Made by a program: the position numbers and the translations under genes | The notes under the pieces: generated by a model | Seen by the model: only the letters and a program-made list of their open reading frames with translations | Databases searched by the model: none | What the model was told of the DNA's origin: nothing | Sequence record: MZ375356.1 | Reading direction: 5' to 3' (one strand) | Source of the DNA: Escherichia phage T4 | Length of the DNA stretch: 64,000 nt | Part shown: piece by piece, positions 1-64,000 of the stretch | Layout: the number at the start of each line of letters is the position of its first letter | Numbering within the stretch: position 1 is the first letter of the stretch

Positions 1-1227
1 GTTCAGCCGATGAACAGCCCGACTGGCCAGGTATTCGCACTGCGCGCAGTATATGGTAAAGACCCAGTGGCTGCCGGTGCTAAAGAAGCATTCCACCCAA
101 TGTATGGTCCAGATGCAATGTTCTCTGGTCAGGGTGCTGCTAAGAAATTCCCAGCTCTGGCTGCTAGCACACAAACCACAGTAGGTGATATCTATACTCA
201 CTTCTTCCAGGAAACTGGTACTGTATATCTGCAAGCTTCTGTTCAAGTAACAATCGATGCTGGTGCGACTGATGCTGCTAAATTAGATGCTGAAATTAAG
301 AAACAAATGGAAGCTGGTGCACTGGTAGAAATCGCTGAAGGTATGGCTACTTCTATCGCTGAACTCCAGGAAGGTTTCAATGGTTCTACCGATAACCCAT
401 GGAATGAAATGGGCTTCCGTATCGATAAGCAAGTTATCGAAGCTAAATCTCGTCAGCTGAAAGCTGCTTACTCTATTGAATTAGCACAAGACCTCCGCGC
501 TGTTCACGGTATGGATGCTGATGCTGAACTGTCTGGTATTCTGGCTACAGAAATTATGCTGGAAATCAACCGTGAAGTTGTTGATTGGATTAACTACTCA
601 GCTCAGGTTGGTAAATCTGGTATGACCCTGACTCCGGGTTCTAAAGCTGGTGTATTTGACTTCCAGGACCCAATTGATATTCGTGGTGCTCGCTGGGCGG
701 GTGAATCCTTTAAAGCTCTGTTGTTCCAGATTGACAAAGAAGCAGTTGAAATTGCTCGTCAGACCGGTCGTGGTGAAGGTAACTTCATTATCGCTTCCCG
801 TAACGTAGTTAACGTTCTGGCTTCAGTTGATACCGGCATTTCTTATGCTGCACAGGGTCTGGCTACCGGCTTTAACACTGATACTACCAAGTCAGTATTT
901 GCTGGTGTTCTGGGTGGTAAATACCGCGTATATATCGACCAGTATGCTAAACAGGATTATTTCACTGTAGGTTATAAAGGTCCGAACGAAATGGATGCTG
1001 GTATTTACTATGCTCCATATGTAGCTCTGACTCCGCTGCGTGGTTCCGATCCGAAGAACTTCCAACCGGTAATGGGATTCAAAACTCGTTACGGTATCGG
1101 TATCAACCCATTTGCAGAATCCGCTGCTCAGGCTCCGGCTTCTCGCATCCAGAGCGGTATGCCTTCTATTCTGAATAGCCTTGGTAAAAACGCTTACTTT
1201 AGACGTGTATATGTTAAAGGTATCTAA
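1..1227 (+). CDS. 23: major capsid protein gp23, C-terminal 405 codons (5' end lies outside window)
   Basis: ORF in frame from window position 1; followed by hairpin terminator and segD/24 as in T4. Confidence 0.9.
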   Translation, partial: VQPMNSPTGQVFALRAVYGKDPVAAGAKEAFHPMYGPDAMFSGQGAAKKFPALAASTQTTVGDIYTHFFQETGTVYLQASVQVTIDAGATDAAKLDAEIKKQMEAGALVEIAEGMATSIAELQEGFNGSTDNPWNEMGFRIDKQVIEAKSRQLKAAYSIELAQDLRAVHGMDADAELSGILATEIMLEINREVVDWINYSAQVGKSGMTLTPGSKAGVFDFQDPIDIRGARWAGESFKALLFQIDKEAVEIARQTGRGEGNFIIASRNVVNVLASVDTGISYAAQGLATGFNTDTTKSVFAGVLGGKYRVYIDQYAKQDYFTVGYKGPNEMDAGIYYAPYVALTPLRGSDPKNFQPVMGFKTRYGIGINPFAESAAQAPASRIQSGMPSILNSLGKNAYFRRVYVKGI

Positions 1228-1253
1228 TCTCTAACGATAGAAACACAATTTTA

Positions 1254-1279
1254 GGGAACCTTCGGGTTCCCTTTTTCTA
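1254..1279 (+). terminator. rho-independent terminator after gene 23
   Basis: GGGAACC-TTCG-GGTTCCC hairpin followed by T-run. Confidence 0.75.
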
Positions 1280-1949
1280 TTTTATACGATAGCAATCAGG
1301 CATATCATCCGCATTTATCCAATTGCGAATAGTTTTAGGACTAACTTTAAAATGCTCCGCTGCGTAATCAGGATTATCAAATTTAACGCCCTTTATACAT
1401 ATTGGAATAAATTTTTTAATACCACCAAGTTTTTCAGAAATAGCTTTACGATGTGAAATCGATATAGGTTTGTTTTTTCGTGGATGAACATGTGTTTTAT
1501 AATATTCATTGCGCCCTTTAACTCGCTTCGCAATAGTTTCATCAGATTGCTTAACGCCTGTTTTTGCCTTTGATATTTTTCGTTTAGCTTCCACAGTCAT
1601 TCCTTCTTTTGTTCGTATTGATAACATATTACGATATGAAGGATCTTGCAAATGAACTAACTGGATTTCCTCTGCCACCAATAGCAGCATTATAGGTATC
1701 AGTTCTCATAACGAATTCCTCATTAACTAGTAAAGCTTCCATTTTATACATCTCCTCAGATGAGGAGAAAGAATAAAGAATTTCTTTTTTAAAGTTATGA
1801 ATACCATATTTTTTGATGGATTTTTTGATGTTTACGCCAGAACCCATATAACCATCGTTTTCGTCAAGAGTAGCATGAGCTCCGATGTAAATTTTTCCAT
1901 TGATGATATTAGTAATTTGATATATTAAATATTTCATTTTAAACATCAC
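1277..1949 (-). pseudogene. segD: GIY-YIG homing endonuclease SegD-like, interrupted by frameshift
   Basis: N-terminal ORF 1629..1949 has GIY-YIG motif ([17 protein letters not shown]); C-terminal ORF 1277..1690 has NUMOD3-like basic repeats; the two overlap in different frames; span 673 nt is not a multiple of 3. Confidence 0.7.
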
Positions 1950-1999
1950 TCCGTTTGTATATGATTATAATCATATTACTTTGGTCTTGTAAATAACTT

Positions 2000-2007
2000 T
2001 ATAAATA
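2000..2007 (+). promoter_or_regulatory. T4 late promoter TATAAATA upstream of gene 24
   Basis: exact TATAAATA 27 nt upstream of ATG at 2035. Confidence 0.7.
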
Positions 2008-2034
2008 GTATTATATTTCAACAAGGAAAATACA

Positions 2035-3318
2035 ATGGCTAAAATCAACGAACTTCTGCGCGAATCAACCACAACGAATAGCAACTCAATCGGTCGCCCA
2101 AATCTCGTTGCTTTGACTCGCGCTACCACTAAATTAATATATTCTGACATTGTAGCAACGCAAAGAACTAATCAACCTGTTGCTGCTTTTTATGGTATCA
2201 AATACCTTAACCCAGACAACGAATTTACATTTAAAACTGGTGCTACTTACGCTGGCGAAGCTGGATATGTAGACCGAGAACAAATCACAGAATTAACAGA
2301 AGAGTCTAAATTAACTCTCAATAAAGGCGATTTATTCAAATATAATAATATCGTTTATAAAGTATTAGAAGATACTCCATTTGCTACTATCGAAGAAAGT
2401 GATTTAGAATTAGCTCTTCAGATTGCAATCGTTCTTTTAAAGGTTCGTCTATTTTCTGACGCAGCGTCAACAAGCAAATTTGAAAGCTCTGATAGTGAAA
2501 TTGCGGATGCTAGATTCCAGATTAATAAATGGCAAACTGCAGTTAAATCTCGTAAACTTAAAACTGGCATCACAGTTGAATTAGCGCAAGATTTAGAAGC
2601 AAATGGATTCGATGCTCCTAATTTCTTGGAAGATTTGCTTGCAACTGAAATGGCAGATGAAATCAATAAAGACATTCTGCAGTCTTTGATTACAGTGTCA
2701 AAACGCTATAAAGTTACAGGAATTACTGATAGTGGATTCATCGATTTGAGTTATGCATCTGCTCCTGAAGCTGGTCGTTCATTATACCGAATGGTATGTG
2801 AAATGGTTTCGCATATCCAAAAAGAATCAACTTATACAGCAACGTTCTGTGTTGCTTCAGCTCGTGCCGCTGCGATTCTTGCTGCATCAGGCTGGTTAAA
2901 ACATAAACCAGAAGATGACAAATATCTTTCACAAAATGCCTACGGGTTCTTAGCTAATGGTTTACCGCTTTATTGCGATACTAACAGCCCATTAGATTAT
3001 GTAATCGTTGGCGTAGTAGAAAATATCGGTGAAAAAGAAATTGTTGGATCAATTTTCTATGCTCCGTATACAGAAGGTCTCGACTTAGATGACCCTGAAC
3101 ATGTAGGTGCATTTAAAGTTGTTGTTGATCCAGAAAGCTTACAACCATCTATCGGTTTATTAGTTAGATATGCTTTATCAGCAAATCCTTATACTGTAGC
3201 AAAAGATGAAAAAGAAGCAAGAATAATTGACGGTGGAGACATGGATAAAATGGCAGGTCGTTCAGATTTGTCTGTTTTATTAGGTGTTAAGCTACCAAAA
3301 ATTATCATTGATGAATAA
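2035..3318 (+). CDS. 24: head vertex protein gp24
   Basis: 427-aa ORF, size and position match T4 gp24; capsid-fold paralog of gp23. Confidence 0.9.
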   Translation: MAKINELLRESTTTNSNSIGRPNLVALTRATTKLIYSDIVATQRTNQPVAAFYGIKYLNPDNEFTFKTGATYAGEAGYVDREQITELTEESKLTLNKGDLFKYNNIVYKVLEDTPFATIEESDLELALQIAIVLLKVRLFSDAASTSKFESSDSEIADARFQINKWQTAVKSRKLKTGITVELAQDLEANGFDAPNFLEDLLATEMADEINKDILQSLITVSKRYKVTGITDSGFIDLSYASAPEAGRSLYRMVCEMVSHIQKESTYTATFCVASARAAAILAASGWLKHKPEDDKYLSQNAYGFLANGLPLYCDTNSPLDYVIVGVVENIGEKEIVGSIFYAPYTEGLDLDDPEHVGAFKVVVDPESLQPSIGLLVRYALSANPYTVAKDEKEARIIDGGDMDKMAGRSDLSVLLGVKLPKIIIDE

Positions 3319-3324
3319 AACAAA

Positions 3325-3347
3325 GGGACCTTTCGGTCCCTTTTTAT
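3325..3347 (+). terminator. hairpin terminator after gene 24
   Basis: GGGACC-TTTC-GGTCCC followed by TTTTT. Confidence 0.7.
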
Positions 3348-4352
3348 TTAACTTACCAACTCAATCCAAGCTGGACGAAGTACATCTTGTACCATTTTAA
3401 CTAATTCCTTTTTAATCAAAGAAGGATTATCTGCTTGAGTTAGAGTAATACCTTCACGAGAAGTTTCTTCCAAAATATCTTGAACAGTTAGCCCCATCAC
3501 CTTTCCAAAATCCTTTGGACCAATTTCGCCAATTTTAGAAATAACGTTATTTACGCGGTTCAGTGTAACGTAACAAGCTAAAATTCCCACCAATTTGTTA
3601 TCAGCTTCTGATAGCTCAACTTTAGCTTTAATAGGCTTATCAGACTTTTTCTTTTCACTAAATTTAGAGTTCTTGCATTTAATCGCTACACGATTTCCAT
3701 TACGAAGCCAAGAAGGATAACAAGGTTTCAATACATATCCTTCAGCAGTAAATACTTCGCCTTTTGCTTCGGCATTCCAAACGCATTTATTTGCATCAAC
3801 TAATCCAGCATGGTCTACTGTAAAATTATAATCTTGGACGACAGAATCTAAATCATTTGGCAATTTAATAAGCTCTTCAAATTTACCGCGACCTAAAAGT
3901 GGAGCCATTTTAAATTTAAATGTATTACAGAATGATTCCATCATATAATCATCTACATAAGTCACATCACCGCTTTCTGTAGTAACAATAATGTCAAATA
4001 CATAAAAATCTTTATCACCATAATCAACATTCTTCTGAATGCCAGGTCCAGCGAATTCGCCAAAGACTTGATAAGATACAACCGCTGAGGTTTCCATAAT
4101 ATCTTGTACAGCTTTAATGGAATCAGCATAATTCTTCAAAATAATTTCATACCCAAAGAAATCTTCAGCAGGAAGAATCGGTCCAGTGCGTTTAGCGCAA
4201 GTCACTTTATCACGCTCAATAATCAATGAGAAATTTGTGCCGTGAATCTTTTCACGAGCTACCCACTCCCCACCAGTCAATCCCAAGCTATAAAGTTTTT
4301 CAATAAATTTAGAGTTGTAATGATTTTCAAGACTGCTATACTTTTTAAACAT
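3348..4352 (-). CDS. rnlB: RNA ligase 2
   Basis: 334-aa ORF starting [16 protein letters not shown] with KIHGTN nucleotidyltransferase motif; matches T4 Rnl2. Confidence 0.95.
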
Positions 4353-4361
4353 AATTAATCC

Positions 4362-4640
4362 TCAAAATGTAATTTCTAACCAATCACCATCACGCTGATC
4401 ACTATTGACTTTAAAGCTGAATCCTTCTTTTCTCAGCCAATCACCAATTTCTTCTGTAATCAATTTATCACGAGCAATACAATAATAATTAAAATGTGTT
4501 TTACCTTGTTCAGCTGCTTTATTAGCAAGTTCTGAAAAATCTTTAATAAAACACTCTAGCTTAAACTGTTTACTTTTTAATGCTTTTTCGCGTAATTGAT
4601 TAGCAAAAGATTCATTTTCATAAAGATCATACTGTTCCAT
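4362..4640 (-). CDS. 24.2: hypothetical protein 24.2
   Basis: 92-aa ORF, position between rnlB and hoc. Confidence 0.6.
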   Translation of the reverse strand: MEQYDLYENESFANQLREKALKSKQFKLECFIKDFSELANKAAEQGKTHFNYYCIARDKLITEEIGDWLRKEGFSFKVNSDQRDGDWLEITF

Positions 4641-4842
4641 TTTTCACCTTTTTATTGATATGTCTTTTTCTATAGACAACTTTTTCTCGAGTTTCAAATT
4701 TATTCTTAGCAGTCATAGCTCGAGCCCATAATACAGCCACTTCTTTTGCCTGTAAGTTTAATTCACGAGCAATTTCAATGAATGACTTTCCAGACTCATG
4801 AAGAGTAAACACCACAACCTCAGTTCTCATAATCAATCTCAT
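4627..4842 (-). CDS. 24.3: hypothetical protein 24.3
   Basis: 71-aa ORF, position. Confidence 0.6.
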   Translation of the reverse strand: MRLIMRTEVVVFTLHESGKSFIEIARELNLQAKEVAVLWARAMTAKNKFETREKVVYRKRHINKKVKNGTV

Positions 4843-4894
4843 GTTATCGAGTTGGTGCCATTATATACATCATTTTCTGATTGTGTTTTGTGTG

Positions 4895-4927
4895 CTTTCA
4901 AAATGAAGAAAGGGGCCGAAGCCCCTT
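4895..4927 (-). terminator. hairpin terminator downstream of hoc remnant
   Basis: GGGGC-TTCG-GCCCC on minus strand followed by T-rich run. Confidence 0.6.
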
Positions 4928-5481
4928 ATGATAATGATACTTCATTAGAAGTAACGCTTAGTGCATCATAATCTGTCGCGGTTACTTGGGCTACGCATTT
5001 AATTCTTTTTACTCCACTTGTAGTTGGAGTATAGCTAAATGTAGAGTTAGTTTCTCCACCAACTTGTGAATCATCTACATACCACTGATACGTAGCAGAT
5101 GCTCCATCAGGTTGAGAAGCTAAGGCAGCAGTAAATTGAACTGGGGTTCCAATCACTCCAGCCGCAGGACTAGCAGGAGTTACGGCTAAGGTAGTCGTCT
5201 GTGTCTTATTTTTAACTGTGATAGTTGTTGTCGCTTCAGCCGTTTCCGGGCCTCCTTCAGAAAGTGTATTTGTTGCAACTACTTTAATAGTCTTTTGACC
5301 GGCAGGTCCTTTTAGCATAACTAAAAGTTGCTTCAGCTCCATCTTGTGGAACATTATCTACGCTCCAAGCATATGTAATAGTTCCGCCTCCAGTTTGACC
5401 ACTGGGTGTAGCAGTAAACTGCTTAGTTTCATCAATAACCCCTGTAGGTGTTTTAGGAGTTATATCAACTGTAAAAGTCAT
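4926..5481 (-). pseudogene. hoc: Hoc outer capsid protein, frameshifted after ~55 codons and lacking C-terminal half
   Basis: ORF 5284..5481 begins MTFTVDITPKTPTGVIDETKQFTATPSGQ then changes frame; ORF 4926..5354 continues with Ig-like domain sequence and stops 83 nt before 24.3; total ~190 codons versus 376 aa remembered for T4 Hoc. Confidence 0.8.
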
Positions 5482-5490
5482 AAGTTATCC

Positions 5491-6171
5491 TTATTTTAAT
5501 GTTACGAAAGAAGAGTTGCGTGTTTCACGAATTAAAACTGATCCATCGCGATTAATGTAATAAATTAAGCTAAATAAAGTTTGGTGTGCTGACGCATGTT
5601 CAAAACTAGTTGGGTGAGATTTCCAATCAGGAGTTTCAGCAATCCATTGATAAATCCACCAAGGAACAGTACAGAATCCTGGATTTTTTCCAATCAGTTG
5701 AAGATTCGGACTAAAGTTTTCCGGAAGAGTAAATACAGACGGCTTTTCAGATTCAATAATCTCAGCTACAGCCTGTTCGAATTTTTCTTCAACAAAAGGA
5801 GTATCTTCAATCAAAACATCGGTATTTTCAGGAATTTTATCCGTTTCTACTACTTCAATTTTAATGTCAGATTTAATCGGAGAATCAATCAGAAGTGCTG
5901 CTTCTGGATTGACTTCTTCATCGTCATATTTTAATCCCTCTGCGGCATCAGCAGCATCAATTAAGTCTTTAATAGATAACCCATCAGTCTCTGGCATAGG
6001 TTCACTAGCGAGCTTCTGGAGGGCTTCTTCAATATCAACAACGATATTATCAAAAGATTTATTCTTTTTGACCTTTATACCAAACTGTTCAGCATATTCA
6101 GCTAATTTAGCTTTAGCTTCTTTGTTATCATCAAGAGCCTTCAGCTCTGCAATATAATCTTTATCTATCAT
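5491..6171 (-). CDS. inh: Inh, inhibitor of prohead protease
   Basis: 226-aa ORF adjacent to hoc as in T4. Confidence 0.7.
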   Translation of the reverse strand: MIDKDYIAELKALDDNKEAKAKLAEYAEQFGIKVKKNKSFDNIVVDIEEALQKLASEPMPETDGLSIKDLIDAADAAEGLKYDDEEVNPEAALLIDSPIKSDIKIEVVETDKIPENTDVLIEDTPFVEEKFEQAVAEIIESEKPSVFTLPENFSPNLQLIGKNPGFCTVPWWIYQWIAETPDWKSHPTSFEHASAHQTLFSLIYYINRDGSVLIRETRNSSFVTLK

Positions 6172-6184
6172 AATATTTCCTCAG

Positions 6185-6192
6185 TATAAATA
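6185..6192 (+). promoter_or_regulatory. late promoter TATAAATA upstream of segE
   Basis: exact TATAAATA 27 nt upstream of ATG 6220. Confidence 0.6.
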
Positions 6193-6219
6193 TAGATTAT
6201 TTATTACTCGGAAAATAGT

Positions 6220-6748
6220 ATGTACCACTTTGTATATGAAACAACAAATCTAATAAATGGTAAAAAGTATATAGGAAAGCACTCTACTGATGACTTGAAT
6301 GATGGTTACCTTGGTTCCGGTAAGGCAATTCAGCAGGCTATAAAGAAATATGGTGAAAACAATTTCTCTAGAACAATACTAAAAGAGTTTAAAACTTCCG
6401 AAGAAGCGTACATGTATGAAGAAGAAATTATAACTCCTGAACTAATAAAAAGCAAAAATTATAATATGAAACCTGGTGGAATTGGTGGAATTGGTGGAAT
6501 TGTTATGACTACAGATGTTATAGCAAAGATGAAAGAATCTTCCGCTAAAAGATTTGAAAACTCACCGGGCACGGTATTAGGTAAAACTTGTTACTAATGG
6601 AACTAAAAATATTTTTATTAAACCTGGAGAACTTGTTCCAGAAGGATTTGTAAAAGGGATGGTTCATCCTAATAGAAAGTCCAGAAAAGGATGTAAAGTC
6701 AAACCGACTACCACAGGAACTTTTTGGGTCAATAATGGCGCAAAATAA
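6220..6748 (+). pseudogene. segE: GIY-YIG homing endonuclease SegE-like, at least two frameshifts
   Basis: ORF 6220..6597 has GIY-YIG motif (MYHFVYETTNLINGKKYIG); Seg-type C-terminal motif (IFIKPGELVPEGFVKGM) continues in the next frame to 6748; a second copy of that motif is in the third frame running into uvsW. Confidence 0.7.
6475..6501 (+). repeat. 9-bp tandem repeat (GGTGGAATT)x3 inside segE
   Basis: three perfect tandem copies encoding GGIGGIGGI. Confidence 0.9.
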
Positions 6749-6839
6749 ATTAATACAACCAGACGGTATTATTCCCGACGGATTTATTAAAGGTCGTCTC
6801 ATGAAAAGAGATTCTAAAGGCAAATTTAGTAAGGCAATT

Positions 6840-8348
6840 ATGGATATTAAAGTACATTTTCACGACTTCAGTCATGTACGCATCGATTGTGAAGAGAGCA
6901 CGTTCCACGAATTAAGAGATTTCTTTTCGTTTGAGGCCGATGGATATAGATTTAATCCTCGCTTCAGATATGGCAACTGGGATGGACGAATCCGTCTTTT
7001 AGATTATAATCGTCTTCTTCCATTCGGCTTAGTCGGGCAAATTAAAAAATTCTGTGATAATTTTGGCTATAAAGCCTGGATTGACCCACAAATTAACGAA
7101 AAAGAAGAATTATCAAGAAAAGATTTTGATGAATGGCTTTCTAAATTAGAAATCTATTCAGGAAATAAAAGAATTGAACCGCACTGGTATCAAAAAGATG
7201 CAGTGTTCGAAGGATTAGTTAATCGTCGTAGAATTCTTAATCTTCCAACATCTGCAGGTAAATCTTTAATTCAAGCTTTGCTTGCGCGATATTATTTGGA
7301 AAATTATGAAGGTAAAATTCTTATCATTGTTCCAACAACTGCTCTGACAACTCAGATGGCTGATGACTTCGTCGACTATCGTTTATTCAGCCATGCAATG
7401 ATAAAGAAAATTGGTGGCGGAGCATCAAAAGATGATAAATATAAAAATGATGCACCAGTCGTTGTTGGTACATGGCAAACTGTAGTAAAACAACCGAAAG
7501 AATGGTTCTCACAGTTTGGAATGATGATGAATGATGAATGCCATCTTGCTACAGGAAAAAGTATTTCATCTATCATATCAGGTTTAAATAACTGCATGTT
7601 CAAATTCGGTTTGTCTGGTTCATTACGTGATGGCAAAGCCAATATCATGCAGTATGTTGGAATGTTTGGTGAAATATTTAAACCAGTAACGACTTCTAAA
7701 TTAATGGAAGATGGACAAGTAACTGAGCTAAAAATTAATAGTATTTTTCTTCGCTATCCCGATGAGTTCACTACTAAATTAAAGGGAAAAACTTACCAAG
7801 AAGAAATAAAAATTATTACTGGGCTTAGTAAAAGAAATAAATGGATCGCTAAATTAGCTATTAAGCTTGCGCAAAAAGATGAAAACGCTTTTGTCATGTT
7901 TAAACATGTATCGCATGGTAAAGCTATTTTCGATTTAATTAAAAATGAATACGATAAAGTTTATTACGTATCAGGGGAAGTTGATACCGAAACCCGCAAT
8001 ATAATGAAAACCTTAGCTGAAAATGGTAAAGGAATAATTATAGTAGCTAGTTATGGTGTATTTTCTACTGGTATTTCAGTTAAAAATCTGCATCACGTTG
8101 TTTTAGCGCACGGTGTTAAATCAAAAATCATTGTATTACAAACAATCGGTCGTGTATTACGTAAGCATGGTTCTAAGACAATAGCAACAGTCTGGGACCT
8201 CATAGATGACGCAGGCGTCAAGCCAAAATCTGCTAATACGAAAAAGAAATATGTTCATTTGAACTATCTTTTAAAACACGGCATTGATCGTATTCAGCGC
8301 TACGCAGATGAAAAATTTAATTACGTAATGAAAACAGTTAATTTATAA
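6840..8348 (+). CDS. uvsW: UvsW RNA-DNA/DNA helicase (helicase core)
   Basis: ORF containing MDIKVHFHDFSHVRIDCEES and the LNLPTSAGKS Walker A motif; listed ORF 6735..8348 begins at an upstream in-frame ATG. Confidence 0.9.
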   Translation: MDIKVHFHDFSHVRIDCEESTFHELRDFFSFEADGYRFNPRFRYGNWDGRIRLLDYNRLLPFGLVGQIKKFCDNFGYKAWIDPQINEKEELSRKDFDEWLSKLEIYSGNKRIEPHWYQKDAVFEGLVNRRRILNLPTSAGKSLIQALLARYYLENYEGKILIIVPTTALTTQMADDFVDYRLFSHAMIKKIGGGASKDDKYKNDAPVVVGTWQTVVKQPKEWFSQFGMMMNDECHLATGKSISSIISGLNNCMFKFGLSGSLRDGKANIMQYVGMFGEIFKPVTTSKLMEDGQVTELKINSIFLRYPDEFTTKLKGKTYQEEIKIITGLSKRNKWIAKLAIKLAQKDENAFVMFKHVSHGKAIFDLIKNEYDKVYYVSGEVDTETRNIMKTLAENGKGIIIVASYGVFSTGISVKNLHHVVLAHGVKSKIIVLQTIGRVLRKHGSKTIATVWDLIDDAGVKPKSANTKKKYVHLNYLLKHGIDRIQRYADEKFNYVMKTVNL

Positions 8349-8373
8349 GGGCTTCGGCCCTTTGGAGAAAAAG

Positions 8374-8604
8374 ATGTTACTAGAATTTAAACAATTTCTT
8401 TATGAAGCTTCTATTGATGAATTTATGGGTAAAATTGCCTCTTGTCAAACATTAGAAGGTTTAGAAGAACTTGAAGCTTATTATAAGAAAAGAGTCAAAG
8501 AAACTGAATTAAAAGATACTGATGACATCTCTGTGAGAGATGCTTTGGCAGGAAAAAGAGCTGAATTAGAAGATTCAGACGATGAAGTAGAAGAAAGCTT
8601 TTAA
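8374..8604 (+). CDS. uvsW.1: UvsW.1, separated C-terminal piece of UvsW
   Basis: 76-codon ORF with RBS GGAG 10 nt after the uvsW stop; acidic C-terminal tail. Confidence 0.7.
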   Translation: MLLEFKQFLYEASIDEFMGKIASCQTLEGLEELEAYYKKRVKETELKDTDDISVRDALAGKRAELEDSDDEVEESF

Positions 8605-8659
8605 ATTAAAAAAGGCCCAACCAAAAAGGAAGGGCCAAAACTATAGACTAAAGGTCACA

Positions 8660-8827
8660 CTATAGCAAAAGTTGTGTTTCATTTAATTGTTCTTCCGAAC
8701 TTTCTGAAACTGGTAGTTCTTTAATGTAATTATAGCAAGGCCCAGGATGTACAGGACCTTTGTCTGTTTCAACAACCAATGCAGAATCGATTGGAGTTTT
8801 ACAGACAACACAAATCTTATCTGACAT
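8660..8827 (-). CDS. uvsY.-2: small protein uvsY.-2 (55 aa, two Cys pairs)
   Basis: ATG with RBS AGGAG; translation MSDKICVVCKTPIDS...; position downstream of uvsY. Confidence 0.5.
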   Translation of the reverse strand: MSDKICVVCKTPIDSALVVETDKGPVHPGPCYNYIKELPVSESSEEQLNETQLLL

Positions 8828-8850
8828 GATTGTCTCCTCTGAATTATATC

Positions 8851-8858
8851 TATTTATA
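8851..8858 (-). promoter_or_regulatory. late promoter TATAAATA (minus strand) upstream of uvsY.-2
   Basis: exact TATAAATA on minus strand 24 nt upstream of the ATG. Confidence 0.5.
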
Positions 8859-9012
8859 CAACTCTCATATGCATATCAATGCCCATATCTTTAGAATAAA
8901 AATATTCATCAAGATATCCGGCAAATTTTCCTTTAATATAAAGGACATCTTCACCACACGGGTGGTCGGCCAGGATACGAATATCCTGACGCTTAAGATT
9001 ATGCTTTTTCAT
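8854..9012 (-). CDS. uvsY.-1: small protein uvsY.-1 (52 aa)
   Basis: ORF MKKHNLKRQDIRILADHPCGEDV... directly downstream of uvsY; below ORF-track threshold. Confidence 0.45.
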   Translation of the reverse strand: MKKHNLKRQDIRILADHPCGEDVLYIKGKFAGYLDEYFYSKDMGIDMHMRVV

Positions 9013-9075
9013 TAAGAATTGAATTTCCGTTTCAAATTCTTCTTCATAATTAAAAGCATCATCAATGCTATCTCA

Positions 9076-9489
9076 TTATTTTCCAGCCTCAAATGCTCGC
9101 ATGTCTTGAATATGCTTAATAGCAAATCCACGTGATTTAATAGCATCAAGAGCTCCGCTACAGAAATCTAATAAAATCCCCCAATACTGCAACGAGGTAT
9201 CAACCTTTAAAACATCCTTATCCGCTGATAGAACTGTCTTCATTTCTGATTTCTCGTAACGATCCATACTAAATTCATCACCATCTCCTCGTCCCGAGTA
9301 GTAGTCTAATCTAGCTTTAAGAGCAACTTTTTTCTGTGCTTCAATTCTAAGCATTTCCTTTTTAATACTTGAATGCTTATTAAGCCATTTACTATATAAC
9401 ATCACATTATTAGCTGCTTCATACTGTAATTTAGTCGAATCTATAAACACATCTTTCTTCAATTCTTCTTGAAGATCTTCTAATCTCAT
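9076..9489 (-). CDS. uvsY: UvsY recombination mediator
   Basis: 137-aa ORF, size and position match T4 UvsY. Confidence 0.9.
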   Translation of the reverse strand: MRLEDLQEELKKDVFIDSTKLQYEAANNVMLYSKWLNKHSSIKKEMLRIEAQKKVALKARLDYYSGRGDGDEFSMDRYEKSEMKTVLSADKDVLKVDTSLQYWGILLDFCSGALDAIKSRGFAIKHIQDMRAFEAGK

Positions 9490-9505
9490 ATTGTTCTCTA
9501 TTCAA

Positions 9506-9549
9506 TTGTTATTGGTTGTTATTGGATGTTATTGGATGTTATTGGATGG
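9506..9549. repeat. tandem decamer repeat (TTGTTATTGG/ATGTTATTGG) x4 plus partial copy
   Basis: seen directly; lies in the uvsY upstream region between uvsY and gene 25. Confidence 0.9.
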
Positions 9550-9585
9550 ACTTAGATTCATTATACCACGTTTTAACGTGAAGCA

Positions 9586-9984
9586 TTATACTCTATTACT
9601 GGAAGCCAGCTGCAGTTTTATCTGCTCAATATCATCAGGATTATCGATGACCGAAAAGCGTATTTCTACTATCAGAGTATAATCGTCATAAACGGGTATC
9701 ACATTAACTGCTAATTTATCAATACGTGGCTCATAGTTTCTTACTGCGCTTTCGATATTGCGTTCAACCGTGTCAGCAGTAAGAGGAGTCATATTTTCAA
9801 AAAGCTGGTCTGATAAATCACATCCAAATTCAGGGTCAAACGGTCTTGAACCTTTTCTTGTTGTAATAATTCCCAAAAGACTGTTTTTAATTGACCTTAA
9901 TCCAAGCGATCTGGAAACGTCTTTGTTCCAATCCATTTTCATTTCCGGGTCAATATCAGAATAAAGCTTATTAATATTTGCCAT
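9586..9984 (-). CDS. 25: baseplate wedge protein gp25
   Basis: 132-aa ORF, size and position. Confidence 0.9.
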   Translation of the reverse strand: MANINKLYSDIDPEMKMDWNKDVSRSLGLRSIKNSLLGIITTRKGSRPFDPEFGCDLSDQLFENMTPLTADTVERNIESAVRNYEPRIDKLAVNVIPVYDDYTLIVEIRFSVIDNPDDIEQIKLQLASSNRV

Positions 9985-10610
9985 TATAGTAACTCAAAGA
10001 ACTCTTTGAGGCCTCTTATTACGTGAGCATGGGTTTTTCCACACTCTGGACACTTAATTGGAACAGCCAAATAAACGGTAGGCTTTAAAAGCATATCTTT
10101 TATAGCTACAATATCTGACTCTGTGATGATAGAATATAAATCTTCTAGTTCCTTTTCATTTAAGTCTTCAACTGGAATGCTTTCCCCGTTAGCATGAATC
10201 GTTTCTATACATGATACTATCATGTGGGCTATATTTTTATCATCAAAAATTTTAGGGTATCGGAATTTAATTTTAATGTCACCTAGTGTATACCAGAGGT
10301 CTTCTGGTGCATCTATTTGTGTATGTAATAGATTTATATGGGTTGGTATTTCAGTTCCACAGGTGCACTTCCAGGAGTTTTCGTGATTAACTTCACCGAG
10401 AGAATGTGCCCATAAATGAATCAACAATAGTTCTGATTCTTGGCGGTTTAAATCTTTTGCATTTGTGCAGTCTTTGATTAGCTTTTTAACAATTACTTCT
10501 ACGGAACCATTATTTTTGGCAGTAATAAGTTCTAGATATTCTTTAAGCGTGAATGCGCGACAATTGATTATTTTAGAACCAACTCTCACATCAAATTTGT
10601 ATTCATACAT
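9984..10610 (-). CDS. 26: baseplate hub protein gp26
   Basis: 208-aa ORF with Cys-x-Cys pairs, position. Confidence 0.85.
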
Positions 10611-10632
10611 ATTTAGCTCCTTTATTTATCAT

Positions 10633-10643
10633 ATTTATAAATA
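10633..10643. promoter_or_regulatory. divergent late promoters sharing palindromic TATTTATAAATA (gene 26 leftward, gene 51 rightward)
   Basis: TATAAATA readable on both strands within an 11-bp palindrome between the divergent starts at 10610 and 10661. Confidence 0.6.
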
Positions 10644-10660
10644 GAATAAAAGGAGCATCT

Positions 10661-11410
10661 ATGGCAAACATTATTCGTTGTAAATTACCAGATGGTGTTC
10701 ATCGTTTTAAACCATTTACGGTAGAAGATTATCGAGATTTTTTGTTAGTTCGAAACGATATAGAACATCGGTCACCACAAGAACAAAAAGAAATAATTAC
10801 TGATTTAATTGATGATTATTTTGGAGACTATCCGAAGACTTGGCAACCATTTATATTTTTGCAGGTATTTGTAGGGTCAATAGGTAAAACTAAAGTACCG
10901 GTCACATTTATATGTCCAAAATGTAAAAAAGAAAAGACAGTTCCATTTGAAATATATCAAAAAGAATTAAAGGAACCTGTTTTTGATGTAGCTAATGTTA
11001 AAATTAAATTAAAGTTTCCTTCTGAGTTTTATGAAAATAAAGCAAAGATGATTACTGAAAATATTCATTCTGTTCAAGTAGATGAAATATGGTATGATTG
11101 GAAGGAAATTAGCGAGTCCAGTCAAATAGAACTAGTTGACGCCATCGAGATAGAAACATTAGAAAAAATTCTCGATGCAATGAATCCTATTAATTTAACT
11201 CTACACATGTCATGCTGTAATAAGTACATTAAAAAATACACTGATATAGTAGACGTGTTTAAGCTATTAGTTAACCCAGATGAGATATTTACTTTTTATC
11301 AAATTAATCACACACTCGTAAAAAGTAATTATAGCTTAAATTCAATAATGAAAATGATTCCTGCCGAGCGCGGATTCGTATTAAAACTGATTGAGAAGGA
11401 TAAACAATAA
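10661..11410 (+). CDS. 51: baseplate hub assembly protein gp51
   Basis: 249-aa ORF, position. Confidence 0.85.
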
Positions 11411-12585
11411 TGAGTATGTTGCAACGCCCCGGATATCCAAATCTCAGCGTTAAATTATTTGATAGCTACGACGCTTGGAGTAATAATAGATTTGTTGAAT
11501 TAGCTGCTACTATTACCACATTAACTATGCGGGATTCTCTTTATGGCCGAAATGAAGGAATGCTGCAGTTTTATGATTCTAAAAACATCCATACAAAAAT
11601 GGATGGAAATGAAATAATTCAGATTTCTGTAGCTAATGCAAATGATATTAATAATGTTAAAACACGAATTTATGGATGTAAGCATTTTTCCGTGTCAGTA
11701 GATTCAAAAGGTGATAACATCATTGCTATTGAATTGGGAACTATTCATTCTATAGAAAATCTTAAATTTGGTAGACCATTTTTCCCTGATGCAGGTGAAT
11801 CTATAAAAGAAATGCTTGGTGTCATTTATCAGGATCGCACATTATTAACTCCAGCAATAAATGCTATAAATGCTTATGTTCCTGATATTCCATGGACTAG
11901 CACATTTGAAAACTATTTGTCATATGTAAGAGAAGTTGCTCTAGCTGTAGGAAGCGACAAATTTGTATTTGTATGGCAAGACATCATGGGCGTTAACATG
12001 ATGGACTATGATATGATGATAAATCAAGAACCATATCCAATGATTGTCGGTGAGCCATCTTTAATAGGTCAATTCATCCAAGAATTAAAATATCCATTAG
12101 CATATGATTTCGTTTGGTTGACTAAATCGAATCCTCACAAACGTGACCCAATGAAAAACGCTACTATCTATGCGCATTCATTTTTAGATTCTTCAATACC
12201 AATGATTACTACAGGAAAGGGTGAAAACTCTATTGTGGTGTCAAGGTCAGGTGCTTATTCTGAAATGACTTATAGGAATGGATATGAAGAAGCTATTCGT
12301 CTTCAAACTATGGCACAATATGACGGCTATGCTAAATGTTCTACTATCGGTAATTTTAACTTGACTCCTGGTGTTAAAATTATTTTTAATGATAGTAAAA
12401 ACCAATTTAAAACAGAATTTTACGTTGATGAAGTTATCCATGAATTATCCAATAATAATTCAGTAACTCATCTATATATGTTCACTAATGCAACGAAACT
12501 GGAAACAATAGACCCAGTTAAGGTTAAAAATGAATTTAAATCTGATACTACCACTGAAGAAAGTAGTTCTTCCAATAAGCAATAA
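11410..12585 (+). CDS. 27: baseplate hub protein gp27
   Basis: 391-aa ORF. Confidence 0.9.
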
Positions 12586-13063
12586 AGAAGTTTCTATTCC
12601 TAAAATGGGTCTTAAACATTATAACATTTTAAAAGATGTTAAAGGTCCTGATGAAAATTTAAAACTTCTCATTGATTCTATTTGTCCGAATTTATCACCG
12701 GCAGAAGTTGATTTCGTTTCTATTCATTTATTGGAATTTAATGGAAAGATTAAATCTCGTAAAGAAATAGATGGTTATACTTATGACATTAATGATGTTT
12801 ATGTATGCCAAAGATTGGAATTTCAATACCAAGGAAATACATTTTATTTTAGACCTCCTGGAAAATTTGAACAATTTTTAACGGTGAGCGATATGTTATC
12901 TAAATGCTTACTTAGGGTCAACGATGAAGTTAAAGAAATTAATTTTCTTGAGATGCCAGCATTCGTTTTAAAATGGGCAAATGATATTTTTACAACTTTA
13001 GCAATTCCTGGCCCTAATGGTCCAATAACTGGAATTGGCAATATTATTGGATTATTTGAATGA
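12530..13063 (+). CDS. 28: baseplate hub protein gp28
   Basis: 177-aa ORF overlapping the gp27 3' end. Confidence 0.85.
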
Positions 13064-14829
13064 AAAAGCCACAAGAAATGCAAACGATGCGTAGAAAAGT
13101 TATTTCAGATAATAAACCAACACAGGAAGCGGCTAAATCCGCTTCTAATACTTTATCTGGGCTTAATGACATATCTACGAAATTGGATGATGCTCAAGCT
13201 GCTTCTGAATTAATAGCTCAAACTGTCGAAGAAAAATCGAATGAAATAATTGGAGCAATTGACAATGTAGAAAGCGCAGTGAGTGATACTACTGCCGGTT
13301 CTGAGTTAATTGCTGAAACTGTCGAAATTGGCAACAATATTAATAAAGAAATCGGTGAATCGCTCGGAAGCAAATTAGATAAATTAACAAGTTTACTAGA
13401 GCAAAAAATCCAGACAGCTGGAATTCAACAGACTGGAACTAGTTTAGCTACGGTTGAAAGCGCTATTCCTGTTAAAGTCGTTGAGGATGATACTGCTGAA
13501 TCTGTGGGTCCTTTATTACCAGCTCCTGAAGCAGTTAATAATGATCCTGACGCTGATTTTTTCCCTACCCCTCAGCCAGTTGAGCCAAAGCAAGAATCAC
13601 CAGAAGAAAAACAGAAAAAAGAAGCATTTAACTTAAAATTATCTCAAGCTTTAGATAAATTAACGAAGACTGTTGATTTTGGATTTAAAAAATCCATTTC
13701 AATTACTGATAAAATATCAAGCATGCTATTTAAGTACACCGTCAGTGCTGCTATTGAAGCTGCTAAAATGACTGCAATGATATTGGCTGTTGTTGTTGGA
13801 ATAGACCTTTTGATGATTCACTTTAAATACTGGTCAGATAAATTTTCAAAAGCCTGGGATTTGTTTAGTACAGACTTTACCAAATTCTCTAGCGAAACCG
13901 GAACTTGGGGTCCTTTATTACAGAGCATCTTTGATTCTATTGATAAAATTAAACAACTTTGGGAAGCGGGAGATTGGGGTGGATTGACAGTAGCTATTGT
14001 TGAAGGGCTTGGAAAGGTTCTTTTTAATTTAGGTGAACTTATTCAATTAGGTATGGCTAAATTATCTGCAGCAATTCTTCGAGTCATTCCTGGTATGAAG
14101 GATACTGCTGATGAAGTAGAAGGAAGAGCATTAGAAAATTTCCAAAATTCTACTGGAGCATCTCTCAATAAAGAAGACCAAGAAAAAGTAGCAAATTATC
14201 AAGATAAACGAATGAATGGAGACCTTGGCCCAATAGCAGAAGGACTAGACAAAATCTCTAACTGGAAAACTCGTGCATCTAACTGGATTCGTGGTGTAGA
14301 TAATAAAGAAGCGCTGACTACCGACGAAGAGCGTGCGGCAGAAGAAGAAAAATTAAAGCAACTTTCACCGGAAGAAAGAAAAAATGCTTTAATGAAGGCT
14401 AATGAAGCTCGTGCTGCGATGATTCGTTTTGAAAAATATGCCGATTCAGCTGATATGAGTAAAGACTCAACGGTTAAATCAGTTGAAGCTGCCTATGAAG
14501 ACCTTAAAAAACGGATGGATGACCCGGATAATAATTCACCGGCAGTTAAAAAAGAACTTGCTGCTAGATTTTCTAAAATTGATGCTACTTATCAAGAGCT
14601 CAAGAAAAATCAGCCTAATGCCAAACCTGAAACTTCTGCTAAATCACCAGAAGCGAAACAAGTCCAGGTGATTGAAAAGAACAAAGCACAGCAAGCTCCT
14701 GTTCAACAAGCATCTCCTTCGATCAATAATACTAATAATGTTATTAAGAAAAATACTGTCGTTCATAATATGACACCTGTAACGAGCACGACTGCTCCTG
14801 GTGTATTTGATGCGACTGGAGTTAATTAA
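13060..14829 (+). CDS. 29: baseplate hub / tail length determinator gp29
   Basis: 589-aa ORF, ATGA overlap with gene 28 stop. Confidence 0.9.
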   Translation: MKKPQEMQTMRRKVISDNKPTQEAAKSASNTLSGLNDISTKLDDAQAASELIAQTVEEKSNEIIGAIDNVESAVSDTTAGSELIAETVEIGNNINKEIGESLGSKLDKLTSLLEQKIQTAGIQQTGTSLATVESAIPVKVVEDDTAESVGPLLPAPEAVNNDPDADFFPTPQPVEPKQESPEEKQKKEAFNLKLSQALDKLTKTVDFGFKKSISITDKISSMLFKYTVSAAIEAAKMTAMILAVVVGIDLLMIHFKYWSDKFSKAWDLFSTDFTKFSSETGTWGPLLQSIFDSIDKIKQLWEAGDWGGLTVAIVEGLGKVLFNLGELIQLGMAKLSAAILRVIPGMKDTADEVEGRALENFQNSTGASLNKEDQEKVANYQDKRMNGDLGPIAEGLDKISNWKTRASNWIRGVDNKEALTTDEERAAEEEKLKQLSPEERKNALMKANEARAAMIRFEKYADSADMSKDSTVKSVEAAYEDLKKRMDDPDNNSPAVKKELAARFSKIDATYQELKKNQPNAKPETSAKSPEAKQVQVIEKNKAQQAPVQQASPSINNTNNVIKKNTVVHNMTPVTSTTAPGVFDATGVN

Positions 14830-14837
14830 GGAATAAT

Positions 14838-15932
14838 ATGGCAATTGTTAAAGAAATAACTGCTGATTTAATTAAAAAGTCCGGTGAGAAAATTTCAGCC
14901 GGACAGAGTACTAAATCAGAAGTAGGAACTAAAACATACACAGCCCAGTTTCCAACTGGGCGTGCTAGTGGTAATGACATTACAGAGGACTTCCAGGTAA
15001 CAGATCTATATAAGAATGGATTATTATTTACTGCATACAATATGTCATCTAGGGATTCTGGAAGTCTTAGATCGATGAGATCTAACTACTCTTCTTCATC
15101 TTCGAGTATTTTACGTACAGCTAGAAACACTATTAGTAGTACAGTATCAAAACTATCAAATGGATTAATATCAAATAATAATTCAGGAACAATAAGTAAA
15201 TCTCCTATCGCAAACATTCTTTTACCGAGATCTAAATCTGATGTTGATACATCATCACATAGATTTAATGATGTTCAAGAAAGCCTTATCAGTAGAGGCG
15301 GAGGTACTGCTACTGGTGTGCTAAGTAATATTGCTTCAACCGCAGTATTTGGGGCACTGGAAAGTATAACACAAGGTATAATGGCTGATAATAATGAACA
15401 GATTTATACGACAGCCAGAAGTATGTATGGTGGTGCTGAAAATAGAACTAAAGTGTTTACATGGGATTTGACTCCACGTTCAACAGAAGATTTAATGGCT
15501 ATTATTAATATCTATCAATATTTTAACTATTTTTCTTATGGTGAAACGGGTAAATCTCAATATGCTGCTGAAATAAAGGGGTATTTAGATGATTGGTATC
15601 GTTCTACGTTAATTGAACCTTTATCTCCGGAAGACGCAGCTAAAAATAAAACACTATTTGAGAAAATGACATCGAGTTTAACTAACGTTCTAGTAGTTTC
15701 AAACCCGACAGTTTGGATGGTGAAAAACTTTGGCGCAACATCTAAGTTTGATGGAAAAACGGAAATATTTGGTCCATGTCAAATACAGAGCATTAGATTT
15801 GATAAAACACCTAATGGTAACTTTAACGGATTAGCTATTGCTCCAAACCTCCCTAGTACATTTACTCTCGAGATTACTATGAGAGAAATTATCACGTTAA
15901 ACCGTGCTTCTTTATATGCGGGGACTTTTTAA
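14838..15932 (+). CDS. 48: baseplate tail-tube junction protein gp48
   Basis: 364-aa ORF. Confidence 0.9.
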   Translation: MAIVKEITADLIKKSGEKISAGQSTKSEVGTKTYTAQFPTGRASGNDITEDFQVTDLYKNGLLFTAYNMSSRDSGSLRSMRSNYSSSSSSILRTARNTISSTVSKLSNGLISNNNSGTISKSPIANILLPRSKSDVDTSSHRFNDVQESLISRGGGTATGVLSNIASTAVFGALESITQGIMADNNEQIYTTARSMYGGAENRTKVFTWDLTPRSTEDLMAIINIYQYFNYFSYGETGKSQYAAEIKGYLDDWYRSTLIEPLSPEDAAKNKTLFEKMTSSLTNVLVVSNPTVWMVKNFGATSKFDGKTEIFGPCQIQSIRFDKTPNGNFNGLAIAPNLPSTFTLEITMREIITLNRASLYAGTF

Positions 15933-16897
15933 TGTATTCTTTAGAGGAATTTAATAATCAAGCAATAAACGCAGATTTCCAACGTAATAATATGTTTAGC
16001 TGCGTTTTTGCGACAACTCCATCAACTAAAAGCTCTTCGTTGATAAGTTCAATTAGCAACTTTTCTTATAATAACTTGGGCCTAAATTCAGATTGGTTAG
16101 GATTAACTCAAGGTGATATTAATCAGGGAATTACCACGCTAATTACAGCTGGCACACAAAAACTGATAAGAAAATCAGGAGTCAGTAAATATCTTATTGG
16201 TGCCATGAGTCAACGTACAGTTCAAAGTTTATTAGGCTCATTTACAGTTGGTACATATTTAATTGACTTCTTTAACATGGCATATAACTCATCTGGATTG
16301 ATGATATACTCTGTAAAAATGCCAGAGAATAGATTATCCTATGAAACTGACTGGAACTATAATTCTCCTAATATTCGTATAACCGGAAGAGAATTAGACC
16401 CTTTGGTTATTTCATTTAGAATGGATTCAGAAGCTTGTAACTATCGTGCAATGCAAGACTGGGTTAACTCCGTTCAAGACCCAGTAACTGGACTGCGTGC
16501 TTTGCCACAAGATGTCGAGGCAGATATTCAGGTTAATCTTCATTCTCGCAATGGATTACCTCATACTGCGGTGATGTTCACCGGATGCATTCCAATATCA
16601 GTGAGCGCTCCTGAGTTATCATATGATGGAGATAACCAAATAACTACATTTGATGTTACTTTTGCGTACAGAGTGATGCAGGCTGGAGCAGTTGATAGGC
16701 AAGCTGCGCTTGAATGGCTTGAATCTGCTGCTATAAATGGTATTCAAAGCGTTCTCGGAAATAGTGGAGGTGTTACTGGACTATCTAATTCGCTTTCACG
16801 ACTTAGTAGATTAGGGGGAACTGCAGGAAGCATTTCAAACATTAATACTATGACAGGAATTGTCAATTCGCAGAGTAAAATATTAGGAGCAATATAA
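15932..16897 (+). CDS. 54: baseplate tail-tube initiator gp54
   Basis: 321-aa ORF. Confidence 0.9.
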   Translation: MYSLEEFNNQAINADFQRNNMFSCVFATTPSTKSSSLISSISNFSYNNLGLNSDWLGLTQGDINQGITTLITAGTQKLIRKSGVSKYLIGAMSQRTVQSLLGSFTVGTYLIDFFNMAYNSSGLMIYSVKMPENRLSYETDWNYNSPNIRITGRELDPLVISFRMDSEACNYRAMQDWVNSVQDPVTGLRALPQDVEADIQVNLHSRNGLPHTAVMFTGCIPISVSAPELSYDGDNQITTFDVTFAYRVMQAGAVDRQAALEWLESAAINGIQSVLGNSGGVTGLSNSLSRLSRLGGTAGSISNINTMTGIVNSQSKILGAI

Positions 16898-16900
16898 CAA

Positions 16901-16928
16901 TGGGGACCGAAAGGTCCCCATATTTTTA
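16901..16928. terminator. bidirectional hairpin terminator between gene 54 and alt.-3
   Basis: TGGGGACC-GAAA-GGTCCCCA flanked by T-runs on both strands. Confidence 0.7.
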
Positions 16929-17216
16929 TTTACGGAATGAAATGAAAGCAGCAACTGAAGCAACTAAACTGTCTTCAATATAAACTTCAATTTTTACAGG
17001 AGCTTCTGACTCAAATTTACCTGTTACTACACCCTGAAAAATACTTTCAGTCTGTTCTGGCTTTGAAAAATTTTCAGAAGGAAAAATTCCGAACTTTTTA
17101 TCTGTTCCAAAAATTTTGATAAATTCATCGTAAACCGCTTCGTTAAAAGCATTATCAGCAGGAATAACGCCTTCAACTACAAGTTCTTGACCTAAAAAGC
17201 GTAAAGAAGATTTCAT
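16926..17216 (-). CDS. alt.-3: hypothetical protein alt.-3
   Basis: 96-aa ORF, position. Confidence 0.55.
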   Translation of the reverse strand: MKSSLRFLGQELVVEGVIPADNAFNEAVYDEFIKIFGTDKKFGIFPSENFSKPEQTESIFQGVVTGKFESEAPVKIEVYIEDSLVASVAAFISFRK

Positions 17217-17223
17217 TTTGTGT

Positions 17224-17278
17224 TCCTCATGTTATGTTAGTAAGACTACTATAACACAACACGAGGGACTTGTAAACT
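17224..17278 (-). promoter_or_regulatory. T4 early-type promoter plus leader for alt.-3 (55-bp element repeated at 30437..30491)
   Basis: minus strand GTTTAC -35, 18-nt spacer, TATAGT -10, then RBS; near-identical copy upstream of alc. Confidence 0.55.
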
Positions 17279-17452
17279 ACATTTTGAACTTTTTAGTACG
17301 CGTAATAGGCATGCGTCGATTTTATACTGTTTCATTGTTTGAAGAGCAGTATCAAAAACAGCATTAATGACACCAATTGGATTTCCACCCAAGTTTTTAA
17401 GCTTAACTAATGATAGTTTCTCATTAACACCTATCATTACGATATGCATCAT
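17249..17452 (-). CDS. alt.-2: alt.-2, degenerate paralog of Alt residues ~64-126
   Basis: MMHIV...KQYKIDACLLRVLKS aligns to Alt MMHIV...RQYKIDACMLRILKS. Confidence 0.6.
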   Translation of the reverse strand: MMHIVMIGVNEKLSLVKLKNLGGNPIGVINAVFDTALQTMKQYKIDACLLRVLKSSKCSLQVPRVVL

Positions 17453-17634
17453 TTTATCGCCTGGTTTAACGTTTTATTTGTATCACCGCCAGAGGTGTAT
17501 GTACAAAATCTAAATCCAGGAAGTACACTTTCTTCACCGGCTTGAATAGCAAAAATTTGTGGTATTTTATGCTTAGGATTTAAGTTAACAACCGGCGCCG
17601 AAGCGCCGTCAAATAATTCTGTAATAAGTTCCAT
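17449..17634 (-). CDS. alt.-1: alt.-1, degenerate paralog of Alt N-terminal ~60 residues
   Basis: MELITELFDG...PGFRFCTYTSGGDTN aligns to Alt MMELITELFDE...PGFRLCTYTSGGDTN. Confidence 0.6.
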   Translation of the reverse strand: MELITELFDGASAPVVNLNPKHKIPQIFAIQAGEESVLPGFRFCTYTSGGDTNKTLNQAIK

Positions 17635-17637
17635 GAT

Positions 17638-19686
17638 TTATCCTTGAACGAACTTGTAAGGCATGTTTGCAATATCTATGCAAGACGCAATAATTCCAAG
17701 AGATGATTCTACTTTCTGTTTAACATTTGATGAAACAAATGATGCAAAGTCAACTCTATCTTCTATATCACCTGTCATTGTAACCAATTCACCAGTTTCC
17801 ATTAAATGGTCTCCGTCATAGATTACCGATTCGGTGAGTTCTTCTGTGGTCATAACTTCAGCTTGAATAAGCTTGTTGTTAGTTTTAACTGTTCCATCAT
17901 TGTAAGATGCATCGGTTATTTTATTAACTTTGACCATTAATCCACGTGGCAAAATGACTTCCATTTCATTTGAAGGCGCTAAACTTCCACCGGGTAAAAC
18001 AACATTGACCTTATCAGCCCCAGTAATAACCCATCCAATTCCAACTAAATTATCGCTAGAATTTACAAGTCCTTCATCAGTTTTATCAATAGAAACGCTT
18101 AAACGCTTTTCGTCTGGTAAAACACCTATAGATGAATCAGTCATCCAAGTACCAAAAATATTTGGATATAATGATGTTGACACAAAGTTTCTAAAATAAA
18201 AAACTCGATTTTTTACCATTGCTTCGTATATTGAAGGTAACATTCGTTGTGAACGATACAAAGTAATACCTTTTGGTAATCGTTCACCATTTTTAAAGGC
18301 TGAATCTAAATTATCAATAGCTTTTTCTATGTCAGATGCTGTCAAAATACTTGTACGCTCATCTGGATTATATAATCCCAAAAGAGCATTATTTATGTCT
18401 ACATATCCTGAACCTACGTATTCACGAATTCCGCGTTTTTGCGCTGGTGTGTATTTAGATGAATCTTTATTTTCGACTATAGGATGTAATGACCATCCAG
18501 CGGTAAGAGCATATCCACGTAATTCTCTTCGAATAATCTTTGTTTTTATTGCATTCCAAGAATTTTGTACTAACTCATTTGCAGCATCTTGGTTTAAATG
18601 CGAATGTTTGTTAATATTTCTTTCAAACCAAGCACCCTTATATTTTTCTAAAGTATCATCGACGATAGAAGCAATAGTTTCTAAGGTTTTTATTGAAGTA
18701 ATAGATTCTTTTCGTAATCTTTCTAAAGCTTTATTTTTTATTTCTGCGTTAATAATGGATTCTTTATCTTCAGGAATTATAGAAGCTTCTCTGAATGCCA
18801 TCCCAGCTGTAACACTGCTAAGAGCATTCTCTAGTGCAAATCCTGAAGTAGAAATTACCGTTAATTCATTAGAATCAGAAATTAAAGGCGCGTCCGCTGG
18901 TTTATTTAATTCGGCCGCTGAAGCCTCAAATTTTTGAAACATTGGTGTTTCAAATCTAGAAGATTCCAATGACTGACTTTGCGCAATTGCTCTACGGGAA
19001 ATTTTAACTTTAACGATTACAGCTTGGTCAGAACGTTTATCATTTTCTTGCGCAATAGATGCTGCAATTGCCTCATTTTTAGTTACTTGAGCCCCAGTAT
19101 CTTTATTGATATAAACATCACCGACCTTCGATTCAACTTTAGTAAAGAGCTCGGTACTAATTTCCGGAACTCCTGGAATGTCTTCTAGTGATACATTTTT
19201 GCGATGTATAAGAATATATGCATACTTTTTATCGTAATCCCAGAGTTCCTTAAGAAGGACGTATCTACCACCTGAACGACTACGGATAAGTCTATCAGCA
19301 ATAACTTGAATTTGTCGAGCTTGGCCAGCAGTTTTAGACTTAAGAATACGGAGCATACAGGCATCAATTTTATACTGGCGCATTGTTTGCATTGCAACAG
19401 TAAAAACTGAATTGATATAATTAATTGGGCTTGGACCAAGACCTTTTAATTTAGCAATTGAACCTTTAGCAGTTAATGTAAAAGGAACAATATGCATCAT
19501 TTTATCGCCCATCTTTAAATCACGATTAGTATCACCTCCAGATGTATAGGTACATAAACGAAAGCCTGGTTGTTCAATTGCATCATCAACATGAACTGAA
19601 AAAATTTGCGGTATTTTCTTCTTTGGATATAAGTTTGTAATTGGAAGAGTAGTATCTTCGTCAAATAATTCTGTAATAAGTTCCAT
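17638..19686 (-). CDS. alt: Alt ADP-ribosyltransferase (packaged, injected)
   Basis: 683-codon ORF (682 aa from second Met), position before gene 30. Confidence 0.9.
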   Translation of the reverse strand: MELITELFDEDTTLPITNLYPKKKIPQIFSVHVDDAIEQPGFRLCTYTSGGDTNRDLKMGDKMMHIVPFTLTAKGSIAKLKGLGPSPINYINSVFTVAMQTMRQYKIDACMLRILKSKTAGQARQIQVIADRLIRSRSGGRYVLLKELWDYDKKYAYILIHRKNVSLEDIPGVPEISTELFTKVESKVGDVYINKDTGAQVTKNEAIAASIAQENDKRSDQAVIVKVKISRRAIAQSQSLESSRFETPMFQKFEASAAELNKPADAPLISDSNELTVISTSGFALENALSSVTAGMAFREASIIPEDKESIINAEIKNKALERLRKESITSIKTLETIASIVDDTLEKYKGAWFERNINKHSHLNQDAANELVQNSWNAIKTKIIRRELRGYALTAGWSLHPIVENKDSSKYTPAQKRGIREYVGSGYVDINNALLGLYNPDERTSILTASDIEKAIDNLDSAFKNGERLPKGITLYRSQRMLPSIYEAMVKNRVFYFRNFVSTSLYPNIFGTWMTDSSIGVLPDEKRLSVSIDKTDEGLVNSSDNLVGIGWVITGADKVNVVLPGGSLAPSNEMEVILPRGLMVKVNKITDASYNDGTVKTNNKLIQAEVMTTEELTESVIYDGDHLMETGELVTMTGDIEDRVDFASFVSSNVKQKVESSLGIIASCIDIANMPYKFVQG

Positions 19687-19714
19687 CATATCCTCTCTAG
19701 TGTTTATTCTATTC

Positions 19715-19722
19715 TATTTATA
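19715..19722 (-). promoter_or_regulatory. late promoter TATAAATA (minus) upstream of alt
   Basis: TATAAATA on minus strand 26 nt upstream of alt ATG. Confidence 0.6.
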
Positions 19723-19727
19723 AAATT

Positions 19728-19745
19728 AAAGGCCCGAAGGCCTTT
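19728..19745 (-). terminator. hairpin terminator after ORF 19744..19932
   Basis: AAAGGCC-CGAA-GGCCTTT followed on minus strand by T-rich run. Confidence 0.5.
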
Positions 19746-19932
19746 AATAATCTATTGGTAAGAGAGTACGATATATTTCAAACTTTGGACCTTTTTCATA
19801 AGCATCAAATGTTTCTGTGAATTTATTATAAGCATATGCATCTATAAATTCAATCATGATTTGTGATACAGAAGTAGAAACATCTCCACCTTCTTTTTGA
19901 GCCACGACAATTGTTTCTAAGTAAGCTTTCAT
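19744..19932 (-). CDS. small hypothetical protein between alt and gene 30
   Basis: 62-aa ORF, overlaps gene 30 stop. Confidence 0.45.
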   Translation of the reverse strand: MKAYLETIVVAQKEGGDVSTSVSQIMIEFIDAYAYNKFTETFDAYEKGPKFEIYRTLLPIDY

Positions 19933-21392
19933 AGACCAGTTACCTCATGAAAATCACCAAATACATCTTCGAATGTATTAGCTTTAGTTTTATCTTCACG
20001 TAAACGAATCGCAATCGGAAGAAATAATTTAACGTAATCAGTGCGGCCATCAGATTTTAACCAACCGTTGCATTCGCACTCTAGAATTTTTCCAATATAA
20101 TAATTTTGGTTTTCCATAATGCGAGTACGGTCAAGTTCATGCGATTTTACACCGGCTTTATCTTTTAAGCCTGAACCAGCATTTACCTTAATTTTTCCAC
20201 ACTCTGACTCAAGAATAAATCCACCCGCTTTAGTAGGGTCTTTACGGTGAGGATAAATTCCTACAATTTTTAAATCAACATCAATTACTTCTTTAAATTT
20301 ATAAAGATTTTTTGAACGAGCATTTTCCCATAATCCATCGATATTTTTGAGAATAATACCTTCAAGACCTTGGTCAATATACTTTTTATAAATTACCTTA
20401 GCTTCATCTAGGTTATTTACTACCTGGTTTTCAATTAAAATTACTTTATCATATCCAGATGTCATTTGTTCTAGTTTAGAAAAACGTACATCATATTTCA
20501 AACGAAATGCAGGAAGACTGTATATTTCTACCAACGGGACATAATCCCAGACCTGAAACTTCATGCATTGTGCTTCTTTTTCAGAAATGGTTCCCTTTAA
20601 AGATTTATTGGCGATTCCATTAGAAGCAGTACGTGATTCAGCTACTTCGGCGAATTCTTTAGCTTTACTGTTTTCAGGATAAGCATCAAAAAGAAAATCT
20701 AGGCCTTCTGGCTCCTTTTTAACTTGCTCATGGTATACCAATTCGCCATCAATCAACACACCTTCTGGATGAATCTGGCGGGCTTCAGCGGTCATTTTAA
20801 TTAACTCTTCCTTAAGAAGATCTAATCCTAGATATTCATTACCAGCTCGTGATAAAAGACGAACATCATCTAATTCATCACCTCTAACTTCAGCAAAACA
20901 CCGAGCTCCATCAGCTTTTAACTGAGCAAAGGCTGGAAATTTGATATTCTTATTAATGCCTTTTTCATCATAAGAACTTGCGAGCATTTGAGGTTGTTCA
21001 GGAATTAAACCTGGCCAAACTTTGTTTGCAATAGATACTGAAGCACCACATTCAAGGTCTCGCATCATCACTCGACGCAAAACTTCAACATCATCTTTTT
21101 TACCATCGGTGATATATCCAGTTAATTCCTCAATTGCTGCATTTCCAGTCAATTTCCGAGTAGCTAATGTGAATTCAATGAAGTCAAGCATATCGGTAAG
21201 AGTCAACATTCCAAAACTCTGGGTAGCAATACCAGGTTTAGGCCATTTCTTGATATAATACTGTAACCCACGAGAATAAGTCAGACGATATACTCGTTTA
21301 AGCAATTCATTATCTTTATTCTTTTCAAGAATTGCTTGCTTCTGTTTAGTTGAACCAATAGATGCTATTTCGTTCAGAATTTTAAGAATCAT
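19929..21392 (-). CDS. 30: ATP-dependent DNA ligase
   Basis: 487-aa ORF with KADGAR adenylation motif; matches T4 DNA ligase. Confidence 0.95.
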   Translation of the reverse strand: MILKILNEIASIGSTKQKQAILEKNKDNELLKRVYRLTYSRGLQYYIKKWPKPGIATQSFGMLTLTDMLDFIEFTLATRKLTGNAAIEELTGYITDGKKDDVEVLRRVMMRDLECGASVSIANKVWPGLIPEQPQMLASSYDEKGINKNIKFPAFAQLKADGARCFAEVRGDELDDVRLLSRAGNEYLGLDLLKEELIKMTAEARQIHPEGVLIDGELVYHEQVKKEPEGLDFLFDAYPENSKAKEFAEVAESRTASNGIANKSLKGTISEKEAQCMKFQVWDYVPLVEIYSLPAFRLKYDVRFSKLEQMTSGYDKVILIENQVVNNLDEAKVIYKKYIDQGLEGIILKNIDGLWENARSKNLYKFKEVIDVDLKIVGIYPHRKDPTKAGGFILESECGKIKVNAGSGLKDKAGVKSHELDRTRIMENQNYYIGKILECECNGWLKSDGRTDYVKLFLPIAIRLREDKTKANTFEDVFGDFHEVTGL

Positions 21393-21658
21393 TGTTCATC
21401 CTTTAGAGTTTGGTTTACAGCTCTATTATAAATCAATTCATCATTAAGCTCAGTCAAAGACCTGTGGTACGTGGTTCTAACTTTATTTCCTTGCATCCAG
21501 TGCTTGATATAAATGAAACCTTGCTCTACACATTTTTTAAAAATTCGTTCGTCTTTTTGAGCTCGGAATTCTGGATTGCATCTAAAAAATTGATTTACGT
21601 GACCGTAATCACGTGTAGTATTACCTTCATTTTCATAAATAGTGTGAACAACAAACAT
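21389..21658 (-). CDS. 30.1: hypothetical protein 30.1
   Basis: 89-aa ORF, position. Confidence 0.5.
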   Translation of the reverse strand: MFVVHTIYENEGNTTRDYGHVNQFFRCNPEFRAQKDERIFKKCVEQGFIYIKHWMQGNKVRTTYHRSLTELNDELIYNRAVNQTLKDEQ

Positions 21659-21996
21659 TAGAATGCTCCTTGGAAAATATTATCACCACAAGTAGGTCTA
21701 TTATACAAATACTCTATACCGCCGGGCTTAATATAGTTCCATGTCTGAAACGGATGCGTCTGATATGGATGATATGGATTATAAGGATTAAATCCAGGAG
21801 TTCTCCAGGTAGTGTTCCAAGGAAAAGAATCGTTTTTAATCATCTTTTCAATTACATCTTTTATAGCTTTTTCACTATCAAAACTTTCTTTATTTTCCTT
21901 TGGTGAAAAAAGCTTATTCTCTACATCGTTCCATGTATAAACTCGCTGAGCAGTTTTTGGAATATTGTCACGCTCTCCTCGAGCCATCCAATACAC
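21658..21996 (-). CDS. 30.2: hypothetical protein 30.2
   Basis: 112-aa ORF, position. Confidence 0.5.
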   Translation of the reverse strand: MYWMARGERDNIPKTAQRVYTWNDVENKLFSPKENKESFDSEKAIKDVIEKMIKNDSFPWNTTWRTPGFNPYNPYHPYQTHPFQTWNYIKPGGIEYLYNRPTCGDNIFQGAF

Positions 21997-22061
21997 AGGA
22001 ACACGTAATATTTCACTCGCGTGATCGCAGTGGTGAGCGAGATCGTCAATAACAAATTACG

Positions 22062-22482
22062 TTATTTCTCTTTTGCTTTTTTGAACAACTCTTCTTTTGA
22101 AGAATCATGACTACACATCAGTACTTCTGAGAAAGCACCAGGAAAAAGAGCATTCAAATTAAATTGACGATTTAATAGAGCGTCAATAGAATCACCCAAT
22201 GCTGTAACAGCAACAAAATTATAATCTTCTTTTAATTTGTTAATTACACAGAGCATCTTTATATGGAGACAAGTAACGAATAAAATCCGAACGATTGTAT
22301 TTTTCAATTAACTTGACGCCAAGTTCTTCATCACAGTTAAAGAGTTTACCAGGAGAAATAAATTTCTCATCTTGGATCATTTTTAAAATATGTTCTAACG
22401 GAAGATTATATTTCTGAGCAAAATAAGGAAGGCCTGATTGCCAGCTTAAACATACTCCATCAATATCAGTTAATAGTAGGCT
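22062..22482 (-). pseudogene. HAD-superfamily phosphatase-like gene in pieces (positional 30.3)
   Basis: HAD motif I (LLLTDIDGV) lies immediately after the upstream stop; motif IV-like GDSIDA is in ORF 22062..22307 in another frame; the only ATG is in a third frame. Confidence 0.5.
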
Positions 22483-22944
22483 TCATAGAGAGTCTCTTAA
22501 TAGGTTTAACACATCAATAAATTCAGCTTCGGTTAGTATTGTATCATCTTTTGTTAGACCACTAGCAATGCTGTGCTTCAAAACTTTTCCTTTCGAGGCT
22601 TGTAATGCATCACGAAAGCCCTTGTTTTGAATCGCTGCTTCAAAATATGCATTTGTGTATAATTCTTTCCACGCCGGGGAGTATCTTGAAAACGGAACTC
22701 CAAGCCAAAAGAGGGTCCCACGGTCCTGAGCTCTAGCATAAGACCTTCCAGCTTGTTGGGCGGCAAGCCCGGATAACCCAAATATACGTTGTTGTTCAAC
22801 ATTTTTCACCTTACACCCTTGGAGGAATCCTTCAAGACCTCCAAATTGAATACCATCCATAACGAAAGGCCATTGGGCGAAATTACTTAATGCACATGAT
22901 GGCCACCTAAAATTGCTTCTAATCTCTAACTCAGACATTTTCAA
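22483..22944 (-). CDS. NADAR/YbiA-like domain protein (positional 30.3')
   Basis: 153-aa ORF; LSNFAQWPFVMDGIQF resembles the YbiA/NADAR signature FSNFAAWPIKVDGKTW. Confidence 0.6.
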   Translation of the reverse strand: MKMSELEIRSNFRWPSCALSNFAQWPFVMDGIQFGGLEGFLQGCKVKNVEQQRIFGLSGLAAQQAGRSYARAQDRGTLFWLGVPFSRYSPAWKELYTNAYFEAAIQNKGFRDALQASKGKVLKHSIASGLTKDDTILTEAEFIDVLNLLRDSL

Positions 22945-23137
22945 TGCTTATAATTTCAACATCAGCCCAATGACCATAGCAAGGAAGACGAAATTCAACT
23001 GGCCAGTTAGGGTCCTTTTCTAATATAATAGACTCAACTTGTGGTTCTTCGTGTTCATCAGTATACGGATTTTTATCTGTTACTTTATATGTGACCTTAA
23101 TGTACTGAATTCCAAAAATCTTATTAATTATATTCAT
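22931..23137 (-). CDS. small hypothetical protein (30.x cluster)
   Basis: 68-aa ORF. Confidence 0.4.
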   Translation of the reverse strand: MNIINKIFGIQYIKVTYKVTDKNPYTDEHEEPQVESIILEKDPNWPVEFRLPCYGHWADVEIISIENV

Positions 23138-23331
23138 ACTAATTCCTTTAATCCGTAGATAGGAGATAATTCATCACCCATACGAAGGTCTTCATTTCCA
23201 TCTACCCAGGAAACAATATAAGCCTCTTTTATTTGAATACCACTCCATTTAAATGGAGGTAGAACCTTAGAAATTAATCCAGGTATACCAACTCCCTTTA
23301 ATTCAACAGTTTGACCTAAAAAGAATTTCAT
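23134..23331 (-). CDS. small hypothetical protein (30.x cluster)
   Basis: 65-aa ORF. Confidence 0.4.
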   Translation of the reverse strand: MKFFLGQTVELKGVGIPGLISKVLPPFKWSGIQIKEAYIVSWVDGNEDLRMGDELSPIYGLKELV

Positions 23332-23617
23332 TAGAACCTCATCTGAAAACCGTGCGATTTAACATTACCGCCGCCAATATCAGAAATGTTAATTTCACGC
23401 GCAATTGAAGGGTCAATGTCAATTTCACGATTGAGTTTAGTGATAGCTAAAGTATCACGCCCATTTACAGTACGGAACTCTAAAGGACAAACCACATCAA
23501 CGTAGTTTTAATCGATTCGCTAGTAAGTTGCAAATGTGCAGGAAGGTCTTTAGGTGCCTTTGAGAAAACCACTTCACAGAAATTTTTGCGGGTATCAAAA
23601 TAAGTAGTCATAAACAT
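23332..23617 (-). pseudogene. small 30.x gene split by frameshift
   Basis: ATG with RBS at 23617 gives MFMTTYFDTRKNFCEVVFSK... which stops after ~45 codons; plausible continuation ...VVCPLEFRTVNGRDTLAITKLNREIDIDPS... is in the next frame. Confidence 0.4.
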
Positions 23618-23707
23618 AATATTTTCCTCAGTAAGGGGCTGAAGCCCCTCATTTTATTTTAAATATCAAATTCATTAAGAACTACATCAAAGATTGCTTC
23701 AAGATGC

Positions 23708-24022
23708 TCAGGTAGCTCTGTTACTCAGAATATGACGAATCCAAGTTTTAACTAAGAGTTTACGATTAGCACCATTCCAGCAAGGATGAGTCCCTAAATC
23801 GCGTTGGCGGAAATCATCATCCAGAGCGATTTTGAAGTTGGAACCTTTCATCGTGATTGAAACCGTGATACCGTTTTCAAATCGCATATAAACGTAGTTA
23901 GGAGTCATATACTGTTCAATTTCGCATACTGATCCATTTTGATGTTTCCAGAGGCAAATAGTATCAATAGAACCTGCAATACCATTAGAAACATATTTAC
24001 GTTCAAAGTTAATGTAGTTCAT
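23708..24022 (-). CDS. hypothetical protein (30.x cluster)
   Basis: 104-aa ORF. Confidence 0.4.
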   Translation of the reverse strand: MNYINFERKYVSNGIAGSIDTICLWKHQNGSVCEIEQYMTPNYVYMRFENGITVSITMKGSNFKIALDDDFRQRDLGTHPCWNGANRKLLVKTWIRHILSNRAT

Positions 24023-24204
24023 TTTTATTCTCCGAGATGTTTAATTGCGGTACAGGTATAATATCATATCCTGTACCAAAGTAAACAATTATTTTACTAC
24101 TTTCCAATGCTGCATGTCAAGTTTACCAACTTTTTTCATCTTCTCAATTAAGCGTTCTGCACGTTGGCGAGCTAACATAATGCCATTCGCCTAATTCATT
24201 TTGT

Positions 24205-24417
24205 TCAATTTTTCCAACGAACTGTATTCAATTCATAAATCCAACCAGTAAAGAAATTATGAACTTGAATTGTAAAGGTGAAATCTGTTCCCATACCTTC
24301 TGTTGTTTCTACTTCAATAATATCACCTTCAACTGCCATTAAGAACCACATAGTTTCATCATATTTACCATTGAAGCATTTAGTTTTAACTGCAGCGTTC
24401 AGATTAATCGTTTTCAT
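24205..24417 (-). CDS. hypothetical protein (30.x cluster)
   Basis: 70-aa ORF preceded by early-type promoter. Confidence 0.45.
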   Translation of the reverse strand: MKTINLNAAVKTKCFNGKYDETMWFLMAVEGDIIEVETTEGMGTDFTFTIQVHNFFTGWIYELNTVRWKN

Positions 24418-24439
24418 TTTATTCTCCTTTGTTTGTGTA

Positions 24440-24474
24440 AGATAATACTATCACAAAGGAACTATACTGTAAAC
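24440..24474 (-). promoter_or_regulatory. early-type promoter (GTTTAC / TAGTAT)
   Basis: minus strand GTTTAC, 18-nt spacer, TAGTAT upstream of ORF start 24417. Confidence 0.45.
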
Positions 24475-24493
24475 AACTTTGTGCAATCTTTGG

Positions 24494-24523
24494 AAAATAA
24501 AAAAGGACTCCCGAAGGAGTCCT
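24494..24523 (-). terminator. hairpin terminator after small basic ORF
   Basis: AGGACTCC-CGAA-GGAGTCCT followed by T-run on minus strand. Confidence 0.7.
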
Positions 24524-24527
24524 CAAC

Positions 24528-24704
24528 TTATGCTTTCTGCTTACCAAAACGAGAAGCATCATCTCGAAGAACCGCACGTGCTCGGCGCATGATCTTCTCA
24601 ACAGTTTGATTGATACGAGAGTTCGACCCACGCTTGTAGCCAGCGCGTTTAGAATCACCAACTTTCTTTTCAACTGCTTTCTTTGCTTTAGCTTGTTTTG
24701 CCAT
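24528..24704 (-). CDS. small highly basic protein (positional 30.9)
   Basis: MAKQAKAKKAVEKKVGDSKRAGYKRG... from ATG; listed ORF 24528..24746 starts at a non-ATG codon. Confidence 0.4.
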   Translation of the reverse strand: MAKQAKAKKAVEKKVGDSKRAGYKRGSNSRINQTVEKIMRRARAVLRDDASRFGKQKA

Positions 24705-24948
24705 TATAAATTCTCTTTTAAATGAAAATGCAGGACTTATTGGCATTGCCTGCGCAAGCCCTCAAGGGGAACATAGGTTTTTGGATATTTAACGACCAGG
24801 ATAACCATAAACCCGTCATCATTCACATTCAAGAGGTACACCGTAAAACTGTCGGGGTCTTAAAACTATAATGATTCGCAAATCATTAATCAGACAGTTC
24901 GACGGCTCCTCGATTTAGCTCACACTAAGGCAGTGAATCTCCAATAAA

Positions 24949-25197
24949 TTACTTCAGTGTTACCACAAAGTGACGAACTGCTTTTCGTGCAGCAGAAGCC
25001 AGAGGCTTAGCATATTTAAGTTCATCTTTTTCCTGAAGCTCAGCAGCTAATGCAGTTTGAGCAGGATTCAGATGTTTGAAATAACGCAGGATTTCAAGAG
25101 CTTCGGCTTCAACATCAATAGATGCGCCATAGTTTTCGTGACCATTATTCCATGCGTTTCGTTGCAGTTCAAGAGCGTGTTGTAATTGTTTAATCAT
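24949..25197 (-). CDS. rIII: rIII lysis-inhibition accessory protein
   Basis: 82-aa ORF immediately before gene 31. Confidence 0.8.
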   Translation of the reverse strand: MIKQLQHALELQRNAWNNGHENYGASIDVEAEALEILRYFKHLNPAQTALAAELQEKDELKYAKPLASAARKAVRHFVVTLK

Positions 25198-25344
25198 TTA
25201 AAAATTCTCGTTAGAGATTAAAACTCGGTAGTCACGTTCTTCTGAATTTCATCTTCTTTCGACAGATCTCTCAGTTGTAGACTACCACATAGAATTGTTC
25301 GGTTAACTTATTATTCCGACACCCAATTCATATTATTATTTATA

Positions 25345-25680
25345 TCACTTATAAAGACACGGAATAGCTTTATAGTGACAGGTAACGAATTTTTGTTTAA
25401 TTTCTTTTGGCTGCTTAAGACCCAGAGCTACAAAAGGATGCGGAACATTTCGAATTTGACCAACTGGAAGAGAAGTCAAATCACCAACTTCGCAGAAACC
25501 TTCAGGAACATCAGGACCGACAGAGTGAACTACACACAGTTCAGGAACTTCACCTTGAACACGTTTACCGATAATAAGTCCTGATTCTGTAACTTCTTCA
25601 TCACCGGCTTGTGCAGGTTCAGAAACTAAAATAACATATTCACCGACAGCACGAATTGGTAGCTGTTGTACTTCAGACAT
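25345..25680 (-). CDS. 31: co-chaperonin gp31 (GroES analogue)
   Basis: 111-aa ORF, size and position. Confidence 0.9.
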
Positions 25681-25733
25681 CGTTTTTCCTTTTTGTTAAC
25701 AGATGAATTAATAACAAATAGTTCTTAAAGCAT

Positions 25734-26042
25734 TTATTTACCAATAAATTGAAGCAAATGCTCAACTTTCATACCATTAACGGAAATCAATTTGTCAATA
25801 GAAAAACCTCGCCACGCACCAAGCTCAACATCAAATACTGGAATCATGTCAGTAGATTCTTTCCGAGTAGATTCAGTCAATTTGCCAGTTTGCATGGTTG
25901 GCATAAAGTCTGCATCACGAGTACCTTTCATAGTACGAATAGTACCATCAGACTTTTCAAAAACTACGTTTGAAACACCCATGGACAATTTAGTTTTCAA
26001 AATTTCACGAATTGCTACTTTCTGCTCAGTTGTCAGTTTCAT
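25734..26042 (-). CDS. 31.1: hypothetical protein 31.1
   Basis: 102-aa ORF, position. Confidence 0.5.
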   Translation of the reverse strand: MKLTTEQKVAIREILKTKLSMGVSNVVFEKSDGTIRTMKGTRDADFMPTMQTGKLTESTRKESTDMIPVFDVELGAWRGFSIDKLISVNGMKVEHLLQFIGK

Positions 26043-26288
26043 TTATTTACCTATTACAGTTTTAATATGAGTTGTTCCACGTTCTTTAAGGGTGGAAAGT
26101 AATTTTTGGCATTTTTCTAAATCAGATTTCCAACTATATGGTCTATCAATACAAACCCAATTTGTCTTATAATACTGTTTCCATTTAGAGAAAAAATATT
26201 TCTTATACTCTACAGCAAATGAGATGTTCTCGTTAGAATAAGAACTAATTGCTGTGAGTTTACCAAACGAAATTTCATTATTCACCAC
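26043..26288 (-). CDS. 31.2: hypothetical protein 31.2
   Basis: 81-aa ORF, position. Confidence 0.5.
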   Translation of the reverse strand: MVNNEISFGKLTAISSYSNENISFAVEYKKYFFSKWKQYYKTNWVCIDRPYSWKSDLEKCQKLLSTLKERGTTHIKTVIGK

Positions 26289-26859
26289 AGAATTCGTTGA
26301 TATTTTCCCAGTTTAACTTATTCAAGTTTTTCTTAGGAACATTAAACACTTCAATACCTGCATTTCGCAGAATATCATCCCAACCGGGTTTATTTTTGTC
26401 GTATGTTTCACAATAAACCAGCTTTTTAATACCAGATTGAGCTATCGCTTTTGCGCAATCTGGACAAGGAGAAAGTGTTACATACATAGTAGCACCTTCA
26501 ATAGAAGAACCATTTCGTGCAGCAAACAAAATTGCATTTAGTTCAGCATGAATTTCATTTTTAGATGACCATTCCGAGTGAGCACTACGATGTTCTTTCG
26601 CCAAAACAAAACGATCAGTTGAACCAAATGATACGCATTCAGGCTTATGACCTTGAATGATAGCATGTTTAGGCTTATTCAACAACCATCCTTGCTCAGC
26701 AGCATAATCACAACAGTTCACACCCCCTGCGGGTGAACCATTATACCCAGTAGAAATAATACGTCCATTCTTTTCAATTACTGCTCCTACCTTCCAGGAG
26801 CAACATTTTGATTCCTGCGATACTAAATATGCAATTTGAAGTACTGTACTCGCTTTCAT
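26278..26859 (-). CDS. cd: dCMP deaminase
   Basis: 193-aa ORF with cytidine/dCMP deaminase zinc motifs (HAELNA, PCPDCA). Confidence 0.9.
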   Translation of the reverse strand: MKASTVLQIAYLVSQESKCCSWKVGAVIEKNGRIISTGYNGSPAGGVNCCDYAAEQGWLLNKPKHAIIQGHKPECVSFGSTDRFVLAKEHRSAHSEWSSKNEIHAELNAILFAARNGSSIEGATMYVTLSPCPDCAKAIAQSGIKKLVYCETYDKNKPGWDDILRNAGIEVFNVPKKNLNKLNWENINEFCGE

Positions 26860-27194
26860 TTCATAATCACCAGATAAGCAGATTTAGCAGTTTCAACACG
26901 ATAAATTTCGTGACGAAGTTTAGTTATACTTTTAATAACAGAACTAATTATATTCTGCCCATCTTTAAAGCGGTTTTTCTTATCAATAAAAACTGCGCCA
27001 GTCATCTTTTTGTGAAGCTCAACTGGATACTTCGTCACAATAATAGCATCATACACAGAAGGATGAATACTATTCACCAGAGTATCATTCATTAAAGTTA
27101 TTCTAATGAACTGTGCTGTTTCAGAATCAAGCGCTCTATGATCGCCAGTATCATTTTCAAGACAATTATCAATTATATCAGTTAAATTCATCAT
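26856..27194 (-). CDS. cd.1: hypothetical protein cd.1
   Basis: 112-aa ORF, position. Confidence 0.5.
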   Translation of the reverse strand: MMNLTDIIDNCLENDTGDHRALDSETAQFIRITLMNDTLVNSIHPSVYDAIIVTKYPVELHKKMTGAVFIDKKNRFKDGQNIISSVIKSITKLRHEIYRVETAKSAYLVIMK

Positions 27195-27430
27195 AGTACG
27201 CCATACACCCTTTGTGCTTCAACTAATCCATCAAAATCCAGTTTAAGATGCGATATTTGATCGCCATCACCTGGATTCACAATTACTAATACTGAACGAG
27301 GAGTTTCGGTAATAACACGAACCGATGTTTCAGGAAATCGTTCAGAAACCTTATTTACTAATTCCTGCGCAAATAGTTTAACTTTTTCTTGGAATTCTTT
27401 AACAGTAATCGGTTTTTCACTTAGCAACAT
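27191..27430 (-). CDS. cd.2: hypothetical protein cd.2
   Basis: 79-aa ORF, position. Confidence 0.5.
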   Translation of the reverse strand: MLLSEKPITVKEFQEKVKLFAQELVNKVSERFPETSVRVITETPRSVLVIVNPGDGDQISHLKLDFDGLVEAQRVYGVL

Positions 27431-27454
27431 TTTGTTTTCCTCATTTGTTTTGGT

Positions 27455-27490
27455 AGAGCTATAATATCACAACTCTACCGTAAAGTAAAC
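27455..27490 (-). promoter_or_regulatory. early-type promoter (GTTTAC / TATTAT) with inverted repeat GGTAGAG..CTCTACC
   Basis: minus strand GTTTAC, 18-nt spacer, TATTAT upstream of cd.2. Confidence 0.45.
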
Positions 27491-27492
27491 CA

Positions 27493-27708
27493 TTAAATCG
27501 CTTTGAATTCCGCAGTTTGAGATTCAAAGCGAATATCGCCTTTGATAACAAGCTCAGCATCAAGACCAAATACGACAATGATATGCGCGGAACCTGGATA
27601 CAGTGTAATGGCAATAGAATCCACCTGGTCTGGAAGCAAAGTGTTCAATACATGAGTCACTTGAGCATGGATTCGAAGCTCAGCTGCGTTATCAAGTTTT
27701 TCAAACAT
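27493..27708 (-). CDS. cd.3: hypothetical protein cd.3
   Basis: 71-aa ORF, position. Confidence 0.5.
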   Translation of the reverse strand: MFEKLDNAAELRIHAQVTHVLNTLLPDQVDSIAITLYPGSAHIIVVFGLDAELVIKGDIRFESQTAEFKAI

Positions 27709-27766
27709 ATTATTAGCGATTTTGGCTACACTACTTCTACGATTTTAGAGTAAGTCGGAAACATAT

Positions 27767-27957
27767 TTACCTCACATAATTTTCTTCAAGCCAATCAATA
27801 ACATCCAACGCATTATCAAAAGTTGAACCATCTACTCTGTCTTCTGTTTCATAATCAAGAACATCTGCCTACTCTTCCGTCAACAATAGGCCATAGACAA
27901 AATAGATATTTCTTTTCTTTTTCAATTTTATCACAAAGACGATAAATCTTTTCTAGG

Positions 27958-27965
<8 letters not shown>
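27767..27965 (-). pseudogene. cd.4: cd.4 with internal frameshift
   Basis: ATG overlapping cd.5 stop gives MNNLEKIYRLCDKIEKEKKYLFCLWPIVDGRV then stop; ...ADVLDYETEDRVDGSTFDNALDVIDWLEENYVR continues in next frame; span 199 nt = 201-2. Confidence 0.55.
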
Positions 27966-29284
<1,319 letters not shown>

Positions 29285-29288
<4 letters not shown>

Positions 29289-29584
29289 TTACATTTATCC
29301 TCTTTTAGCTCTTGACGATAATAACATATCATAGTTTTCTGGTCATGTACATATCGTTTTACATCATTAAGCCAAATACGAAATTCCTGAGAATCTTCAA
29401 ATGGCATACCGACCCAGGCTTTACCATCAATAACTTTAACTTGCCAAGATAGTTTAGCTTCATCATATGACTTTATTTGCACAGGCCAATTAGGATGAAC
29501 TGTTTCTTTCTTTACTTCTAGAGGCTTTGTCGAACAACCAACTAGAAGACCAATAGATAATATTACTGCTGATAGTTTAATCAT
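29285..29584 (-). CDS. pseT.2: hypothetical lipoprotein-like protein pseT.2
   Basis: 99-aa ORF with N-terminal signal-like segment ending LVGCS. Confidence 0.5.
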
Positions 29585-29934
29585 TTAGAAAGGTCCTGGA
29601 TGTCTTCTGCGAACTTGTTGAAGGAGTTGTTGATTTGTTTTTCAACCAATCCTGGCTTATGAGCCACCACATCCGCCTTCTTTGCATCTTTGCGCAGTTT
29701 TTCATTTTCACGCTCAATAGCAGCAATTGCCTCACGATTTTTATTATTCATCGCATCAATATAATTATACTGAATTCGCAAATTATTTAATGCTAAGGCG
29801 TTTTCATTGGCCGTTTTTGTAATTTCAGTAACTGATGTTTCTAATCTTTCTACCTTATGTTTTAAAATAATAGATGTTCCGCCAAATGCTATTACAAGTA
29901 ATAGCAATCCAGCTGTAAAATTACTTACATGCAT
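29581..29934 (-). CDS. pseT.3: hypothetical membrane-anchored protein pseT.3
   Basis: 117-aa ORF with N-terminal hydrophobic helix. Confidence 0.5.
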   Translation of the reverse strand: MHVSNFTAGLLLLVIAFGGTSIILKHKVERLETSVTEITKTANENALALNNLRIQYNYIDAMNNKNREAIAAIERENEKLRKDAKKADVVAHKPGLVEKQINNSFNKFAEDIQDLSK

Positions 29935-30428
29935 AAAGTTTTAATAACCTCTACAATATCGTCTTGAGAAAGACCGTTAATTAAAATATGATGTTCAGCT
30001 GGAGATTTAGAAATTTTAAAGCATGCCTCAACATCTTCTGCCATATCCGATGCACTACGATTTGGATTACTAATACCAAGGCGATGTTTTCCCGTCAAAG
30101 GATTAACGATGATATAGCATTTGCAGCTATTGATATGAACATTGGGTTGAGTCTGATTAATGAACACTTCACAATCATACTTAGCAAGTTGATTTTCTAA
30201 AAAGACTTTCATCTCTTCAACCGCATCAGGAAGCATATCACGGGCTTGCTCAAGACGACGATTTCGATATTCTTTAATGGTCGTTTTCCGCTTGACTTGC
30301 TTAGCTAAATCTTTCTTAAGATCAGTGATATATCCAACTCGACGATTTCCTTTGAATACAGAAATCCCATCTGTAGTATCACCGTATGCTTCAACGACCA
30401 TTTCAGTAGTAATAAGTTGTAAATCCAT
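29925..30428 (-). CDS. alc: Alc, host transcription terminator acting on cytosine-containing DNA
   Basis: 167-aa ORF (from second Met), position between pseT cluster and rnlA. Confidence 0.8.
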   Translation of the reverse strand: MDLQLITTEMVVEAYGDTTDGISVFKGNRRVGYITDLKKDLAKQVKRKTTIKEYRNRRLEQARDMLPDAVEEMKVFLENQLAKYDCEVFINQTQPNVHINSCKCYIIVNPLTGKHRLGISNPNRSASDMAEDVEACFKISKSPAEHHILINGLSQDDIVEVIKTLCM

Positions 30429-30436
30429 CATAAAGT

Positions 30437-30491
30437 CCTCATGTTATGTCAGTAAGACTACTATAACACAACACGAGGGACTTGTAAACAA
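30437..30491 (-). promoter_or_regulatory. early-type promoter plus leader for alc (copy of the 17224..17278 element)
   Basis: 55 bp identical to the alt.-3 element except one base. Confidence 0.55.
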
Positions 30492-30492
30492 C

Positions 30493-32079
<1,587 letters not shown>

Positions 32080-32080
<1 letters not shown>

Positions 32081-32101
32081 AATAAAATGGGCCTTGCGGC
32101 C
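32080..32101 (-). terminator. hairpin between nrdB and denA
   Basis: GGGCC-GCAA-GGCCC on minus strand followed by ATTTTATT. Confidence 0.45.
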
Positions 32102-32107
32102 CACTCC

Positions 32108-32610
32108 TTAAAAGTATTTTTTAAAACTCATCATAACTTTATCATCAACATCATTATCAATCTGTGCAACAAGGTAAGATGACAGTTCTACTTCTTGCGG
32201 CGCGGATTGAACATTATCAGAATTAAGATATTCACGAATCCAAGGATATGGATGTTTAACCGGAGCATCGGTAATTGGGCATGGAAGACCGCACTGTTTC
32301 ATACGAGATACAGTTAAGTAATCAATAAAGCTCCACATGCTATTTGTATTTAATCCAGGAACATCACCATCTTTAAATAAATGAACTGCCCAGTCTTTTT
32401 CCTGGCGGTTAACTTCCATGAAAATATCAACTGCTTCTTGTTCACACTCTTGGGCAATTTTAACCCATTCATCACCATCAGTACCGGATTGAAGTTGACG
32501 AATAATATATTGGGTGCCTTTAAGGTGAAGCTGTTCATCACGTGCAATGAACTTCATAATCTTGGCATTACCTTCCATGATTTCCATGTTCTTATGGAAG
32601 TTAAAGGTAC
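32108..32610 (-). CDS. nrdB: ribonucleotide reductase small subunit NrdB, exon 2
   Basis: translation ...TFNFHKNMEIMEGNAKIMKFIARDEQLHL aligns to class Ia R2; boundary placed after intron terminal G; exon1+exon2 = 388 aa. Confidence 0.8.
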
Positions 32611-33206
32611 CGTATGTTCGATTGAGCTCGCTAATTCTCAACCCGTTCTCTTATGAACTGCTGCATGTTACCATGCAGTCCAGACTATATCACAATCCCG
32701 GAGGGATTCTCCCCATTTCGAGTCGCTTGACCCTACGTCCGAAGACTAGTCGTTGAACCTTGTTTTGCAATTGTCGCCGTGCCATCGTTTATATGTTGAT
32801 GGTGATAAATCTTTCTTATCACAATATGGACAATTCAATTGAATTCTATTTGGATTTAATTTACATCTGTCATTATGTTTTAGATAAAATCCAGGACCTT
32901 TACCAATGTGACCACAGAAATCACATGTGATTTCTTTTTGTGCAGGATGGGTCCCGTTCTTAACCATTTCTAATGTTTTTGCTGATGTTCTTTTCTTATG
33001 TTCTTCCATCAGAATCTTTAGGTAGGTCCGTTAGCATCTATCCAAATTTTTCTATAGTTCAATTGTGCATCCTCTTAAAAGTATAATCATATTTATATTA
33101 TACTAATTAAAGGTGCAAGCAAAACCTTGGCTGCTAGTTTTCCATAAAGGACTTTCCAGCAATTAAAGGAGTTTTCGATAAACGTTACCGTTTAAAGGCG
33201 CATTTT
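32611..33206 (-). mobile_element. group I intron in nrdB (596 nt) carrying truncated I-TevIII ORF
   Basis: interrupts conserved R2 sequence YVSFA/C/TFNF; exon 1 ends in U, intron ends in G; in-frame stop right after splice site. Confidence 0.75.
32746..33009 (-). pseudogene. I-TevIII: I-TevIII homing endonuclease remnant (truncated zinc-finger/HNH-type ORF) inside nrdB intron
   Basis: 87-aa ORF with Cys/His clusters (CDFCGH, CPYCDKK), too short for an intact HNH endonuclease; the T4 copy is known to be truncated. Confidence 0.6.
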
Positions 33207-33870
33207 ACGCAAAAGATACATAAAAACGAATAGCTTCTAAGGCATTAATAACGTGCAAACAGAGGTAAAGAGATTTCATCAGATCTCGTTTAGCTCTTTG
33301 CTCAACGTCTTTATCAGCTAGAATTAGACCTTGGTCTTTATAATATTCAACCATGTCTTTAGCATTTTCCCATTCACGGGTTTTAACCAAGACATCATCG
33401 TAATATCGCCCAATGGACTCAGCACGTTTCATAATAGCTTCATCTAATACAATCTCATCAAACACCTTCGATGGATCAGTATAAAGATTTCGCATGATAT
33501 GAGTATATGAACGACTGTGAATAGTTTCACTAAAAGTCCATGTAGCAACCCATGTATCAAGGCTTGGGTCTGAAATTAATGACATAAGTACAGCAGATGG
33601 CGCACGACCCTGAATGCTATCCAAAAGTGATTGATACTTCAGGTTGTTAGTAAAAATATTTTGCTGATACTGAGGAAGCTTATTAAATTGCGCAGCATCC
33701 ATCATTAAGTTTACTTCTTCAGAACGCCAAAAAAAACTGATCTGCCGCTCAATGAGTTCTTCAAATACTCGATGTCGTTGAATATCATATCGAGCTAAAC
33801 CTAATCCAGAACCAAAGAACATCGGTTCATTCAAAACATCAACTGGATTTGTATTAAAAACTGTACTCAT
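33207..33870 (-). CDS. nrdB: ribonucleotide reductase small subunit NrdB, exon 1
   Basis: 221-codon ORF ending ...NALEAIRFYVSFA at the 5' splice site. Confidence 0.85.
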
Positions 33871-34565
33871 TTAGAATCCTTAAATTTACATTTATCATAA
33901 TGCCATCTTAAAGCATTGCCTTTATTAACTTTCTTACCACAGTGCGGGCAAGGTGGATACTCTGCTCCTTGTTTAGTTCTCAAAGAAATCAAATCACGGG
34001 TTTCTTTAGTATGAGGAACATCTCTTGTCGGAGAAATTGTACCATACATCGGATTAAGCACGCCGACTTTAGCAGCAGCTATATTCTTTTTAGCTTCTTC
34101 AGTTTTAGGCTTTCTCATCTTTTTCTTAGTTTCTTCGCTTTTAGCCCTTCCTTTGGTTGCCGCCGATATTTTGTGTTTGGTTTCTTCTGTTAAACGCAGA
34201 CCTGTTTTCGCTTTTGACATTTTCAGTCTCGTTTCTTCAGAAATGACCGTACCTTTGCGAAATTGCGAATTTAACTTCTTTGCATGGGCATATATTTTAG
34301 AATGAACTTTATAATGACGTTTCTTAGTTCCTTTCATATTGCACATCATGAAAAATGCGAATATAACAGATTTTACCGGATAAATCTTTGATAAAATAGC
34401 ATGCGCTATAAAATGCTCTCTAGCTGTTAATTCAACTAAATTTTCTTTATCATCAGAACCTCCCATGCATCTAGGGATTATATGATGTGTCTCTTTATAT
34501 TCGGATAAAGGTTCCCGAGCCTGAGCTCGGGAAATTAGGTCGTTATAGATTTTTTGATAATTCAT
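33867..34565 (-). CDS. mobE: HNH homing endonuclease MobE (intact ORF) between nrdA and nrdB
   Basis: 232-aa ORF with HNH motif HHIIPRCMGGSDDKENLVELTAREH and repeated basic S-E-ETK-K-MSKAK modules. Confidence 0.75.
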   Translation of the reverse strand: MNYQKIYNDLISRAQAREPLSEYKETHHIIPRCMGGSDDKENLVELTAREHFIAHAILSKIYPVKSVIFAFFMMCNMKGTKKRHYKVHSKIYAHAKKLNSQFRKGTVISEETRLKMSKAKTGLRLTEETKHKISAATKGRAKSEETKKKMRKPKTEEAKKNIAAAKVGVLNPMYGTISPTRDVPHTKETRDLISLRTKQGAEYPPCPHCGKKVNKGNALRWHYDKCKFKDSK

Positions 34566-36829
34566 TACAATTTACACGCTGCACAATCATCGGCTTTAGG
34601 AGTTTCTATTTCATAATCATCAGTACCAGAACCATCACGGGTATTATGATAATAGAAATTTTTAATGCCATAATACCATCCGTATAGCATGTCATCAATC
34701 ATTATTGACATTGGAACCTTTCCTTTTGGAAAAATCTGCGGGTCATAATATGTATTCGCTGAAGCTGATTGACATACCCATTTCAGCATAATAGCTACCT
34801 GCGTAAGATAAGGTTTATTACCTTTCTTAGCTAATTTCCATGTATAATCATAGAGGTCTATGTTATGCTCAATATTGGGCACGACTTGATTAAAGGAACC
34901 CTCTTTTGATTCTTTAACACTTACCGGTCCACGTGGAGGCTCGATGCCGTTTGTACTGTTAGAAACTTGGGAAGATGACTCACATGGCATAAGTGCTGAT
35001 AATGTGCTATTACGGATGCCAAATAGCTTAAGGTCTTCCCGCAGCGCCGACCAGTCACAAACGTATTTTGGAGCTGCGATTTGGTCAATCTTTTTATTGT
35101 ACCAGTCGATAGGTAATTCGCCTCGAGACCAACGAGTGTCTGAATAATATTCGCAAGGTCCTTTTTCTTTGGCGAGCTTAATGGATGCTTTAATGAGTCC
35201 ATACTGTAATCTCTCAAATAGTTCATGTGTTAAATCGTTAGCATCTTCATAAGAAGCAAAGTTACTTGCCAGCCAAGCTGCATAGTTGGTAACACCTACA
35301 CCGAGGTTACGACGCTTTTTAGCTTTTTCTGCTTCAGGAACCGGATATCCTTGGTAATCCAACAGATTATCAAGAGCACGAACTTGAACTTCTGCCAATT
35401 CATTAATTTTATCTTGGTCTTGCCAGTCAAAATTATCTAATACGAATGCAGAGAGAGTACACAATCCAATTTCAGCATCAGGGCTATTCACATCATTTGT
35501 TGGAATAGCAATTTCACAGCACAAGTTACTCTGACGAATAGGTGCCTTTTCACGAATAAACGGAGTATAGTTATTCGTATTATCAATGAACTGCACATAA
35601 ATCCTTGCTGTTCCTGAACGTTCAGTCATGAGCAATTCAAATAGTTCACGGGCTTTAATACGCTTTTTACGAATATTAGGGTCTTTTTCTGCTGCTTCGT
35701 ATAATTCACGGAAACGGTCTTGGTCTTTAAAATAAGAATAATAAAGCTCGCCACCCATTTCATGCGGACTGAACAAAGTAATGTAATCGTTTTTTCCAAA
35801 ACGTTCCATCATCAAATCATTCAGTTGAACACCATAATCCATATGACGAATGCGGTTTTCTTCTACGCCTTTGTTATTTTTCAAAACGAGAAGATTTTCA
35901 ACTTCCAAATGCCAAATAGGATAATAAGCAGTAGCAGCGCCGCCACGAATTCCACCCTGTGAACATGATTTAACTGCAGTCTGAAAATGTTTCCAAAAAG
36001 GAATAACACCAGTATGGCGTACTTCACCCATGCCAATCTTAGAACCTTCGGCACGAATCATACCAACGTTAATACCAATTCCAGCGCGTTTAGAGATATA
36101 TTCAACAATTGAAGCAGAAGCCTTATTGATAGACTTCAATGAATCTCCTGCCTCAATAACAACACATGAACTAAACTGTCGAGTCGGAGTACGACAACCA
36201 GCCATAATAGGAGTTGGCAATGAAATCTGTCGAGTAGATACTGCTTCATAAAAACGGATAACATGTTTTAATCTATCAACAGGTTCATCTTGATGCAGTG
36301 CCATTCCAATAGTCATAAATGCAAACTGTGGAGTTTCATAAATTTGACCAGTGGTTTTATCTTTAACTAGATATTTTTCTTTTAATTGCATTGCCCCGGA
36401 ATAAGTAAATTCCATATCCCGTTCGTGCTTAATTTTTGATTCTAAAAATGTAATTTCTTCTGCTGAATATTTTGACAATAATTCAGGGTCGTATTTACCT
36501 GCATTTACACAATAAGAAATATGGTCAATAAATGAACGTGGTTCATACTGCCCATAAACATGCTTACGAAGAGCAAACATTAAACAGCGTGCAGCTACAT
36601 ATTGATAATCAGGTTCTTCAACCGAAATAGAATTCGCAGCAGCCTTAATGACAATAGTCTGAATATCATCAGTTGTCATTCCATCACGGAGATAAGATTT
36701 AATATTTTCATATAATTCATAAGGATCTACTGATGTTCCTTCAGCTGCCCAAGATAAAACTTTAATAATTTTTTGTGGGTCAAAGCTCTGAGAAACACCA
36801 CTACTTTTGATAACATTAATTAATTGCAT
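34565..36829 (-). CDS. nrdA: ribonucleotide reductase large subunit NrdA
   Basis: 754-aa ORF, class Ia R1 with C-terminal Cys pair (DDCAACKL). Confidence 0.95.
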   Translation of the reverse strand: MQLINVIKSSGVSQSFDPQKIIKVLSWAAEGTSVDPYELYENIKSYLRDGMTTDDIQTIVIKAAANSISVEEPDYQYVAARCLMFALRKHVYGQYEPRSFIDHISYCVNAGKYDPELLSKYSAEEITFLESKIKHERDMEFTYSGAMQLKEKYLVKDKTTGQIYETPQFAFMTIGMALHQDEPVDRLKHVIRFYEAVSTRQISLPTPIMAGCRTPTRQFSSCVVIEAGDSLKSINKASASIVEYISKRAGIGINVGMIRAEGSKIGMGEVRHTGVIPFWKHFQTAVKSCSQGGIRGGAATAYYPIWHLEVENLLVLKNNKGVEENRIRHMDYGVQLNDLMMERFGKNDYITLFSPHEMGGELYYSYFKDQDRFRELYEAAEKDPNIRKKRIKARELFELLMTERSGTARIYVQFIDNTNNYTPFIREKAPIRQSNLCCEIAIPTNDVNSPDAEIGLCTLSAFVLDNFDWQDQDKINELAEVQVRALDNLLDYQGYPVPEAEKAKKRRNLGVGVTNYAAWLASNFASYEDANDLTHELFERLQYGLIKASIKLAKEKGPCEYYSDTRWSRGELPIDWYNKKIDQIAAPKYVCDWSALREDLKLFGIRNSTLSALMPCESSSQVSNSTNGIEPPRGPVSVKESKEGSFNQVVPNIEHNIDLYDYTWKLAKKGNKPYLTQVAIMLKWVCQSASANTYYDPQIFPKGKVPMSIMIDDMLYGWYYGIKNFYYHNTRDGSGTDDYEIETPKADDCAACKL

Positions 36830-37146
36830 AAGTCCTCAACTTGAAAATCGTCTTTAAACAATCGGTTAACTATATGAGCTATTATATCACCATGACACGG
36901 CTTTGGTTTACATGTGCATCCTAGCCTCATTCCACGTAAAGGCTCTAAATGTGCTTTAGTTATTTCTCCGGATTTAATTCGACGTATAAAATCTTTTTTG
37001 AATAATTCAATGGCAGCCTCCCGGCTGCCAGCATCTTTACCGACGTAATTTCCCCAAAATGTACCGCGGTGAATATTAACATCAAAGTCGGATTTATATT
37101 TATTCACTACCCGGCATAGACGGCCCACGCTGGAATAATTCGTCAT
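36820..37146 (-). CDS. nrdA.1: hypothetical protein nrdA.1
   Basis: 108-aa ORF with [12 protein letters not shown] motif. Confidence 0.5.
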
Positions 37147-37375
37147 ATTGTTTTTCCGTTAAAACAGTAATATCGTAGTAACAGTCAGAAGAAGTTTTAA
37201 CTGTGGAAATTTTATTATCAAAATACTCACGAGTCATTTTATGAGTATAGTATTTTTTACCATAAATGGTAATAGGCTGTTCTGGTCCTGGAACTTCTAA
37301 CTCGCTTGGGTTAGGAAGTGTAAAAAGAACTACACCAGAAGTATCTTTAAATCGTAAAATCATATATCCTCGCAA
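37100..37375 (-). CDS. nrdA.2: hypothetical protein nrdA.2
   Basis: 91-aa ORF; overlaps nrdA.1 by 47 nt in another frame. Confidence 0.45.
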
Positions 37376-37383
37376 TAATAAAA

Positions 37384-37695
37384 TTACACCGCCATCTTTC
37401 CTTTAATAGGAGGGTGTGATACATAGTTGTTAAGAACGAAATCTTTAGGCCTAAGTTTAAGAACATATTTTAATTGTTCTTTAGTAGAAAGATATCGGAA
37501 TTTATAAGGTAGACCACTTATTACCAGCTCACAAAGCTCTTTAGGTTCACGCCTCAAAATTTCTTTACATTGTTCTACGTGATTCATATAGATATGAGTA
37601 TTACCACCAGAAAATATCAAATCCCCTGGAATAAGATTACACATCTTAGCTACAATATGAACTAACGTAGCATATGACGCAATATTAAACGGTAG
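37384..37695 (-). CDS. td: thymidylate synthase, exon 2
   Basis: begins CTACCGTTTAATATT (LPFNIASYA) directly after intron 3' end ...CATAATG. Confidence 0.9.
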
Positions 37696-38703
37696 CATTA
37701 TGTTCAGATAAGGTCGTTAATCTTACCCCGGAATTATATCCAGCTGCATGTCACCATGCAGAGCAGACTATATCTCCAACTTGTTAAAGCAAGTTGTCTA
37801 TCGTTTCGAGTCACTTGACCCTACTCCCCAAAGGGATAGTCGTTAGGCATTTATGTAGAACCAATTCCATTTATCAGATTTTACACGATAAGTAACTAAT
37901 CCAGACGAAATTTTAAAATGTCTAGCTGCATCTGCTGCACAATCAAAAATAACCCCATCACATGAAATCTTTTTAATATTACTAGGCTTTTTACCTTTCA
38001 TCTTTTCTGATATTTTAGATTTAGTTATGTCTGAATGCTTATGATTAAAGAATGAATTATTTTCACCTGAACGATTTCTGCATTTACTACAAGTATAAGC
38101 AGAAGTTTGTATGCGAACACCGCACTTACAAAACTTATGGGTTTCTGGATTCCAACGCCCGTTTTTACTTCCGGGTTTACTGTAAAGAGCTTTCCGACCA
38201 TCAGGTCCAAGTTTAAGCATCTTAGCTTTAACAGTTTCAGAACGTTTCTTAATAATTTCTTCTTTTAATGGATGCGTAGAACATGTATCACCAAACGTTG
38301 CATCAATATTGTATCCATTAATTTTAGAAAGCTCTTTAATCCAAAAATTTTCTCGTTCAATAATCAAATCTTTCTCATATGGAATTTCTTCCAAAATAGA
38401 ACATAAACACATTACCATGTTTGTTAAAAGACCTCTGAAGTTTTATAGAAGAATGGCATCCTTTTTCTAAATCTTTAAAATGCCTCTTCCATCTCTTTTC
38501 AAAATCTTTAGCACTTCCTACATATACTTTATTGTTTAAAGTATTTTTAATCTGATAAATTCCGCTTTTCATAAATACCTCTTTAAATATAGAAGTATTT
38601 ATTAAAGGGCAGTCCTACAATTTAGCACGGGATTGTCTACTAGAGAGGTTCCCCGTTTAGATAGATTACAAGTATAAGTCACCTTATACTCAGGCCTCAA
38701 TTA
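37696..38703 (-). mobile_element. td group I intron (1008 nt) carrying disrupted I-TevI
   Basis: 5' boundary CTTGGGT/TAATTGAGGCCTGAG and 3' boundary CTGAACATAATG/CTACCG match the remembered T4 td intron; 8 nt shorter than the 1016 nt remembered for T4. Confidence 0.9.
37843..38572 (-). pseudogene. I-TevI: I-TevI GIY-YIG homing endonuclease, frameshifted
   Basis: ORF 38375..38572 MKSGIYQIKNTLNNKVYVGS...KHGNVF then frame change; ORF 37843..38418 resumes ...CSILEEIPYEKDLIIERENFWIKEL to end ...KWNWFYINA; GNVF-EC junction lacks 2 nt. Confidence 0.9.
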
Positions 38704-39873
<1,170 letters not shown>

Positions 39874-39895
39874 TCAATGACACATAATATTTTCC

Positions 39896-40138
39896 TCAAA
39901 CAGACTTTTTCACAATTTTCCAATCAGCTTTAAACTGCTCGACGTCAGAATGGTAAATCCAAAATCCTGCGCTTTCTCCGTCTTCATAAAGAGGACATCC
40001 ATCGCATTCATCTTCCCATCCCATATCACGTAAAAGATGTTCAGCTTTTTCAACAAGTTCAGAATCTTTACCGATGATATTAAAATACCATTTACCTCTA
40101 ACTTCTGAATCTTTGATGCTCTGGCGTTGTAATCTCAT
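39896..40138 (-). CDS. frd.1: hypothetical protein frd.1
   Basis: 80-aa ORF, position. Confidence 0.5.
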   Translation of the reverse strand: MRLQRQSIKDSEVRGKWYFNIIGKDSELVEKAEHLLRDMGWEDECDGCPLYEDGESAGFWIYHSDVEQFKADWKIVKKSV

Positions 40139-40239
40139 TTTATTCTCCTTAGCAAGCTTTAATCAAAAGATATAAACAGACCAACATAACTGCTGCCATA
40201 ATATAAGGTGCGAACATTTTCTTTTCTCCATTAGTTTTG

Positions 40240-40277
40240 ATAGGGTAATAGTATCACACTACTACCCTGATGTAAAC
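40240..40277 (-). promoter_or_regulatory. early-type promoter (GTTTAC / TACTAT)
   Basis: minus strand GTTTAC, 18-nt spacer, TACTAT upstream of frd.1. Confidence 0.4.
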
Positions 40278-40313
40278 TACTTTTTGAAAGTTTTTCGCAA
40301 AAGTTCAATGATT

Positions 40314-40656
40314 TCATCTACATTGTTCGTCAACAATGCAGTGAATTTTTGTTACGCCAGAAACCTTGTCTTTGACTTCATCTTCTTCAGAAGTCGGTTC
40401 TTTATATTCGCGGAAACAATAAAACTCTTCACTAAGTTCAAAATAATCATCACCCATACCATCATCATTATAGATTTCACCATTAGCACAAATGATTTCG
40501 GTTACATAATCAAAGCCATCTAAACTTGATATTGATAACTTCAAACCAACCGCCATTTTCTTGAATGATGCCGACCATACTAGCATTTGATGAACTAATA
40601 TCAATGAAAGATTTAATACGATGTGGATTTAACTCGTATTTTTTGCCGATTTCCAT
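40314..40656 (-). pseudogene. frd.2: frd.2 with frameshift
   Basis: ATG with RBS at 40656 gives MEIGKKYELNPHRIKSFIDISSSNASMVGIIQENGGWFEVINIKF then stop; ...SLDGFDYVTEIICANGEI... continues in the frame of listed ORF 40314..40604. Confidence 0.5.
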
Positions 40657-40701
40657 TTTGATTTTCCTCATTTTAATAGGGGCTTGATAGCCCCTTGATA
40701 A

Positions 40702-40927
40702 TTATTGTTCAATCAGTCCCATGTAAAATTCTGCGTCTTCAGAATCCATGCCATCACAATATTCATTAGCCATAAAGCGGGTGAGGTCTTCAAGAGGACC
40801 TTCAATAACGATTTGAATACTCCAAAACTTAGAATCTTGCACGCTTGTGATACTAAGTTCAGGATAACGATTACGAATAATCTCTTCAATATTCAAAATC
40901 AACGATGTCAATATCAACTTTAGCCAT
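40702..40927 (-). pseudogene. frd.3: frd.3 with frameshift near codon 13
   Basis: ATG with RBS AAAGAGGAAA at 40927 gives [13 protein letters not shown] then stop; downstream frame (listed ORF 40702..40917, non-ATG start) carries the rest. Confidence 0.5.
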
Positions 40928-40944
40928 ATTATTTTCCTCTTTAA

Positions 40945-41037
40945 TTAGCAGTATTGCCGATAGTTGTATAGTACCATAAAGCTTTATGCTTGTAAACCGT
41001 TTTGTCCATAAAGCTTTATGCTTGTAAACCGTTTTGT
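40945..41037 (-). promoter_or_regulatory. early-type promoter region with perfect 32-bp tandem duplication (40974..41005 and 41006..41037)
   Basis: each copy carries GTTTAC -35 and a GCTTTA MotA-box-like motif; only the proximal copy is followed by GGTACTATACAACTATC; element family also at 57760 and 60818. Confidence 0.5.
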
Positions 41038-41044
41038 GAAAAAA

Positions 41045-41079
41045 TTTTTAAAATAAAAAAGGGGACCTCTAGGGTCCCC
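41045..41079 (-). terminator. gene 32 transcription terminator
   Basis: GGGGACC-CTAGA-GGTCCCC on minus strand followed by T-run. Confidence 0.8.
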
Positions 41080-41101
41080 AATTAATTAGTAATATAATCT
41101 A

Positions 41102-42007
41102 TTAAAGGTCATTCAAAAGGTCATCCAGGTCCGTGTCATCAGCACTAGATGAACTACCAGAGCTTGAGCTCATAAAATCATCTTCAGTTTTTGTATTGAA
41201 GTCATCAACATTGAATGCATCCAAATCATCAGCAACTTTATCAGCTTTCTTAGCAGCAGTTGCAGCAGCACCGCCCATCACAGCAGTTCCCATAACTTGA
41301 CCGAATTTAGTATTAAGTTCTTCAAACGATTTGAATTTATCTTTAGAAGTCATTTCAGAAAGGTCAACCATTTGTTCGAACAGTTCTTTCTGGAAAGATT
41401 CATCGTCAATGTTTGGAATCGCAGATTGATTCAGGAATTTAGATTCATCGTAGTTACTAAATCCAGAAACTTGTTTAACTTTCAGTACAAAGTTAGCACC
41501 TTCCCACGGACAAGTTACATCAACTGGAGTTTCACCCATTTCAACATCAACCGCAATCATTGCATTGATTTTATCCCAGATTTTCTTACCGAAACGGTAT
41601 TTAAATACTTTACCTTCGTTTTCTGGAGCAGCTGGGTCTTTTACTACAAGAATGTTAGCCCAGTAAGAAGTTTTACGTTTAACAAGACTGTACTCTTTAT
41701 TGTCAGTGTTGTATAGATCATTTTTACTGATGTATTGACATACTGGGCAAGAATCGTAATCACCATGGGTAGATGAACATGTTTCAATATACCATTTACC
41801 ATTTTTCTTGAAACCGTGATTTACAAGAATTGCGAATGGTGCTTGTTCATCATTTTTAGACGGAAGAAAACGAATTACTGCTTGACCGTTACCCGCATTA
41901 TCGAGTTTCAGTTTCCACTCGCCTTTATCTTCAGAAGAAAAACCTTTATTGCCATTCAGTTTAGCCATTTGTGCAGCGAGTTCAGCAGTAGATTTACGTT
42001 TAAACAT
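41102..42007 (-). CDS. 32: single-stranded DNA-binding protein gp32
   Basis: 301-aa [26 protein letters not shown]... with acidic C-terminus. Confidence 0.95.
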
Positions 42008-42060
42008 TTTTATTTCCTTTTTAATTTAATTTAATTAACAGTTGGTGCTATGACACTTTA
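42008..42060 (-). promoter_or_regulatory. gene 32 translational operator (pseudoknot plus unstructured UUAAA repeats)
   Basis: minus strand GTGTCATAGCACCAACTGTTAATTAAATTAAATTAAAAAGGAAATAAAAATG, the autoregulatory gp32 binding region. Confidence 0.7.
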
Positions 42061-42062
42061 CC

Positions 42063-42690
42063 TCATAGCTGGCATAATTCGCAATACTCTGGGTCTTCGA
42101 GAGGTATCCAACCTGAGTTGAAATACTTTACCATCGATTTAGCAGTTGTATCAGTTATATTTATATTACCTTTAACTCTTCGCCATCCAGGAGTTTTACC
42201 GTACAGATTAGAGGATAATAACACATAATTCTCGTAAGCAATATGAGATAATTTCCAAGACTCTATATTAGCTCGTGATGTTTTCCAAGGTCTAAAATCG
42301 TCACGGTTCATATAAAGCCAATCTCATATGCTCTCTAACTTCCGGGTCTTTGGCTGGATGAGTTTCACCACTCACACCAAATCCACCACCAGCATATACC
42401 AGATTAAAATAGTCTGGATTATCTCTGGCATTTACTTCAAGTTGGTATTTTCGTTCTGCTTCAATAACATCCAAGTCATCATCAATTTGAATTATTTTAA
42501 CGCTCGGTTTTTGAAGCATTAGCGCATTCAAAAATCTTTTTTGTTTACATGAGCTCCAGTATTCCTTTCCGGAAGAGTCATATATTATTCCGTTCTCAAA
42601 TGAGCAATTTAATTTACTACCGATATAGTAGTATGGCGGAGTCTTATTTTTGACACGGTCTTCAAATGTAAACCAATATACTATATTCAT
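42063..42690 (-). pseudogene. segG: GIY-YIG homing endonuclease SegG-like (gene 32.1), frameshifted
   Basis: ORF 42301..42690 has GIY-YIG core (YYYIGSK, NLVYAGGG); ORF 42063..42311 overlaps in another frame; span 628 nt. Confidence 0.6.
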
Positions 42691-42691
42691 A

Positions 42692-43345
42692 TCAATACTT
42701 GCAAGATTTCACAGTTTCAATGAAAACATTTTTAGCTTTCTGTGAATCAATATTTAAAATTTTTCTATAAGCCTTTAACTTTATAGAATAATTATTCCAG
42801 ACTAAATTATCAGTCTGTTCATCATGTTTATCAATTATATTTAAAAACGAATCAAGCAAGATAAACGTCTCAAACGAAATTATGTTCGATTGCAGAAGTT
42901 TAAAAATATAACTTGATTGAACTTTTGGATTATACTCAAAAATTTCTTTAAAAGCAGAAACTTCAACTTTTTTACTAAAATAATAAATGTTGCGAATATC
43001 TTCTTCAAACTTAAATTTAATTTGCTTTAAGCGTCCGATATATTCACGATAAAACACAAGTGCATCAGCGTCAGAGATGTCACCAATCCAAGCATCTTGG
43101 TTAGCAACCAAATTGCTTATAAAGATTAAAGCAAGTTCCTTTAATTTATATTTTTCTGATAACTTCTGGAAAAAATACTTATCCCTTCGCTTTTGATAAG
43201 CGGCATCAGACACCCGCATGCACCAATTATACTTAATTACATCATACTTTCCATTCATATGTTGTTTTATCATTAAGTATAATTTATAAACTGATTTACC
43301 ATCAATGTATCTTTCACCACCAGCAGGCATGCGGAGTTTAATCAT
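42692..43345 (-). CDS. 59: helicase loader gp59
   Basis: 217-aa ORF, size and position. Confidence 0.9.
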   Translation of the reverse strand: MIKLRMPAGGERYIDGKSVYKLYLMIKQHMNGKYDVIKYNWCMRVSDAAYQKRRDKYFFQKLSEKYKLKELALIFISNLVANQDAWIGDISDADALVFYREYIGRLKQIKFKFEEDIRNIYYFSKKVEVSAFKEIFEYNPKVQSSYIFKLLQSNIISFETFILLDSFLNIIDKHDEQTDNLVWNNYSIKLKAYRKILNIDSQKAKNVFIETVKSCKY

Positions 43346-43680
43346 AGTAGAAAATCTAATGTATTAGTTTTTTCACAACGAACAACAGAAGGACGTAAAA
43401 GATTTTCGTCAATAGCTTCTGACTGAATTTTTTCAATTATACCCGAAGGAATAAATTTAGCAAATTGAGTTTCAGGAATAGAATTTTCTTCTAAGAATGC
43501 TGTTGTAGCTTCAAGATAACTCATTCCAAACTCTTCTACCATTTTTTCAATAATAAATCCATTTTCTTGGCGGTCAAGAAGCTTTGCTATTTCATCCTTT
43601 TCTTTCTTAATTGAAAGTTCTTTTTCTGAAAGACCGGTCTCATCGACCGGACGAATATCATTTAGAGAAAACTGTGTCAT
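43342..43680 (-). CDS. 33: late transcription co-activator gp33
   Basis: 112-aa protein from MTQFSLNDIRPV...; listed ORF has 3 extra upstream codons. Confidence 0.85.
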   Translation of the reverse strand: MTQFSLNDIRPVDETGLSEKELSIKKEKDEIAKLLDRQENGFIIEKMVEEFGMSYLEATTAFLEENSIPETQFAKFIPSGIIEKIQSEAIDENLLRPSVVRCEKTNTLDFLL

Positions 43681-43927
43681 AAAGTTCAACTACCTCTTCA
43701 GTTTCAGCTTCAAACACATCACGGTTATCTTTATGATACAAAGCTAATAGACGATTAAACATCTTACCATCAACGCCAAGTTCATCTTTAGCACGAATTC
43801 GAATATCTTTAATCAGTTCATTATAACCGGAAATTTTCAGTTTATGATCAGATGCTTCTTTAATAAATTTAGCCAAGTCTTCGCCATGGATAGCTTCATC
43901 AAATTCAACCATTTCTTTTTTAGCCAT
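43658..43927 (-). CDS. dsbA: DsbA dsDNA-binding protein
   Basis: 89-aa ORF, position between 33 and rnh. Confidence 0.75.
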   Translation of the reverse strand: MAKKEMVEFDEAIHGEDLAKFIKEASDHKLKISGYNELIKDIRIRAKDELGVDGKMFNRLLALYHKDNRDVFEAETEEVVELYDTVFSK

Positions 43928-43935
43928 TATTCACC

Positions 43936-44853
43936 TCAAAATTCATTAATGCTATTAGTTAATTTAGAAAGACCCGCTTTTACAAAATATGAATAAATTT
44001 TGCCACGCGGTGGTAATTTATATGAATTATAGTAATTCACAATGTTTGAAGCAATATTATCAGGAATATAATCAAAATCAATTAGAACTAAATTTTCTTT
44101 ATAACGATTATATTCAGATTCAGTGAGAAGCACCTTAGCTTGCTCACGGTCATTAGCAATAGCTTCAACGATTGAAGTTTTCATTGAAGGAGTTCGTTCA
44201 CCTTCAACTCTGGTAAACCAAAAGTCAGATCGTACTTTAACTGAAGCAACGTTATCCTTTTTGTCGCCTTTAAGGATTTTAGTCATACAGTCAATTTCAG
44301 CAGAACCGCTTTTAATTTTAACCCATTTCTTATGCATCGGAGACCATTGCTTAACATTTGGATATTTGTGAAGCTGAGTAAAGTCACCATCTGACGAAAT
44401 GATTAAAATCTTATGTCCTTCTAAAGAGAACTTTTTAACAAGAACAGCAATGTGGTCATCTGCTTCATACTTATCAATATCCATAACAATGTATGGCATA
44501 TAAGCTTTCAATTCATCTATAACTTTATGGCTGGATTCAAAATAACCTTCCCAGTCCCAAGTAGATTCTTCTCGTGCTTTTCCACGGTTTTTCTTATAAT
44601 AATAAGCGAAATCACGACGCCAATATCCAGATTTCGCGTTATCAATACACAGTACAATTTTAGTGTATCCAAGCGTTTTTGCTTTTTTGACATTAAACTT
44701 AATTGAGTTCAATATCAAATGACGAACCATTGATAAATTAATTTTTTCTTTATCTGGGAAGTTTACCAAAGCAGTTGAAAGCGCAATTTGACTAAAGTCA
44801 ATTAAGCAGATTCCTTCTTTGTAATCTTCATCCAACATCATTTCTAAATCCAT
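43936..44853 (-). CDS. rnh: RNase H (5'-3' exonuclease / flap endonuclease)
   Basis: 305-aa protein from MDLEMMLDEDYKEG...; listed ORF extends 5 codons upstream. Confidence 0.9.
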   Translation of the reverse strand: MDLEMMLDEDYKEGICLIDFSQIALSTALVNFPDKEKINLSMVRHLILNSIKFNVKKAKTLGYTKIVLCIDNAKSGYWRRDFAYYYKKNRGKAREESTWDWEGYFESSHKVIDELKAYMPYIVMDIDKYEADDHIAVLVKKFSLEGHKILIISSDGDFTQLHKYPNVKQWSPMHKKWVKIKSGSAEIDCMTKILKGDKKDNVASVKVRSDFWFTRVEGERTPSMKTSIVEAIANDREQAKVLLTESEYNRYKENLVLIDFDYIPDNIASNIVNYYNSYKLPPRGKIYSYFVKAGLSKLTNSINEF

Positions 44854-44913
44854 ATGAACCTCGTTCAATTAGTGAGATTTCTATTATACCATCCAAATCT
44901 TAAAGTAAACAAG

Positions 44914-44921
44914 TATAAATA
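44914..44921 (+). promoter_or_regulatory. late promoter TATAAATA for gene 34
   Basis: exact TATAAATA 34 nt upstream of ATG 44956. Confidence 0.7.
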
Positions 44922-44955
44922 CTTATTATTGAAAACACAATAGGAGCCCGGGAGA

Positions 44956-47900
44956 ATGGCCGAGATTAAAAGAAAGTTCAGAGCAGAAGATGGTCTGGAC
45001 GCAGGTGGTGATAAAATAATCAACGTAGCTTTAGCTGATCGTACCGTAGGAACTGACGGTGTTAACGTTGATTACTTAATTCAAGAAAACACAGTTCAAC
45101 AGTATGATCCAACTCGTGGATATTTAAAAGATTTTGTAATCATTTATGATAACCGCTTTTGGGCTGCTATAAATGATATTCCAAAACCAGCAGGAGCTTT
45201 TAATAGCGGACGCTGGAGAGCATTACGTACCGATGCTAACTGGATTACGGTTTCATCTGGTTCATATCAATTAAAATCTGGTGAAGCAATTTCGGTTAAC
45301 ACCGCAGCTGGAAATGACATCACGTTTACTTTACCATCTTCTCCAATTGATGGTGATACTATCGTTCTCCAAGATATTGGAGGAAAACCTGGAGTTAACC
45401 AAGTTTTAATTGTAGCTCCAGTACAAAGTATTGTAAACTTTAGAGGTGAACAGGTACGTTCAGTACTAATGACTCATCCAAAGTCACAGCTAGTTTTAAT
45501 TTTTAGTAATCGTCTGTGGCAAATGTATGTTGCTGATTATAGTAGAGAAGCTATAGTTGTAACACCAGCGAATACTTATCAAGCGCAATCCAACGATTTT
45601 ATCGTACGTAGATTTACTTCTGCTGCACCAATTAATGTCAAACTTCCAAGATTTGCTAATCATGGCGATATTATTAATTTCGTCGATTTAGATAAACTAA
45701 ATCCGCTTTATCATACAATTGTTACTACATACGATGAAACGACTTCAGTACAAGAAGTTGGAACTCATTCCATTGAAGGCCGTACATCGATTGACGGTTT
45801 CTTGATGTTTGATGATAATGAGAAATTATGGAGACTGTTTGACGGGGATAGTAAAGCGCGTTTACGTATCATAACGACTAATTCAAACATTCGTCCAAAT
45901 GAAGAAGTTATGGTATTTGGTGCGAATAACGGAACAACTCAAACAATTGAGCTTAAGCTTCCAACTAATATTTCTGTTGGTGATACTGTTAAAATTTCCA
46001 TGAATTACATGAGAAAAGGACAAACAGTTAAAATCAAAGCTGCTGATGAAGATAAAATTGCTTCTTCAGTTCAATTGCTGCAATTCCCAAAACGCTCAGA
46101 ATATCCACCTGAAGCTGAATGGGTTACAGTTCAAGAATTAGTTTTTAACGGTGAAACTAATTATGTTCCAGTTTTGGAGCTTGCTTACATAGAAGATTCT
46201 GATGGAAAATATTGGGTTGTACAGCAAAACGTTCCAACTGTAGAAAGAGTAGATTCTTTAAATGATTCTACTAGAGCAAGATTAGGCGTAATTGCTTTAG
46301 CTACACAAGCTCAAGCTAATGTCGATTTAGAAAATTCTCCACAAAAAGAATTAGCAATTACTCCAGAAACGTTAGCTAATCGTACTGCTACAGAAACTCG
46401 CAGAGGTATTGCAAGAATAGCAACTACTGCTCAAGTGAATCAGAACACCACATTCTCTTTTGCTGATGATATTATCATCACTCCTAAAAAGCTGAATGAA
46501 AGAACTGCTACAGAAACTCGTAGAGGTGTCGCAGAAATTGCTACGCAGCAAGAAACTAATGCAGGAACCGATGATACTACAATCATCACTCCTAAAAAGC
46601 TTCAAGCTCGTCAAGGTTCTGAATCATTATCTGGTATTGTAACCTTTGTATCTACTGCAGGTGCTACTCCAGCTTCTAGCCGTGAATTAAATGGTACGAA
46701 TGTTTATAATAAAAACACTGATAATTTAGTTGTTTCACCTAAAGCTTTGGATCAGTATAAAGCTACTCCAACACAGCAAGGTGCAGTAATTTTAGCAGTT
46801 GAAAGTGAAGTAATTGCTGGACAAAGTCAGCAAGGATGGGCAAATGCTGTTGTAACGCCAGAAACGTTACATAAAAAGACATCAACTGATGGAAGAATTG
46901 GTTTAATTGAAATTGCTACGCAAAGTGAAGTTAATACAGGAACTGATTATACTCGTGCAGTCACTCCTAAAACTTTAAATGACCGTAGAGCAACTGAAAG
47001 TTTAAGTGGTATAGCTGAAATTGCTACACAAGTTGAATTCGACGCAGGCGTCGACGATACTCGTATCTCTACACCATTAAAAATTAAAACCAGATTTAAT
47101 AGTACTGATCGTACTTCTGTTGTTGCTCTATCTGGATTAGTTGAATCAGGAACTCTCTGGGACCATTATACACTTAATATTCTTGAAGCAAATGAGACAC
47201 AACGTGGTACACTTCGTGTAGCTACGCAGGTCGAAGCTGCTGCGGGAACATTAGATAATGTTTTAATAACTCCTAAAAAGCTTTTAGGTACTAAATCTAC
47301 TGAAGCGCAAGAGGGTGTTATTAAAGTTGCAACTCAGTCTGAAACTGTGACTGGAACGTCAGCAAATACTGCTGTATCTCCAAAAAATTTAAAATGGATT
47401 GCGCAGAGTGAACCTACTTGGGCAGCTACTACTGCAATAAGAGGTTTTGTTAAAACTTCATCTGGTTCAATTACATTCGTTGGTAATGATACAGTCGGTT
47501 CTACCCAAGATTTAGAACTGTATGAGAAAAATAGCTATGCGGTATCACCATATGAATTAAACCGTGTATTAGCAAATTATTTGCCACTAAAAGCAAAAGC
47601 TGCTGATACAAATTTATTGGATGGTCTAGATTCATCTCAGTTCATTCGTAGGGATATTGCACAGACGGTTAATGGTTCACTAACCTTAACCCAACAAACG
47701 AATCTGAGTGCCCCTCTTGTATCATCTAGTACTGGTGAATTTGGTGGTTCATTGGCCGCTAATAGAACATTTACCATCCGTAATACAGGAGCCCCGACTA
47801 GTATCGTTTTCGAAAAAGGTCCTGCATCCGGGGCAAATCCTGCACAGTCAATGAGTATTCGTGTATGGGGTAACCAATTTGGCGGCGGTAGTGATACGAC

Positions 47901-48822
47901 CCGTTCGACAGTGTTTGAAGTTGGCGATGACACATCTCATCACTTTTATTCTCAACGTAATAAAGACGGTATAGCGTTTAACATTAATGGTACTGTAATG
48001 CCAATAAACATTAATGCTTCCGGTTTGATGAATGTGAATGGCACTGCAACATTCGGTCGTTCAGTTACAGCCAATGGTGAATTCATCAGCAAGTCTGCAA
48101 ATGCTTTTAGAGCAATAAACGGTGATTACGGATTCTTTATTCGTAATGATGCCTCTAATACCTATTTTTTGCTCACTGCAGCCGGTGATCAGACTGGTGG
48201 TTTTAATGGATTACGCCCATTATTAATTAATAATCAATCCGGTCAGATTACAATTGGTGAAGGCTTAATCATTGCCAAAGGTGTTACTATAAATTCAGGC
48301 GGTTTAACTGTTAACTCGAGAATTCGTTCTCAGGGTACTAAAACATCTGATTTATATACCCGTGCGCCAACATCTGATACTGTAGGATTCTGGTCAATCG
48401 ATATTAATGATTCAGCCACTTATAACCAGTTCCCGGGTTATTTTAAAATGGTTGAAAAAACTAATGAAGTGACTGGGCTTCTATACTTAGAACGTGGCGA
48501 AGAAGTTAAATCTCCTGGTACACTGACTCAGTTTGGTAACACACTTGATTCGCTTTACCAAGATTGGATTACTTATCCAACGACGCCAGAAGCGCGTACC
48601 ACTCGCTGGACACGTACATGGCAGAAAACCAAAAACTCTTGGTCAAGTTTTGTTCAGGTATTTGACGGAGGTAACCCTCCTCAACCATCTGATATCGGTG
48701 CTTTACCATCTGATAATGCTACAATGGGGAATCTTACTATTCGTGATTTCTTGCGAATTGGTAATGTTCGCATTGTTCCTGACCCAGTGAATAAAACGGT
48801 TAAATTTGAATGGGTTGAATAA
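44956..48822 (+). CDS. 34: long tail fibre proximal subunit gp34
   Basis: 1288-aa ORF with internal tandem ~30-aa repeats (RRGIARIATTAQVNQ, RRGVAEIATQQETNAG, RGTLRVATQVEAAAG). Confidence 0.95.
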   Translation: MAEIKRKFRAEDGLDAGGDKIINVALADRTVGTDGVNVDYLIQENTVQQYDPTRGYLKDFVIIYDNRFWAAINDIPKPAGAFNSGRWRALRTDANWITVSSGSYQLKSGEAISVNTAAGNDITFTLPSSPIDGDTIVLQDIGGKPGVNQVLIVAPVQSIVNFRGEQVRSVLMTHPKSQLVLIFSNRLWQMYVADYSREAIVVTPANTYQAQSNDFIVRRFTSAAPINVKLPRFANHGDIINFVDLDKLNPLYHTIVTTYDETTSVQEVGTHSIEGRTSIDGFLMFDDNEKLWRLFDGDSKARLRIITTNSNIRPNEEVMVFGANNGTTQTIELKLPTNISVGDTVKISMNYMRKGQTVKIKAADEDKIASSVQLLQFPKRSEYPPEAEWVTVQELVFNGETNYVPVLELAYIEDSDGKYWVVQQNVPTVERVDSLNDSTRARLGVIALATQAQANVDLENSPQKELAITPETLANRTATETRRGIARIATTAQVNQNTTFSFADDIIITPKKLNERTATETRRGVAEIATQQETNAGTDDTTIITPKKLQARQGSESLSGIVTFVSTAGATPASSRELNGTNVYNKNTDNLVVSPKALDQYKATPTQQGAVILAVESEVIAGQSQQGWANAVVTPETLHKKTSTDGRIGLIEIATQSEVNTGTDYTRAVTPKTLNDRRATESLSGIAEIATQVEFDAGVDDTRISTPLKIKTRFNSTDRTSVVALSGLVESGTLWDHYTLNILEANETQRGTLRVATQVEAAAGTLDNVLITPKKLLGTKSTEAQEGVIKVATQSETVTGTSANTAVSPKNLKWIAQSEPTWAATTAIRGFVKTSSGSITFVGNDTVGSTQDLELYEKNSYAVSPYELNRVLANYLPLKAKAADTNLLDGLDSSQFIRRDIAQTVNGSLTLTQQTNLSAPLVSSSTGEFGGSLAANRTFTIRNTGAPTSIVFEKGPASGANPAQSMSIRVWGNQFGGGSDTTRSTVFEVGDDTSHHFYSQRNKDGIAFNINGTVMPININASGLMNVNGTATFGRSVTANGEFISKSANAFRAINGDYGFFIRNDASNTYFLLTAAGDQTGGFNGLRPLLINNQSGQITIGEGLIIAKGVTINSGGLTVNSRIRSQGTKTSDLYTRAPTSDTVGFWSIDINDSATYNQFPGYFKMVEKTNEVTGLLYLERGEEVKSPGTLTQFGNTLDSLYQDWITYPTTPEARTTRWTRTWQKTKNSWSSFVQVFDGGNPPQPSDIGALPSDNATMGNLTIRDFLRIGNVRIVPDPVNKTVKFEWVE

Positions 48823-48830
48823 GAGGTATT

Positions 48831-49949
48831 ATGGAAAAATTTATGGCAGAGTTTGGACAAGGATATGTCCAAACGCCATTTTTATCGGAAAGTAATTCAG
48901 TAAGATATAAAATAAGTATAGCGGGTTCTTGCCCGCTTTCTACAGCAGGACCATCATATGTTAAATTTCAGGATAATCCTGTAGGAAGTCAAACATTTAG
49001 CGCAGGCCTTCATTTAAGAGTTTTTGACCCTTCCACCGGAGCATTAGTTGATAGTAAGTCATATGCTTTTTCGACTTCAAATGATACTACATCAGCTGCT
49101 TTTGTTAGTTTCATGAATTCTTTGACGAATAATCGAATTGTTGCTATATTAACTAGTGGAAAGGTTAATTTTCCTCCTGAAGTAGTATCTTGGTTAAGAA
49201 CCGCCGGAACGTCTGCCTTTCCATCTGATTCTATATTGTCAAGATTTGACGTATCATATGCTGCTTTTTATACTTCTTCTAAAAGAGCTATCGCATTAGA
49301 GCATGTTAAACTGAGTAATAGAAAAAGCACAGATGATTATCAAACTATTTTAGATGTTGTATTTGACAGTTTAGAAGATGTAGGAGCTACCGGGTTTCCA
49401 AGAAGAACGTATGAAAGTGTTGAGCAATTCATGTCGGCAGTTGGTGGAACTAATAACGAAATTGCGAGATTGCCAACTTCAGCTGCTATAAGTAAATTAT
49501 CTGATTATAATTTAATTCCTGGAGTTGTTCTTTATCTTAAAGCTCAGTTATATGCTGATGCTGATTTACTTGCTCTTGGAACTACAAATATATCTATCCG
49601 TTTTTATAATGCATCTAACGGATATATTTCTTCAACACAAGCTGAATTTACTGGGCAAGCTGGGTCATGGGAATTAAAGGAAGATTATGTAGTTGTTCCA
49701 GAAAACGCAGTAGGATTTACGATATACGCACAGAGAACTGCACAAGCTGGCCAAGGTGGCATGAGAAATTTAAGCTTTTCTGAAGTATCAAGAAATGGCG
49801 GCATTTCGAAACCTGCTGAATTTGGCGTCAATGGTATTCGTGTTAATTATATCTGCGAATCCGCTTCACCTCCGGATATAATGGTACTTCCTACGCAAGC
49901 ATCGTCTAAAACTGGTAAAGTGTTTGGGCAAGAATTTAGAGAAGTTTAA
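48831..49949 (+). CDS. 35: long tail fibre hinge protein gp35
   Basis: 372-aa ORF. Confidence 0.9.
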   Translation: MEKFMAEFGQGYVQTPFLSESNSVRYKISIAGSCPLSTAGPSYVKFQDNPVGSQTFSAGLHLRVFDPSTGALVDSKSYAFSTSNDTTSAAFVSFMNSLTNNRIVAILTSGKVNFPPEVVSWLRTAGTSAFPSDSILSRFDVSYAAFYTSSKRAIALEHVKLSNRKSTDDYQTILDVVFDSLEDVGATGFPRRTYESVEQFMSAVGGTNNEIARLPTSAAISKLSDYNLIPGVVLYLKAQLYADADLLALGTTNISIRFYNASNGYISSTQAEFTGQAGSWELKEDYVVVPENAVGFTIYAQRTAQAGQGGMRNLSFSEVSRNGGISKPAEFGVNGIRVNYICESASPPDIMVLPTQASSKTGKVFGQEFREV

Positions 49950-49954
49950 ATTGA

Positions 49955-49980
49955 GGGAGCCTTCGGGTTCCCTTTTTCTT
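49955..49980 (+). terminator. hairpin terminator after gene 35
   Basis: GGGAGCC-TTCG-GGTTCCC followed by TTTTT. Confidence 0.7.
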
Positions 49981-49988
49981 TATAAATA
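49981..49988 (+). promoter_or_regulatory. late promoter TATAAATA for gene 36
   Basis: exact TATAAATA 23 nt upstream of ATG 50012. Confidence 0.7.
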
Positions 49989-50011
49989 CTATTAAAATAA
50001 AGGGGCATACA

Positions 50012-50677
50012 ATGGCTGATTTAAAAGTAGGTTCAACAACTGGAGGCTCTGTCATTTGGCATCAAGGAAATTTTCCATTGAATCCAGCCGGTGACGATGT
50101 ACTCTATAAATCATTTAAAATATATTCAGAATATAACAAACCACAAGCTGCTGATAACGATTTCGTTTCTAAAGCTAATGGTGGTACTTATGCATCAAAG
50201 GTAACATTTAACGCTGGCATTCAAGTCCCATATGCTCCAAACATCATGAGCCCATGCGGGATTTATGGGGGTAACGGTGATGGTGCTACTTTTGATAAAG
50301 CAAATATCGATATTGTTTCATGGTATGGCGTAGGATTTAAATCGTCATTTGGTTCAACAGGCCGAACTGTTGTAATTAATACACGCAATGGTGATATTAA
50401 CACAAAAGGTGTTGTGTCGGCAGCTGGTCAAGTAAGAAGTGGTGCGGCTGCTCCTATAGCAGCGAATGACCTTACTAGAAAGGACTATGTTGATGGAGCA
50501 ATAAATACTGTTACTGCAAATGCAAACTCTAGGGTGCTACGGTCTGGTGACACCATGACAGGTAATTTAACAGCGCTAAACTTTTTCTCGCAGAATCCTG
50601 CATCTCAACCCTCACACGTTCCACGATTTGACCAAATCGTAATTAAGGATTCTGTTCAAGATTTCGGCTATTATTAA
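50012..50677 (+). CDS. 36: long tail fibre distal connector gp36
   Basis: 221-aa ORF. Confidence 0.9.
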
Positions 50678-50685
50678 GAGGACTT

Positions 50686-53600
50686 ATGGCTACTTTAAAA
50701 CAAATACAATTTAAAAGAAGCAAAATCGCAGGAACACGTCCTGCTGCTTCAGTATTAGCCGAAGGTGAATTGGCTATAAACTTAAAAGATAGAACAATTT
50801 TTACTAAAGATGATTCAGGAAATATCATCGATCTAGGTTTTGCTAAAGGCGGGCAAGTTGATGGCAACGTTACTATTAACGGACTTTTGAGATTAAATGG
50901 CGATTATGTACAAACAGGTGGAATGACTGTAAACGGACCCATTGGTTCTACTGATGGCGTCACTGCAAAAATTTTCAGATCTACACAGGGTTCATTTTAT
51001 GCAAGAGCAACAAACGATACTTCAAATGCCCATTTATGGTTTGAAAATGCCGATGGCACTGAACGTGGCGTTATATATGCTCGCCCTCAAACTACAACTG
51101 ACGGTGAAATACGCCTTAGGGTTAGACAAGGAACAGGAAGCACTGCCAACAGTGAATTCTATTTCCGCTCTATAAATGGAGGCGAATTTCAGGCTAACCG
51201 TATTTTAGCATCAGATTCGTTAGTAACAAAACGCATTGCGGTTGATACCGTTATTCATGATGCCAAAGCATTTGGACAATATGATTCTCACTCTTTGGTT
51301 AATTATGTTTATCCTGGAACCGGTGAAACAAATGGTGTAAACTATCTTCGTAAAGTTCGCGCTAAGTCCGGTGGTACAATTTATCATGAAATTGTTACTG
51401 CACAAACAGGCCTGGCTGATGAAGTTTCTTGGTGGTCTGGTGATACACCAGTATTTAAACTATACGGTATTCGTGACGATGGCAGAATGATTATCCGTAA
51501 TAGCCTTGCATTAGGTACATTCACTACAAATTTCCCGTCTAGTGATTATGGCAACGTCGGTGTAATGGGCGATAAGTATCTTGTTCTCGGCGACACTGTA
51601 ACTGGCTTGTCATACAAAAAAACTGGTGTATTTGATCTAGTTGGCGGTGGATATTCTGTTGCTTCTATTACTCCTGACAGTTTCCGTAGTACTCGTAAAG
51701 GTATATTTGGTCGTTCTGAGGACCAAGGCGCAACTTGGATAATGCCTGGTACAAATGCTGCTCTCTTGTCTGTTCAAACACAAGCTGATAATAACAATGC
51801 TGGAGACGGACAAACCCATATCGGGTACAATGCTGGCGGTAAAATGAACCACTATTTCCGTGGTACAGGTCAGATGAATATCAATACCCAACAAGGTATG
51901 GAAATTAACCCGGGTATTTTGAAATTGGTAACTGGCTCTAATAATGTACAATTTTACGCTGACGGAACTATTTCTTCCATTCAACCTATTAAATTAGATA
52001 ACGAGATATTTTTAACTAAATCTAATAATACTGCGGGTCTTAAATTTGGAGCTCCTAGCCAAGTTGATGGCACAAGGACTATCCAATGGAACGGTGGTAC
52101 TCGCGAAGGACAGAATAAAAACTATGTGATTATTAAAGCATGGGGTAACTCATTTAATGCCACTGGTGATAGATCTCGCGAAACGGTTTTCCAAGTATCA
52201 GATAGTCAAGGATATTATTTTTATGCTCATCGTAAAGCTCCAACCGGCGACGAAACTATTGGACGTATTGAAGCTCAATTTGCTGGGGATGTTTATGCTA
52301 AAGGTATTATTGCCAACGGAAATTTTAGAGTTGTTGGATCAAGCGCTTTAGCCGGCAATGTTACTATGTCTAACGGTTTGTTTGTCCAAGGTGGTTCTTC
52401 TATTACTGGACAAGTTAAAATTGGCGGAACAGCAAACGCACTGAGAATTTGGAACGCTGAATATGGTGCTATTTTCCGTCGTTCGGAAAGTAACTTTTAT
52501 ATTATTCCAACCAATCAAAATGAAGGAGAAAGTGGAGACATTCACAGCTCTTTGAGACCTGTGAGAATAGGATTAAACGATGGCATGGTTGGGTTAGGAA
52601 GAGATTCTTTTATAGTAGATCAAAATAATGCTTTAACTACGATAAACAGTAACTCTCGCATTAATGCCAACTTTAGAATGCAATTGGGGCAGTCGGCATA
52701 CATTGATGCAGAATGTACTGATGCTGTTCGCCCGGCGGGTGCAGGTTCATTTGCTTCCCAGAATAATGAAGACGTCCGTGCGCCGTTCTATATGAATATT
52801 GATAGAACTGATGCTAGTGCATATGTTCCTATTTTGAAACAACGTTATGTTCAAGGCAATGGCTGCTATTCATTAGGGACTTTAATTAATAATGGTAATT
52901 TCCGAGTTCATTACCATGGCGGCGGAGATAACGGTTCTACAGGTCCACAGACTGCTGATTTTGGATGGGAATTTATTAAAAACGGTGATTTTATTTCACC
53001 TCGCGATTTAATAGCAGGCAAAGTCAGATTTGATAGAACTGGTAATATCACTGGTGGTTCTGGTAATTTTGCTAACTTAAACAGTACAATTGAATCACTT
53101 AAAACTGATATCATGTCGAGTTACCCAATTGGTGCTCCGATTCCTTGGCCGAGTGATTCAGTTCCTGCTGGATTTGCTTTGATGGAAGGTCAGACCTTTG
53201 ATAAGTCCGCATATCCAAAGTTAGCTGTTGCATATCCTAGCGGTGTTATTCCAGATATGCGCGGGCAAACTATCAAGGGTAAACCAAGTGGTCGTGCTGT
53301 TTTGAGCGCTGAGGCAGATGGTGTTAAGGCTCATAGCCATAGTGCATCGGCTTCAAGTACTGACTTAGGTACTAAAACCACATCAAGCTTTGACTATGGT
53401 ACGAAGGGAACTAACAGTACGGGTGGACACACTCACTCTGGTAGTGGTTCTACTAGCACAAATGGTGAGCACAGCCACTACATCGAGGCATGGAGTGGTA
53501 CTGGTGTAGGTGGTAATAAGATGTCATCATATGCCGTATCACACAGGGCGGGTGGGAGTAACACTAATGCAGCAGGGAACCACAGTCACACTTTCTCTTT

Positions 53601-53766
53601 TGGGACTAGCAGTGCTGGCGACCATTCCCACTCTGTAGGTATTGGTGCTCATACCCACACGGTAGCAATTGGATCACATGGTCATACTATCACTGTAAAT
53701 AGTACAGGTAATACAGAAAACACGGTTAAAAACATTGCTTTTAACTATATCGTTCGTTTAGCATAA
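50686..53766 (+). CDS. 37: long tail fibre distal subunit gp37 (receptor binding)
   Basis: 1026-aa ORF with C-terminal His-x-His repeats ([33 protein letters not shown]). Confidence 0.95.
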
Positions 53767-53793
53767 GGAGAGGGGCTTCGGCCCCTTCTAAAT

Positions 53794-54345
53794 ATGAAAA
53801 TATATCATTATTATTTTGACACTAAAGAATTTTACAAAGAAGAAAATTACAAACCGGTTAAAGGCCTCGGTCTTCCTGCTCATTCAACAATTAAAAAACC
53901 TTTAGAACCTAAAGAAGGATACGCGGTTGTATTTGATGAACGTACTCAGGATTGGATTTATGAAGAAGACCATCGCGGAAAACGCGCATGGACTTTTAAT
54001 AAAGAAGAAATTTTTATAAGTGACATTGGAAGCCCGGTTGGTATAACTTTCGATGAGCCCGGCGAATTTGATATATGGACTGATGACGGTTGGAAAGAAG
54101 ACGAAACATATAAGCGAGTTTTAATTCGTAATAGAAAAATTGAAGAATTATATAAAGAGTTCCAAGTTTTAAATAATATGATTGAAGCTTCTGTCGCCAA
54201 TAAAAAGGAAAAATTCTATTATAAAAACCTTAAGCGGTTCTTTGCTCTTTTAGAAAAGCATGAGCATTTAGGTGGTGAATTCCCTTCATGGCCTGAAAAA
54301 GAACAGAAGCCTTGGTATAAGCGTTTATTCAAGCATTACGTATAA
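53794..54345 (+). CDS. 38: tail fibre assembly chaperone gp38
   Basis: 183-aa ORF. Confidence 0.9.
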   Translation: MKIYHYYFDTKEFYKEENYKPVKGLGLPAHSTIKKPLEPKEGYAVVFDERTQDWIYEEDHRGKRAWTFNKEEIFISDIGSPVGITFDEPGEFDIWTDDGWKEDETYKRVLIRNRKIEELYKEFQVLNNMIEASVANKKEKFYYKNLKRFFALLEKHEHLGGEFPSWPEKEQKPWYKRLFKHYV

Positions 54346-54348
54346 ATA
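54341..54348 (+). promoter_or_regulatory. late promoter TATAAATA for holin gene t
   Basis: exact TATAAATA 17 nt upstream of ATG 54366, overlapping the gene 38 stop. Confidence 0.65.
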
Positions 54349-54365
54349 TCTTAAAAGGAGGGTCT

Positions 54366-55022
54366 ATGGCAGCACCTAGAATATCATTTTCGCCCTCTGA
54401 TATTCTATTTGGTGTTCTAGATCGCTTGTTCAAAGATAACGCTACCGGGAAGGTTCTTGCTTCCCGGGTAGCTGTCGTAATTCTTTTGTTTATAATGGCG
54501 ATTGTTTGGTATAGGGGAGATAGTTTCTTTGAGTACTATAAGCAATCAAAGTATGAAACATACAGTGAAATTATTGAAAAGGAAAGAACTGCACGCTTTG
54601 AATCTGTCGCCCTGGAACAACTCCAGATAGTTCATATATCATCTGAGGCAGACTTTAGTGCGGTGTATTCTTTCCGCCCTAAAAACTTAAACTATTTTGT
54701 TGATATTATAGCATACGAAGGAAAATTACCTTCAACAATAAGTGAAAAATCACTTGGAGGATATCCTGTTGATAAAACTATGGATGAATATACAGTTCAT
54801 TTAAATGGACGTCATTATTATTCCAACTCAAAATTTGCTTTTTTACCAACTAAAAAGCCTACTCCCGAAATAAACTACATGTACAGTTGTCCATATTTTA
54901 ATTTGGATAATATCTATGCTGGAACGATAACCATGTACTGGTATAGAAATGATCATATAAGTAATGACCGCCTTGAATCAATATGTGCTCAGGCGGCCAG
55001 AATATTAGGAAGGGCTAAATAA
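54366..55022 (+). CDS. t: holin T
   Basis: 218-aa ORF with one N-proximal transmembrane segment (VAVVILLFIMAIVWY). Confidence 0.9.
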   Translation: MAAPRISFSPSDILFGVLDRLFKDNATGKVLASRVAVVILLFIMAIVWYRGDSFFEYYKQSKYETYSEIIEKERTARFESVALEQLQIVHISSEADFSAVYSFRPKNLNYFVDIIAYEGKLPSTISEKSLGGYPVDKTMDEYTVHLNGRHYYSNSKFAFLPTKKPTPEINYMYSCPYFNLDNIYAGTITMYWYRNDHISNDRLESICAQAARILGRAK

Positions 55023-55295
55023 TTATTTGTTCGTATACATCTCTAGATATCGATATACACCCTCAAAACCCTCGTTGAATTCGTCGATGAGGGTTTTCTT
55101 ATCTTCTTGAGTTAATTCAGAAACAATTTTACGGAATGAATTTTGATTTAACTTTCTACCTTCATGCGTTACTCCAATCTCATTTAGAAATGCAATAAAA
55201 TTAGCACGATTCTCAACAATATCTTCTCTGGAAAATTTAATCAAAATAGATGCAACAGTAATAATTTCACGAACTGTATCAATGTTTTTATTCAT
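55023..55295 (-). CDS. asiA: anti-sigma70 factor AsiA
   Basis: 90-aa ORF MNKNIDTVREIITVASILIKF... Confidence 0.9.
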   Translation of the reverse strand: MNKNIDTVREIITVASILIKFSREDIVENRANFIAFLNEIGVTHEGRKLNQNSFRKIVSELTQEDKKTLIDEFNEGFEGVYRYLEMYTNK

Positions 55296-55307
55296 TAACT
55301 ATACCAC

Positions 55308-55460
55308 TCAATTAGTTGACTTTGTTATAATATCATCAGACGCTTGATTTGTAAACTGGTCTGTGTAATTTTCTTCAAAAATTTTTTCTACGAATTCCTT
55401 GAACGATTCACGTTCCTGAGCTACATTATGCTCGATTACCTTTTCAAGATTATGACTCAT
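55308..55460 (-). CDS. asiA.1: small protein asiA.1 (50 aa)
   Basis: ATG overlapping arn stop; below ORF-track threshold. Confidence 0.4.
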   Translation of the reverse strand: MSHNLEKVIEHNVAQERESFKEFVEKIFEENYTDQFTNQASDDIITKSTN

Positions 55461-55735
55461 TCGAAATAATCTTCAATTTCATAATCATGGACATAAATCA
55501 TTATAGTTTTTAATACATCATCAATATTTTTTCCTGGAGCTGGAATTACGTAAAAATACCCTGCTTTTGAGAGGTCTTTATAAGTTCCAATCAAGAAATC
55601 ATTATTCTCAAGATGTAACTCTTCAACTAATTCATTGACAATTGAATGGTATAGGTTTGGCAGAAACTTATATAGCTTTTCTAGAATATCAATTTTGAAT
55701 GTATATTGAACCACGGACTGAGAATCAATAATCAT
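55457..55735 (-). CDS. arn: Arn anti-restriction (McrBC inhibitor)
   Basis: 92-aa acidic ORF, position between asiA and motA. Confidence 0.8.
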   Translation of the reverse strand: MIIDSQSVVQYTFKIDILEKLYKFLPNLYHSIVNELVEELHLENNDFLIGTYKDLSKAGYFYVIPAPGKNIDDVLKTIMIYVHDYEIEDYFE

Positions 55736-55844
55736 AGACCTTCCCCTTATGTTTCTGTTTGCGATTAGATTCTTTAAACGCTTTCTTCTTATCCTTATGA
55801 ACAGAAGCTTTATTAAAATTATGCTTTGCGACTAAATTGTTCAT
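55725..55844 (-). CDS. arn.1: small basic protein arn.1 (39 aa)
   Basis: ORF MNNLVAKHNFNKASVHKDKKK..., 3' end overlaps arn start. Confidence 0.35.
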   Translation of the reverse strand: MNNLVAKHNFNKASVHKDKKKAFKESNRKQKHKGKVYDY

Positions 55845-56015
55845 AGTGCTGAATTACCTCTCTTAAACATTTGCATGTGAATGAAAACTTTTAGCTACAC
55901 CACATTCAAATATGTTCTCTTAAATCGCGTGTATCGATATCCCATCTCAACAATAAAATGCCGTATTAGATTTTTATCTTTATCGTTTAGAGAATTAAAA
56001 TAATCAGATTTTGAA

Positions 56016-56312
56016 TTAATTTCCCTGGCCAAATTGAATCACCTTCAGTTGACGTTTTAACTCTTTTATCATCTCTTCGTTCATCGCAATATAAAGATCG
56101 CGTAGAGCAGGTTTTAGCATTCCATTTACTGGAGAACTAAATGGACATACATAATCTTTTCCTACGAGCTTTTTAGTGAATTCCATATCACAGAACTGAA
56201 ATCCCGGCTCATTGGTATAAATTCCCCAATTAGTTGACATCATTTTATTGGCATATTCCAGTGCCTGGATTTGATTCATAATTCCATCAATTTGAAACTT
56301 TTTAATATTCAT
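56016..56312 (-). CDS. arn.2: hypothetical protein arn.2
   Basis: 98-aa ORF. Confidence 0.45.
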   Translation of the reverse strand: MNIKKFQIDGIMNQIQALEYANKMMSTNWGIYTNEPGFQFCDMEFTKKLVGKDYVCPFSSPVNGMLKPALRDLYIAMNEEMIKELKRQLKVIQFGQGN

Positions 56313-56767
56313 TAGTAAAGGTCCTCAGAGTAAAGTTCTTTTTCACTACCACGTTCAATACTTACTTGTCCAGCGTAAGTTGCAATAATCATTGCTTCTT
56401 CACGTGTCCAATAATTACTATATTGGTCAATAAACCCTTGGTCATCATCACAAACTTGCTGAGTAACTAATTGAGGTTTAACTACATCTAAAACTTCTGC
56501 CATATCTTTAGAATAATGACGAGCACCTGGAATAATAAGAGTTCGTCCATCTTTTAATTTAAAACGGTTGGCTGCGCAAACAATTCGTCGTTGATACTTT
56601 TGGTTTTCATCCCAGTACGCAGTCTGCCAACAGATTTCAGGAACTTCTTTCAGAATATCTTCTGTGCATTTATAACCATGCGCTTTAAATTTTTCAACAA
56701 GACTTTCTGGAGTTTCACGAGATAAAGGAACATTCAGCATTTTTAAACGATTGATAAATGGGTTCAT
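56312..56767 (-). CDS. arn.3: hypothetical protein arn.3
   Basis: 151-aa ORF. Confidence 0.45.
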
Positions 56768-57093
56768 TTAAACCATCCTTTAATACGCTGCCACAAAGTT
56801 TTCTGTTGAGCTTTGTTGACGCCAATTGAGCGAATAACCGGTTGAGATTCCTGGAATTCTTTATAATCAGCAAGGTAAATTTCGTAAGCTGCATCCGTAA
56901 ATGAACTTATCGCTGCCATAAAATTATTGCGAATACCTACTGGAGCATCTTTACTTTCACGAATAATCATGTATTTACCAGTCTTAATCTTTACGATAGT
57001 TCCAAGATAAGCTCCATGGTACCAAATATCCCAACCCTCTTGAGTAGGTTCTGCGCAACGACGAAGTTCATTGACAATTTCTAACTTGTTCAT
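56764..57093 (-). CDS. arn.4: hypothetical protein arn.4
   Basis: 109-aa ORF. Confidence 0.45.
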
Positions 57094-57103
57094 TATTTAT
57101 TCC

Positions 57104-57739
57104 TCACAGTTCAGATGCTACAGTGATTACAGCTTCAATGTTTTCTGCCGAGCGTTTAATGTCAAGATACACATTACCGTTTTTAGCGATTTTACATGAC
57201 ATTCCGATGTCAGTAAATTTCTGAATATGATGTTCCATCATTTTGTATCCAAAAATTCGCATATTTCCATTGTTATTAATTTCAAAATTACGAATTCCGT
57301 TAGTGCGTTTTTCTAAAATAGCAAGATAATTACTACGATAAATTTCAACCTTTTTAAGAACAAATCCATTTTTATCTAAAAGTTTTAACATGAGGTCTTT
57401 ATCTTCTTCCATATCGGAAGTAATCTCGCGAGCTTTACGAGTTGCTCGTTTTTTCAGCAGTTCCGGAGCATTTTCCTGTGCATATAAAGTTGCTGCATTT
57501 GAAATAATATCCTGAGCTTCACCAGTAATGATTAATCCATCACCAGATTTCTCCACCAGGCCTTTTTTAATCAATACCCCAATATTACTATTAACTACTG
57601 CGTTACCTAAATCTGGATGCACCTCACGAACTTCTGCAGCTGTAATGAAATCTTTCTTAGCAATGGTAATTAAAATCGTAGCAGTTTTTTCATTCAGAAC
57701 ATCGTTAGAAGCTTTGATGATGTAAGTTACTTTAGACAT
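57104..57739 (-). CDS. motA: MotA middle-transcription activator
   Basis: 211-aa ORF MSKVTYIIKASNDVLNEKTATILI... Confidence 0.9.
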   Translation of the reverse strand: MSKVTYIIKASNDVLNEKTATILITIAKKDFITAAEVREVHPDLGNAVVNSNIGVLIKKGLVEKSGDGLIITGEAQDIISNAATLYAQENAPELLKKRATRKAREITSDMEEDKDLMLKLLDKNGFVLKKVEIYRSNYLAILEKRTNGIRNFEINNNGNMRIFGYKMMEHHIQKFTDIGMSCKIAKNGNVYLDIKRSAENIEAVITVASEL

Positions 57740-57759
57740 TTTCTAATCTCCGTAATTCT

Positions 57760-57820
57760 GTATCAGTAGTTGATAGTTGTATAGTACCACAGTATGCTTT
57801 GGTTGTAAACCGTTTTGTGA
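57760..57820 (-). promoter_or_regulatory. early-type promoter element upstream of motA (family shared with 40945 and 60818)
   Basis: minus strand CACAAAACGGTTTACA...GTGGTACTATACAACTATCAACT. Confidence 0.5.
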
Positions 57821-57827
57821 AAAAATT

Positions 57828-57861
57828 TTTAAAATAAAAAAGGGAGAGCCTCGGCTCTCCC
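57828..57861 (-). terminator. hairpin terminator upstream of motA promoter
   Basis: GGGAGAGCC-GA-GGCTCTCCC on minus strand followed by T-run. Confidence 0.7.
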
Positions 57862-57866
57862 TAAAA

Positions 57867-58016
57867 TTACTGCATGACTGTGATAACTGTCATGATAACA
57901 CGTTGAATTCCGAACGCAAGAAGACCTCCTGCTACGGCTGGAACAACGCCTAAACCCGCCAGTAAAATGCTACCAGATACTAATGCAGCGCTTGTAATAC
58001 CAATGAATGGACTCAT
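57867..58016 (-). CDS. small hydrophobic membrane peptide (49 aa; positional motA.1)
   Basis: ORF MSPFIGITSAALVSGSILLAGLGVVPAVAGGLLAFG...; ATGA overlap with gene 52 stop. Confidence 0.45.
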   Translation of the reverse strand: MSPFIGITSAALVSGSILLAGLGVVPAVAGGLLAFGIQRVIMTVITVMQ

Positions 58017-59341
58017 TTGATTTCCTCTAAATCTTTGGTGTATTCAGTAACTACATCAGTAGTTTTCCAATATTCGTTTTCTTCTTTTTTAGCTTTAGCT
58101 TCTTCAGCAAGTTTCTTTGCTTCATCGGAAGTCATATGAAAAATATTCATTCCAACTAGTTTATCAACATAAGAAGAATACATATCGATTTTCGAAAGTT
58201 CTTCGGTCAGTTCTTTACGAGTTTTACCCTGTACAACAATTTCACCTGAAATTACTTTCTTAATGAAATGTGCTTTGGCAAAGGCTAAACGAAAAGCTGA
58301 CTCAGTTTCTTTAATTTTGTTATCAATTCGTTTTTGGACATAAGTTTTACGAACTTCAACAAAGTCTTTAATTAAATCAACTACGTTATCGTAAACTTGC
58401 AGCTTTCCTTTCTCATTAATAACCGTAATATTCTGGGAACGACGCTCAATCAGTCCGAAGTCTTTCATAATTTTTGCATGGCGTTCTTCTTCGTTATCGC
58501 TCAAAGAATATTCTTTGCGGAATTTAACTTTGAAGCCAAAACCATGCTCACCACAAGCATCATCCCATGTAATGAAGCCTTTATCTTCAAGTGGGTCTAA
58601 GATTTTACTCACATAAGTTTCACGATCATACTTATACGGAATCTCAGTGATATGCATTTGAGTTCGTGAAGTAAACTTATATGTTCCACGAATTTCATAT
58701 TGCCCATCAATTTCAACGACTTCACCACGAAATTCTGGGAATTCTACTTTCGGTTTAGTTACTTTCTTTCCTTGAAGAGCTTGCAGTACAGCTTTCTTGA
58801 CAGAAGAAACACTATGAGGAAGAATGTAAGTTGCATAACCAGTTGCAATACCGGAAACGCCATTAAGAAGAACAGTAGGAATAATAGGCAAATAGAAAGC
58901 AGGCGGAATGTGTTCTTTATCTTGATGTACCGGAGCATATTCAGTATCTTTATATACGTTATAGAAATTTTTACTTACACGAGCAAAAATATAACGACTT
59001 GCCGCTGCCTTTTGGACAGTACGAGAACCAAAGTTTCCTTGACCATCTAACAGAGGAAAGTTATTATTCCAAGTATTAGCCATCAAAGCACCTGCGTCTT
59101 GTGCAGAGTTTTCACCATGATGATATCCAAGGTCCGCTACACCACCTGCAATAGAAGCGAGTTTGTGAAACTTATCTTTATTTCCTCGTGCCAAATCAAG
59201 AGCTCGAGCAATAACAAATCGTTGAACTGGCTTAAATCCATCAATCATATTTGGGATAGCACGATTTTCAACCGTGTACATAGCATAAGCCAATGCTTCA
59301 TTATCAATGATACTTTTTAAATCGCGATTATTCAGTTGCAT
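58013..59341 (-). CDS. 52: DNA topoisomerase II medium subunit gp52
   Basis: 442-aa GyrA-like ORF MQLNNRDLKSIIDNEALAYAMYTVENRAIPN... Confidence 0.95.
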   Translation of the reverse strand: MQLNNRDLKSIIDNEALAYAMYTVENRAIPNMIDGFKPVQRFVIARALDLARGNKDKFHKLASIAGGVADLGYHHGENSAQDAGALMANTWNNNFPLLDGQGNFGSRTVQKAAASRYIFARVSKNFYNVYKDTEYAPVHQDKEHIPPAFYLPIIPTVLLNGVSGIATGYATYILPHSVSSVKKAVLQALQGKKVTKPKVEFPEFRGEVVEIDGQYEIRGTYKFTSRTQMHITEIPYKYDRETYVSKILDPLEDKGFITWDDACGEHGFGFKVKFRKEYSLSDNEEERHAKIMKDFGLIERRSQNITVINEKGKLQVYDNVVDLIKDFVEVRKTYVQKRIDNKIKETESAFRLAFAKAHFIKKVISGEIVVQGKTRKELTEELSKIDMYSSYVDKLVGMNIFHMTSDEAKKLAEEAKAKKEENEYWKTTDVVTEYTKDLEEIK

Positions 59342-59484
59342 AAATTTACCATACTAGTGAATGTAGTGCCAATAACATCAGAAATGAAAAGCACGACTTG
59401 AATTAATCCGAACATTACTCCGTAATATAGTGCTACCAATAAAGCAGCAAGGGCTAATGAATAGCCCAAGATTTTCTTAATCAT
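59332..59484 (-). CDS. small membrane protein (50 aa; positional 52.1)
   Basis: ORF MIKKILGYSLALAALLVALYYGVMFGLIQVVLF..., hydrophobic. Confidence 0.4.
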   Translation of the reverse strand: MIKKILGYSLALAALLVALYYGVMFGLIQVVLFISDVIGTTFTSMVNLCN

Positions 59485-59630
59485 TAGATAACAACACAAA
59501 TGTTAAATATGCACACATACCCTGGGCTAAAGCTTGTGAAAACACACTGCTAGCATCGATACAGATAGTTAAAACACATGCTACTATCCAACAAATAAAT
59601 GAAATAACTCCTAATAATTTTGCAATTCAT
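59477..59630 (-). pseudogene. ac: ac (acriflavine sensitivity membrane protein), frameshift immediately after start codon
   Basis: ATG at 59630; hydrophobic body IAKLLGVISFICWIVACVLTICIDASSVFSQALAQGMCAYLTFVLLSND is one frame off; span 154 nt = 156-2; intact product would be 51 aa. Confidence 0.6.
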
Positions 59631-59637
59631 ATTTTCC

Positions 59638-59718
59638 TCACTGGCGTCCGAAGACGCCTTTAGTTTTAAGATTGTTACGATAGAACTGCATCACGTGTTC
59701 GTTATGGAAATTACTCAT
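59638..59718 (-). CDS. stp: Stp peptide (26 aa)
   Basis: exact translation [26 protein letters not shown]; TAATG overlap with ndd stop. Confidence 0.85.
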
Positions 59719-60173
59719 TAATATGCCTGTAAAACAAATTTAAAGTTATCAGCCAACATACGGTTCATTTCTTCGAGTGTTTGATACTCAGAATGATGAT
59801 TACGAGTAAACGCCAAAGCTAGCTGACCTTTTCCAAATCCCGTCGTTAGAGGTTTCATCTTAGAAGCAGGCAGATAAAACACTGTGTATGGAACATTGTT
59901 ATTTGCAATAGTACGCGCAAGTTGAGACCGGCGTTGACGAATATGACTTAAAACCGCACTGAATCCTTGCTTAGAACGCTGATTACCTACATAAAATCGT
60001 GCAGATACGCATGGATTACTAAATGGACCACCGAGTTTACTCACTAAAAAGTAAAATCCAGGTTTAGATAAAATATCTTTATGCGGAGTTCCTAAAAACC
60101 ATTCACCACCCTTGATTGTACCAATAACAGTAGCGCCTGCATCATTCAGATCAGTAACAGTCATATATTTCAT
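59718..60173 (-). CDS. ndd: Ndd nucleoid disruption protein
   Basis: 151-aa protein from [18 protein letters not shown]...; listed ORF extends 16 codons upstream. Confidence 0.85.
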
Positions 60174-60228
60174 ATTAATTTCCTCTAAATTATTTTCTAC
60201 TCCAAGGCCGCATGAATACACACGGCCA

Positions 60229-60447
60229 TTAAATTACTCGTCGCAGTCGACGCTCAATTCCCAAAACTCTTCTAGTATAAGTTTCAGTATCATTTTCAAT
60301 ACAGAAACGTTCATTACTATTATTTGCTAAAGTAGCATTAACTGTCATTTTTTCGCTAGTGCTCTTAAGAGGTGAAATACGAATTAACTGATCACCGTTA
60401 TCTAAACAAAAAATTTCACCAACTTTTACATCTTTAAAACTTTTCAT
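60229..60447 (-). CDS. ndd.1: hypothetical protein ndd.1
   Basis: 72-aa ORF. Confidence 0.45.
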
Positions 60448-60455
60448 AATTCACC

Positions 60456-60566
60456 TCAAGGAGTATAAAATCCAAATGCAGTTGTTGACCATCCCATCCA
60501 ATATGGAAAATTTACACCAATGTAAAACATAAGAATATAAAACCAACCGCTCAGCAAATTCATCAT
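60456..60566 (-). CDS. small hydrophobic peptide (35 aa; ndd.x cluster)
   Basis: ORF MMNLLSGWFYILMFYIGVNFPYWMGW...; ATGA overlap with next ORF. Confidence 0.3.
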   Translation of the reverse strand: MMNLLSGWFYILMFYIGVNFPYWMGWSTTAFGFYTP

Positions 60567-60694
60567 TTTACACCATTCCAAATTGTTTCAACCACGGATT
60601 TTAAACCATTTTGATGAATATCCATTCCTACTACCGCTGAAACCTGTGCAACCCACCACGCACAAGCAATAAGTACAGAATTCAAAATTTTCAT
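60563..60694 (-). CDS. small hydrophobic peptide (43 aa; ndd.x cluster)
   Basis: ORF MKILNSVLIACAWWVAQVSAVVGMD... Confidence 0.3.
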   Translation of the reverse strand: MKILNSVLIACAWWVAQVSAVVGMDIHQNGLKSVVETIWNGVK

Positions 60695-60777
60695 AATAAC
60701 CTCATTACAAAAGTAAATGTTAAACAAATTACTGGAATACTAATTAACCAAACAAAACACCACCATAATGAACTCAT
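60691..60777 (-). CDS. small hydrophobic peptide (28 aa; ndd.x cluster)
   Basis: ORF MSSLWWCFVWLISIPVICLTFTFVMRLL. Confidence 0.3.
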   Translation of the reverse strand: MSSLWWCFVWLISIPVICLTFTFVMRLL

Positions 60778-60817
60778 AGTTCAATCTCAGCGATTTTCAT
60801 TTTATTCTCCAAATCCG

Positions 60818-60880
60818 TATCAGTTGATAGTTGTATAGTACCACGGTCCTTGTGGTATGTAAACTGTTTTGTGAAATTTT
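60818..60880 (-). promoter_or_regulatory. early-type promoter element (family shared with 40945 and 57760)
   Basis: minus strand CACAAAACAGTTTACATACC...GTGGTACTATACAACTATCAACTGA. Confidence 0.5.
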
Positions 60881-61438
60881 TTAAATGGAAAGATACCATC
60901 CGTTGTAGTTGCTTTTTCTTACAACTTTACGAAGGTCTTCTCTGTCACCGATGAACTTCGGAGTGTACTGGATGACACCTGGATGAATTTCTTTAGTGTT
61001 GAATATAATTATACAGTCAGCGACTTGATGATTTAGAATGGGCCCTAGATTTATTCCAGAACCATATGGATACTCTCCGCTGCATCCCGTTGTTACCGAA
61101 ATCCAACGTGAGTCAGTTTGATGTGTCTTAACTTCTACACGAAGCCCGCAGTATTTTGGATGAGCCAATACATCCCATGCATATGTGTACGGATCATCGA
61201 CATCCTCTTGGCCTTTATTGACATATCCACTCAACCAATCTGCCACAAAAAACTCTGCGTACACAGCGATACGGCATCTTTCGATAACTTCTGCCTTATC
61301 TTGATTTGGGTTTTGTTTTAAAGAGTATCTTGCAGTATCAGCAATTTTGACCTTCATTTCACAGGTCAAGTCACTGTTCGATAGGGTAAATGTCGGAATC
61401 TGAAATAGTCTCTGTAACCCAGGATTCGTTTTCTGCAT
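60881..61438 (-). CDS. denB: endonuclease IV
   Basis: 185-aa ORF, size and position. Confidence 0.8.
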   Translation of the reverse strand: MQKTNPGLQRLFQIPTFTLSNSDLTCEMKVKIADTARYSLKQNPNQDKAEVIERCRIAVYAEFFVADWLSGYVNKGQEDVDDPYTYAWDVLAHPKYCGLRVEVKTHQTDSRWISVTTGCSGEYPYGSGINLGPILNHQVADCIIIFNTKEIHPGVIQYTPKFIGDREDLRKVVRKSNYNGWYLSI

Positions 61439-61492
61439 TTAAACTTTCCTTTATGTCGGAATCACCGATATTCATATAAATCATAATTTCTC

Positions 61493-61517
61493 TTAAAACA
61501 AAAGGGCCGAAGCCCTT
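61493..61517 (-). terminator. hairpin terminator after denB.1
   Basis: AAGGGC-TTCG-GCCCTT on minus strand followed by TTTTGTTTT. Confidence 0.6.
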
Positions 61518-61521
61518 TATT

Positions 61522-61716
61522 TTACTTGAATTGTGCAATTCTTTTCTCTAGACATTCAGCATAAGATTTCATTGAGATGAACTGCGAAAGTAGCAGTTCT
61601 TGCTCAACTGCGCTAACTGTTAGAAACTTTGCGCTTTCTAAAAATTTGCTCAGTGCATTAATTTTGAGCATTAATTGATCGTATTCTTCTTTTACTCGTG
61701 CTTGATAACCTAACAT
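61522..61716 (-). CDS. hypothetical protein (positional denB.1)
   Basis: 64-aa ORF. Confidence 0.4.
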   Translation of the reverse strand: MLGYQARVKEEYDQLMLKINALSKFLESAKFLTVSAVEQELLLSQFISMKSYAECLEKRIAQFK

Positions 61717-61744
61717 AATTTTCCTTAGTTAAGGGCCGAAGCCC

Positions 61745-62526
61745 TTATTTAAATTGTTCAGTAACGTCTTCAACTACTTCATATTGGCAGGTACGCATTT
61801 TAGCATCGTTGTAATCAATCGGAATTGATACTACATCGCGAGGATGAACTTTAACTTTTACAACTCGGCTGGTTGAACTACCAAAGTGACGAATATAAGA
61901 TTTAGAACACACATGCAAACCACGAGAACAAGTTTGTGTATCATCGTCATTCACACGAGTACGTGGCATTTTAACTACTACCCGGACTGTTATCAAAGGT
62001 GTTTGAGTGACAGTCAAAGTAATTGCTGCGAACTACTTTCCAAGCATAGAAAACCATCTTCTGTAATTTCAATATCGTTTGCTACCAAGAAATCAAAGAG
62101 TCGAGATACCGCTTTTTGGCTTGGGTTTTCCAACAGATTTTCCAAGAACGGAAAATAAAATTCAAAGTTTTCGCCTTTTTCCATCGAGTCAAGAATACGA
62201 TCAACCAAACCAGACCGCAATTCAATATTTTGATAGAACAAGCTTCCACCTTCAATTCGAACATCGCCGGAAATATATTTTTCAACAGCACGACGAACAT
62301 TAATTTTTTGTGCCGCTTCTTCCAACTTATCCGCTACAAGCAGATTAAGAATTTCCTGGAAGTTTGAATGAGTATTAGGAGTTGCGTTATAAGTTACGCC
62401 ATCAACAGTAATTGAAATGAATTTTTTAGATGCATTCCAAATAATGTCAGATTTAGCAACTGGAGCAATAACTGCATCGCTATTAACTTTAACTGTAATA
62501 TCACCGCTAATAGTAACTTTAGGACG
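61745..62526 (-). pseudogene. rIIB: rIIB remnant: N-terminal ~51 codons absent, internal frameshift near 62017
   Basis: [30 protein letters not shown]... through ...[10 protein letters not shown] (in ORF 62014..62850) then frame change to ...CSRGLHVCSKSYIRHFGSS...EQFK (ORF 61745..62017); remembered N-terminus MYNIKCLTKNEQAEIV not present. Confidence 0.6.
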
Positions 62527-63990
62527 AGGAGCTTTACTTTTAACTACCTTTGGAATATAACTTTTTACTAAAGCTTCAATTTCTGACAAATAATGAATGT
62601 TAACTTCATCACTTTCAAACATCGCCATAATATCAGGAAGCAAATCAATCTGCGATTCTACTTCTGGATTAATAAACAGAAGACGTTCGTTATGATGAAT
62701 ATTCAAAGTGTTATTAAATTCACTATCATCTAACGCACGTGCTAATCCACGGACAATATTAACACGATTTTTAATATTATCAATAACGATATTAATTTTT
62801 GTTGTATTAATACCAAACAGACGAACTTGATGCAACGGCTGAAGTTTCATGACTTTGCTTAATGCGCTTCAGTCGAGGGTCAAGATTTACTTCATACACA
62901 ACTCCCGCGTTGCATAACTTACTGTCAGGTTCAAACATGCTCTGCATCTTTTTATATGACAGATTTTTAGTCGTGAATTTGACTGAATTACTAATCATAT
63001 AATCTCGAGCAGAATACCCCATCTTCAATTCACGATGTGTGACGAGGAGATGTAGATTCTTTAAATCGTTTTACATCTTCATTAAATGCTTTCTCACTGA
63101 GTTCTTTAACTCGTTCAATAATATTTTTACGAGTGCGATCATCCAGTGAAAGAGCCTCGCGAGATGGAGCAATATCAAGTGAACCCATTGGAAACTTAAT
63201 GTAATTCACTTCATTGCGAATGCTTAGCCAGTTACGGTCTCTAATAACACCATCGATAGGATAAACAATACCACCGTAGATAGCATATAATCCACCACGA
63301 TCAGGCCAGTATCTTTCTGGATTTACACCGTAATAGTCATCAAAATCCGGAAAATAATCAATTTCGCGGTCAAGACCATTAATGATAGCCAAATCTTTGA
63401 ACGGTCGCATGATATAAGAAACTTCATAAGCAAAGTTTCTAAAGTCTTTTTCTTCAACTGGAACTACGATTTCAATACCAGTTTTATCATCTGGACCCAT
63501 TTCTTTTACGAATGTAGGTTTAATCTGTGGACCATCACCATCCATGTAAGCTATAACCACGAATTTCACCTTTATGATACGAAGTAATACTAAACGTATC
63601 AGTATAACTAAACGGAGATTTAGAACCTAAACCAAATCCGCCAATAAAGTCATTAGATTCAGCTTTAGATGAACTGAAGTATGAATTATACAACCCAGGA
63701 GAATTATCATCACCTTGAATATCAAAATCACTCATACCCGGACCAAAATCTCGACAAACAAATCGTGGGTCTAAACGTCCAGGAACTTGTATGATAAATT
63801 TTTCAGGATTTCCATTAAGTGCATGAGCATCAATCATGTTAGTAATCAATTCACGGACTACTGCGCGAATCTTGTTTGTATACAAATCAGATGACAGAAT
63901 TTTAAATACTTTAGGAGATGCTGTGATGCTAAATGCTTTTGATTTAGAACCATTACCAAGAATTGTTTCTTTTTCAGTGGTGATAATCAT
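62527..63990 (-). pseudogene. rIIA: rIIA remnant: N-terminal ~490 codons in four frame segments, fused to rIIB remnant
   Basis: begins [20 protein letters not shown]; successive ORFs 63535..63990, 63030..63569, 62807..63028, 62014..62850 each change frame; too short for 725-aa rIIA. Confidence 0.6.
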
Positions 63991-64000
63991 AATTTCCTCA

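Follow-up and report, generated by a model that had tools for sequence, protein, structure and literature searches.

The window analyzed here, a single stretch of 64 kb, is phage T4 DNA in standard T4 orientation, and a 1-kb query around hoc matches T4 records at 99.5-99.8%. The gene order on the minus strand, namely inh, hoc, terminator, 24.3, 24.2 and rnlB, is that of T4, and the context of hoc is intact, with inh and 24.3 flanking it on the same strand and the native ribosome-binding site and terminator in place (Table 1). The gene itself is a remnant. The single-piece match to the 1-kb query is OL964745.1, whereas wild-type T4 records align with it in two pieces. Downstream of the remnant, the terminator scan gives the hairpin as AAGGGGCTTCGGCCCCTT plus the T-run (4927-4900), with an RNA fold of -14.3 kcal/mol (z = -2.6), and the annotation of X14869 has a terminator at the same place downstream of hoc. 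An earlier note, made from this DNA alone, remarked that the stop codon of the stub adjoins this hairpin. The position is right, but it is not a derived trait, as the stop codon of wild-type hoc, too, lies just 6 nt ahead of this hairpin. Throughout, MT984581 serves as the wild-type baseline, given the roughly 50 positions per 50 kb at which AF158101.6 differs from modern T4. Many of the differences between AF158101.6 and MT984581.1 are adjacent-base swaps and single-base indels that look like legacy sequencing errors.

Table 1. Features of the hoc locus, and other sites with assigned coordinates, in the 64-kb window
Feature	Position	Strand	Observation and basis
hoc remnant	5481 to 4926	minus	two lesions relative to wild-type T4
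inh, upstream neighbor	5491..6171	minus	intact, 226 aa; fixes synteny (ORF list; T4 record annotation)
hoc ribosome-binding region, AAGGA then ATG	5482..5495	minus	intact; alignment identical to wild-type T4
First hoc fragment, 65 aa	5284..5481	minus	native start, Hoc residues 1-55, 10 out-of-frame residues AKRTCRSKDY, stop (ORF translation)
2-bp TA deletion, codon 56	between 5316 and 5315	minus	three-way alignment and lesion list
Second hoc fragment, original frame	4926..5315	minus	residues 57-184 (end of Ig domain 1 and Ig domain 2), Ser, TAA (tblastn)
579-bp deletion junction	4931..4932	minus	codons 185-376 and stop codon lost (alignment, reconstruction, endpoint analysis)
Native hoc intrinsic terminator	4900..4927	minus	GGGGCTTCGGCCCC stem-loop and T-run; wild-type sequence, directly after the stub stop codon
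Gene 24.3, downstream neighbor	4627..4842	minus	intact; start 83 nt past the stub stop (ORF list, annotation)
rIIB-rIIA deletion junction	62511-62523, region to 64000		7-bp repeat
Substitutions gp34 P1177L, gp35 D232V, gp36 P189L, gp37 N937S, I951V, Y953H	48482, 49525, 50577, 53495, 53536, 53542		
Substitutions gp48 T48I, RnlA Y298H, NrdB P50S	14980, 30726, 33723		

Two lesions separate the remnant from wild-type hoc. From its upstream bases through codon 55, the gene aligns with wild-type T4 without a difference. At this point, a deletion of TA (hoc nt 167-168, wild-type position about 111150) converts AGT TAT GTA CTA AAA to AGT TAT G CTA AAA in the alignment with AF158101 and MT984581, which explains the frame that the earlier note had found to run for 55 Hoc codons and then to fall two bases short. 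Endpoint analysis finds no tandem repeat at this site. The fragment that precedes the break has been deposited in exactly this form as UJD20389.1 in OL964745.1. The second fragment, which resumes the original frame, sits within a mechanical 142-aa ORF (4926-5354), and tblastn with wild-type Hoc aligns residues 56-185 to window positions 5318-4929 at 98%.

The second lesion removes 579 bp, corresponding to MT984581 positions 110187-110765. As a result, the stub ends in ...SNEVSL-S-TAA, with TAA at 4928-4926, and its last six nucleotides (TCA TAA) come from immediately downstream of the wild-type stop codon. Both this ending and its distance from 24.3 (stop 4926, start 4842) are as first described. 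When only the TA and 579-bp deletions are applied to wild-type hoc, the window sequence is reconstructed exactly. The native codons retained number 184, close to the earlier estimate of about 190 against 376 aa, and since the alignment gives wild-type T4 hoc 376 codons, the shortness is not native to T4. The deletion has only 1 bp of exact microhomology, while its endpoints lie within an imperfect repeat whose copies are TATCATTA (codons 182-184) and TATCCATAA (codons 374-376 plus the stop). The location of the two ends in this repeat would explain their coincidence with codon boundaries. Among 50,697 phage records, the 579-bp junction occurs in a single one, OL964745.1.

These lesions have clear consequences for the domains of the protein. 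In wild-type Hoc, Pfam recognizes a PKD-type domain at residues 101-158 and an I-set domain at residues 193-283, and in the stub it recognizes the PKD domain only. The capsid-binding domain of Hoc comprises residues 281-376, with contacts to gp23* at residues 293-360 (Y293, H295, Y304, W306, W309, W310, Q354 and Y360) and a conserved ESRNG motif at residues 355-359 (PMC10385173). This domain, with all of its gp23* contacts, falls within the 579-bp deletion. What remains encodes Hoc residues 1-184 only, divided between two frames by the break after codon 55. The absence of the third Ig-like domain and of the capsid-binding domain, as originally proposed, is thereby confirmed, as the I-set domain is missing and residues 281-376 lie within the deletion. 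No second copy of the deleted segment was found in the window, where tblastn and blastn return weak Ig-repeat self-similarity only, and the complete genome of the closely matching clone OL964745.1 contains no full hoc copy, so that a full-length gene elsewhere, which the earlier note had allowed for, is found in neither.

The remnant is therefore well supported as a null allele of hoc without Ig domain 3 and the capsid-binding domain, and with the latter deleted, virions should lack Hoc. To judge from the sequence, either lesion alone should prevent attachment of Hoc to gp23* hexamers, and the predicted virions would be Hoc-free and otherwise viable. That T4 can do without Hoc has been recognized since the 1970s, and strains that lack it are in routine use. 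Null mutations in hoc leave viability unaffected (PMC3012670), and a spontaneous ochre mutation at hoc codon 166 in the phage HAP1 gives virions without Hoc by ELISA (PMC10580926).

The allele is already known. The same TA deletion, the same 579-bp junction and an identical 65-aa fragment are found in OL964745.1, described as 'Mutant Escherichia phage T4 clone T4_7t1', whose hoc is publicly annotated as two 'head outer capsid protein' fragments. A comparison of the window with T4_7t1 over 47 kb gives 28 lesions common to both, among them the two in hoc, and about 17 private to each. Within the stub, T4_7t1 has lost a further 2 bp (TT, near hoc nt 446), as is to be expected in a gene that was already dead. 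In the last 17 kb, on the other hand, the window clone carries more lesions than T4_7t1, including those in ac, 52.1, arn.1 and ndd.1, a 341-bp deletion in the ndd region, and frameshifts in rIIB. An independent assembly of run SRR22215991 yielded a contig that reproduces all three hoc lesions of T4_7t1.

A further clone of the same deposit, T4_3t3 (OL964735.1), has an intact hoc and is nearly wild type over 67 kb. In this span, besides a deletion in rII, it contains two 100-bp deletions, one 3-bp deletion and three substitutions. The 100-bp deletions are located near cd.3 (wild-type 133375-133475) and in arn.2 (162027-162127), and two of the substitutions are in the holin gene t. Common to the window, T4_7t1 and T4_3t3 is an 869-bp rII deletion (wild-type 168752 to 707, with a 7-bp repeat), and all three clones also carry two parental variants, a +1 at 161335 and T>G at 1968. 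In T4_3t3, the 869-bp deletion makes one in-frame rIIA-rIIB fusion ORF of 2,259 nt, and in the window 2-bp deletions at 61979 and 62052, together with others within rIIA, further shift the frame of this fusion. In its architecture, the fusion resembles the classical r1589 deletion, in which the N-terminal part of rIIA is joined in frame to rIIB without its start. The window ends at wild-type position 2199, in rIIA, as do OL964745.1 and OL964735.1, and probably represents the final 64 kb of a sibling record.

In combination, these observations place the window clone within the T4_3t3/T4_7t1 mutant series, where it is evidently a sibling of T4_7t1. They also show hoc to have been intact earlier or elsewhere in the clone series, within which the lesions would have arisen. 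A 3-bp deletion at wild-type 167044 is found in the window and in T4_3t3 and is absent from T4_7t1, a distribution that suggests a polymorphic or recombining population. A literature search found no publication or metadata on the T4_3t3/T4_7t1 series, and one literature match cites OL964735.1 as the T4 reference sequence in one laboratory's runs.

Though hoc was singled out in the earlier note as one notable event, it is one among about 58 lesions that distinguish the 64-kb window from wild-type T4 (MT984581), part of a genome-wide decay in a laboratory mutant lineage that has broken some 25 dispensable genes here. Most of the lesions are small: 2-bp deletions number 35, 3-bp deletions 12 and 1-bp deletions 4, and a single base has been inserted at one site. 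The remainder are three tandem duplications, measuring 9, 20 and 32 bp, and three larger deletions, of which the one in ndd.3 to ndd.5 spans 341 bp, the one in hoc 579 bp and the one in rIIB-rIIA 869 bp. Examples lie at 1658, 6463-6836, 22049-24221, 27721-27867, 38304-40944 and 55889-55937.

The distribution of these lesions among genes is far from even. All frame-breaking lesions located in genes (36 of 36) are in nonessential genes, and there are none in 24.8 kb of essential genes, for which P is about 6e-9 on the assumption that lesions are spread uniformly. The frame-broken genes are segD, hoc, segE, uvsY.-1, 30.2, 30.6, 30.7, 30.8, 31.2, cd.3, cd.4, I-TevIII, I-TevI, frd, frd.2, frd.3, segG, arn, arn.1, 52.1, ac, ndd.1, ndd.4 and rIIB. 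The essential genes 29 and 34 contain solely in-frame 3-bp deletions, one at 14530 (gene 29 codon 491) and one at 47970 (gene 34 codon 1005), and these positions therefore tolerate the loss of a residue. Dispensable DNA carries about one lesion per 240 bp, and some dead genes have taken multiple hits (segE has five lesions, 30.2 has four), which has the look of neutral accumulation after inactivation. Many genes usually called nonessential, a number of them large, are untouched, among them alt, nrdA, rnlA, rnlB, pseT, uvsW, cd, denB and ndd. In addition, only nine base substitutions are present (Table 1). All nine are nonsynonymous, and six of them are in the long-tail-fiber genes 34-37. Such a pattern suggests that a base change needs selection in order to persist, and the tail-fiber cluster, notably at the gp37 tip, is suggestive of selection on host recognition.

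Several of the damaged loci belong to recognizable groups. Five of the six homing-endonuclease genes in the window are inactivated, comprising segD, segE, segG and the intron-encoded I-TevI and I-TevIII, with lesions at 1658-1970, 6463-6836, 33023, 38304-38405 and 42215-42316. The sixth, mobE, is intact in the window and split in T4_7t1. Among the tandem duplications, the 9-bp one is at 6474 in segE, the 20-bp one is at 9517 between uvsY and gene 25, in the oriF/uvsY promoter region, and the 32-bp one is at 41006 between frd.3 and gene 32. The latter two are in regulatory intergenic DNA beside important genes. At 60628-60637, the 10-bp direct repeat CTACTACCGC flanks the 341-bp deletion, which only the window clone has. 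Frameshifts also affect frd (dihydrofolate reductase) at 39540, ac (acridine resistance) at 59625, 52.1 at 59371, and arn (anti-restriction) and arn.1 at 55477-55937. The lesions in ac, 52.1 and arn.1 are private to the window clone, the frd lesion is common with T4_7t1, and the +1 in arn is found in all three clones.

The hoc remnant is very probably the product of neutral decay, a dispensable gene inactivated twice over in a mutated laboratory T4 lineage, and not a Hoc-minus vector. The history that follows is read from sequence alone. The ancestor of the lineage would have been a strain in which a deletion fuses rIIA to rIIB in frame, and the lineage would then have come under a mutational regime of almost only small deletions (2 bp foremost, then 3 bp, then 1 bp), accompanied by a few tandem duplications of short segments and by some deletions of 100-900 bp at microhomologies. 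Selection for plaque formation would have purged frame-breaking lesions from the genes that are needed and let the dispensable ones accumulate them. Being dispensable in the laboratory, hoc would have decayed for that reason, alongside the seg, mob and intron endonuclease genes, 30.x, cd.x, frd.x, arn.x, ndd.x, ac and rII.

The sequence context of the lesions bears on how such a regime could operate. Direct repeats are found at two of the large deletions, a 10-bp repeat at the 341-bp deletion and a 7-bp repeat at the 869-bp deletion. One unit of a tandem repeat has been lost in 14 of 28 events of 2 bp, compared with 15.5% expected (p about 2e-5), and in 6 of 9 events of 3 bp, compared with 7.7% expected (p about 1e-5). 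A frameshift mutagen such as acridine, repeatedly applied to the rII-fusion strain, would fit the almost complete lack of neutral substitutions, the rII background and the pattern of accumulation, and the literature search found no record of acridine or a similar treatment. Selection by acridine in a sweep is unsupported, as the window clone alone has the ac frameshift, which neither T4_7t1 nor T4_3t3 carries. A polymerase mutator was also considered and is rejected for the region covered in T4_7t1, where gene 43 and the replication genes next to it match wild type. That clone has wild-type genes for DNA polymerase, helicase, primase, UvsX and the clamp loader, and genes 44, 45, 32, 59, rnh and 30 show no coding change wherever they are covered. 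An 18-kb region of T4_7t1 that includes soc has only twelve small deletions, located in mrh, mrh.1, segF, dam and intergenic DNA.

Instead of a known mutagen, a pure small-deletion process that is intrinsic to T4 or imposed by its host could have left the hoc stub as its footprint, an explanation that we consider unlikely. A candidate for it would be a nuclease making 2-nt staggered breaks, which would then be trimmed and resealed. Every lesion was checked for a nuclease-target motif (SpCas9 NGG, Cas12a TTTV, type I-E AAG, or a restriction site), and none is common to them. The TA deletion in hoc turns GTAC into GC, and the other lesion sites share no motif. The first lesion of hoc does have a parallel in phage T2, whose hoc (PV648363.1, 500-1756) is split into several ORFs by an 11-bp deletion at nt 166, a 1-bp deletion at nt 479 and a 2-bp deletion at nt 992. 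The 11-bp deletion begins at the very nucleotides where the window has its 2-bp deletion and leads into the same out-of-frame tail, CRSKDY-stop. The 62-aa fragment of T2 and the 65-aa fragment of the window fall into one 90% protein cluster. T2, however, is a natural isolate that has kept the coding sequence of the C-terminal domain out of frame, whereas in this laboratory T4 that sequence is gone. The coincidence at hoc nt 166 is possibly due to chance or to a local deletion hotspot. If an intrinsic or host-imposed process were indeed at work, its mechanism would be new, and the coincidence with T2 would point to a site-specific hotspot.

It is quite improbable that hoc was knocked out deliberately for capsid display or vector work. 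Display and vector strains of T4 are normally both hoc-minus and soc-minus. Display work uses Hoc(-) or Hoc(-)Soc(-) phage derived from hoc deletion mutants (PMC10385173, PMC3012670), and the 579-bp deletion, which starts at a codon boundary and ends exactly past the stop codon, could hint at design. Against this, half of hoc remains, and the separate 2-bp frameshift upstream would be needless in any design. Rather than one clean lesion in a defined background, hoc has two unrelated lesions and the window about 58, dozens of them similar small lesions in unrelated dispensable genes. The hoc junction contains no vector, tag or foreign sequence, T4_3t3 of the same series retains an intact hoc, and soc, which lies beyond the window, is 243 nt long in the complete T4_7t1 genome and identical to wild type there. 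The Hoc(-) and Hoc(-)Soc(-) T4 strains of the Rao and Black laboratories do share the predicted phenotype, with empty sites at hexamer centers that are able to bind recombinant Hoc in vitro. They differ in carrying a purpose-built deletion or amber mutation, usually with soc lost too, whereas here half of hoc is left and soc is intact in the sibling. The comparison with display and vector strains that had been drawn for this DNA thus holds for Hoc-free virions, a phenotype supported by inference from the literature, and fails for a vector-type origin, given the ~58 lesions and the intact soc of the sibling.

Another functional analog of the window allele is HAP1 (T4 delta-Hoc, Dabrowska laboratory), a spontaneous loss of hoc in laboratory T4, truncated in Ig domain 2 and viable (PMC10580926). 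HAP1 has a single C496T stop in an otherwise normal genome, while the window has a frameshift and a 579-bp deletion amid many other lesions. Identity with HAP1 is rejected, as codon 166 of the window hoc is still CAA (Gln; ...KCVAQVTATDY...), and the study of T4 virion evolution that describes HAP1 (PMC10580926) is rejected as the source of this DNA on account of its different hoc allele.

Errors of sequencing or assembly, for example from long reads on glucosyl-hydroxymethylcytosine DNA, could in principle produce the small deletions and leave hoc intact in reality or only truncated. Many of the 2- and 3-bp events do fall within short repeats (TA, AT or homopolymer) of the kind in which consensus errors often occur, but 6 of 28 events of 2 bp, that in hoc included, are without repeat context. 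Furthermore, errors would ignore whether a gene is essential, and 0 of 36 frame-breaking lesions fall in the essential genes. The shared and private lesions of the two clones form a tree-like pattern, and the independent assembly of SRR22215991 recovers the hoc lesions of T4_7t1. Lastly, T4_3t3 came from the same depositors and is nearly wild type over 67 kb, so their pipeline is not the source of the lesions. Error is accordingly a very improbable explanation.

It is equally hard to credit that a shortened Hoc is still made as a soluble protein with two Ig domains, either by +1 slippage on A-AAA-GG or by re-initiation at ATG 5354. The sequence GCT AAA AGG presents a slippery AAAA run before a rare AGG codon, where a +1 shift would restore the Hoc frame, the internal ATG at 5354 has GGAG 8 nt upstream, and the 142-aa ORF retains the PKD/Ig domain. 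Nevertheless, any such product would be without residues 185-376 and hence unable to bind the capsid. The second frameshift of T4_7t1 falls within the 142-aa ORF, which argues that there is no selection to keep it, and recoding in hoc is absent from wild-type T4. That the short hoc reflects natural variation among T4-like phages can be practically dismissed, since, even though shorter Hoc homologs with one or two Ig domains exist (PMC10385173) and hoc of T2 is naturally fragmented, the flanking DNA is otherwise identical to laboratory T4 and both hoc junctions are absent from the 50,697 phage records save T4_7t1, as well as from IMG/VR by exact scans.

With neutral decay in a mutated laboratory lineage as the preferred reading, very little is gained for hoc itself, given that Hoc-less T4 has long been known and the allele is already deposited. 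For annotation, the locus is best labeled as a hoc pseudogene in a laboratory mutant, and not as a natural short Hoc or a display vector. Of somewhat more interest is the spectrum dominated by 2-bp deletions in this lineage. Whatever its cause, the lineage amounts to a genome-wide map of T4 genes that can be lost, and the pattern of lesions in the window provides an informal map of dispensability for the late and tail-fiber half of the T4 genome under the growth conditions used.

Follow-up and report, generated by a model that had tools for sequence, protein, structure and literature searches.

A tandem decamer array in the oriF unwinding element of a laboratory phage T4 lineage is probably a tolerated copy-number expansion

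The intergenic region between uvsY and gene 25 carries a head-to-tail array of 10-bp units in the window, by which we mean the whole 64,000-nucleotide stretch of record MZ375356.1 that was analysed. The uvsY coding sequence (9076–9489, minus strand) encodes a 137-aa protein identical to that of wild-type T4 (e.g. KJ477686), and the coding sequence of gene 25 (baseplate wedge; 9586–9984, minus strand) is found directly upstream of the uvsY promoter, in agreement with the interval to which a preliminary description of this DNA had assigned the array. PuvsY, the MotA-dependent middle promoter that serves as the oriF promoter, has its -10 element, TATAAT, at 9560–9565 on the minus strand (labelled TATA_box in M77695). 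A MotA box, AATGCTTCA, was located by pattern match at 9579–9587 on the same strand ("mot box" in M77695), 13 bp upstream of the -10 element and overlapping the stop codon of gene 25 (9586–9588). The spacing conforms to the rule for MotA-dependent middle promoters, in which a MotA box (a/t)(a/t)(a/t)TGCTTtA is found 12 ± 1 bp from -12TAtaaT-7. A combined sigma-70 promoter and terminator scan of 9300–9800, which by its nature cannot detect a MotA-type promoter, returned one weak promoter-like site (in gene 25) and no terminator.

With transcription starting at approximately 9553, as judged from the position of the -10 element, the 5' untranslated leader of uvsY would span 9490–9553 on the minus strand and coincide with the unwinding and R-loop zone of oriF. 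Read in the uvsY sense, the order of elements is AATGCTTCA, 13 bp, TATAAT, GAATCTAAGTC, three copies of CATCCAATAA, one copy of CAACCAATAA, CAATTGAATAGAGAACAAT and ATG. The leader is 64 nt long in the window compared to 44 nt in wild-type T4, and the array makes up 40 of the 64 nt. Aligned to reference T4, the promoter, both uvsY and the leader flanks show 100% identity, and NC_000866, to which the window flanks are identical, annotates oriF(oriuvsY) here, at 115321; the earlier placement of the array at oriF (ori-uvsY) was thus correct.

The primary deletion and R-loop mapping of oriF is reportedly that of Menkens and Kreuzer in 1988 and of Carles-Kinch and Kreuzer in 1997. According to the review by Kreuzer and Brister (PMC3016281), whose wording is followed here for the boundaries, the minimal origin comprises about 100 bp, consisting of the promoter and a downstream unwinding element (DUE), the latter being the uvsY leader region. 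The transcript from the middle-time, MotA-dependent promoter stays annealed to its template within the DUE as a persistent R-loop, the RNA priming leading-strand synthesis and the displaced strand letting the helicase load (PMC3016281). Heterologous unwinding elements can replace the oriF DUE, R-loop formation is independent of specific sequence, and in vitro a preformed R-loop in a DUE suffices for replisome assembly, with only replisome proteins needed (PMC3016281). The array is physically inside this zone, and the repeat would be part both of the DNA unwound and of the RNA hybridised at oriF.

By direct reading of the plus strand, (T/A)TGTTATTGG is repeated four times at 9506–9545. Units 1 and 2 (9506–9515 and 9516–9525) read TTGTTATTGG, units 3 and 4 (9526–9535 and 9536–9545) read ATGTTATTGG, and a partial unit, ATG(G), follows at 9546–9549 (ATG at 9546–9548). 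On the uvsY-sense (minus) strand, 9506–9525 correspond to the two wild-type units, CCAATAACAA twice, an exact two-unit allele shared by 14 T4-type records, and 9526–9545 to two extra units with the sense sequence CATCCAATAA (hereafter T-type), which are not found in reference T4. Tandem Repeats Finder (TRF) reported 9507–9548 with a period of 10, 4.2 copies, 96% matches and a score of 77. As TRF run on shuffled sequence proved a poor null (maximum score 81 in 60 shuffles, periods of at least 7), a lag self-match statistic was used instead: allowing at most one mismatch, the lag-10 self-match is 33 nt at the array, whereas 40 shuffles that preserved the dinucleotide content of the window gave a longest match of 16 nt at any period from 7 to 15 (mean 12.4). 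Of the 9-mer core CCAATAACA, 0.78 occurrences are expected in the window and six are found, four inside the array and two isolated at 59369 and 60121. The array is far beyond chance, and the four tandem decamers of the preliminary description are borne out by reading, TRF and shuffles alike.

The same description had taken four copies for the T4 state, and the comparison that it proposed with the T4 reference and other T-even phages gave a different picture. In alignments, reference T4 and clone T4_3t3 have two units, the window four and OL964745 (Mutant Escherichia phage T4 clone T4_7t1) five, while the relatives RB14, fPS-90 and BF15 have one (GTCC-ATCCAATAAC-AATTG). Relative to NC_000866 the array region contains a 20-bp insertion, the placement of which is ambiguous by about 12 nt within the array, and relative to OL964745 a 10-bp deletion. 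The two units of wild-type T4 themselves duplicate CCAATAACAA exactly, in tandem. No flanking base differs among the T4 sequences with two, four and five units; whole-unit length differences with identical flanks between near-identical genomes, the mark of a slippage-type tandem repeat, are thus what is found. Variable copy number among nearly identical isolates is also the sequence half of the observation that the preliminary description had set against a role for the repeat in origin activity.

The survey was extended to larger collections. In 500 phage records matching 9300–9800, the match spans 481 bases in T4-type records and 471 in nearly all others, compared to 501 in the query, and only T4-type records reach at least two units; other Tequatrovirus records have one unit, three of them by alignment and the rest as judged by match length. 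A 33-mer specific to the two-unit allele is matched in full by 14 records only, all T4 or T4-identical isolates (among them T4T, RB55, RB59, the KJ4776xx strains and OL964735), with OL964745 as a fifteenth, partial hit (88% match). A 30-mer requiring at least three T-type units matched OL964745 alone among 50,697 phage records. All five uncultivated T4-like contigs in IMG/VR with the same flanks have one unit, and only one- and two-unit spacings occur among the matches listed for UvsY-encoding contigs. Multi-unit scans of IMG/VR and JGI metagenomes returned unrelated loci and no natural T4-like expansion: four loci with at least two units in IMG/VR, all in unrelated contexts, and seven with at least three units in the metagenomes, all minisatellites in unrelated contigs of 41–52% GC. 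The latter (L025–L031, JGI/ENA) are non-phage contigs with 3 to about 10 tandem CCAATAACAT units, unrelated to T4, and four of the seven stem from sample Ga0126342. Judged from these records, the four-copy state is not wild type, wild-type T4 having two units. Neither the sequence nor the copy number of the repeat appears to be needed, the count being one unit in relatives, two in T4 and four or five in the two laboratory clones.

Over 64 kb, only 5 substitutions and 43 small indels separate the window from OL964745, with which it is colinear to the record's end, while 136 differences, including approximately 59 deletions of 1–3 nt, set it apart from NC_000866. On this genome comparison we regard the window as a sister clone of T4_7t1 from the CRISPR/Cas9 iterative genome-reduction (CiPGr) lineage. 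The OL9647xx records are CiPGr mutants that went through hundreds of transfers (Yuan et al. 2022; PMC9825161). The phages were grown on Cas9 with spacer libraries, the spacers being designed within genes and known essential genes being left out; fitness rose in some of the T4 mutants, and over 1,300 deletions of 1–2 nt that had not been planned were seen, in T4 only (PMC9825161). The accessions next to OL964745 bear the title "Mutant Salmonella phage seszw/selz clone ..." and contain progressively smaller genomes. The clone names presumably give transfer hundreds (3 for the 300th, 7 for the 700th); T4_3t3, which keeps two units, comes from the same experiment.

Several other features of the window mark this lineage. 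The approximately 59 deletions of 1–3 nt mostly remove TA, AT, TT or AA outside homopolymers (e.g. at 1658, 1970, 5316, 6592, 9069, 22049 and 24057). They fall mainly in non-essential ORFs (segD, hoc, segE, uvsY.-1, 30.x, cd.x, I-TevI, frd.x, segG, arn.x, ndd.x and rIIB), and essential genes contain 3-nt in-frame deletions, e.g. gene 29 at 14530. The small deletions show no enrichment at canonical SpCas9 cut junctions (9 of 59 against 12 ± 3 expected), and Cas9 cutting was rejected as the source of this spectrum. Two larger deletions are common to the window and T4_7t1, one of about 570 bp inside hoc (reference 110,195–110,766; window 4932–4939) and one of about 340 bp from ndd.2a to ndd.5 (reference 166,506–166,847; window 60628–60637), the latter with a 10-bp overlap (microhomology) at its junction. 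The uvsW region (6735–8604) contains a 537-aa ORF followed by a separate 80-aa UvsW.1 ORF; the annotation of NC_000866, a record that itself flags sequence discrepancies in this region, gives a single fused product of 587 aa, and in other T4 records the two lengths are 502/503 aa and 76 aa. In the lineage, the N-terminal extension of UvsW follows a 2-nt deletion at the segE/uvsW junction (reference 112,671), and the 537-aa ORF is lineage-specific, being otherwise found in OL964745 only.

Since the clones of this lineage come from de novo assembly of short reads with SOAPdenovo, the true number of units could be one higher or lower. Exact periodicity extends over 32 nt in the window and 42 nt in T4_7t1, lengths that can cycle at small k, and a de Bruijn assembly that mis-traversed the stretch would make four versus five units (or three) no true difference. 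We consider such an artefact quite unlikely: the flanks are perfectly colinear, and the junction between one T-type unit and the next (...AATAACATCCAAT...), represented in the expanded array by the k-mer AATAACATCCAATAACATCC, is absent from wild-type T4. At least one extra unit must therefore be real and present in the reads.

Short direct repeats at an origin could also act as a protein-binding array, as the preliminary description had suggested. In an iteron-like form of this reading, an initiator or some other sequence-specific protein would bind the decamers one helical turn apart. The period of 10 bp does correspond to such a turn, the array does lie at an origin, and T4 oriE has 12-nt direct repeats of unknown role (PMC3016281). 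Iterons (those of T4 oriE, and plasmid R6K gamma and pSC101-type iterons) are likewise short direct origin repeats with approximately helical-turn spacing. The oriF array differs from them in having no known cognate binding protein, no conserved copy number and contiguous rather than spaced units, and in lying within a transcribed leader for which foreign sequence can be substituted. By eye, no MotA box, DnaA box or IHF consensus was found in the decamer unit. On the plus strand AATTGTTAT resembles the SELEX RNA consensus reported for RegA, but a RegA site was rejected, as AATTGTTAT is antisense to uvsY mRNA and there is no plus-strand gene here.

Another T4 R-loop origin offers a further comparison. 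oriG/ori(34), in gene 34, maps to about 47094 and resembles oriF in having TGCTTCA, 13 bp and TATAAT (47190–47165, minus strand) with a downstream unwinding zone; unlike oriF, it has neither a tandem repeat nor CCAATAACA downstream. Repeats are therefore not a shared feature of T4 R-loop origins. The absence of the motif from oriG speaks against sequence-specific binding at oriF, as does its near-confinement to the array in the window, where only the two isolated copies lie elsewhere. Furthermore, multiple copies are not conserved among related phages, nearly all relatives having one unit and T4 two, and the DUE can be swapped for heterologous elements, R-loop replication in vitro proceeding without an origin-specific binding protein (PMC3016281). 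The suggestion of a binding array thus found no support; copy number, as read from the records compared, largely refutes it, and we regard it as exceedingly improbable.

The preliminary description had further proposed an unwinding element. Its location stands, being inside the published DUE, but the repeat itself has only a mild excess of A+T, and its thermodynamics neither favour nor disfavour an RNA:DNA hybrid. GC content is 31% in the array and 30% in the leader compared to 36% in the window, and the duplex stability of array-centred windows of 20–60 bp falls at the 16th to 33rd percentile. The least stable 40–60-bp windows of the leader are at about the 10th percentile, a figure that leaves aside supercoil-dependent destabilisation. 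With the nearest-neighbour tables of Sugimoto 1995 (RNA:DNA) and Allawi-SantaLucia (DNA), as implemented in Biopython, each unit has a hybrid-minus-duplex ddG of -0.01 kcal/mol (28th percentile). Essentially no structure is predicted for the leader RNA or for either DNA strand on its own (MFE -0.5 to -1.3 kcal/mol, z-scores near 0), the sense strand has a G-free run of 47 nt that is unexceptional for the AT-rich T4 genome, and the predicted accessibility of the Shine-Dalgarno–ATG region is 0.66–0.67 whether one, two, four or five units are present. Across composition, hybrid energy, folding, ribosome-binding site accessibility and the comparison with oriG, no functional signature specific to the repeat or to its copy number was found. 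These properties fit a region that needs only to be unwound, to hybridise and to stay unstructured.

ColE1-type R-loop origins depend on a specific RNA structure and a G-rich/C-rich hybrid anchor, unlike the oriF leader RNA, which is unstructured, G-free and thermodynamically neutral. What the two have in common is a persistent promoter RNA–DNA hybrid that is processed into a leading-strand primer (PMC3016281). Leaders of comparable composition were also encountered elsewhere: in two unrelated IMG/VR contigs, L013 (approximately 9088–9140) and L016 (approximately 945–975), CCAATAACA is tandemly repeated directly upstream of a Shine-Dalgarno sequence and ATG, in L013 three to four times. These cases hint at a recurring type of repeated leader, rich in CA and poor in G, in phage mRNAs, although the four matches to the 18-base pattern may be chance.

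Other tandem changes in the window place the oriF array in context. A 9-bp array, TGGTGGAAT (6474–6502), has 3.2 copies compared to 2.2 in reference T4 and T4_7t1, the gain being in-frame and inside segE. A perfect 32-bp tandem duplication, CCATAAAGCTTTATGCTTGTAAACCGTTTTGT twice (40974–41037), lies between gene 32 and frd.3 (reference approximately 146,852–146,883); it is absent from reference T4 and T4_7t1 and is the top-scoring tandem repeat of the window (TRF score 128). The 64 kb contain about 20 short tandem arrays, of which the oriF decamer alone has gained more than one unit and alone is changed in both the window and T4_7t1.

Being the only multi-unit gain, and altered in both clones, the array could reflect selection rather than drift. 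A longer DUE and R-loop zone, a longer unstructured uvsY leader, or both, would then have been favoured under Cas9 double-strand breaks, either through more frequent oriF firing by way of a longer helicase-loading zone or through more UvsY from a G-free, CA-rich leader. UvsY is a recombination mediator needed for double-strand-break repair, break pressure was chronic over hundreds of transfers during which some T4 mutants became fitter, and the leader is indeed unstructured and free of G over 47 nt. Against this reading stand the predicted constancy of ribosome-binding site accessibility across copy numbers and the neutrality of the repeat for hybrid formation, together with a duplex only mildly below average stability. 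The two clones also share ancestry and provide no independent recurrence, T4_3t3 still has two units, and natural relatives function with one. An adaptive origin is hence rather unlikely in our view; if true, it would make DUE length a tunable dial for an R-loop origin.

Minihomology repair mostly gives deletions, not duplications, which counts against an origin of the array as a Cas9 by-product, i.e. a cut in or near it that was repaired with misalignment, the product being kept for its weakened target site. This escape route would nevertheless account for new units of an unexpected type. Wild type has the PAM TGG directly after the 20-mer TGTTATTGGTTGTTATTGGA. In the expanded allele TGT comes after this 20-mer (9507–9526), and the copy that does adjoin the PAM carries a T>A mismatch at a distance of 11 nt from it, whereas an expansion with A-type units would leave the PAM site intact. 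The lineage was, moreover, grown on Cas9 with spacer libraries. On the other hand, the array is intergenic, while spacer design was confined to genes and skipped those known to be essential; two other NGG protospacers over the array are unchanged; a single PAM-distal mismatch would be a weak escape at best; and the small deletions of the lineage are not concentrated at cut junctions either. Cas9 escape is accordingly very unlikely to account for the expansion.

We consider the array to be probably a tolerated slippage or duplication expansion of a 10-bp tandem repeat in the sequence-nonspecific oriF DUE and uvsY leader of a long-passaged laboratory mutant. Over the hundreds of serial transfers of this Cas9-challenged, genome-reduced T4 lineage, the two extra units would have arisen through replication with misalignment or through unequal recombination. 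oriF is described as a recombination hotspot in the titles of cited papers, a status that may add to local instability. Slippage was the third option in the preliminary description and is the best of the three, since copy number varies with identical flanks; the founding unit, on the other hand, does not look like a product of simple slippage. The new units read ATGTTATTGG and differ from the exact wild-type unit TTGTTATTGG, whereas simple slippage predicts a third TTGTTATTGG, and the founding event therefore needs a special misalignment. From the sequence, this could have been a one-mismatch misalignment in which nascent ...TTATTGGATG paired on ...TTATTGGTTG, or alternatively one guided by a 2-nt microhomology. 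The ancestor shared by the window clone and T4_7t1 may have acquired its first extra unit of the CATCCAATAA type in a rare founding event of this kind; as T-type units are present in both, the event most likely preceded their split. With an exact repeat of 20 nt or more then in place, ordinary slippage would have added or removed units, and the later steps of the expansion do fit simple slippage. The expansion would persist because the region tolerates changes in length and sequence, the leader stays unstructured and the ribosome-binding site is unaffected. Against the expansion reading stands the fact that only two expanded clones are available and that, sharing ancestry, they do not amount to independent recurrence.

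In displaying whole-unit differences between near-identical genomes with identical flanks, the oriF array is like the variable-number tandem repeats and slippage-prone simple repeats of phage genomes. Phage contingency loci have been described as frame-switching homopolymer tracts in a preprint that does not mention the oriF site; the oriF array, by contrast, is a non-coding 10-mer with no known phenotype.

The oriF element is known and annotated, and the five-unit sister allele is already in GenBank. The four-unit allele thus differs in copy number from an origin and leader that are already known, comes from a laboratory mutant with a long history of passage, and in itself matters little. For genome scans it serves as a warning that features of this window are not to be taken for wild-type T4 biology. 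Taken with its relatives, it forms a natural allelic series, identical in its flanks and with one, two, four and five units, at the R-loop origin that is best understood in T4.

Follow-up and report, generated by a model that had tools for sequence, protein, structure and literature searches.

Open reading frames alt.-1 and alt.-2 of Escherichia phage T4 as a probable 5′ remnant of a second, full-length alt paralogue

The two small open reading frames (ORFs) alt.-1 and alt.-2 of Escherichia phage T4 are, on the strength of sequence comparisons, very probably one pseudogene that preserves the 5′ part of a second, full-length paralogue of the ADP-ribosyltransferase gene alt, originally in tandem with it. 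We hold with equally high confidence that an old full-length tandem duplication was followed by a 1,699-bp deletion between 9-bp repeats, and then by neutral decay that included a homopolymer frameshift. The likeness of both ORFs to alt was already recorded in the T4 RefSeq notes and by Nolan et al. (2006); in the part available, the RefSeq notes explain alt.-1 plus alt.-2 as an old duplicate, corresponding to the first part of alt, that has acquired a stop codon and a new start. In the literature searched we found no earlier statement that the T4 ORFs are the deletion remnant of a full-length paralogue, the nearest database notes being those for Sf21 gp189, with an N-terminus like that of T4 Alt.-1, and for phage ime09, in which the full-length gene is named alt.-2. 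The similarity is already known, and its bearers make up an ordinary pseudogene remnant.

Gene layout and similarity to the N-terminus of Alt

The sequence analyzed is a 64-kb stretch of DNA (the window); megablast of its positions 16900-19700 retrieved OZ209023.1 with 100% identity and NC_000866.4 with 99.9% identity, indicating that it belongs to Escherichia phage T4. ORF names were taken from the T4 RefSeq annotation and coordinates from the ORF list of the window. Alt residues are numbered here on the 683-aa ORF, counted from the first ATG, the annotated start (682 aa in RefSeq) being the second ATG, at window position 19686. The genes and the terminator-like site of the region are:

19929-21392, minus strand: gene 30, DNA ligase (ORF list)
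19744-19932, minus strand: alt.1 (ORF list)
17638-19689, minus strand: alt, from the first ATG (683 aa), the intact injected ADP-ribosyltransferase and reference copy of the comparison
17449-17634, minus strand: alt.-1, 61 aa; codons 1-54 of the lost paralogue, then seven out-of-frame codons and TGA
17249-17452, minus strand: alt.-2, 67 aa; codons 61-116 of the lost paralogue, followed by 11 novel residues across the deletion junction
16926-17216, minus strand: alt.-3, 96 aa, DUF5498 (Pfam PF17602, E=1e-64)
16900-16921, no strand assigned: bidirectional terminator-like hairpin in the gap between alt.-3 and gene 54 (two-strand scan; an annotated terminator in phage e11/2)

Genes 54 and 48 are on the plus strand and convergent with the alt-side genes. 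The alt ORF matches Pfam PF03496 (E=6e-36) at residues 375-615 and PHROG 802 (E=1e-262), and begins with ATGATG at 19686-19689, that is, with two in-frame ATGs; a Shine-Dalgarno sequence, GAGGA, precedes the first by only 1 nt and the second by 4 nt, and the six-residue propeptide reported for Alt (MELITE) is also consistent with a start at the second.

The window is a resequenced T4 that matches OZ209023.1. Across 5.8 kb its only differences from NC_000866.4 are transposed dinucleotides and small G/C indels (17584-17585, 16918-16919, 16703-16704, 16582-16583, and 16593), which look like old sequencing errors in the reference. One is an AC/CA difference in codon 17 of alt.-1 (N vs. T), a codon that reads AAC in 14/14 other junction carriers examined as well as in Sf21 and phage 107. 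The others are two additional G in the stem of the terminator and, both in gene 54, a GC/CG difference and 3 extra nt that make gp54 321 instead of 320 aa long.

Smith-Waterman alignments (BLOSUM62) paired alt.-1 with Alt residues 2-63 (36/62 identical, 58%; score 180, z=36, against 29 ± 4 for 500 shuffles) and alt.-2 with Alt residues 64-118 (34/55 identical, 62%; score 172, z=33). At the DNA level, positions 17310-17644 matched 19358-19694 with 68.9% identity over 341 nt (E=2e-28). The resemblance to the Alt N-terminus anticipated in the original prediction is therefore sound: in the comparison with shuffled controls that it had proposed, scores are around 33-36 standard deviations above the shuffles. 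The position directly downstream of alt is also confirmed. Conversely, the interval originally assigned to the duplicate (16926-17634) does cover alt.-1 and alt.-2 but is too wide, because it takes in alt.-3, an unrelated DUF5498 gene that aligned to Alt with a shuffle-level score (z=1.1).

Profile searches gave the same picture, with PHROG 802 (Alt-like ADP-ribosyltransferase) matching alt.-1 over profile positions 2-60 (E=5e-19) and alt.-2 over positions 64-120 (E=8e-20); a Pfam scan of the two ORFs returned no match, the C-terminal PF03496 domain being absent. The T4 remnant and Alt (NP_049811.1) thus share a paralogous N-terminus, 58-62% identical over some 116 residues, and the same six-residue propeptide; however, whereas Alt (682 aa) contains a PF03496 domain and is found among the late proteins, the remnant is devoid of the catalytic domain and its protein is not detected.

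The N-terminal module of Alt-type proteins is about 240 residues long in homologues, and the remnant retains only the first ~116, less than half of it, split over two frames. A profile-free HMMER search with Alt residues 1-240 against 1.84 billion representative proteins gave 71 clusters, most of them of 600-710 aa and with a single aligned block of ~235-240 residues. Short homologues comprising only the N-terminal part (141-183 aa) were few among the representatives and could be either real genes or fragments; some of them (P0032, P0072, and P0075) end in frameshift-like junk. A word-indexed protein search with the same query gave only 5 near-identical or partial matches, and no solved structure matched Alt by sequence. 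PF26846 is precomputed on the N-terminal region of Alt, and was not reported by our Pfam scan. An AlphaFold2 model of Alt 1-240 made without alignment (mean pLDDT 46, and below 50 for every residue from 1 to 117) was uninformative on domain boundaries.

The full-length paralogue and the deletion junction

Shigella phage Sf21 and Escherichia phage 107 contain a second full-length gene of 2058 nt (685 aa) between alt and alt.-3. In alt and over the first ~350 nt of this second gene, T4 is colinear with both phages at ~97% identity, and colinearity resumes ~20 nt before the stop codon of the paralogue; gene alt.-3 is kept downstream of both the intact and the truncated paralogue and was found in all the relatives fetched. 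A total of 402 phage records, those of T2, PP01, phiD1, and ime09 among them, contain the paralogue DNA missing from T4 with at least 80% coverage and 90-99% identity, and the eight paralogues that we fetched (from Sf21, phage 107, and six further phages) are all uninterrupted 2058-nt ORFs. The product from Sf21 contains a PF03496 domain (E=6e-20) and is 41% identical to T4 Alt from end to end, the alignment being strongest over residues 1-237; its record describes gp189 as [quoted passage not shown] (YP_009619003.1).

The remnant occupies the same site and strand as the paralogues Sf21 gp189 (YP_009619003.1), T2_202 (BBC14817.1), and "alt.-2" from ime09 (YP_007004572.1), and shares with them the start context, the MELITE N-terminus and 96-98% protein identity over codons 1-116. 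By tblastn, residues 1-56 of the Sf21 paralogue matched window positions 17634-17467 with 96% identity, and residues 55-116 matched 17473-17288, in another frame, with 98% identity. Unlike the intact paralogue, the remnant lacks 1,699 bp (codons 117-679, with the whole ADP-ribosyltransferase domain) and contains a 1-nt frameshift, so no enzyme can be made from it. In the 64-kb window, the deleted segment is matched only by diverged sequence in T4 alt (70% and 87% identity).

The paralogue spans positions 3573-5630 in the Sf21 sequence (L001) and 253-2310 in that of T2 (L018). The 685-aa product has ITE at residues 4-6 and LIE, LEE, and LME motifs near its C-terminus, a pattern that suggests processing by gp21 as in Alt. 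We found no study of the targets of this second paralogue in the literature searched.

Base-level comparison with the intact genes resolved the lesions in T4 and the adjacent sequence as follows:

17472-17475, minus strand: frameshift lesion, a run of four adenines (A4) that is A5 in 8/8 intact paralogues and in the deletion carriers SG1 and SYGD1
17288-17296, minus strand: deletion junction, with the sole surviving copy of CTAAAAAGT (comparison with Sf21 and phage 107)
17277-17287, minus strand: last 11 nt of the paralogue coding sequence, TCAAAATGTAG (once ..F K M stop), read out of frame by alt.-2
17248-17276, minus strand: early-promoter-like site, GTTTACA, a 17-nt spacer and TATAGT, with TG (10/12 consensus matches)

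In Sf21, the missing DNA is bordered by the 9-bp direct repeat CTAAAAAGT, whose two copies (L001 positions 3912 and 5611) are 1699 bp apart, in codons 114 (phase 0) and 680 (phase 1) of the paralogue. Because 1699 is not divisible by three, the frame of alt.-2 overruns the old stop of the paralogue, TAG at 17277-17279, and ends at another TAG inside the promoter-like sequence upstream of alt.-3. Homology of alt.-2 to Alt accordingly stops at its residue 56, and its last 11 residues are read from the 3′ end of the lost gene, in another frame, and from the putative promoter region of alt.-3.

A further lesion, in which AATAAAAACG has lost one A, leaves the A4 run in T4 and causes both the alt.-1 stop and the split between alt.-1 and alt.-2. 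The frame break that the original prediction had set between the two ORFs does exist, but not at the ORF boundary: since it falls at 17472-17475, alt.-1 ends with seven residues (TLNQAIK) read out of frame, and in alt.-2 the frame with homology reaches seven codons (NVKPGDK) upstream of the ATG, which overlaps the alt.-1 stop (ATGA). The description of both as decayed alt-type ORFs was apt. Sequencing error as the cause of A4 was ruled out by several independent T4 sequences and by the presence of the run in 14 of 16 carriers of the deletion.

T4-like phages repeatedly have extra alt-derived ORFs, partial or split, between their DNA ligase gene and gene 54. In Aeromonas phage Asfd_1, genes 258/259 (L024:2976-4885) are a split paralogue upstream of a full-length alt, with an N-terminal ORF of 212 aa (Alt 4-198) and an ADP-ribosyltransferase ORF of 418 aa; in GEC-3S, BN201_0188 (L025:6041-6865) is an ORF of 274 aa downstream of alt comprising only the transferase part and matching Alt 414-594. 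Likewise, partial alt copies were described in 44RR (44RRORF188c) and RB49 (RB49ORF183c) (Nolan et al., 2006). These cases are independent events with other breakpoints, and none of them contains the T4 junction.

Decay, expression and the fate of the stump

The T4-type junction was found in 90 phage records, and an exact-pattern scan of IMG/VR for it retrieved 2 contigs only, so that the lesion survey is drawn mainly from GenBank phage records. We aligned 16 junction carriers (two T4 sequences, 12 other phages, and the 2 IMG/VR contigs), which were picked from the match list and are not a random sample. The junction is identical in all 16, and we infer that the deletion had a single origin. 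The A5-to-A4 loss occurs in 14/16, the exceptions being SG1 and SYGD1, whereas a GAA-to-TAA stop at codon 6, which takes out the glutamate of the cleavage motif, is present in six (SG1, JEP6, SP21535, HY03, slur03, and pSe_SNUABM_01). Additionally, HY03 has a 7-bp tandem duplication within alt.-2, and F25 has lost one A in the A-run of the junction, a further 1-nt deletion. The reading frame of alt.-2 is open in 14 of the 16 carriers, and only SYGD1 retains an unbroken ORF of 128 codons.

Sequence variation was distributed very differently in intact and truncated genes. Of the variants that codons 1-116 show among the eight intact genes, 34 are synonymous and 2 nonsynonymous (departure from neutrality, p=1.5e-20), and the intact second paralogue is thus under strong purifying selection. 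The remnants show 15 synonymous and 12 nonsynonymous variants, the stop included. Among those found in remnants only, 11 are nonsynonymous and 2 synonymous, which agrees with the 3.56:1 ratio of neutral sites (binomial p=0.75) and shows that selection is relaxed. Remnants and intact genes differ significantly (Fisher, p=4e-4 for all variants and p=2e-7 for those specific to remnants), these counts being of alleles rather than independent events, in a small, non-random sample and with recombination among phages blurring the order of events. Homology to an intact gene, disabling lesions and relaxed selection, three of the attributes of a pseudogene, therefore coincide in the remnant.

Some GenBank records are mislabelled: stump ORFs of 67-128 aa from SG1, JEP6, VEc20, SP21535, F25, RPN226, pSe_SNUABM_01, and SYGD1 appear as "ADP-ribosyltransferase" or "RNA polymerase-ADP-ribosyltransferase", though the catalytic domain is deleted; this mislabelling spread from N-terminal similarity alone.

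The T4 late-promoter consensus, TATAAATA, is found upstream of alt at 19715-19722 (minus strand). A terminator scan found no minus-strand terminator-like site between alt and the hairpin at 16900-16921, which marks the end of a transcription unit comprising alt, alt.-1, alt.-2, and alt.-3. Between alt.1 and the alt late promoter there is a GC-rich hairpin, AAAGGCCTTCGGGCCTTT, followed by T-rich sequence (19728-19745, minus strand), which is terminator-like in appearance and was not reported by the consensus scan. The early-promoter-like site at 17248-17276 is situated directly after the old stop of the paralogue and upstream of alt.-3, and contains the tail and stop of alt.-2; from its motifs it may function as a promoter. 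This is consistent with published time-resolved data, in which alt.-3 is early for both RNA and protein, the transcripts of alt, alt.-1, and alt.-2 are "middle", and Alt protein is "late" (Wolfram-Schauerte 2022, PMC9697503, Table S2). In the same proteome the alt.-1 and alt.-2 proteins are "NA", that is, not detected, which is weak evidence because shotgun proteomics easily misses small proteins.

The stump is still transcribed because it is placed between alt and alt.-3 on the same strand. Some translation is plausible, given that alt.-1 keeps a Shine-Dalgarno-like AAGGA and the MELITE start, and that the ATGA overlap is typical of translational coupling; the peptides LFDGASAPVVNLNPK and IPQIFAIQAGEESVLPGFR belong to alt.-1, and NLGGNPIGVINAVFDTALQTMK to alt.-2. 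Nevertheless, the stump probably yields no stable, selected protein.

It had been supposed that the Alt N-terminus is the part removed at head maturation, which is wrong for the stretch in question. According to Ali et al. (2017; PMC5694885), Alt loses six residues from its N-terminus, with cleavage after ITE-6, and 63 from its C-terminus, with cleavage after LTE-619; Kuhn and Thomas (2022; PMC9026906) also give a very short N-terminal propeptide, of 7 residues, and a feature note in X15811.1 gives one of 6. Since only the six N-terminal residues are removed, the ~125-residue stretch stays in mature Alt. As in Alt, alt.-1 starts with MELITE-L and therefore contains the gp21 cleavage motif (L/I-x-E).

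These features bear on a possible co-option of the stump, in which alt.-1 and/or alt.-2, or the 128-aa form, would enter the prohead core via the Alt N-terminus or modulate the packaging of Alt. We consider this improbable, in spite of an alt.-1 start identical to the Alt propeptide with its ITE motif, a Shine-Dalgarno-like sequence, the ATGA coupling overlap and detectable transcripts, an alt.-2 frame that is open in most carriers, the unbroken SYGD1 ORF, and the existence of separate PHROGs families for alt.-1 and alt.-2. The stop at codon 6 in 6/16 carriers, together with the disruption of alt.-2 in HY03 and F25, argues against any conserved role; remnant-specific changes occur at the neutral ratio, the protein was not detected (PMC9697503), and the cut lies inside the conserved ~240-residue module. 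Moreover, head targeting by the six-residue propeptide alone is not reported in the literature searched, and products of alt.-1 and alt.-2 are not listed in the available parts of the head-composition papers (PMC5694885, PMC9026906). The earlier proposal of head-targeted peptides is consequently weakened by the independent lesions, the neutral substitution ratio, and the failure to detect the products in a proteome in which Alt and alt.-3 were both detected. Some room is left for T4 itself, because its alt.-1 retains the exact MELITE sequence; a more specific version, still harder to credit, is that an alt.-1 peptide or a low-level alt.-1/alt.-2 fusion would be made late, enter the prohead core, and tune Alt packaging or act as a small injected factor.

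Proposed history of the alt locus

Returning to the pseudogene, the comparisons suggest the following history. The T-even (Tequatrovirus) ancestor would have contained two adjacent Alt-type genes, each with an N-terminal module of ~240 residues and a C-terminal ADP-ribosyltransferase domain. Slippage or illegitimate recombination between the 9-bp repeats CTAAAAAGT of the second gene would then, in one lineage, have removed 1699 bp, so that codons 1-116 ran on in another frame into the final 11 nt of the gene, and the deletion allele would then have spread through T4-like genomes. Devoid of the catalytic domain and cut midway through the conserved N-terminal module, the stump would have evolved neutrally, and we infer that it lacks a function. 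T4 and most other carriers would have lost one A from the A5 run, splitting the stump into alt.-1 and alt.-2, and some carriers other than T4 would have gained the codon-6 stop, the 7-bp duplication or another 1-nt deletion.

The direction of the change is that of a deletion, because the long form is fully homologous to Alt and T4 keeps the extreme 3′ end of the paralogue; the long form is also the majority state, with 402 records vs. 90 for the T4-type junction. Likewise, the full-length duplication is old and the truncation later, since the stump shows ~97% DNA identity to the 5′ end of the paralogue and only 69% to T4 alt. The original prediction, in contrast, contemplated a tandem duplication of just the first ~125 codons of T4 alt, followed by divergence and a frame break. 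Such a partial duplication agrees with the alignment of the stump to Alt residues ~2-118 alone and with the RefSeq wording, "a duplication of the first part of gene alt", but it is very improbable: besides the closer identity to the paralogue and the greater frequency of its intact form, the last 11 nt and stop codon of the paralogue persist after the junction, and in the intact genes the 1699 bp absent from T4 have a direct repeat at either end. The ORFs are instead what is left of a 685-aa paralogue after an internal deletion, and the suggestion of a "recombination relic", also made at first, came close to the truth.

Least credible of all is that programmed -1 frameshifting on the A-run next to the alt.-1 TGA (ATAAAATGA), where at the alt.-1 stop the Lys tRNA could slip from one AAA to another that overlaps it and reading would continue into alt.-2 (ATG ATG CAT), fuses both ORFs into a regulated product, because the break is a simple 1-nt loss with respect to the intact genes, is absent from SG1 and SYGD1, coexists elsewhere with an upstream stop codon, and shows neither an in-frame canonical X XXY YYZ heptamer nor the conservation pattern of a recoding signal. 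Even taken together, co-option, programmed frameshifting, and partial duplication are unlikely.

The finding carries little weight beyond a tidier annotation: alt.-1 and alt.-2 would be a pseudogene, and not two hypothetical proteins or "ADP-ribosyltransferases". Were co-option true, the recurrent N-terminal-only Alt fragments of T4-like phages would be a selected class rather than debris. As a pseudogene, the pair indicates that laboratory T4 lacks a paralogue of an injected enzyme that T2 and most of its Tequatrovirus relatives keep under strong purifying selection, and the alt locus, with a junction resolved to the base, is a clear small case of birth-and-death evolution in the host-takeover genes of phages.

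Follow-up and report, generated by a model that had tools for sequence, protein, structure and literature searches.

Short tandem duplications and deletions form a known class of mutations in phage T4, documented in the older rII and gene 17-18 literature. Early genes of T4 are transcribed by the unmodified host sigma-70 RNA polymerase from early promoters (Pe), which lie 5' of these genes and combine GTTTAC at -36 to -31, a 17-bp spacer, the extended -10 sequence TGnTAnnnT and an A/T-rich UP element; motA and alc are classical genes of this class. The published early consensus comprises GTTTAC at -36 to -31 and an A-rich UP region (PMC1524935). Such promoters have been termed 'uber' UP/-35/TGn/-10 promoters, and MotA and Alc are listed among the early products (PMC2988021). 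The RNA of motA is seen at 1 min (PMC9697503).

Two further systems of T4 and its relatives are relevant here. The PeSL (promoter-early stem-loop) was defined with a T4/PST consensus TTTACW-N17-TAYWAT, and the ndd.4/.5 region was given as an example of PeSL-mediated exchange between T4 and PST (Comeau et al. 2014, PMC4122927). Recombination between PeSLs has been shown to produce mini-circles in RB49 and phi1 (Arbiol et al. 2010, PMC2839356). A different use of a promoter placed inside a structured RNA is established at the T4 genes e, soc, 49 and I-TevI, where the ribosome-binding site (RBS) is hidden by a hairpin in long transcripts and an internal late promoter drops the 5' arm, so that expression is delayed (PMC3014915).

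Five repeated elements in a 64-kb stretch of T4 DNA (hereafter "the window") belong with these systems. They are very probably T4 early-promoter cassettes, of which one group of three (family B) consists of PeSL-type mosaics, and the exact 32-bp duplication in one of the three is most likely a recent mutation private to this clone. Compared with the known early promoters the elements exhibit no difference in kind; the copy upstream of frd.3 alone has the 32-bp internal duplication, which is absent from wild type. For T4 biology they mostly confirm that early-promoter cassettes are reusable and able to act as recombination points.

The five elements and the clone that carries them

The region around the repeats is 99.2-99.6% identical to phage T4. 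Relative to the reference genome NC_000866.4, the window begins inside gene 23 and ends with rIIB and rIIA; in between it holds alt, gene 30, alc, nrdA/B, td, frd, gene 32, the tail-fibre genes, motA and ndd. It is separated from this reference by 124 small sites and from a modern wild-type T4 assembly (OZ035787.1) by 75. The closest public record is OL964745.1 ('Mutant Escherichia phage T4 clone T4_7t1'), with only 31 differing sites in 47.6 kb; most of the differences from the reference are common to both sequences. The annotation notes of OL964745.1 carry T4583L locus tags, and T4_583L is a mutant from a CRISPR/Cas9 iterative genome-reduction study (Yuan et al. 2022, PMC9825161). Because of the near-identity to T4_7t1 and of these locus tags, the window derives not from wild type but from a sibling clone within the CRISPR-passaged genome-reduction (CiPGr) T4 lineage. 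It represents a heavily mutated laboratory clone, and features such as the 32-bp duplication should not be taken as properties of T4.

All five elements, and the genes that they precede, are on the minus strand. The downstream genes are alt.-3 and alc for the first group (family A), and frd.3, motA and ndd.6 for family B; these gene labels agree with the annotation of NC_000866.4. The initial annotation of the window had proposed that the elements are early-promoter cassettes, and each of the five indeed carries the full T4 early-promoter signature in the right orientation and position. The -35 sequence GTTTACA is present at all of them, as are a spacer of exactly 17 bp and a TG before the -10 hexamer. 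Family A has TATAGT as its hexamer and family B has TACTAT, giving a common form TTTACA, 17 bp, TGn plus TA(C/T)(T/A)(A/G)T. A Shine-Dalgarno sequence (SD) and an ATG follow about 35-45 nt beyond the -10 at alt.-3, alc, frd.3 and motA, and at ndd.6 a short ORF leads into the gene. Over the 30 nt that precede the -35, the A+T fraction amounts to 0.83 for motA and wild-type frd.3, 0.77 for ndd.6 and 0.70 for family A; an A/T-rich UP element is thus found at the sites of both families.

The elements are already known biology, namely strong early promoters of T4. In the proposed mechanism, host sigma-70 RNA polymerase would recognise the UP block, GTTTACA, the 17-bp spacer and the extended -10 (TGn plus TACTAT or TATAGT), and would start transcription about 7 nt past the -10, at predicted sites near 17241, 30453, 40961, 57774 and 60828. 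Each promoter is packaged with a 5' leader and a ribosome-binding site as one cassette in front of a small early gene. A search of the literature returned no transcription start data for alt.-3, frd.3 or ndd.6, and we infer promoter activity at the individual sites from their sequence.

Family A and its predicted hairpin

The features of the two family A copies are as follows.

17224-17280, minus strand: family A copy 1, comprising the early promoter and the leader of alt.-3
17277-17248, minus strand: promoter of copy 1, with the G of GTTTAC at 17277, -35 TTTACA at 17276-17271, TG at 17256-17255 and -10 TATAGT at 17253-17248
17241-17214, minus strand: leader of copy 1, with predicted +1 at about 17241, SD GAGG at 17228-17225 and ATG at 17216-17214
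17225-17266, minus strand: hairpin of copy 1, from fold prediction
17266-17254 and 17237-17225, minus strand: predicted hairpin arms, the 5' arm in the promoter spacer and the 3' arm in the leader with the SD
30436-30492, minus strand: family A copy 2, comprising the early promoter and the leader of alc
30488-30460, minus strand: promoter of copy 2, with -35 at 30488-30483 and -10 TATAGT at 30465-30460
30453-30426, minus strand: leader of copy 2, with predicted +1 at about 30453, SD at 30440-30437 and annotated alc ATG at 30428-30426

A 55-bp element upstream of alt.-3, recurring upstream of alc with one differing base, had been noticed initially. The repeat and its single mismatch hold, but the second copy is in the register 30436..30490 and not 30437..30491. 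Extended by two positions, it is a 57-nt direct repeat (17224-17280 and 30436-30492) with 2 mismatches. Its 39-nt core has two exact matches in the window, with 0 expected from 100 shuffles. One and the same cassette precedes two unrelated genes.

The cassette precedes alt.-3 and alc in essentially all Tequatrovirus genomes (499 records each). Most of these genomes have the end of the alt gene 16 nt upstream of the family A -35. In T4, alt and the cassette are kept apart by the alt.-1/alt.-2 partial duplication, which occurs in only about 90 of the 499 records. According to the T4 annotation, alt.-1/alt.-2 is a partial duplicate of the alt 5' end (window 17607-17637 and 19659-19689). Homology with relatives stops at window position 17296.

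In nine genomes compared, the two family A copies mostly agree in full or have 1-3 differing positions. Three of the nine exhibit a TTA allele of the spacer that is specific to the alt.-3 locus, which points to independent descent of the two copies. In PP01 and G28, both copies carry the same two substitutions, TATAATAATC replacing TATAGTAGTC. This single case is suggestive, and nothing beyond that, of gene conversion between the alt.-3 and alc sites 13-15 kb apart, or of parallel selection for a consensus -10.

Besides the promoter, family A exhibits a second feature. The spacer CCCTCGTGTTGTGTTAT is predicted to form the 5' arm of a hairpin, of which the 3' arm is the leader ATAACATGAGG including the SD; the structure spans -36 to the start codon, with the -10 box and the start site at its tip. 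The same hairpin is predicted for the alc copy. The fold of the read-through RNA has an energy of -23.3 kcal/mol at alt.-3 (z -4.3) and -26.9 kcal/mol at alc (z -3.6), and in both cases 0 of 200 dinucleotide shuffles folded as well. RNA begun at the predicted +1 is essentially unstructured (-2.2 kcal/mol). By prediction, then, a long transcript has the SD paired, and RNA from the gene's own promoter leaves it free.

From these folds it can be argued that family A owes its conservation chiefly to a role in RNA, the promoter spacer serving as an anti-SD that hides the RBS in read-through transcripts. Translation of alt.-3 and alc would then require RNA from their own early promoter, an idea that adds to the promoter reading and does not replace it. 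We consider this a serious candidate that stops somewhat short of an even chance. In its favour, no terminator hairpin was found on their strand between alt.-3 or alc and the gene upstream. The logic is the one established for late promoters at e, soc, 49 and I-TevI (PMC3014915), where, as in family A, the SD is hidden in the long RNA and an internal promoter drops the 5' arm. Those late promoters delay expression, whereas the promoter of family A is early and its predicted structure would restrict translation to the immediate-early period. One-sided changes in relatives retain the pairing (C-G to U-G and G-U to A-U). However, among 10 distinct family A sequences, in which 97.8% of cells are paired, there are 0 compensatory double-sided changes, and shuffled controls do as well, the variation being too low. 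The alc promoter of Mosigvirus lacks the 5' arm of the hairpin, and folding of family B reveals no structure that pairs the SD.

Complementarity of this kind is not confined to family A. Among the 38 early-type promoters of wild-type T4 that have a downstream SD-ATG, 9 have a spacer complementary to the leader at p <= 0.01 when compared with shuffled spacers, the expected number being 0.4. In 8 of these 9 the duplexes have energies of -17 to -21.5 kcal/mol and extend across the whole SD (p = 0.002 against shuffled spacers), which speaks for an RNA element. Their positions are listed here.

26967, 34184, 40209, 70679, 80981, 126708, 135562 and 138170 of OZ035787.1: the eight promoters with a putative anti-SD spacer
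17277, 24473 and 30489 of the window: putative anti-SD spacer promoters in the clone

It is conceivable, though in our judgement rather doubtful, that some one fifth of the early promoters of T4 have an anti-SD in the -35/-10 spacer as a promoter-coupled translational gate. The gene could then be silent on read-through transcripts, and its protein would be made only in the immediate-early burst. In that event family A would represent the device in duplicate, and PeSL-type shuffling would move promoter and gate jointly. If real, the design would explain how T4 limits some proteins to the first minutes of infection, and also why the whole cassette is conserved beyond its hexamers. The anti-SD spacer hairpin is the only lead here with some novelty, and we keep it as a secondary, unproven hypothesis beside the early-promoter reading.

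As a separate observation, inverted repeats bracket the -10 in the promoters of 30.8, cd.3 and frd.2.

Family B, its mosaic copies and the 32-bp duplication

Family B is located at three sites in the window, with the following features.

41061-41079, minus strand: gene 32 intrinsic terminator, GGGGACC-CTAGA-GGTCCCC and then a T run, directly upstream of family B copy 1
41038-41060, minus strand: T-run and UP-element block TTTTTTATTTTAAAAATTTTTTC, A/T-rich, an exact match to the motA copy
41006-41037, minus strand: distal 32-bp unit, with a -35-like TTTACA at 41028-41023 and no usable -10 at the right distance
40974-41005, minus strand: proximal 32-bp unit, with the functional -35 TTTACA at 40996-40991, the 17-bp spacer and the TGG of the extended -10
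40925-40973, minus strand: frd.3 start region, with -10 TACTAT at 40973-40968, the conserved ACAACTATC, leader, SD and ATG at 40927-40925
57737-57862, minus strand: family B copy 2 (motA), with terminator at 57862-57841, UP block and -35 at 57809-57804
57786-57737, minus strand: remainder of the motA copy, with -10 TACTAT at 57786-57781 (core 18-mer at 57789-57772), GGAG SD and ATG at 57739-57737
60798-60885, minus strand: family B copy 3 (ndd.6), with an A/T-rich block, -35 at 60863-60858 and -10 TACTAT at 60840-60835
60843-60798, minus strand: remainder of the ndd.6 copy, with the core 18-mer at 60843-60826, leader, SD and ATG at 60800-60798; an upstream terminator is absent

The three-site repeat is exact: GGTACTATACAACTATC occurs at 40959, 57772 and 60826, always on the minus strand, against a mean of 0.15 in shuffled sequences, none of which reached 3. 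The description of family B as usually following a terminator hairpin also stands, two of the three copies (frd.3 and motA) having one and the ndd.6 copy none. The frd.3 and motA copies have a further 34 nt in common upstream of the -35, CCCTTTTTTATTTTAAAAATTTTTTCACAAAACG. At ndd.6, the ATG at 60800-60798 opens an 8-codon mini-ORF (MKIAEIEL), the stop codon of which overlaps the ATG of ndd.6 itself (ATGA; annotated start 60777-60775). In frd.3 (40702-40927, minus strand), a 2-bp (AT) deletion at 40889 leaves 13 codons followed by a stop, as it does in T4_7t1; the duplicated promoter thus serves a gene that has already lost its function.

Two minor observations concern the same sites. The first four codons of the mini-ORF are also the start of imm.1, so that the repeated cassette reaches into coding sequence. 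The spacers of the three copies differ in sequence and yet each has dyad symmetry (CATAAAGCTTTATG at 40977-40990, ACCAAAGCATACTGTGGT at 57790-57803 and TACCACAAGGACCGTGGTA at 60844-60857, minus strand).

The 32-bp duplication in the frd.3 copy (40974-41005 and 41006-41037) is exact as first described, Tandem Repeats Finder (TRF) reporting a period of 32, 2.0 copies and a 100% match. The initial annotation had left it to a comparison with the reference whether the duplication is a feature of T4. It is not: NC_000866.4 has a single unit, as do AF158101.6, T4T, T4 GT7, T4_7t1 and the wild-type assembly OZ035787.1. The duplication is equally absent from the best 30 of 501 matching phage records, which have a 70-nt span where the window has 102; these 30 include 14 T4 records and the mutant clone OL964735.1, and any carrier of the duplication would rank first. 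The duplication junction GTAAACCGTTTTGTCCATAAAGC obtained 0 hits in IMG/VR and 0 in metagenome contigs.

The duplicated unit corresponds to about -44 to -13 of the promoter and comprises the end of the upstream block, the -35, the spacer and, from the extended -10, its TGG. Together with the unduplicated -10, the proximal unit makes a complete promoter, and a scan of that strand detects no other; for the distal -35, the sequence at the -10 position is ACAAAA. The UP block and the gene 32 terminator are shifted 32 bp, or about three helical turns, upstream of the working -35, and the A+T fraction in the 30 nt upstream of the frd.3 -35 falls from 0.83 in wild type to 0.63 in this clone. The duplication is a natural experiment in which the UP element has been moved by three helical turns with the core promoter intact. 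Its effect is probably neutral or mildly weakening, since frd.3 is already frameshifted in the lineage.

Like the T4 events of this type, it is a short, perfect head-to-tail duplication in a laboratory stock, and deletions between short direct repeats occur in the same lineage. It differs in having no flanking microhomology, and simple slippage therefore fails to explain it. The spacer of the proximal unit holds a perfect 14-bp palindrome, CATAAAGCTTTATG, which may, speculatively, have favoured template switching. We regard the duplication as a very recent spontaneous mutation that would have arisen in this clone under relaxed selection.

It could instead be an artefact of assembly or sequencing in the source record, a reading in keeping with its being unique among all public sequences searched and with the bare flanks. 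We judge this improbable. Short reads easily span a 64-bp exact tandem, and two other tandem repeats of the lineage, TGTTATTGGA and TGGTGGAAT, exhibit real copy-number changes between sibling clones. Moreover, the small indels of the lineage avoid frameshifting essential genes, as real selected mutations would. A recent private mutation is the reading that we retain for the duplication.

Family B had been taken for a set of three copies, which is correct within the window but not genome-wide. In the complete wild-type T4 genome the 18-mer TGGTACTATACAACTATC has 7 exact occurrences, on one strand only, upstream of frd.3, motA, ndd.6, imm.1, nrdC.8, nrdC.10 and e.8. Comparison of these copies reveals a block structure. 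Between the T-run/UP block and the end of the 17-bp spacer, the nrdC.10 copy has just 2 mismatches to the frd.3 copy in about 85 nt; it has a different terminator stem before this block and an ndd.6-type leader after it. The imm.1 copy is the same as the ndd.6 copy over the -10, the leader and the initial four codons (ATGAAAATCGCT), but its spacer is that of the ndd.4 promoter. The family B copies are mosaics, with blocks exchanged at the conserved -35 and -10/start segments, and we infer for them a recombinational origin. Homologous recombination within these conserved segments would swap the modules lying between them. The initial suggestion that such dispersed repeats are substrates for recombination corresponds to the published PeSL model, with which the mosaic copies of wild-type T4 are in accord.

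In its complete form, family B (terminator hairpin, UP element, promoter and leader) would be the T4 version of the PeSL, and it is already known in kind. At frd.3 and motA it has the PeSL layout, in which a terminator stem-loop and an A/T-rich tract precede the early promoter, the SD and the start codon. The family as a whole shares with the PeSL the many near-identical copies and the location before small ORFs in hyperplastic regions; the seven cores provide the multiple similar copies with SD and start codon. The mosaic pattern is likewise consistent with recombination between copies, and the ndd region is itself the published T4/PST example. On the other hand, within the window the stem-loop is present only at frd.3 (41079-41061) and motA (57862-57841) and is absent at ndd.6, alt.-3 and alc; the family A and ndd.6 copies are promoter-leader cassettes, that is, incomplete PeSLs lacking the stem-loop. 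The PeSL mini-circles were demonstrated for RB49 and phi1 rather than for T4.

The identity between copies might also have arisen by convergent selection for an optimal promoter and leader, with neither common descent nor recombination. T4 early promoters are conserved past their hexamers (PMC2988021), and the family B spacers are wholly different between copies of which the functional blocks are identical, as convergence would have it. Yet the identity reaches parts that have no known contact with the polymerase, such as the leader and four codons ATGAAAATCGCT common to imm.1 and ndd.6, or the identical 17-bp spacer and nearly unchanged UP block of the frd.3 and nrdC.10 copies. These blocks are missing from other T4 early promoters in the window, and in PP01 and G28 the same two substitutions are found in both family A copies. 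Convergence is even less probable than the artefact discussed above, and we continue to read family B as a set of recombinational mosaics.

Deletions and other changes in the lineage

About 55-56 of the differences between the window and wild-type T4 are deletions of 1-3 bp, mostly the loss of one unit of a short tandem repeat (for example at 1658, 22049, 27721, 39540, 40889 and 61979). Frameshifting deletions are found in homing-endonuclease genes (seg/mob), hoc, frd, frd.2, frd.3, arn.1, ac, ndd.1, rIIA/B and the 30.x and cd.x ORFs, all of them dispensable. There is no frameshift in the structural, replication and nucleotide-metabolism genes that were checked by coordinates against the annotation, and the 3-bp deletions in genes 29 and 34 preserve the frame. 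Only 22 of 55 small deletions lie at positions of an SpCas9 PAM plus seed, where 31 +/- 3.8 are expected at random. The small deletions were considered as Cas9 escape mutations and this candidate was rejected, there being no enrichment at these positions. For the same reason we treat them as spontaneous, and as kept since the genes are dispensable. That the 32-bp duplication itself is a by-product or escape product of Cas9 cleavage is the least probable of the alternatives: passaging of the lineage made use of Cas9 with guide libraries (PMC9825161) and the unit has a TGG PAM at its proximal end, but guides were not designed against likely regulatory elements (PMC9825161), protospacer and PAM are intact and now present in two copies, and the small deletions fall at PAM plus seed no more often than at random.

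The clone has also undergone three larger deletions. In hoc, about 570 bp comprising the 3' part are gone, with a short microhomology at the junction (window about 4932-4939). A 341-bp deletion from ndd.2a to ndd.5 occurred between 10-bp direct repeats, CTACTACCGC, in coding sequence (window about 60628-60637), and the early promoter of ndd.4, a relative of family B, was lost with it. About 857 bp are missing from rIIA/rIIB, comprising the rIIB 5' end and the rIIA 3' end (window about 62511-62523). Of the three, junctions were read for the hoc and ndd.2a-ndd.5 deletions. The idea that the larger deletions end in promoter repeats is unsupported, the hoc and ndd junctions being microhomologies of 5-10 bp; recombination at the cassettes is not seen at either of these two junctions. 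The rIIA/rIIB deletion looks like a classical rII fusion deletion.

Two tandem repeats other than the 32-bp duplication vary in copy number between the sibling clones. The first, TGTTATTGGA, is located at 9507-9548 between uvsY and gene 25 (oriF region) and has 4.2 copies in the window, 5.2 in T4_7t1 and 2 in wild-type T4; within the lineage the number of copies is in flux. The second, TGGTGGAAT, has 3.2 copies in segE (6463-6502), a number unlike those of both T4_7t1 and wild type.

A search with Rfam at gathering thresholds returned zero families in the window and did not report even the group I introns of td and nrdB; the introns were presumably missed since their internal ORFs split the models. 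Finally, gene 24.3 contains a 33-bp segment flanked by CTCGAG, the XhoI site (window 4691-4723). The segment is present in the window, T4_7t1 and OZ035787.1 and missing from NC_000866.4, and looks like a small XhoI fragment that was lost from the reference sequence.

Follow-up and report, generated by a model that had tools for sequence, protein, structure and literature searches.

A NADAR-fold reading frame in an indel-rich phage T4 lineage is very probably the anti-DarTG1 gene 30.3 (adfN), here one codon shorter and next to an inactivated gene 30.2

The analysed stretch (the window) comprises 64,000 nt of Escherichia phage T4 (sequence record MZ375356.1), and its interval 21900–23200 is 99.1–99.5% identical to T4 records at the DNA level (megablast). 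Genes on the minus strand follow exactly the order known from T4, namely alt, alt.1, 30, 30.1, 30.2, 30.3 and 30.4. The gene for the packaged ADP-ribosyltransferase, alt, was located from the T4 annotation and the ORF list (17638..19689, −) and is considered as context only. From the T4 gene order, alt.1 (−) lies between alt and gene 30, the DNA ligase gene (19929–21392, −), on whose other side lies 30.1 (21389–21658, −). These three genes lie between alt and the pair of 30.2 and adfN, with adfN at a distance of 2.8 kb from alt. Gene 30.2 (21658..22486, −) was recognized from T4 annotation, a family profile and Foldseek as an inactivated gene for a HAD-superfamily, deoxyribonucleotidase-like protein. 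Gene 30.3, or adfN (22483..22938, − and stop codon included; 151 aa), was assigned on the basis of Pfam PF08010 and 99% identity to T4, and 30.4 (22931..23137, −; 68 aa) through the ORF list, T4 annotation and alignment. The 4-bp overlap of 30.2 and 30.3 falls at the adfN stop codon, and the two genes are co-transcribed. Gene 30.4, which runs at its 3′ end into the start of adfN, is intact, with a single substitution (R41K) relative to the reference. An Rfam scan of positions 19000–26000 returned no RNA families, and scans for promoters and terminators gave counts not above those in shuffled sequence.

A first-pass annotation, made from the letters of the window, had proposed that a YbiA/NADAR signature lies in an ORF at 22483..22944 (−). 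ORF and signature are both present, the protein including ALSNFAQWPFVMDGIQFGGLEGF and the quoted string ALSNFAQWPFVMDGIQF being found in gp30.3; the TTG start at 22944, on the other hand, lies two codons upstream of the T4 start. Almost certainly, the true adfN start is the ATG at 22938, giving a protein of 151 aa here as compared to 152 aa in T4. The window protein matched the Pfam family PF08010 (Phage_30_3, ‘Bacteriophage protein GP30.3’) with an E-value of 1.4e-68, and both the 99% DNA identity and the location between 30.4 and 30.2 establish its orthology with T4 30.3. Nested within adfN is 30.3′ (22578..22802, −), a +1-frame ORF known from T4 annotation and 74 codons long in the window; in T4 it matches Pfam DUF2883, and 12 of 13 close relatives have its frame uninterrupted. 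On laboratory hosts adfN is dispensable, as it tolerates insertions at 27 of 28 sites.

Membership of gp30.3 in the NADAR superfamily was examined at the levels of sequence, fold and individual residues. Neither the T4 protein nor that of the window matched the Pfam NADAR model (PF08719) directly at E ≤ 10, PF08010 being the only family reported, and a single-sequence search of the PDB with gp30.3 gave nothing beyond a chance-level match. The sequence link between gp30.3 and NADAR proteins therefore exists at the family level only. At that level, however, it is clear: 47 gp30.3 homologues were gathered from 5.8 billion proteins, and 22 of these also matched PF08719 (best E = 4.8e-7). Searching the PDB with a gp30.3 profile built from 33 members retrieved E. 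coli YbiA (2b3w) at E = 0.0016 as the sole sequence below E = 0.01, with the SNF motif and an E-x(3)-Q-x(2)-K segment (E..Q..KF) aligned between the two. An HMM comparison with NADAR, as suggested in the first-pass annotation, is negative for the protein itself and positive for 22 of its 47 family members, and the family profile reaches YbiA.

Structure prediction agreed with this assignment. The AlphaFold2 model of the window protein was confident (pLDDT 94, pTM 0.88), and the order of its strands and helices fits the NADAR fold. Foldseek against the PDB placed YbiA (2b3w) at a probability of 1.00 and a TM-score of 0.69, followed by the NADAR proteins of Geobacter lovleyi (8bat) and Phytophthora nicotianae (8bau) at 0.99 each; beyond these three solved NADAR structures, no PDB match exceeded a probability of 0.04, the next one standing at 0.03. 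In the family alignment, S18, N19, E36, G37, F38, Q40, Q50 and H123 are invariant, and at least 90% of the sequences have K43. The window allele retains E36, K43 and H122 (H123 in T4 numbering); it is E36 and K43 that were mutated in the study of AdfN (PMC11825919). In phage NADARs, the Glu or Asp of the last strand is replaced by His (PMC11543638; PMC11125620), which the His of gp30.3 matches. The window ORF also reaches its normal stop codon, and the C-terminal helix (residues 137–150) is present in the model. Altogether, family-level sequence, fold and catalytic residues support placing gp30.3 in the NADAR superfamily, as had been read from the ORF at first sight. Two observations had been named that would speak against that reading: the lack of a significant NADAR hit, which is literally what the direct search returned, and missing catalytic residues, which was not borne out, as all of them are present.

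The neighbouring gene 30.2 encodes a protein of 278 aa when intact, as in T4. No Pfam model, including the curated HAD models, matched gp30.2 at E ≤ 10, PHROGs assigned it only to phrog_420 (‘unknown function’), and single-sequence searches of the PDB gave chance-level matches only. Alignment of 43 homologues, all from T4-like phages, revealed D8, D10, G11 and K132 as invariant, and T96, D150 and D151 as present in at least 90% of them. These residues make up four HAD motifs: motif I, DIDGV (D8, D10); motif II, T96; motif III, K132; and motif IV, YIDD (D150, D151). Of the two HAD motifs proposed previously, DIDGV is thus a true motif I, whereas GDSIDA corresponds to no catalytic HAD motif, the YIDD of motif IV lying outside the interval 22062–22944 then under consideration. 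A gp30.2 profile searched against the PDB found the cytosolic 5′(3′)-deoxyribonucleotidase 2jao as its best, weak match (E = 0.0097), with 4l57, 6g2n and 2i7d weaker still.

The AlphaFold2 model of a 97%-identical gp30.2 homologue had a pLDDT of at least 82 over residues 1–200 (over 90 as far as roughly residue 190) and comprised a cap domain on a Rossmann-like core of the HAD type; the C-terminal tail (~80 aa, rich in Pro, Tyr and Trp) was poorly predicted or disordered, and varies between phages. With this model, Foldseek reported 95 PDB matches at E ≤ 0.001. The best 50 of these 95 were nearly all natural HAD-superfamily enzymes, each at a probability of 1.00, and the lowest rmsd among the top matches belonged to deoxyribonucleotidases (4.3–4.6 Å). 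Motifs, profile and fold together justify the label ‘HAD phosphatase-like’, and by its sequence profile and predicted structure gp30.2 appears to be a HAD-fold protein closest to the 5′(3′)-deoxyribonucleotidases.

In the window, 30.2 is a null allele. Four 2-bp deletions (after positions 22048, 22062, 22245 and 22471) disrupt the frame, and a ribosome starting at the native ATG would read no more than six codons. Frame mapping (all on the minus strand) resolved five pieces: aa 1–5; aa 6–81 with the DIDGV of motif I plus the cap helices (22246..22473); aa 80–142 with motif II (T96) and motif III (K132) (22065..22253); about six codons covering approximately aa 143–148; and aa 149–278 with the DD of motif IV as well as the variable tail at the C-terminus (21658..22050). 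The earlier description of a broken HAD gene directly downstream of the NADAR ORF therefore holds, with five pieces instead of three and with an extent that reaches 21658, ~400 bp beyond the lower limit of 22062 given at the time. The term ‘degraded’ needs a qualification, however. We rejected 30.2 as a natural pseudogene, as an unbroken copy is found in the T4 reference and teqhad, in all 12 close relatives that contain the gene from end to end, and in SRR22215992; its disruption is rather damage peculiar to a laboratory lineage.

The function of adfN has been worked out in T4 and its relatives. Both PMC11125620 and PMC11543638 credit de Souza and Aravind with placing phage gp30.3 proteins bioinformatically in the NADAR superfamily. 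In vitro, T4 gp30.3 hydrolysed guanine-ADPr, and not thymidine-ADPr, on oligonucleotides (Suskiewicz group, Toxins 2024, PMC11125620). [quoted passage not shown] (Nat Commun 2025, PMC11825919), who renamed the gene adfN (anti-DarT factor NADAR): T4 and T2 with adfN deleted form no plaques on DarTG1 cells, and purified AdfN removes ADP-ribose from DarT1-modified DNA. RB69, whose own adfN allele is truncated by a frameshift and inactivated by loss of the C-terminal helix, is fully rescued by plasmid-borne adfN, a rescue that is weakened by E36A, K43A or C-terminal truncation of AdfN; DarTG2 is not countered (PMC11825919). An independent transposon screen, the HIDEN-SEQ preprint, likewise describes the loss of insertions in 30.3 under DarTG1; in its fold-change table, which we took as the DarTG1 data set (Data S6) because 30.3 is the hit there, as in the main text, the gene stands at log2FC −7.25 (padj 0). 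These three sources make AdfN a guanine-specific DNA ADP-ribosylglycohydrolase, both necessary and sufficient for the DarTG1 resistance of T-even phages.

Mechanistically, the host DarT1 toxin puts ADP-ribose on guanine bases of phage DNA and so blocks replication; AdfN hydrolyses the N-glycosidic link between base and ribose, restoring the guanine, and the phage is then able to replicate in DarTG1-carrying cells. In uninfected cells AdfN leaves DarT1 toxic, and it helps non-T-even phages only weakly (PMC11825919), implying that the in vivo mechanism has an additional requirement; according to the authors of that study, AdfN depends on a further factor of T-even phages to be fully active in vivo (PMC11825919). 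We are highly confident that the ORF in the window is T4 gene 30.3, known in the literature as adfN, and encodes a small, stand-alone NADAR-fold enzyme for guanine-DNA de-ADP-ribosylation against DarTG1. The suggestion that a phage NADAR acts against ADP-ribosylation by host defences of the DarTG kind is borne out by deletion, rescue and biochemistry published for wild-type gp30.3. Both gene identity and anti-DarTG1 function were already known, so that the first-pass annotation was right without being new.

Whether any of the neighbouring genes contributes to this function was assessed from the genomic context of NADAR genes and from the same HIDEN-SEQ fold-change table, in which insertions in 30.2 (log2FC −0.12, p = 0.61) and alt (log2FC −0.01) are neutral under DarTG1. 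A 30.2-like gene was found within 6 kb of a NADAR gene in 19 of 80 viral loci, all of them T4-like; given this narrow distribution and the neutral insertions, 30.2 was dismissed as a partner or missing cofactor of AdfN. A functional link of alt under DarTG1 was dismissed on the same table, and the proximity to alt that had been taken as meaningful is irrelevant to this activity: alt insertions are neutral, and the substrate of NADARs is guanine-ADPr, unlike the proteins targeted by Alt. Neither 30.2 nor alt belongs to the anti-DarTG1 mechanism. Besides 30.3, the only gene of the 30.x block significantly depleted under DarTG1 in that table is 30.4, and mildly so (log2FC −1.79, padj 0.014). Owing to the overlap of its 3′ end with the beginning of adfN, this depletion may be a polar effect. 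A role for 30.4 as the T-even-specific factor potentiating AdfN in vivo seems improbable to us, and we record the gene solely as a lead since such a factor has been posited. Homologues of 30.1 and of 30.4–30.7, sought around distant NADARs, were found in close T-even relatives only, so that this neighbourhood test does not discriminate. Most of the sampled phage NADAR loci share no T4-like neighbourhood.

The same evidence bears on readings of gp30.3 other than an anti-DarTG1 enzyme. As YbiA is its best structural match, gp30.3 might be a YbiA-type N-glycosidase of riboflavin intermediates, paired with a HAD phosphatase for metabolite repair; the 4-bp overlap of the two genes would suit such a pair, and one 30.2 homologue carries the automatic annotation ‘FMN phosphatase YigB (HAD superfamily)’. 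We consider this barely credible: the last-strand Glu that defines YbiA is His in gp30.3, published genetics and biochemistry demonstrate de-ADP-ribosylation of DNA, and both profile and fold place gp30.2 nearest to deoxyribonucleotidases. The sparse co-occurrence of the two genes (19 of 80 viral loci) and, in the HIDEN-SEQ table, the missing DarTG1 phenotype of 30.2 insertions likewise argue against a metabolite-repair pair. Little more probable is a role as eraser of the phage’s own Alt, ModA and ModB modifications of host or phage macromolecules. This idea draws on the location of adfN in the same early-gene block as alt, at a distance of 2.8 kb, but DNA ligase and two other genes intervene, and most phage NADAR loci sampled lack the T4-like surroundings altogether. 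NADARs tested so far are, moreover, specific for guanine-ADPr on DNA, whereas Alt targets proteins, and in the HIDEN-SEQ table alt is neutral under the very condition in which adfN is essential.

It is also very unlikely that gp30.3, besides repairing DNA, mainly degrades soluble immune signals derived from ADP-ribose. Such an activity of phage NADARs was predicted from comparative genomics before experiments were available (PMC9503650), and the dependence of AdfN on a T-even context in vivo may speak for it; no degradation of immune signals has been reported for gp30.3, however, and the DarTG1 phenotype together with the in vitro activity on DNA accounts for the known data.

Relative to NC_000866, the window allele of adfN lacks three bases, one ACG of an ACGACG repeat, after position 22785 (site 22785..22786, −). 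The deletion keeps the frame and costs the protein one Arg of the R51–R52 pair, located in helix 47–54. OL964745 has the same allele, as does an SRR22215992 contig in which 30.2 is intact. The possibility that this ΔArg protein is a hypomorph or null, and the locus a decayed anti-DarTG1 locus with adfN weakened and 30.2 dead, deserves consideration, even if we regard it as unlikely. Among 114 family members with an EGF(L/I)Q motif, the E36–Q50–G58 spacing (Q50 = E36 + 14, G58 = E36 + 22) is fixed in 113, and none of the aligned natural homologues has a gap at R51/R52; in the window allele, the Q50–G58 stretch is one residue shorter. A defective allele could persist in a stock, as adfN is dispensable on laboratory hosts (27/28 insertion sites tolerated). 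The lost Arg is, on the other hand, one of an adjacent pair in a variable, probably surface-exposed column (Q50 is followed by RR, QR, LR, LK or VE), and every catalytic and invariant residue is kept. The fold is still confidently predicted by AlphaFold2, in itself weak evidence, and the allele has stayed in frame while neighbouring genes gained frameshifts. On balance, we infer that the one-residue-shorter AdfN still works.

The deletions in 30.2 and adfN are part of a larger pattern. Over the whole window, comparison with NC_000866 revealed 58 small deletions (35 removing 2 bp, 12 removing 3 bp and 11 removing 1 bp) and four tandem duplications of 9–33 bp, in addition to larger deletions affecting hoc, ndd.2a–ndd.5 and the rIIB/rIIA junction. 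Frameshifting events are confined to dispensable genes or intergenic sites; affected genes include segD, segE, hoc, 30.2, 30.6–30.8, cd.2–cd.4, I-TevI, I-TevIII and mobE, as well as frd, frd.2, frd.3, segG, arn.1, 52.1, ac, ndd.1 and rIIB, while the essential genes 29 and 34 carry 3-bp deletions only. Some of the deletions recur in the nearest record, OL964745 (‘Mutant Escherichia phage T4 clone T4_7t1’); others are private. A Logan contig from SRR22215992 carries the ΔArg deletion of adfN and R41K in 30.4, none of the 2-bp deletions and an intact 30.2, and apparently represents the ancestral stock.

Sequencing error is an unlikely source of these indels: they are mostly of 2–3 bp and not homopolymer slips, recur in part in an independent GenBank mutant clone, and spare essential genes from frameshifts. 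In our reading, a T4 stock that already carried the ΔArg allele of adfN underwent heavy mutagenesis of a frameshift type together with selection for viability. Loss of ac confers acridine resistance, and the frameshift in ac hints at acridines as the mutagen. A literature search found no paper describing this indel-rich mutant lineage. Experimenters who use this T4 lineage in work on DarTG should be aware of the one-residue deletion in adfN.

The interest of the locus lies in a lytic phage using an orphan enzyme of the bacterial antitoxin type to erase a DNA modification imposed by host defence. For AdfN, the chain of published evidence runs from bioinformatic assignment over in vitro activity (2024) and in vivo proof (2025) to an independent transposon screen, and a reading of the sequence by itself had arrived at the correct answer.

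Several known systems resemble the two proteins. Like the 5′(3′)-deoxyribonucleotidases (cdN/mdN; 2jao, 2i7d, 1q92), gp30.2 possesses a HAD core with DxDGV, T, K and DD motifs and has a helical cap inserted after motif I; unlike these enzymes, it has an additional tail of ~80 aa and no Pfam HAD match, and its gene is broken in the window. The E. coli YbiA (2b3w)/plant COG3236 N-glycosidases (PF08719) are the best structural match of gp30.3 and share its SNF and E-x(3)-Q-x(2)-K motifs, but identity to YbiA is only ~16%, the Glu defining YbiA is His in gp30.3, and the role is one in counter-defence, not housekeeping. The DarG1-type NADAR antitoxins (BC4488 family; G. lovleyi 8bat, E. coli C7 NADAR) have the same fold (Foldseek probability 0.99) and, as does AdfN, remove guanine-ADP-ribose from DNA, with DarT1 as the shared target toxin. 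AdfN differs from them in having no N-terminal extension and a His for the Asp of the last strand, in being encoded away from DarT, and in its inability to replace DarG1 in uninfected cells. With T4 AdfN itself (gp30.3, PF08010), the window copy has gene, position and motifs (SNF, EGF, K43 and the last-strand His) in common; it lacks R51 or R52 and is otherwise the same sequence.

Alignment of the whole window to the T4 reference (NC_000866) revealed 58 small deletions, which remove 2 bp in 35 cases, 3 bp in 12 and 1 bp in 11, accompanied by very few lineage-specific substitutions. Sites are spread across the sequence, e.g. at positions 1657, 5315, 6591, 22048–22471, 23712, 24172, 27720, 33022, 38404, 39539, 40325, 55909, 59370, 59624 and 61978. 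Frameshifts were confined to dispensable genes or intergenic DNA, and the essential genes 29 and 34 carried 3-bp in-frame deletions only. This pattern identifies the window as a viable laboratory lineage that underwent heavy indel mutagenesis. Loss of the acridine-resistance gene ac renders T4 resistant to acridine. As ac is frameshifted here by the 2-bp deletion at 59624, there is a hint that acridine might have been used in growing or mutagenising the lineage.

Two changes probably belong to an earlier layer. The deletion removing one arginine of R51–R52 in adfN (gene 30.3, the NADAR-fold anti-DarTG1 enzyme; position 22785) and the R41K substitution in the adjoining 30.4 (position 23016) are both shared with L087, a contig assembled from the public read set SRR22215992. 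Since L087 possesses both, yet has an intact 30.2 and lacks all of the 2-bp deletions, sequence comparison argues that the two changes predate the mutagenesis and mark the parental stock.

Further features lie in and around adfN. Within the gene itself, an annotated ORF in the +1 frame, 30.3′ (22578–22802, minus strand; Pfam DUF2883), is kept in the window at a length of 74 codons. Among 13 close relatives, this frame runs without a break in 12; however, its interruption in the remaining one (L016) and the missing start methionine in another (L011) make 30.3′ a weak candidate for a genuine second product. Upstream, between 30.8 and 30.7, a near-consensus σ70 promoter was predicted at 24091–24120 on the minus strand (TTGACA and TAAAAT separated by 18 nt; 11 of 12 matches), pointing toward the 30.7-to-30.1 block that includes adfN, in a scan of the region whose total number of predicted promoters did not exceed that of shuffled sequence. 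Downstream, the Pro/Tyr/Trp/Asn-rich C-terminal tail of the HAD-fold protein gp30.2 (residues ~200–278; 21658–21890, minus strand) is predicted to be disordered (pLDDT <50 in the AF2 model of a 97%-identical homologue). Its length and sequence diverge greatly among T4-like phages; the HAD core is conserved.

In the transposon-insertion screen of the HIDEN-SEQ preprint, insertions in 30.4 were depleted under DarTG1 (log2FC −1.79, padj 0.014), and those in 30.1, 30.2, 30.6–30.9 and alt were neutral. The depletion could stem from polarity on adfN, or 30.4 could have a genuine helper function; homologues of 30.4 were restricted to the closest T-even relatives in our neighbourhood search around NADAR loci.

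Other rearrangements relative to the T4 reference comprised tandem duplications of 33 bp in 24.3 (position 4686), 9 bp in segE (6474), 20 bp upstream of uvsY near oriF (9517) and 32 bp upstream of gene 32 (40974), as well as three larger deletions. One removed ~578 bp inside hoc (~4932) and another ~340 bp from ndd.2a to ndd.5 (~60630). The third (~62511–62523) eliminated ~850 bp over the end/start of the reference. It brings rIIB and rIIA together at a short stretch of microhomology and is reminiscent of the classical rII fusion deletions.
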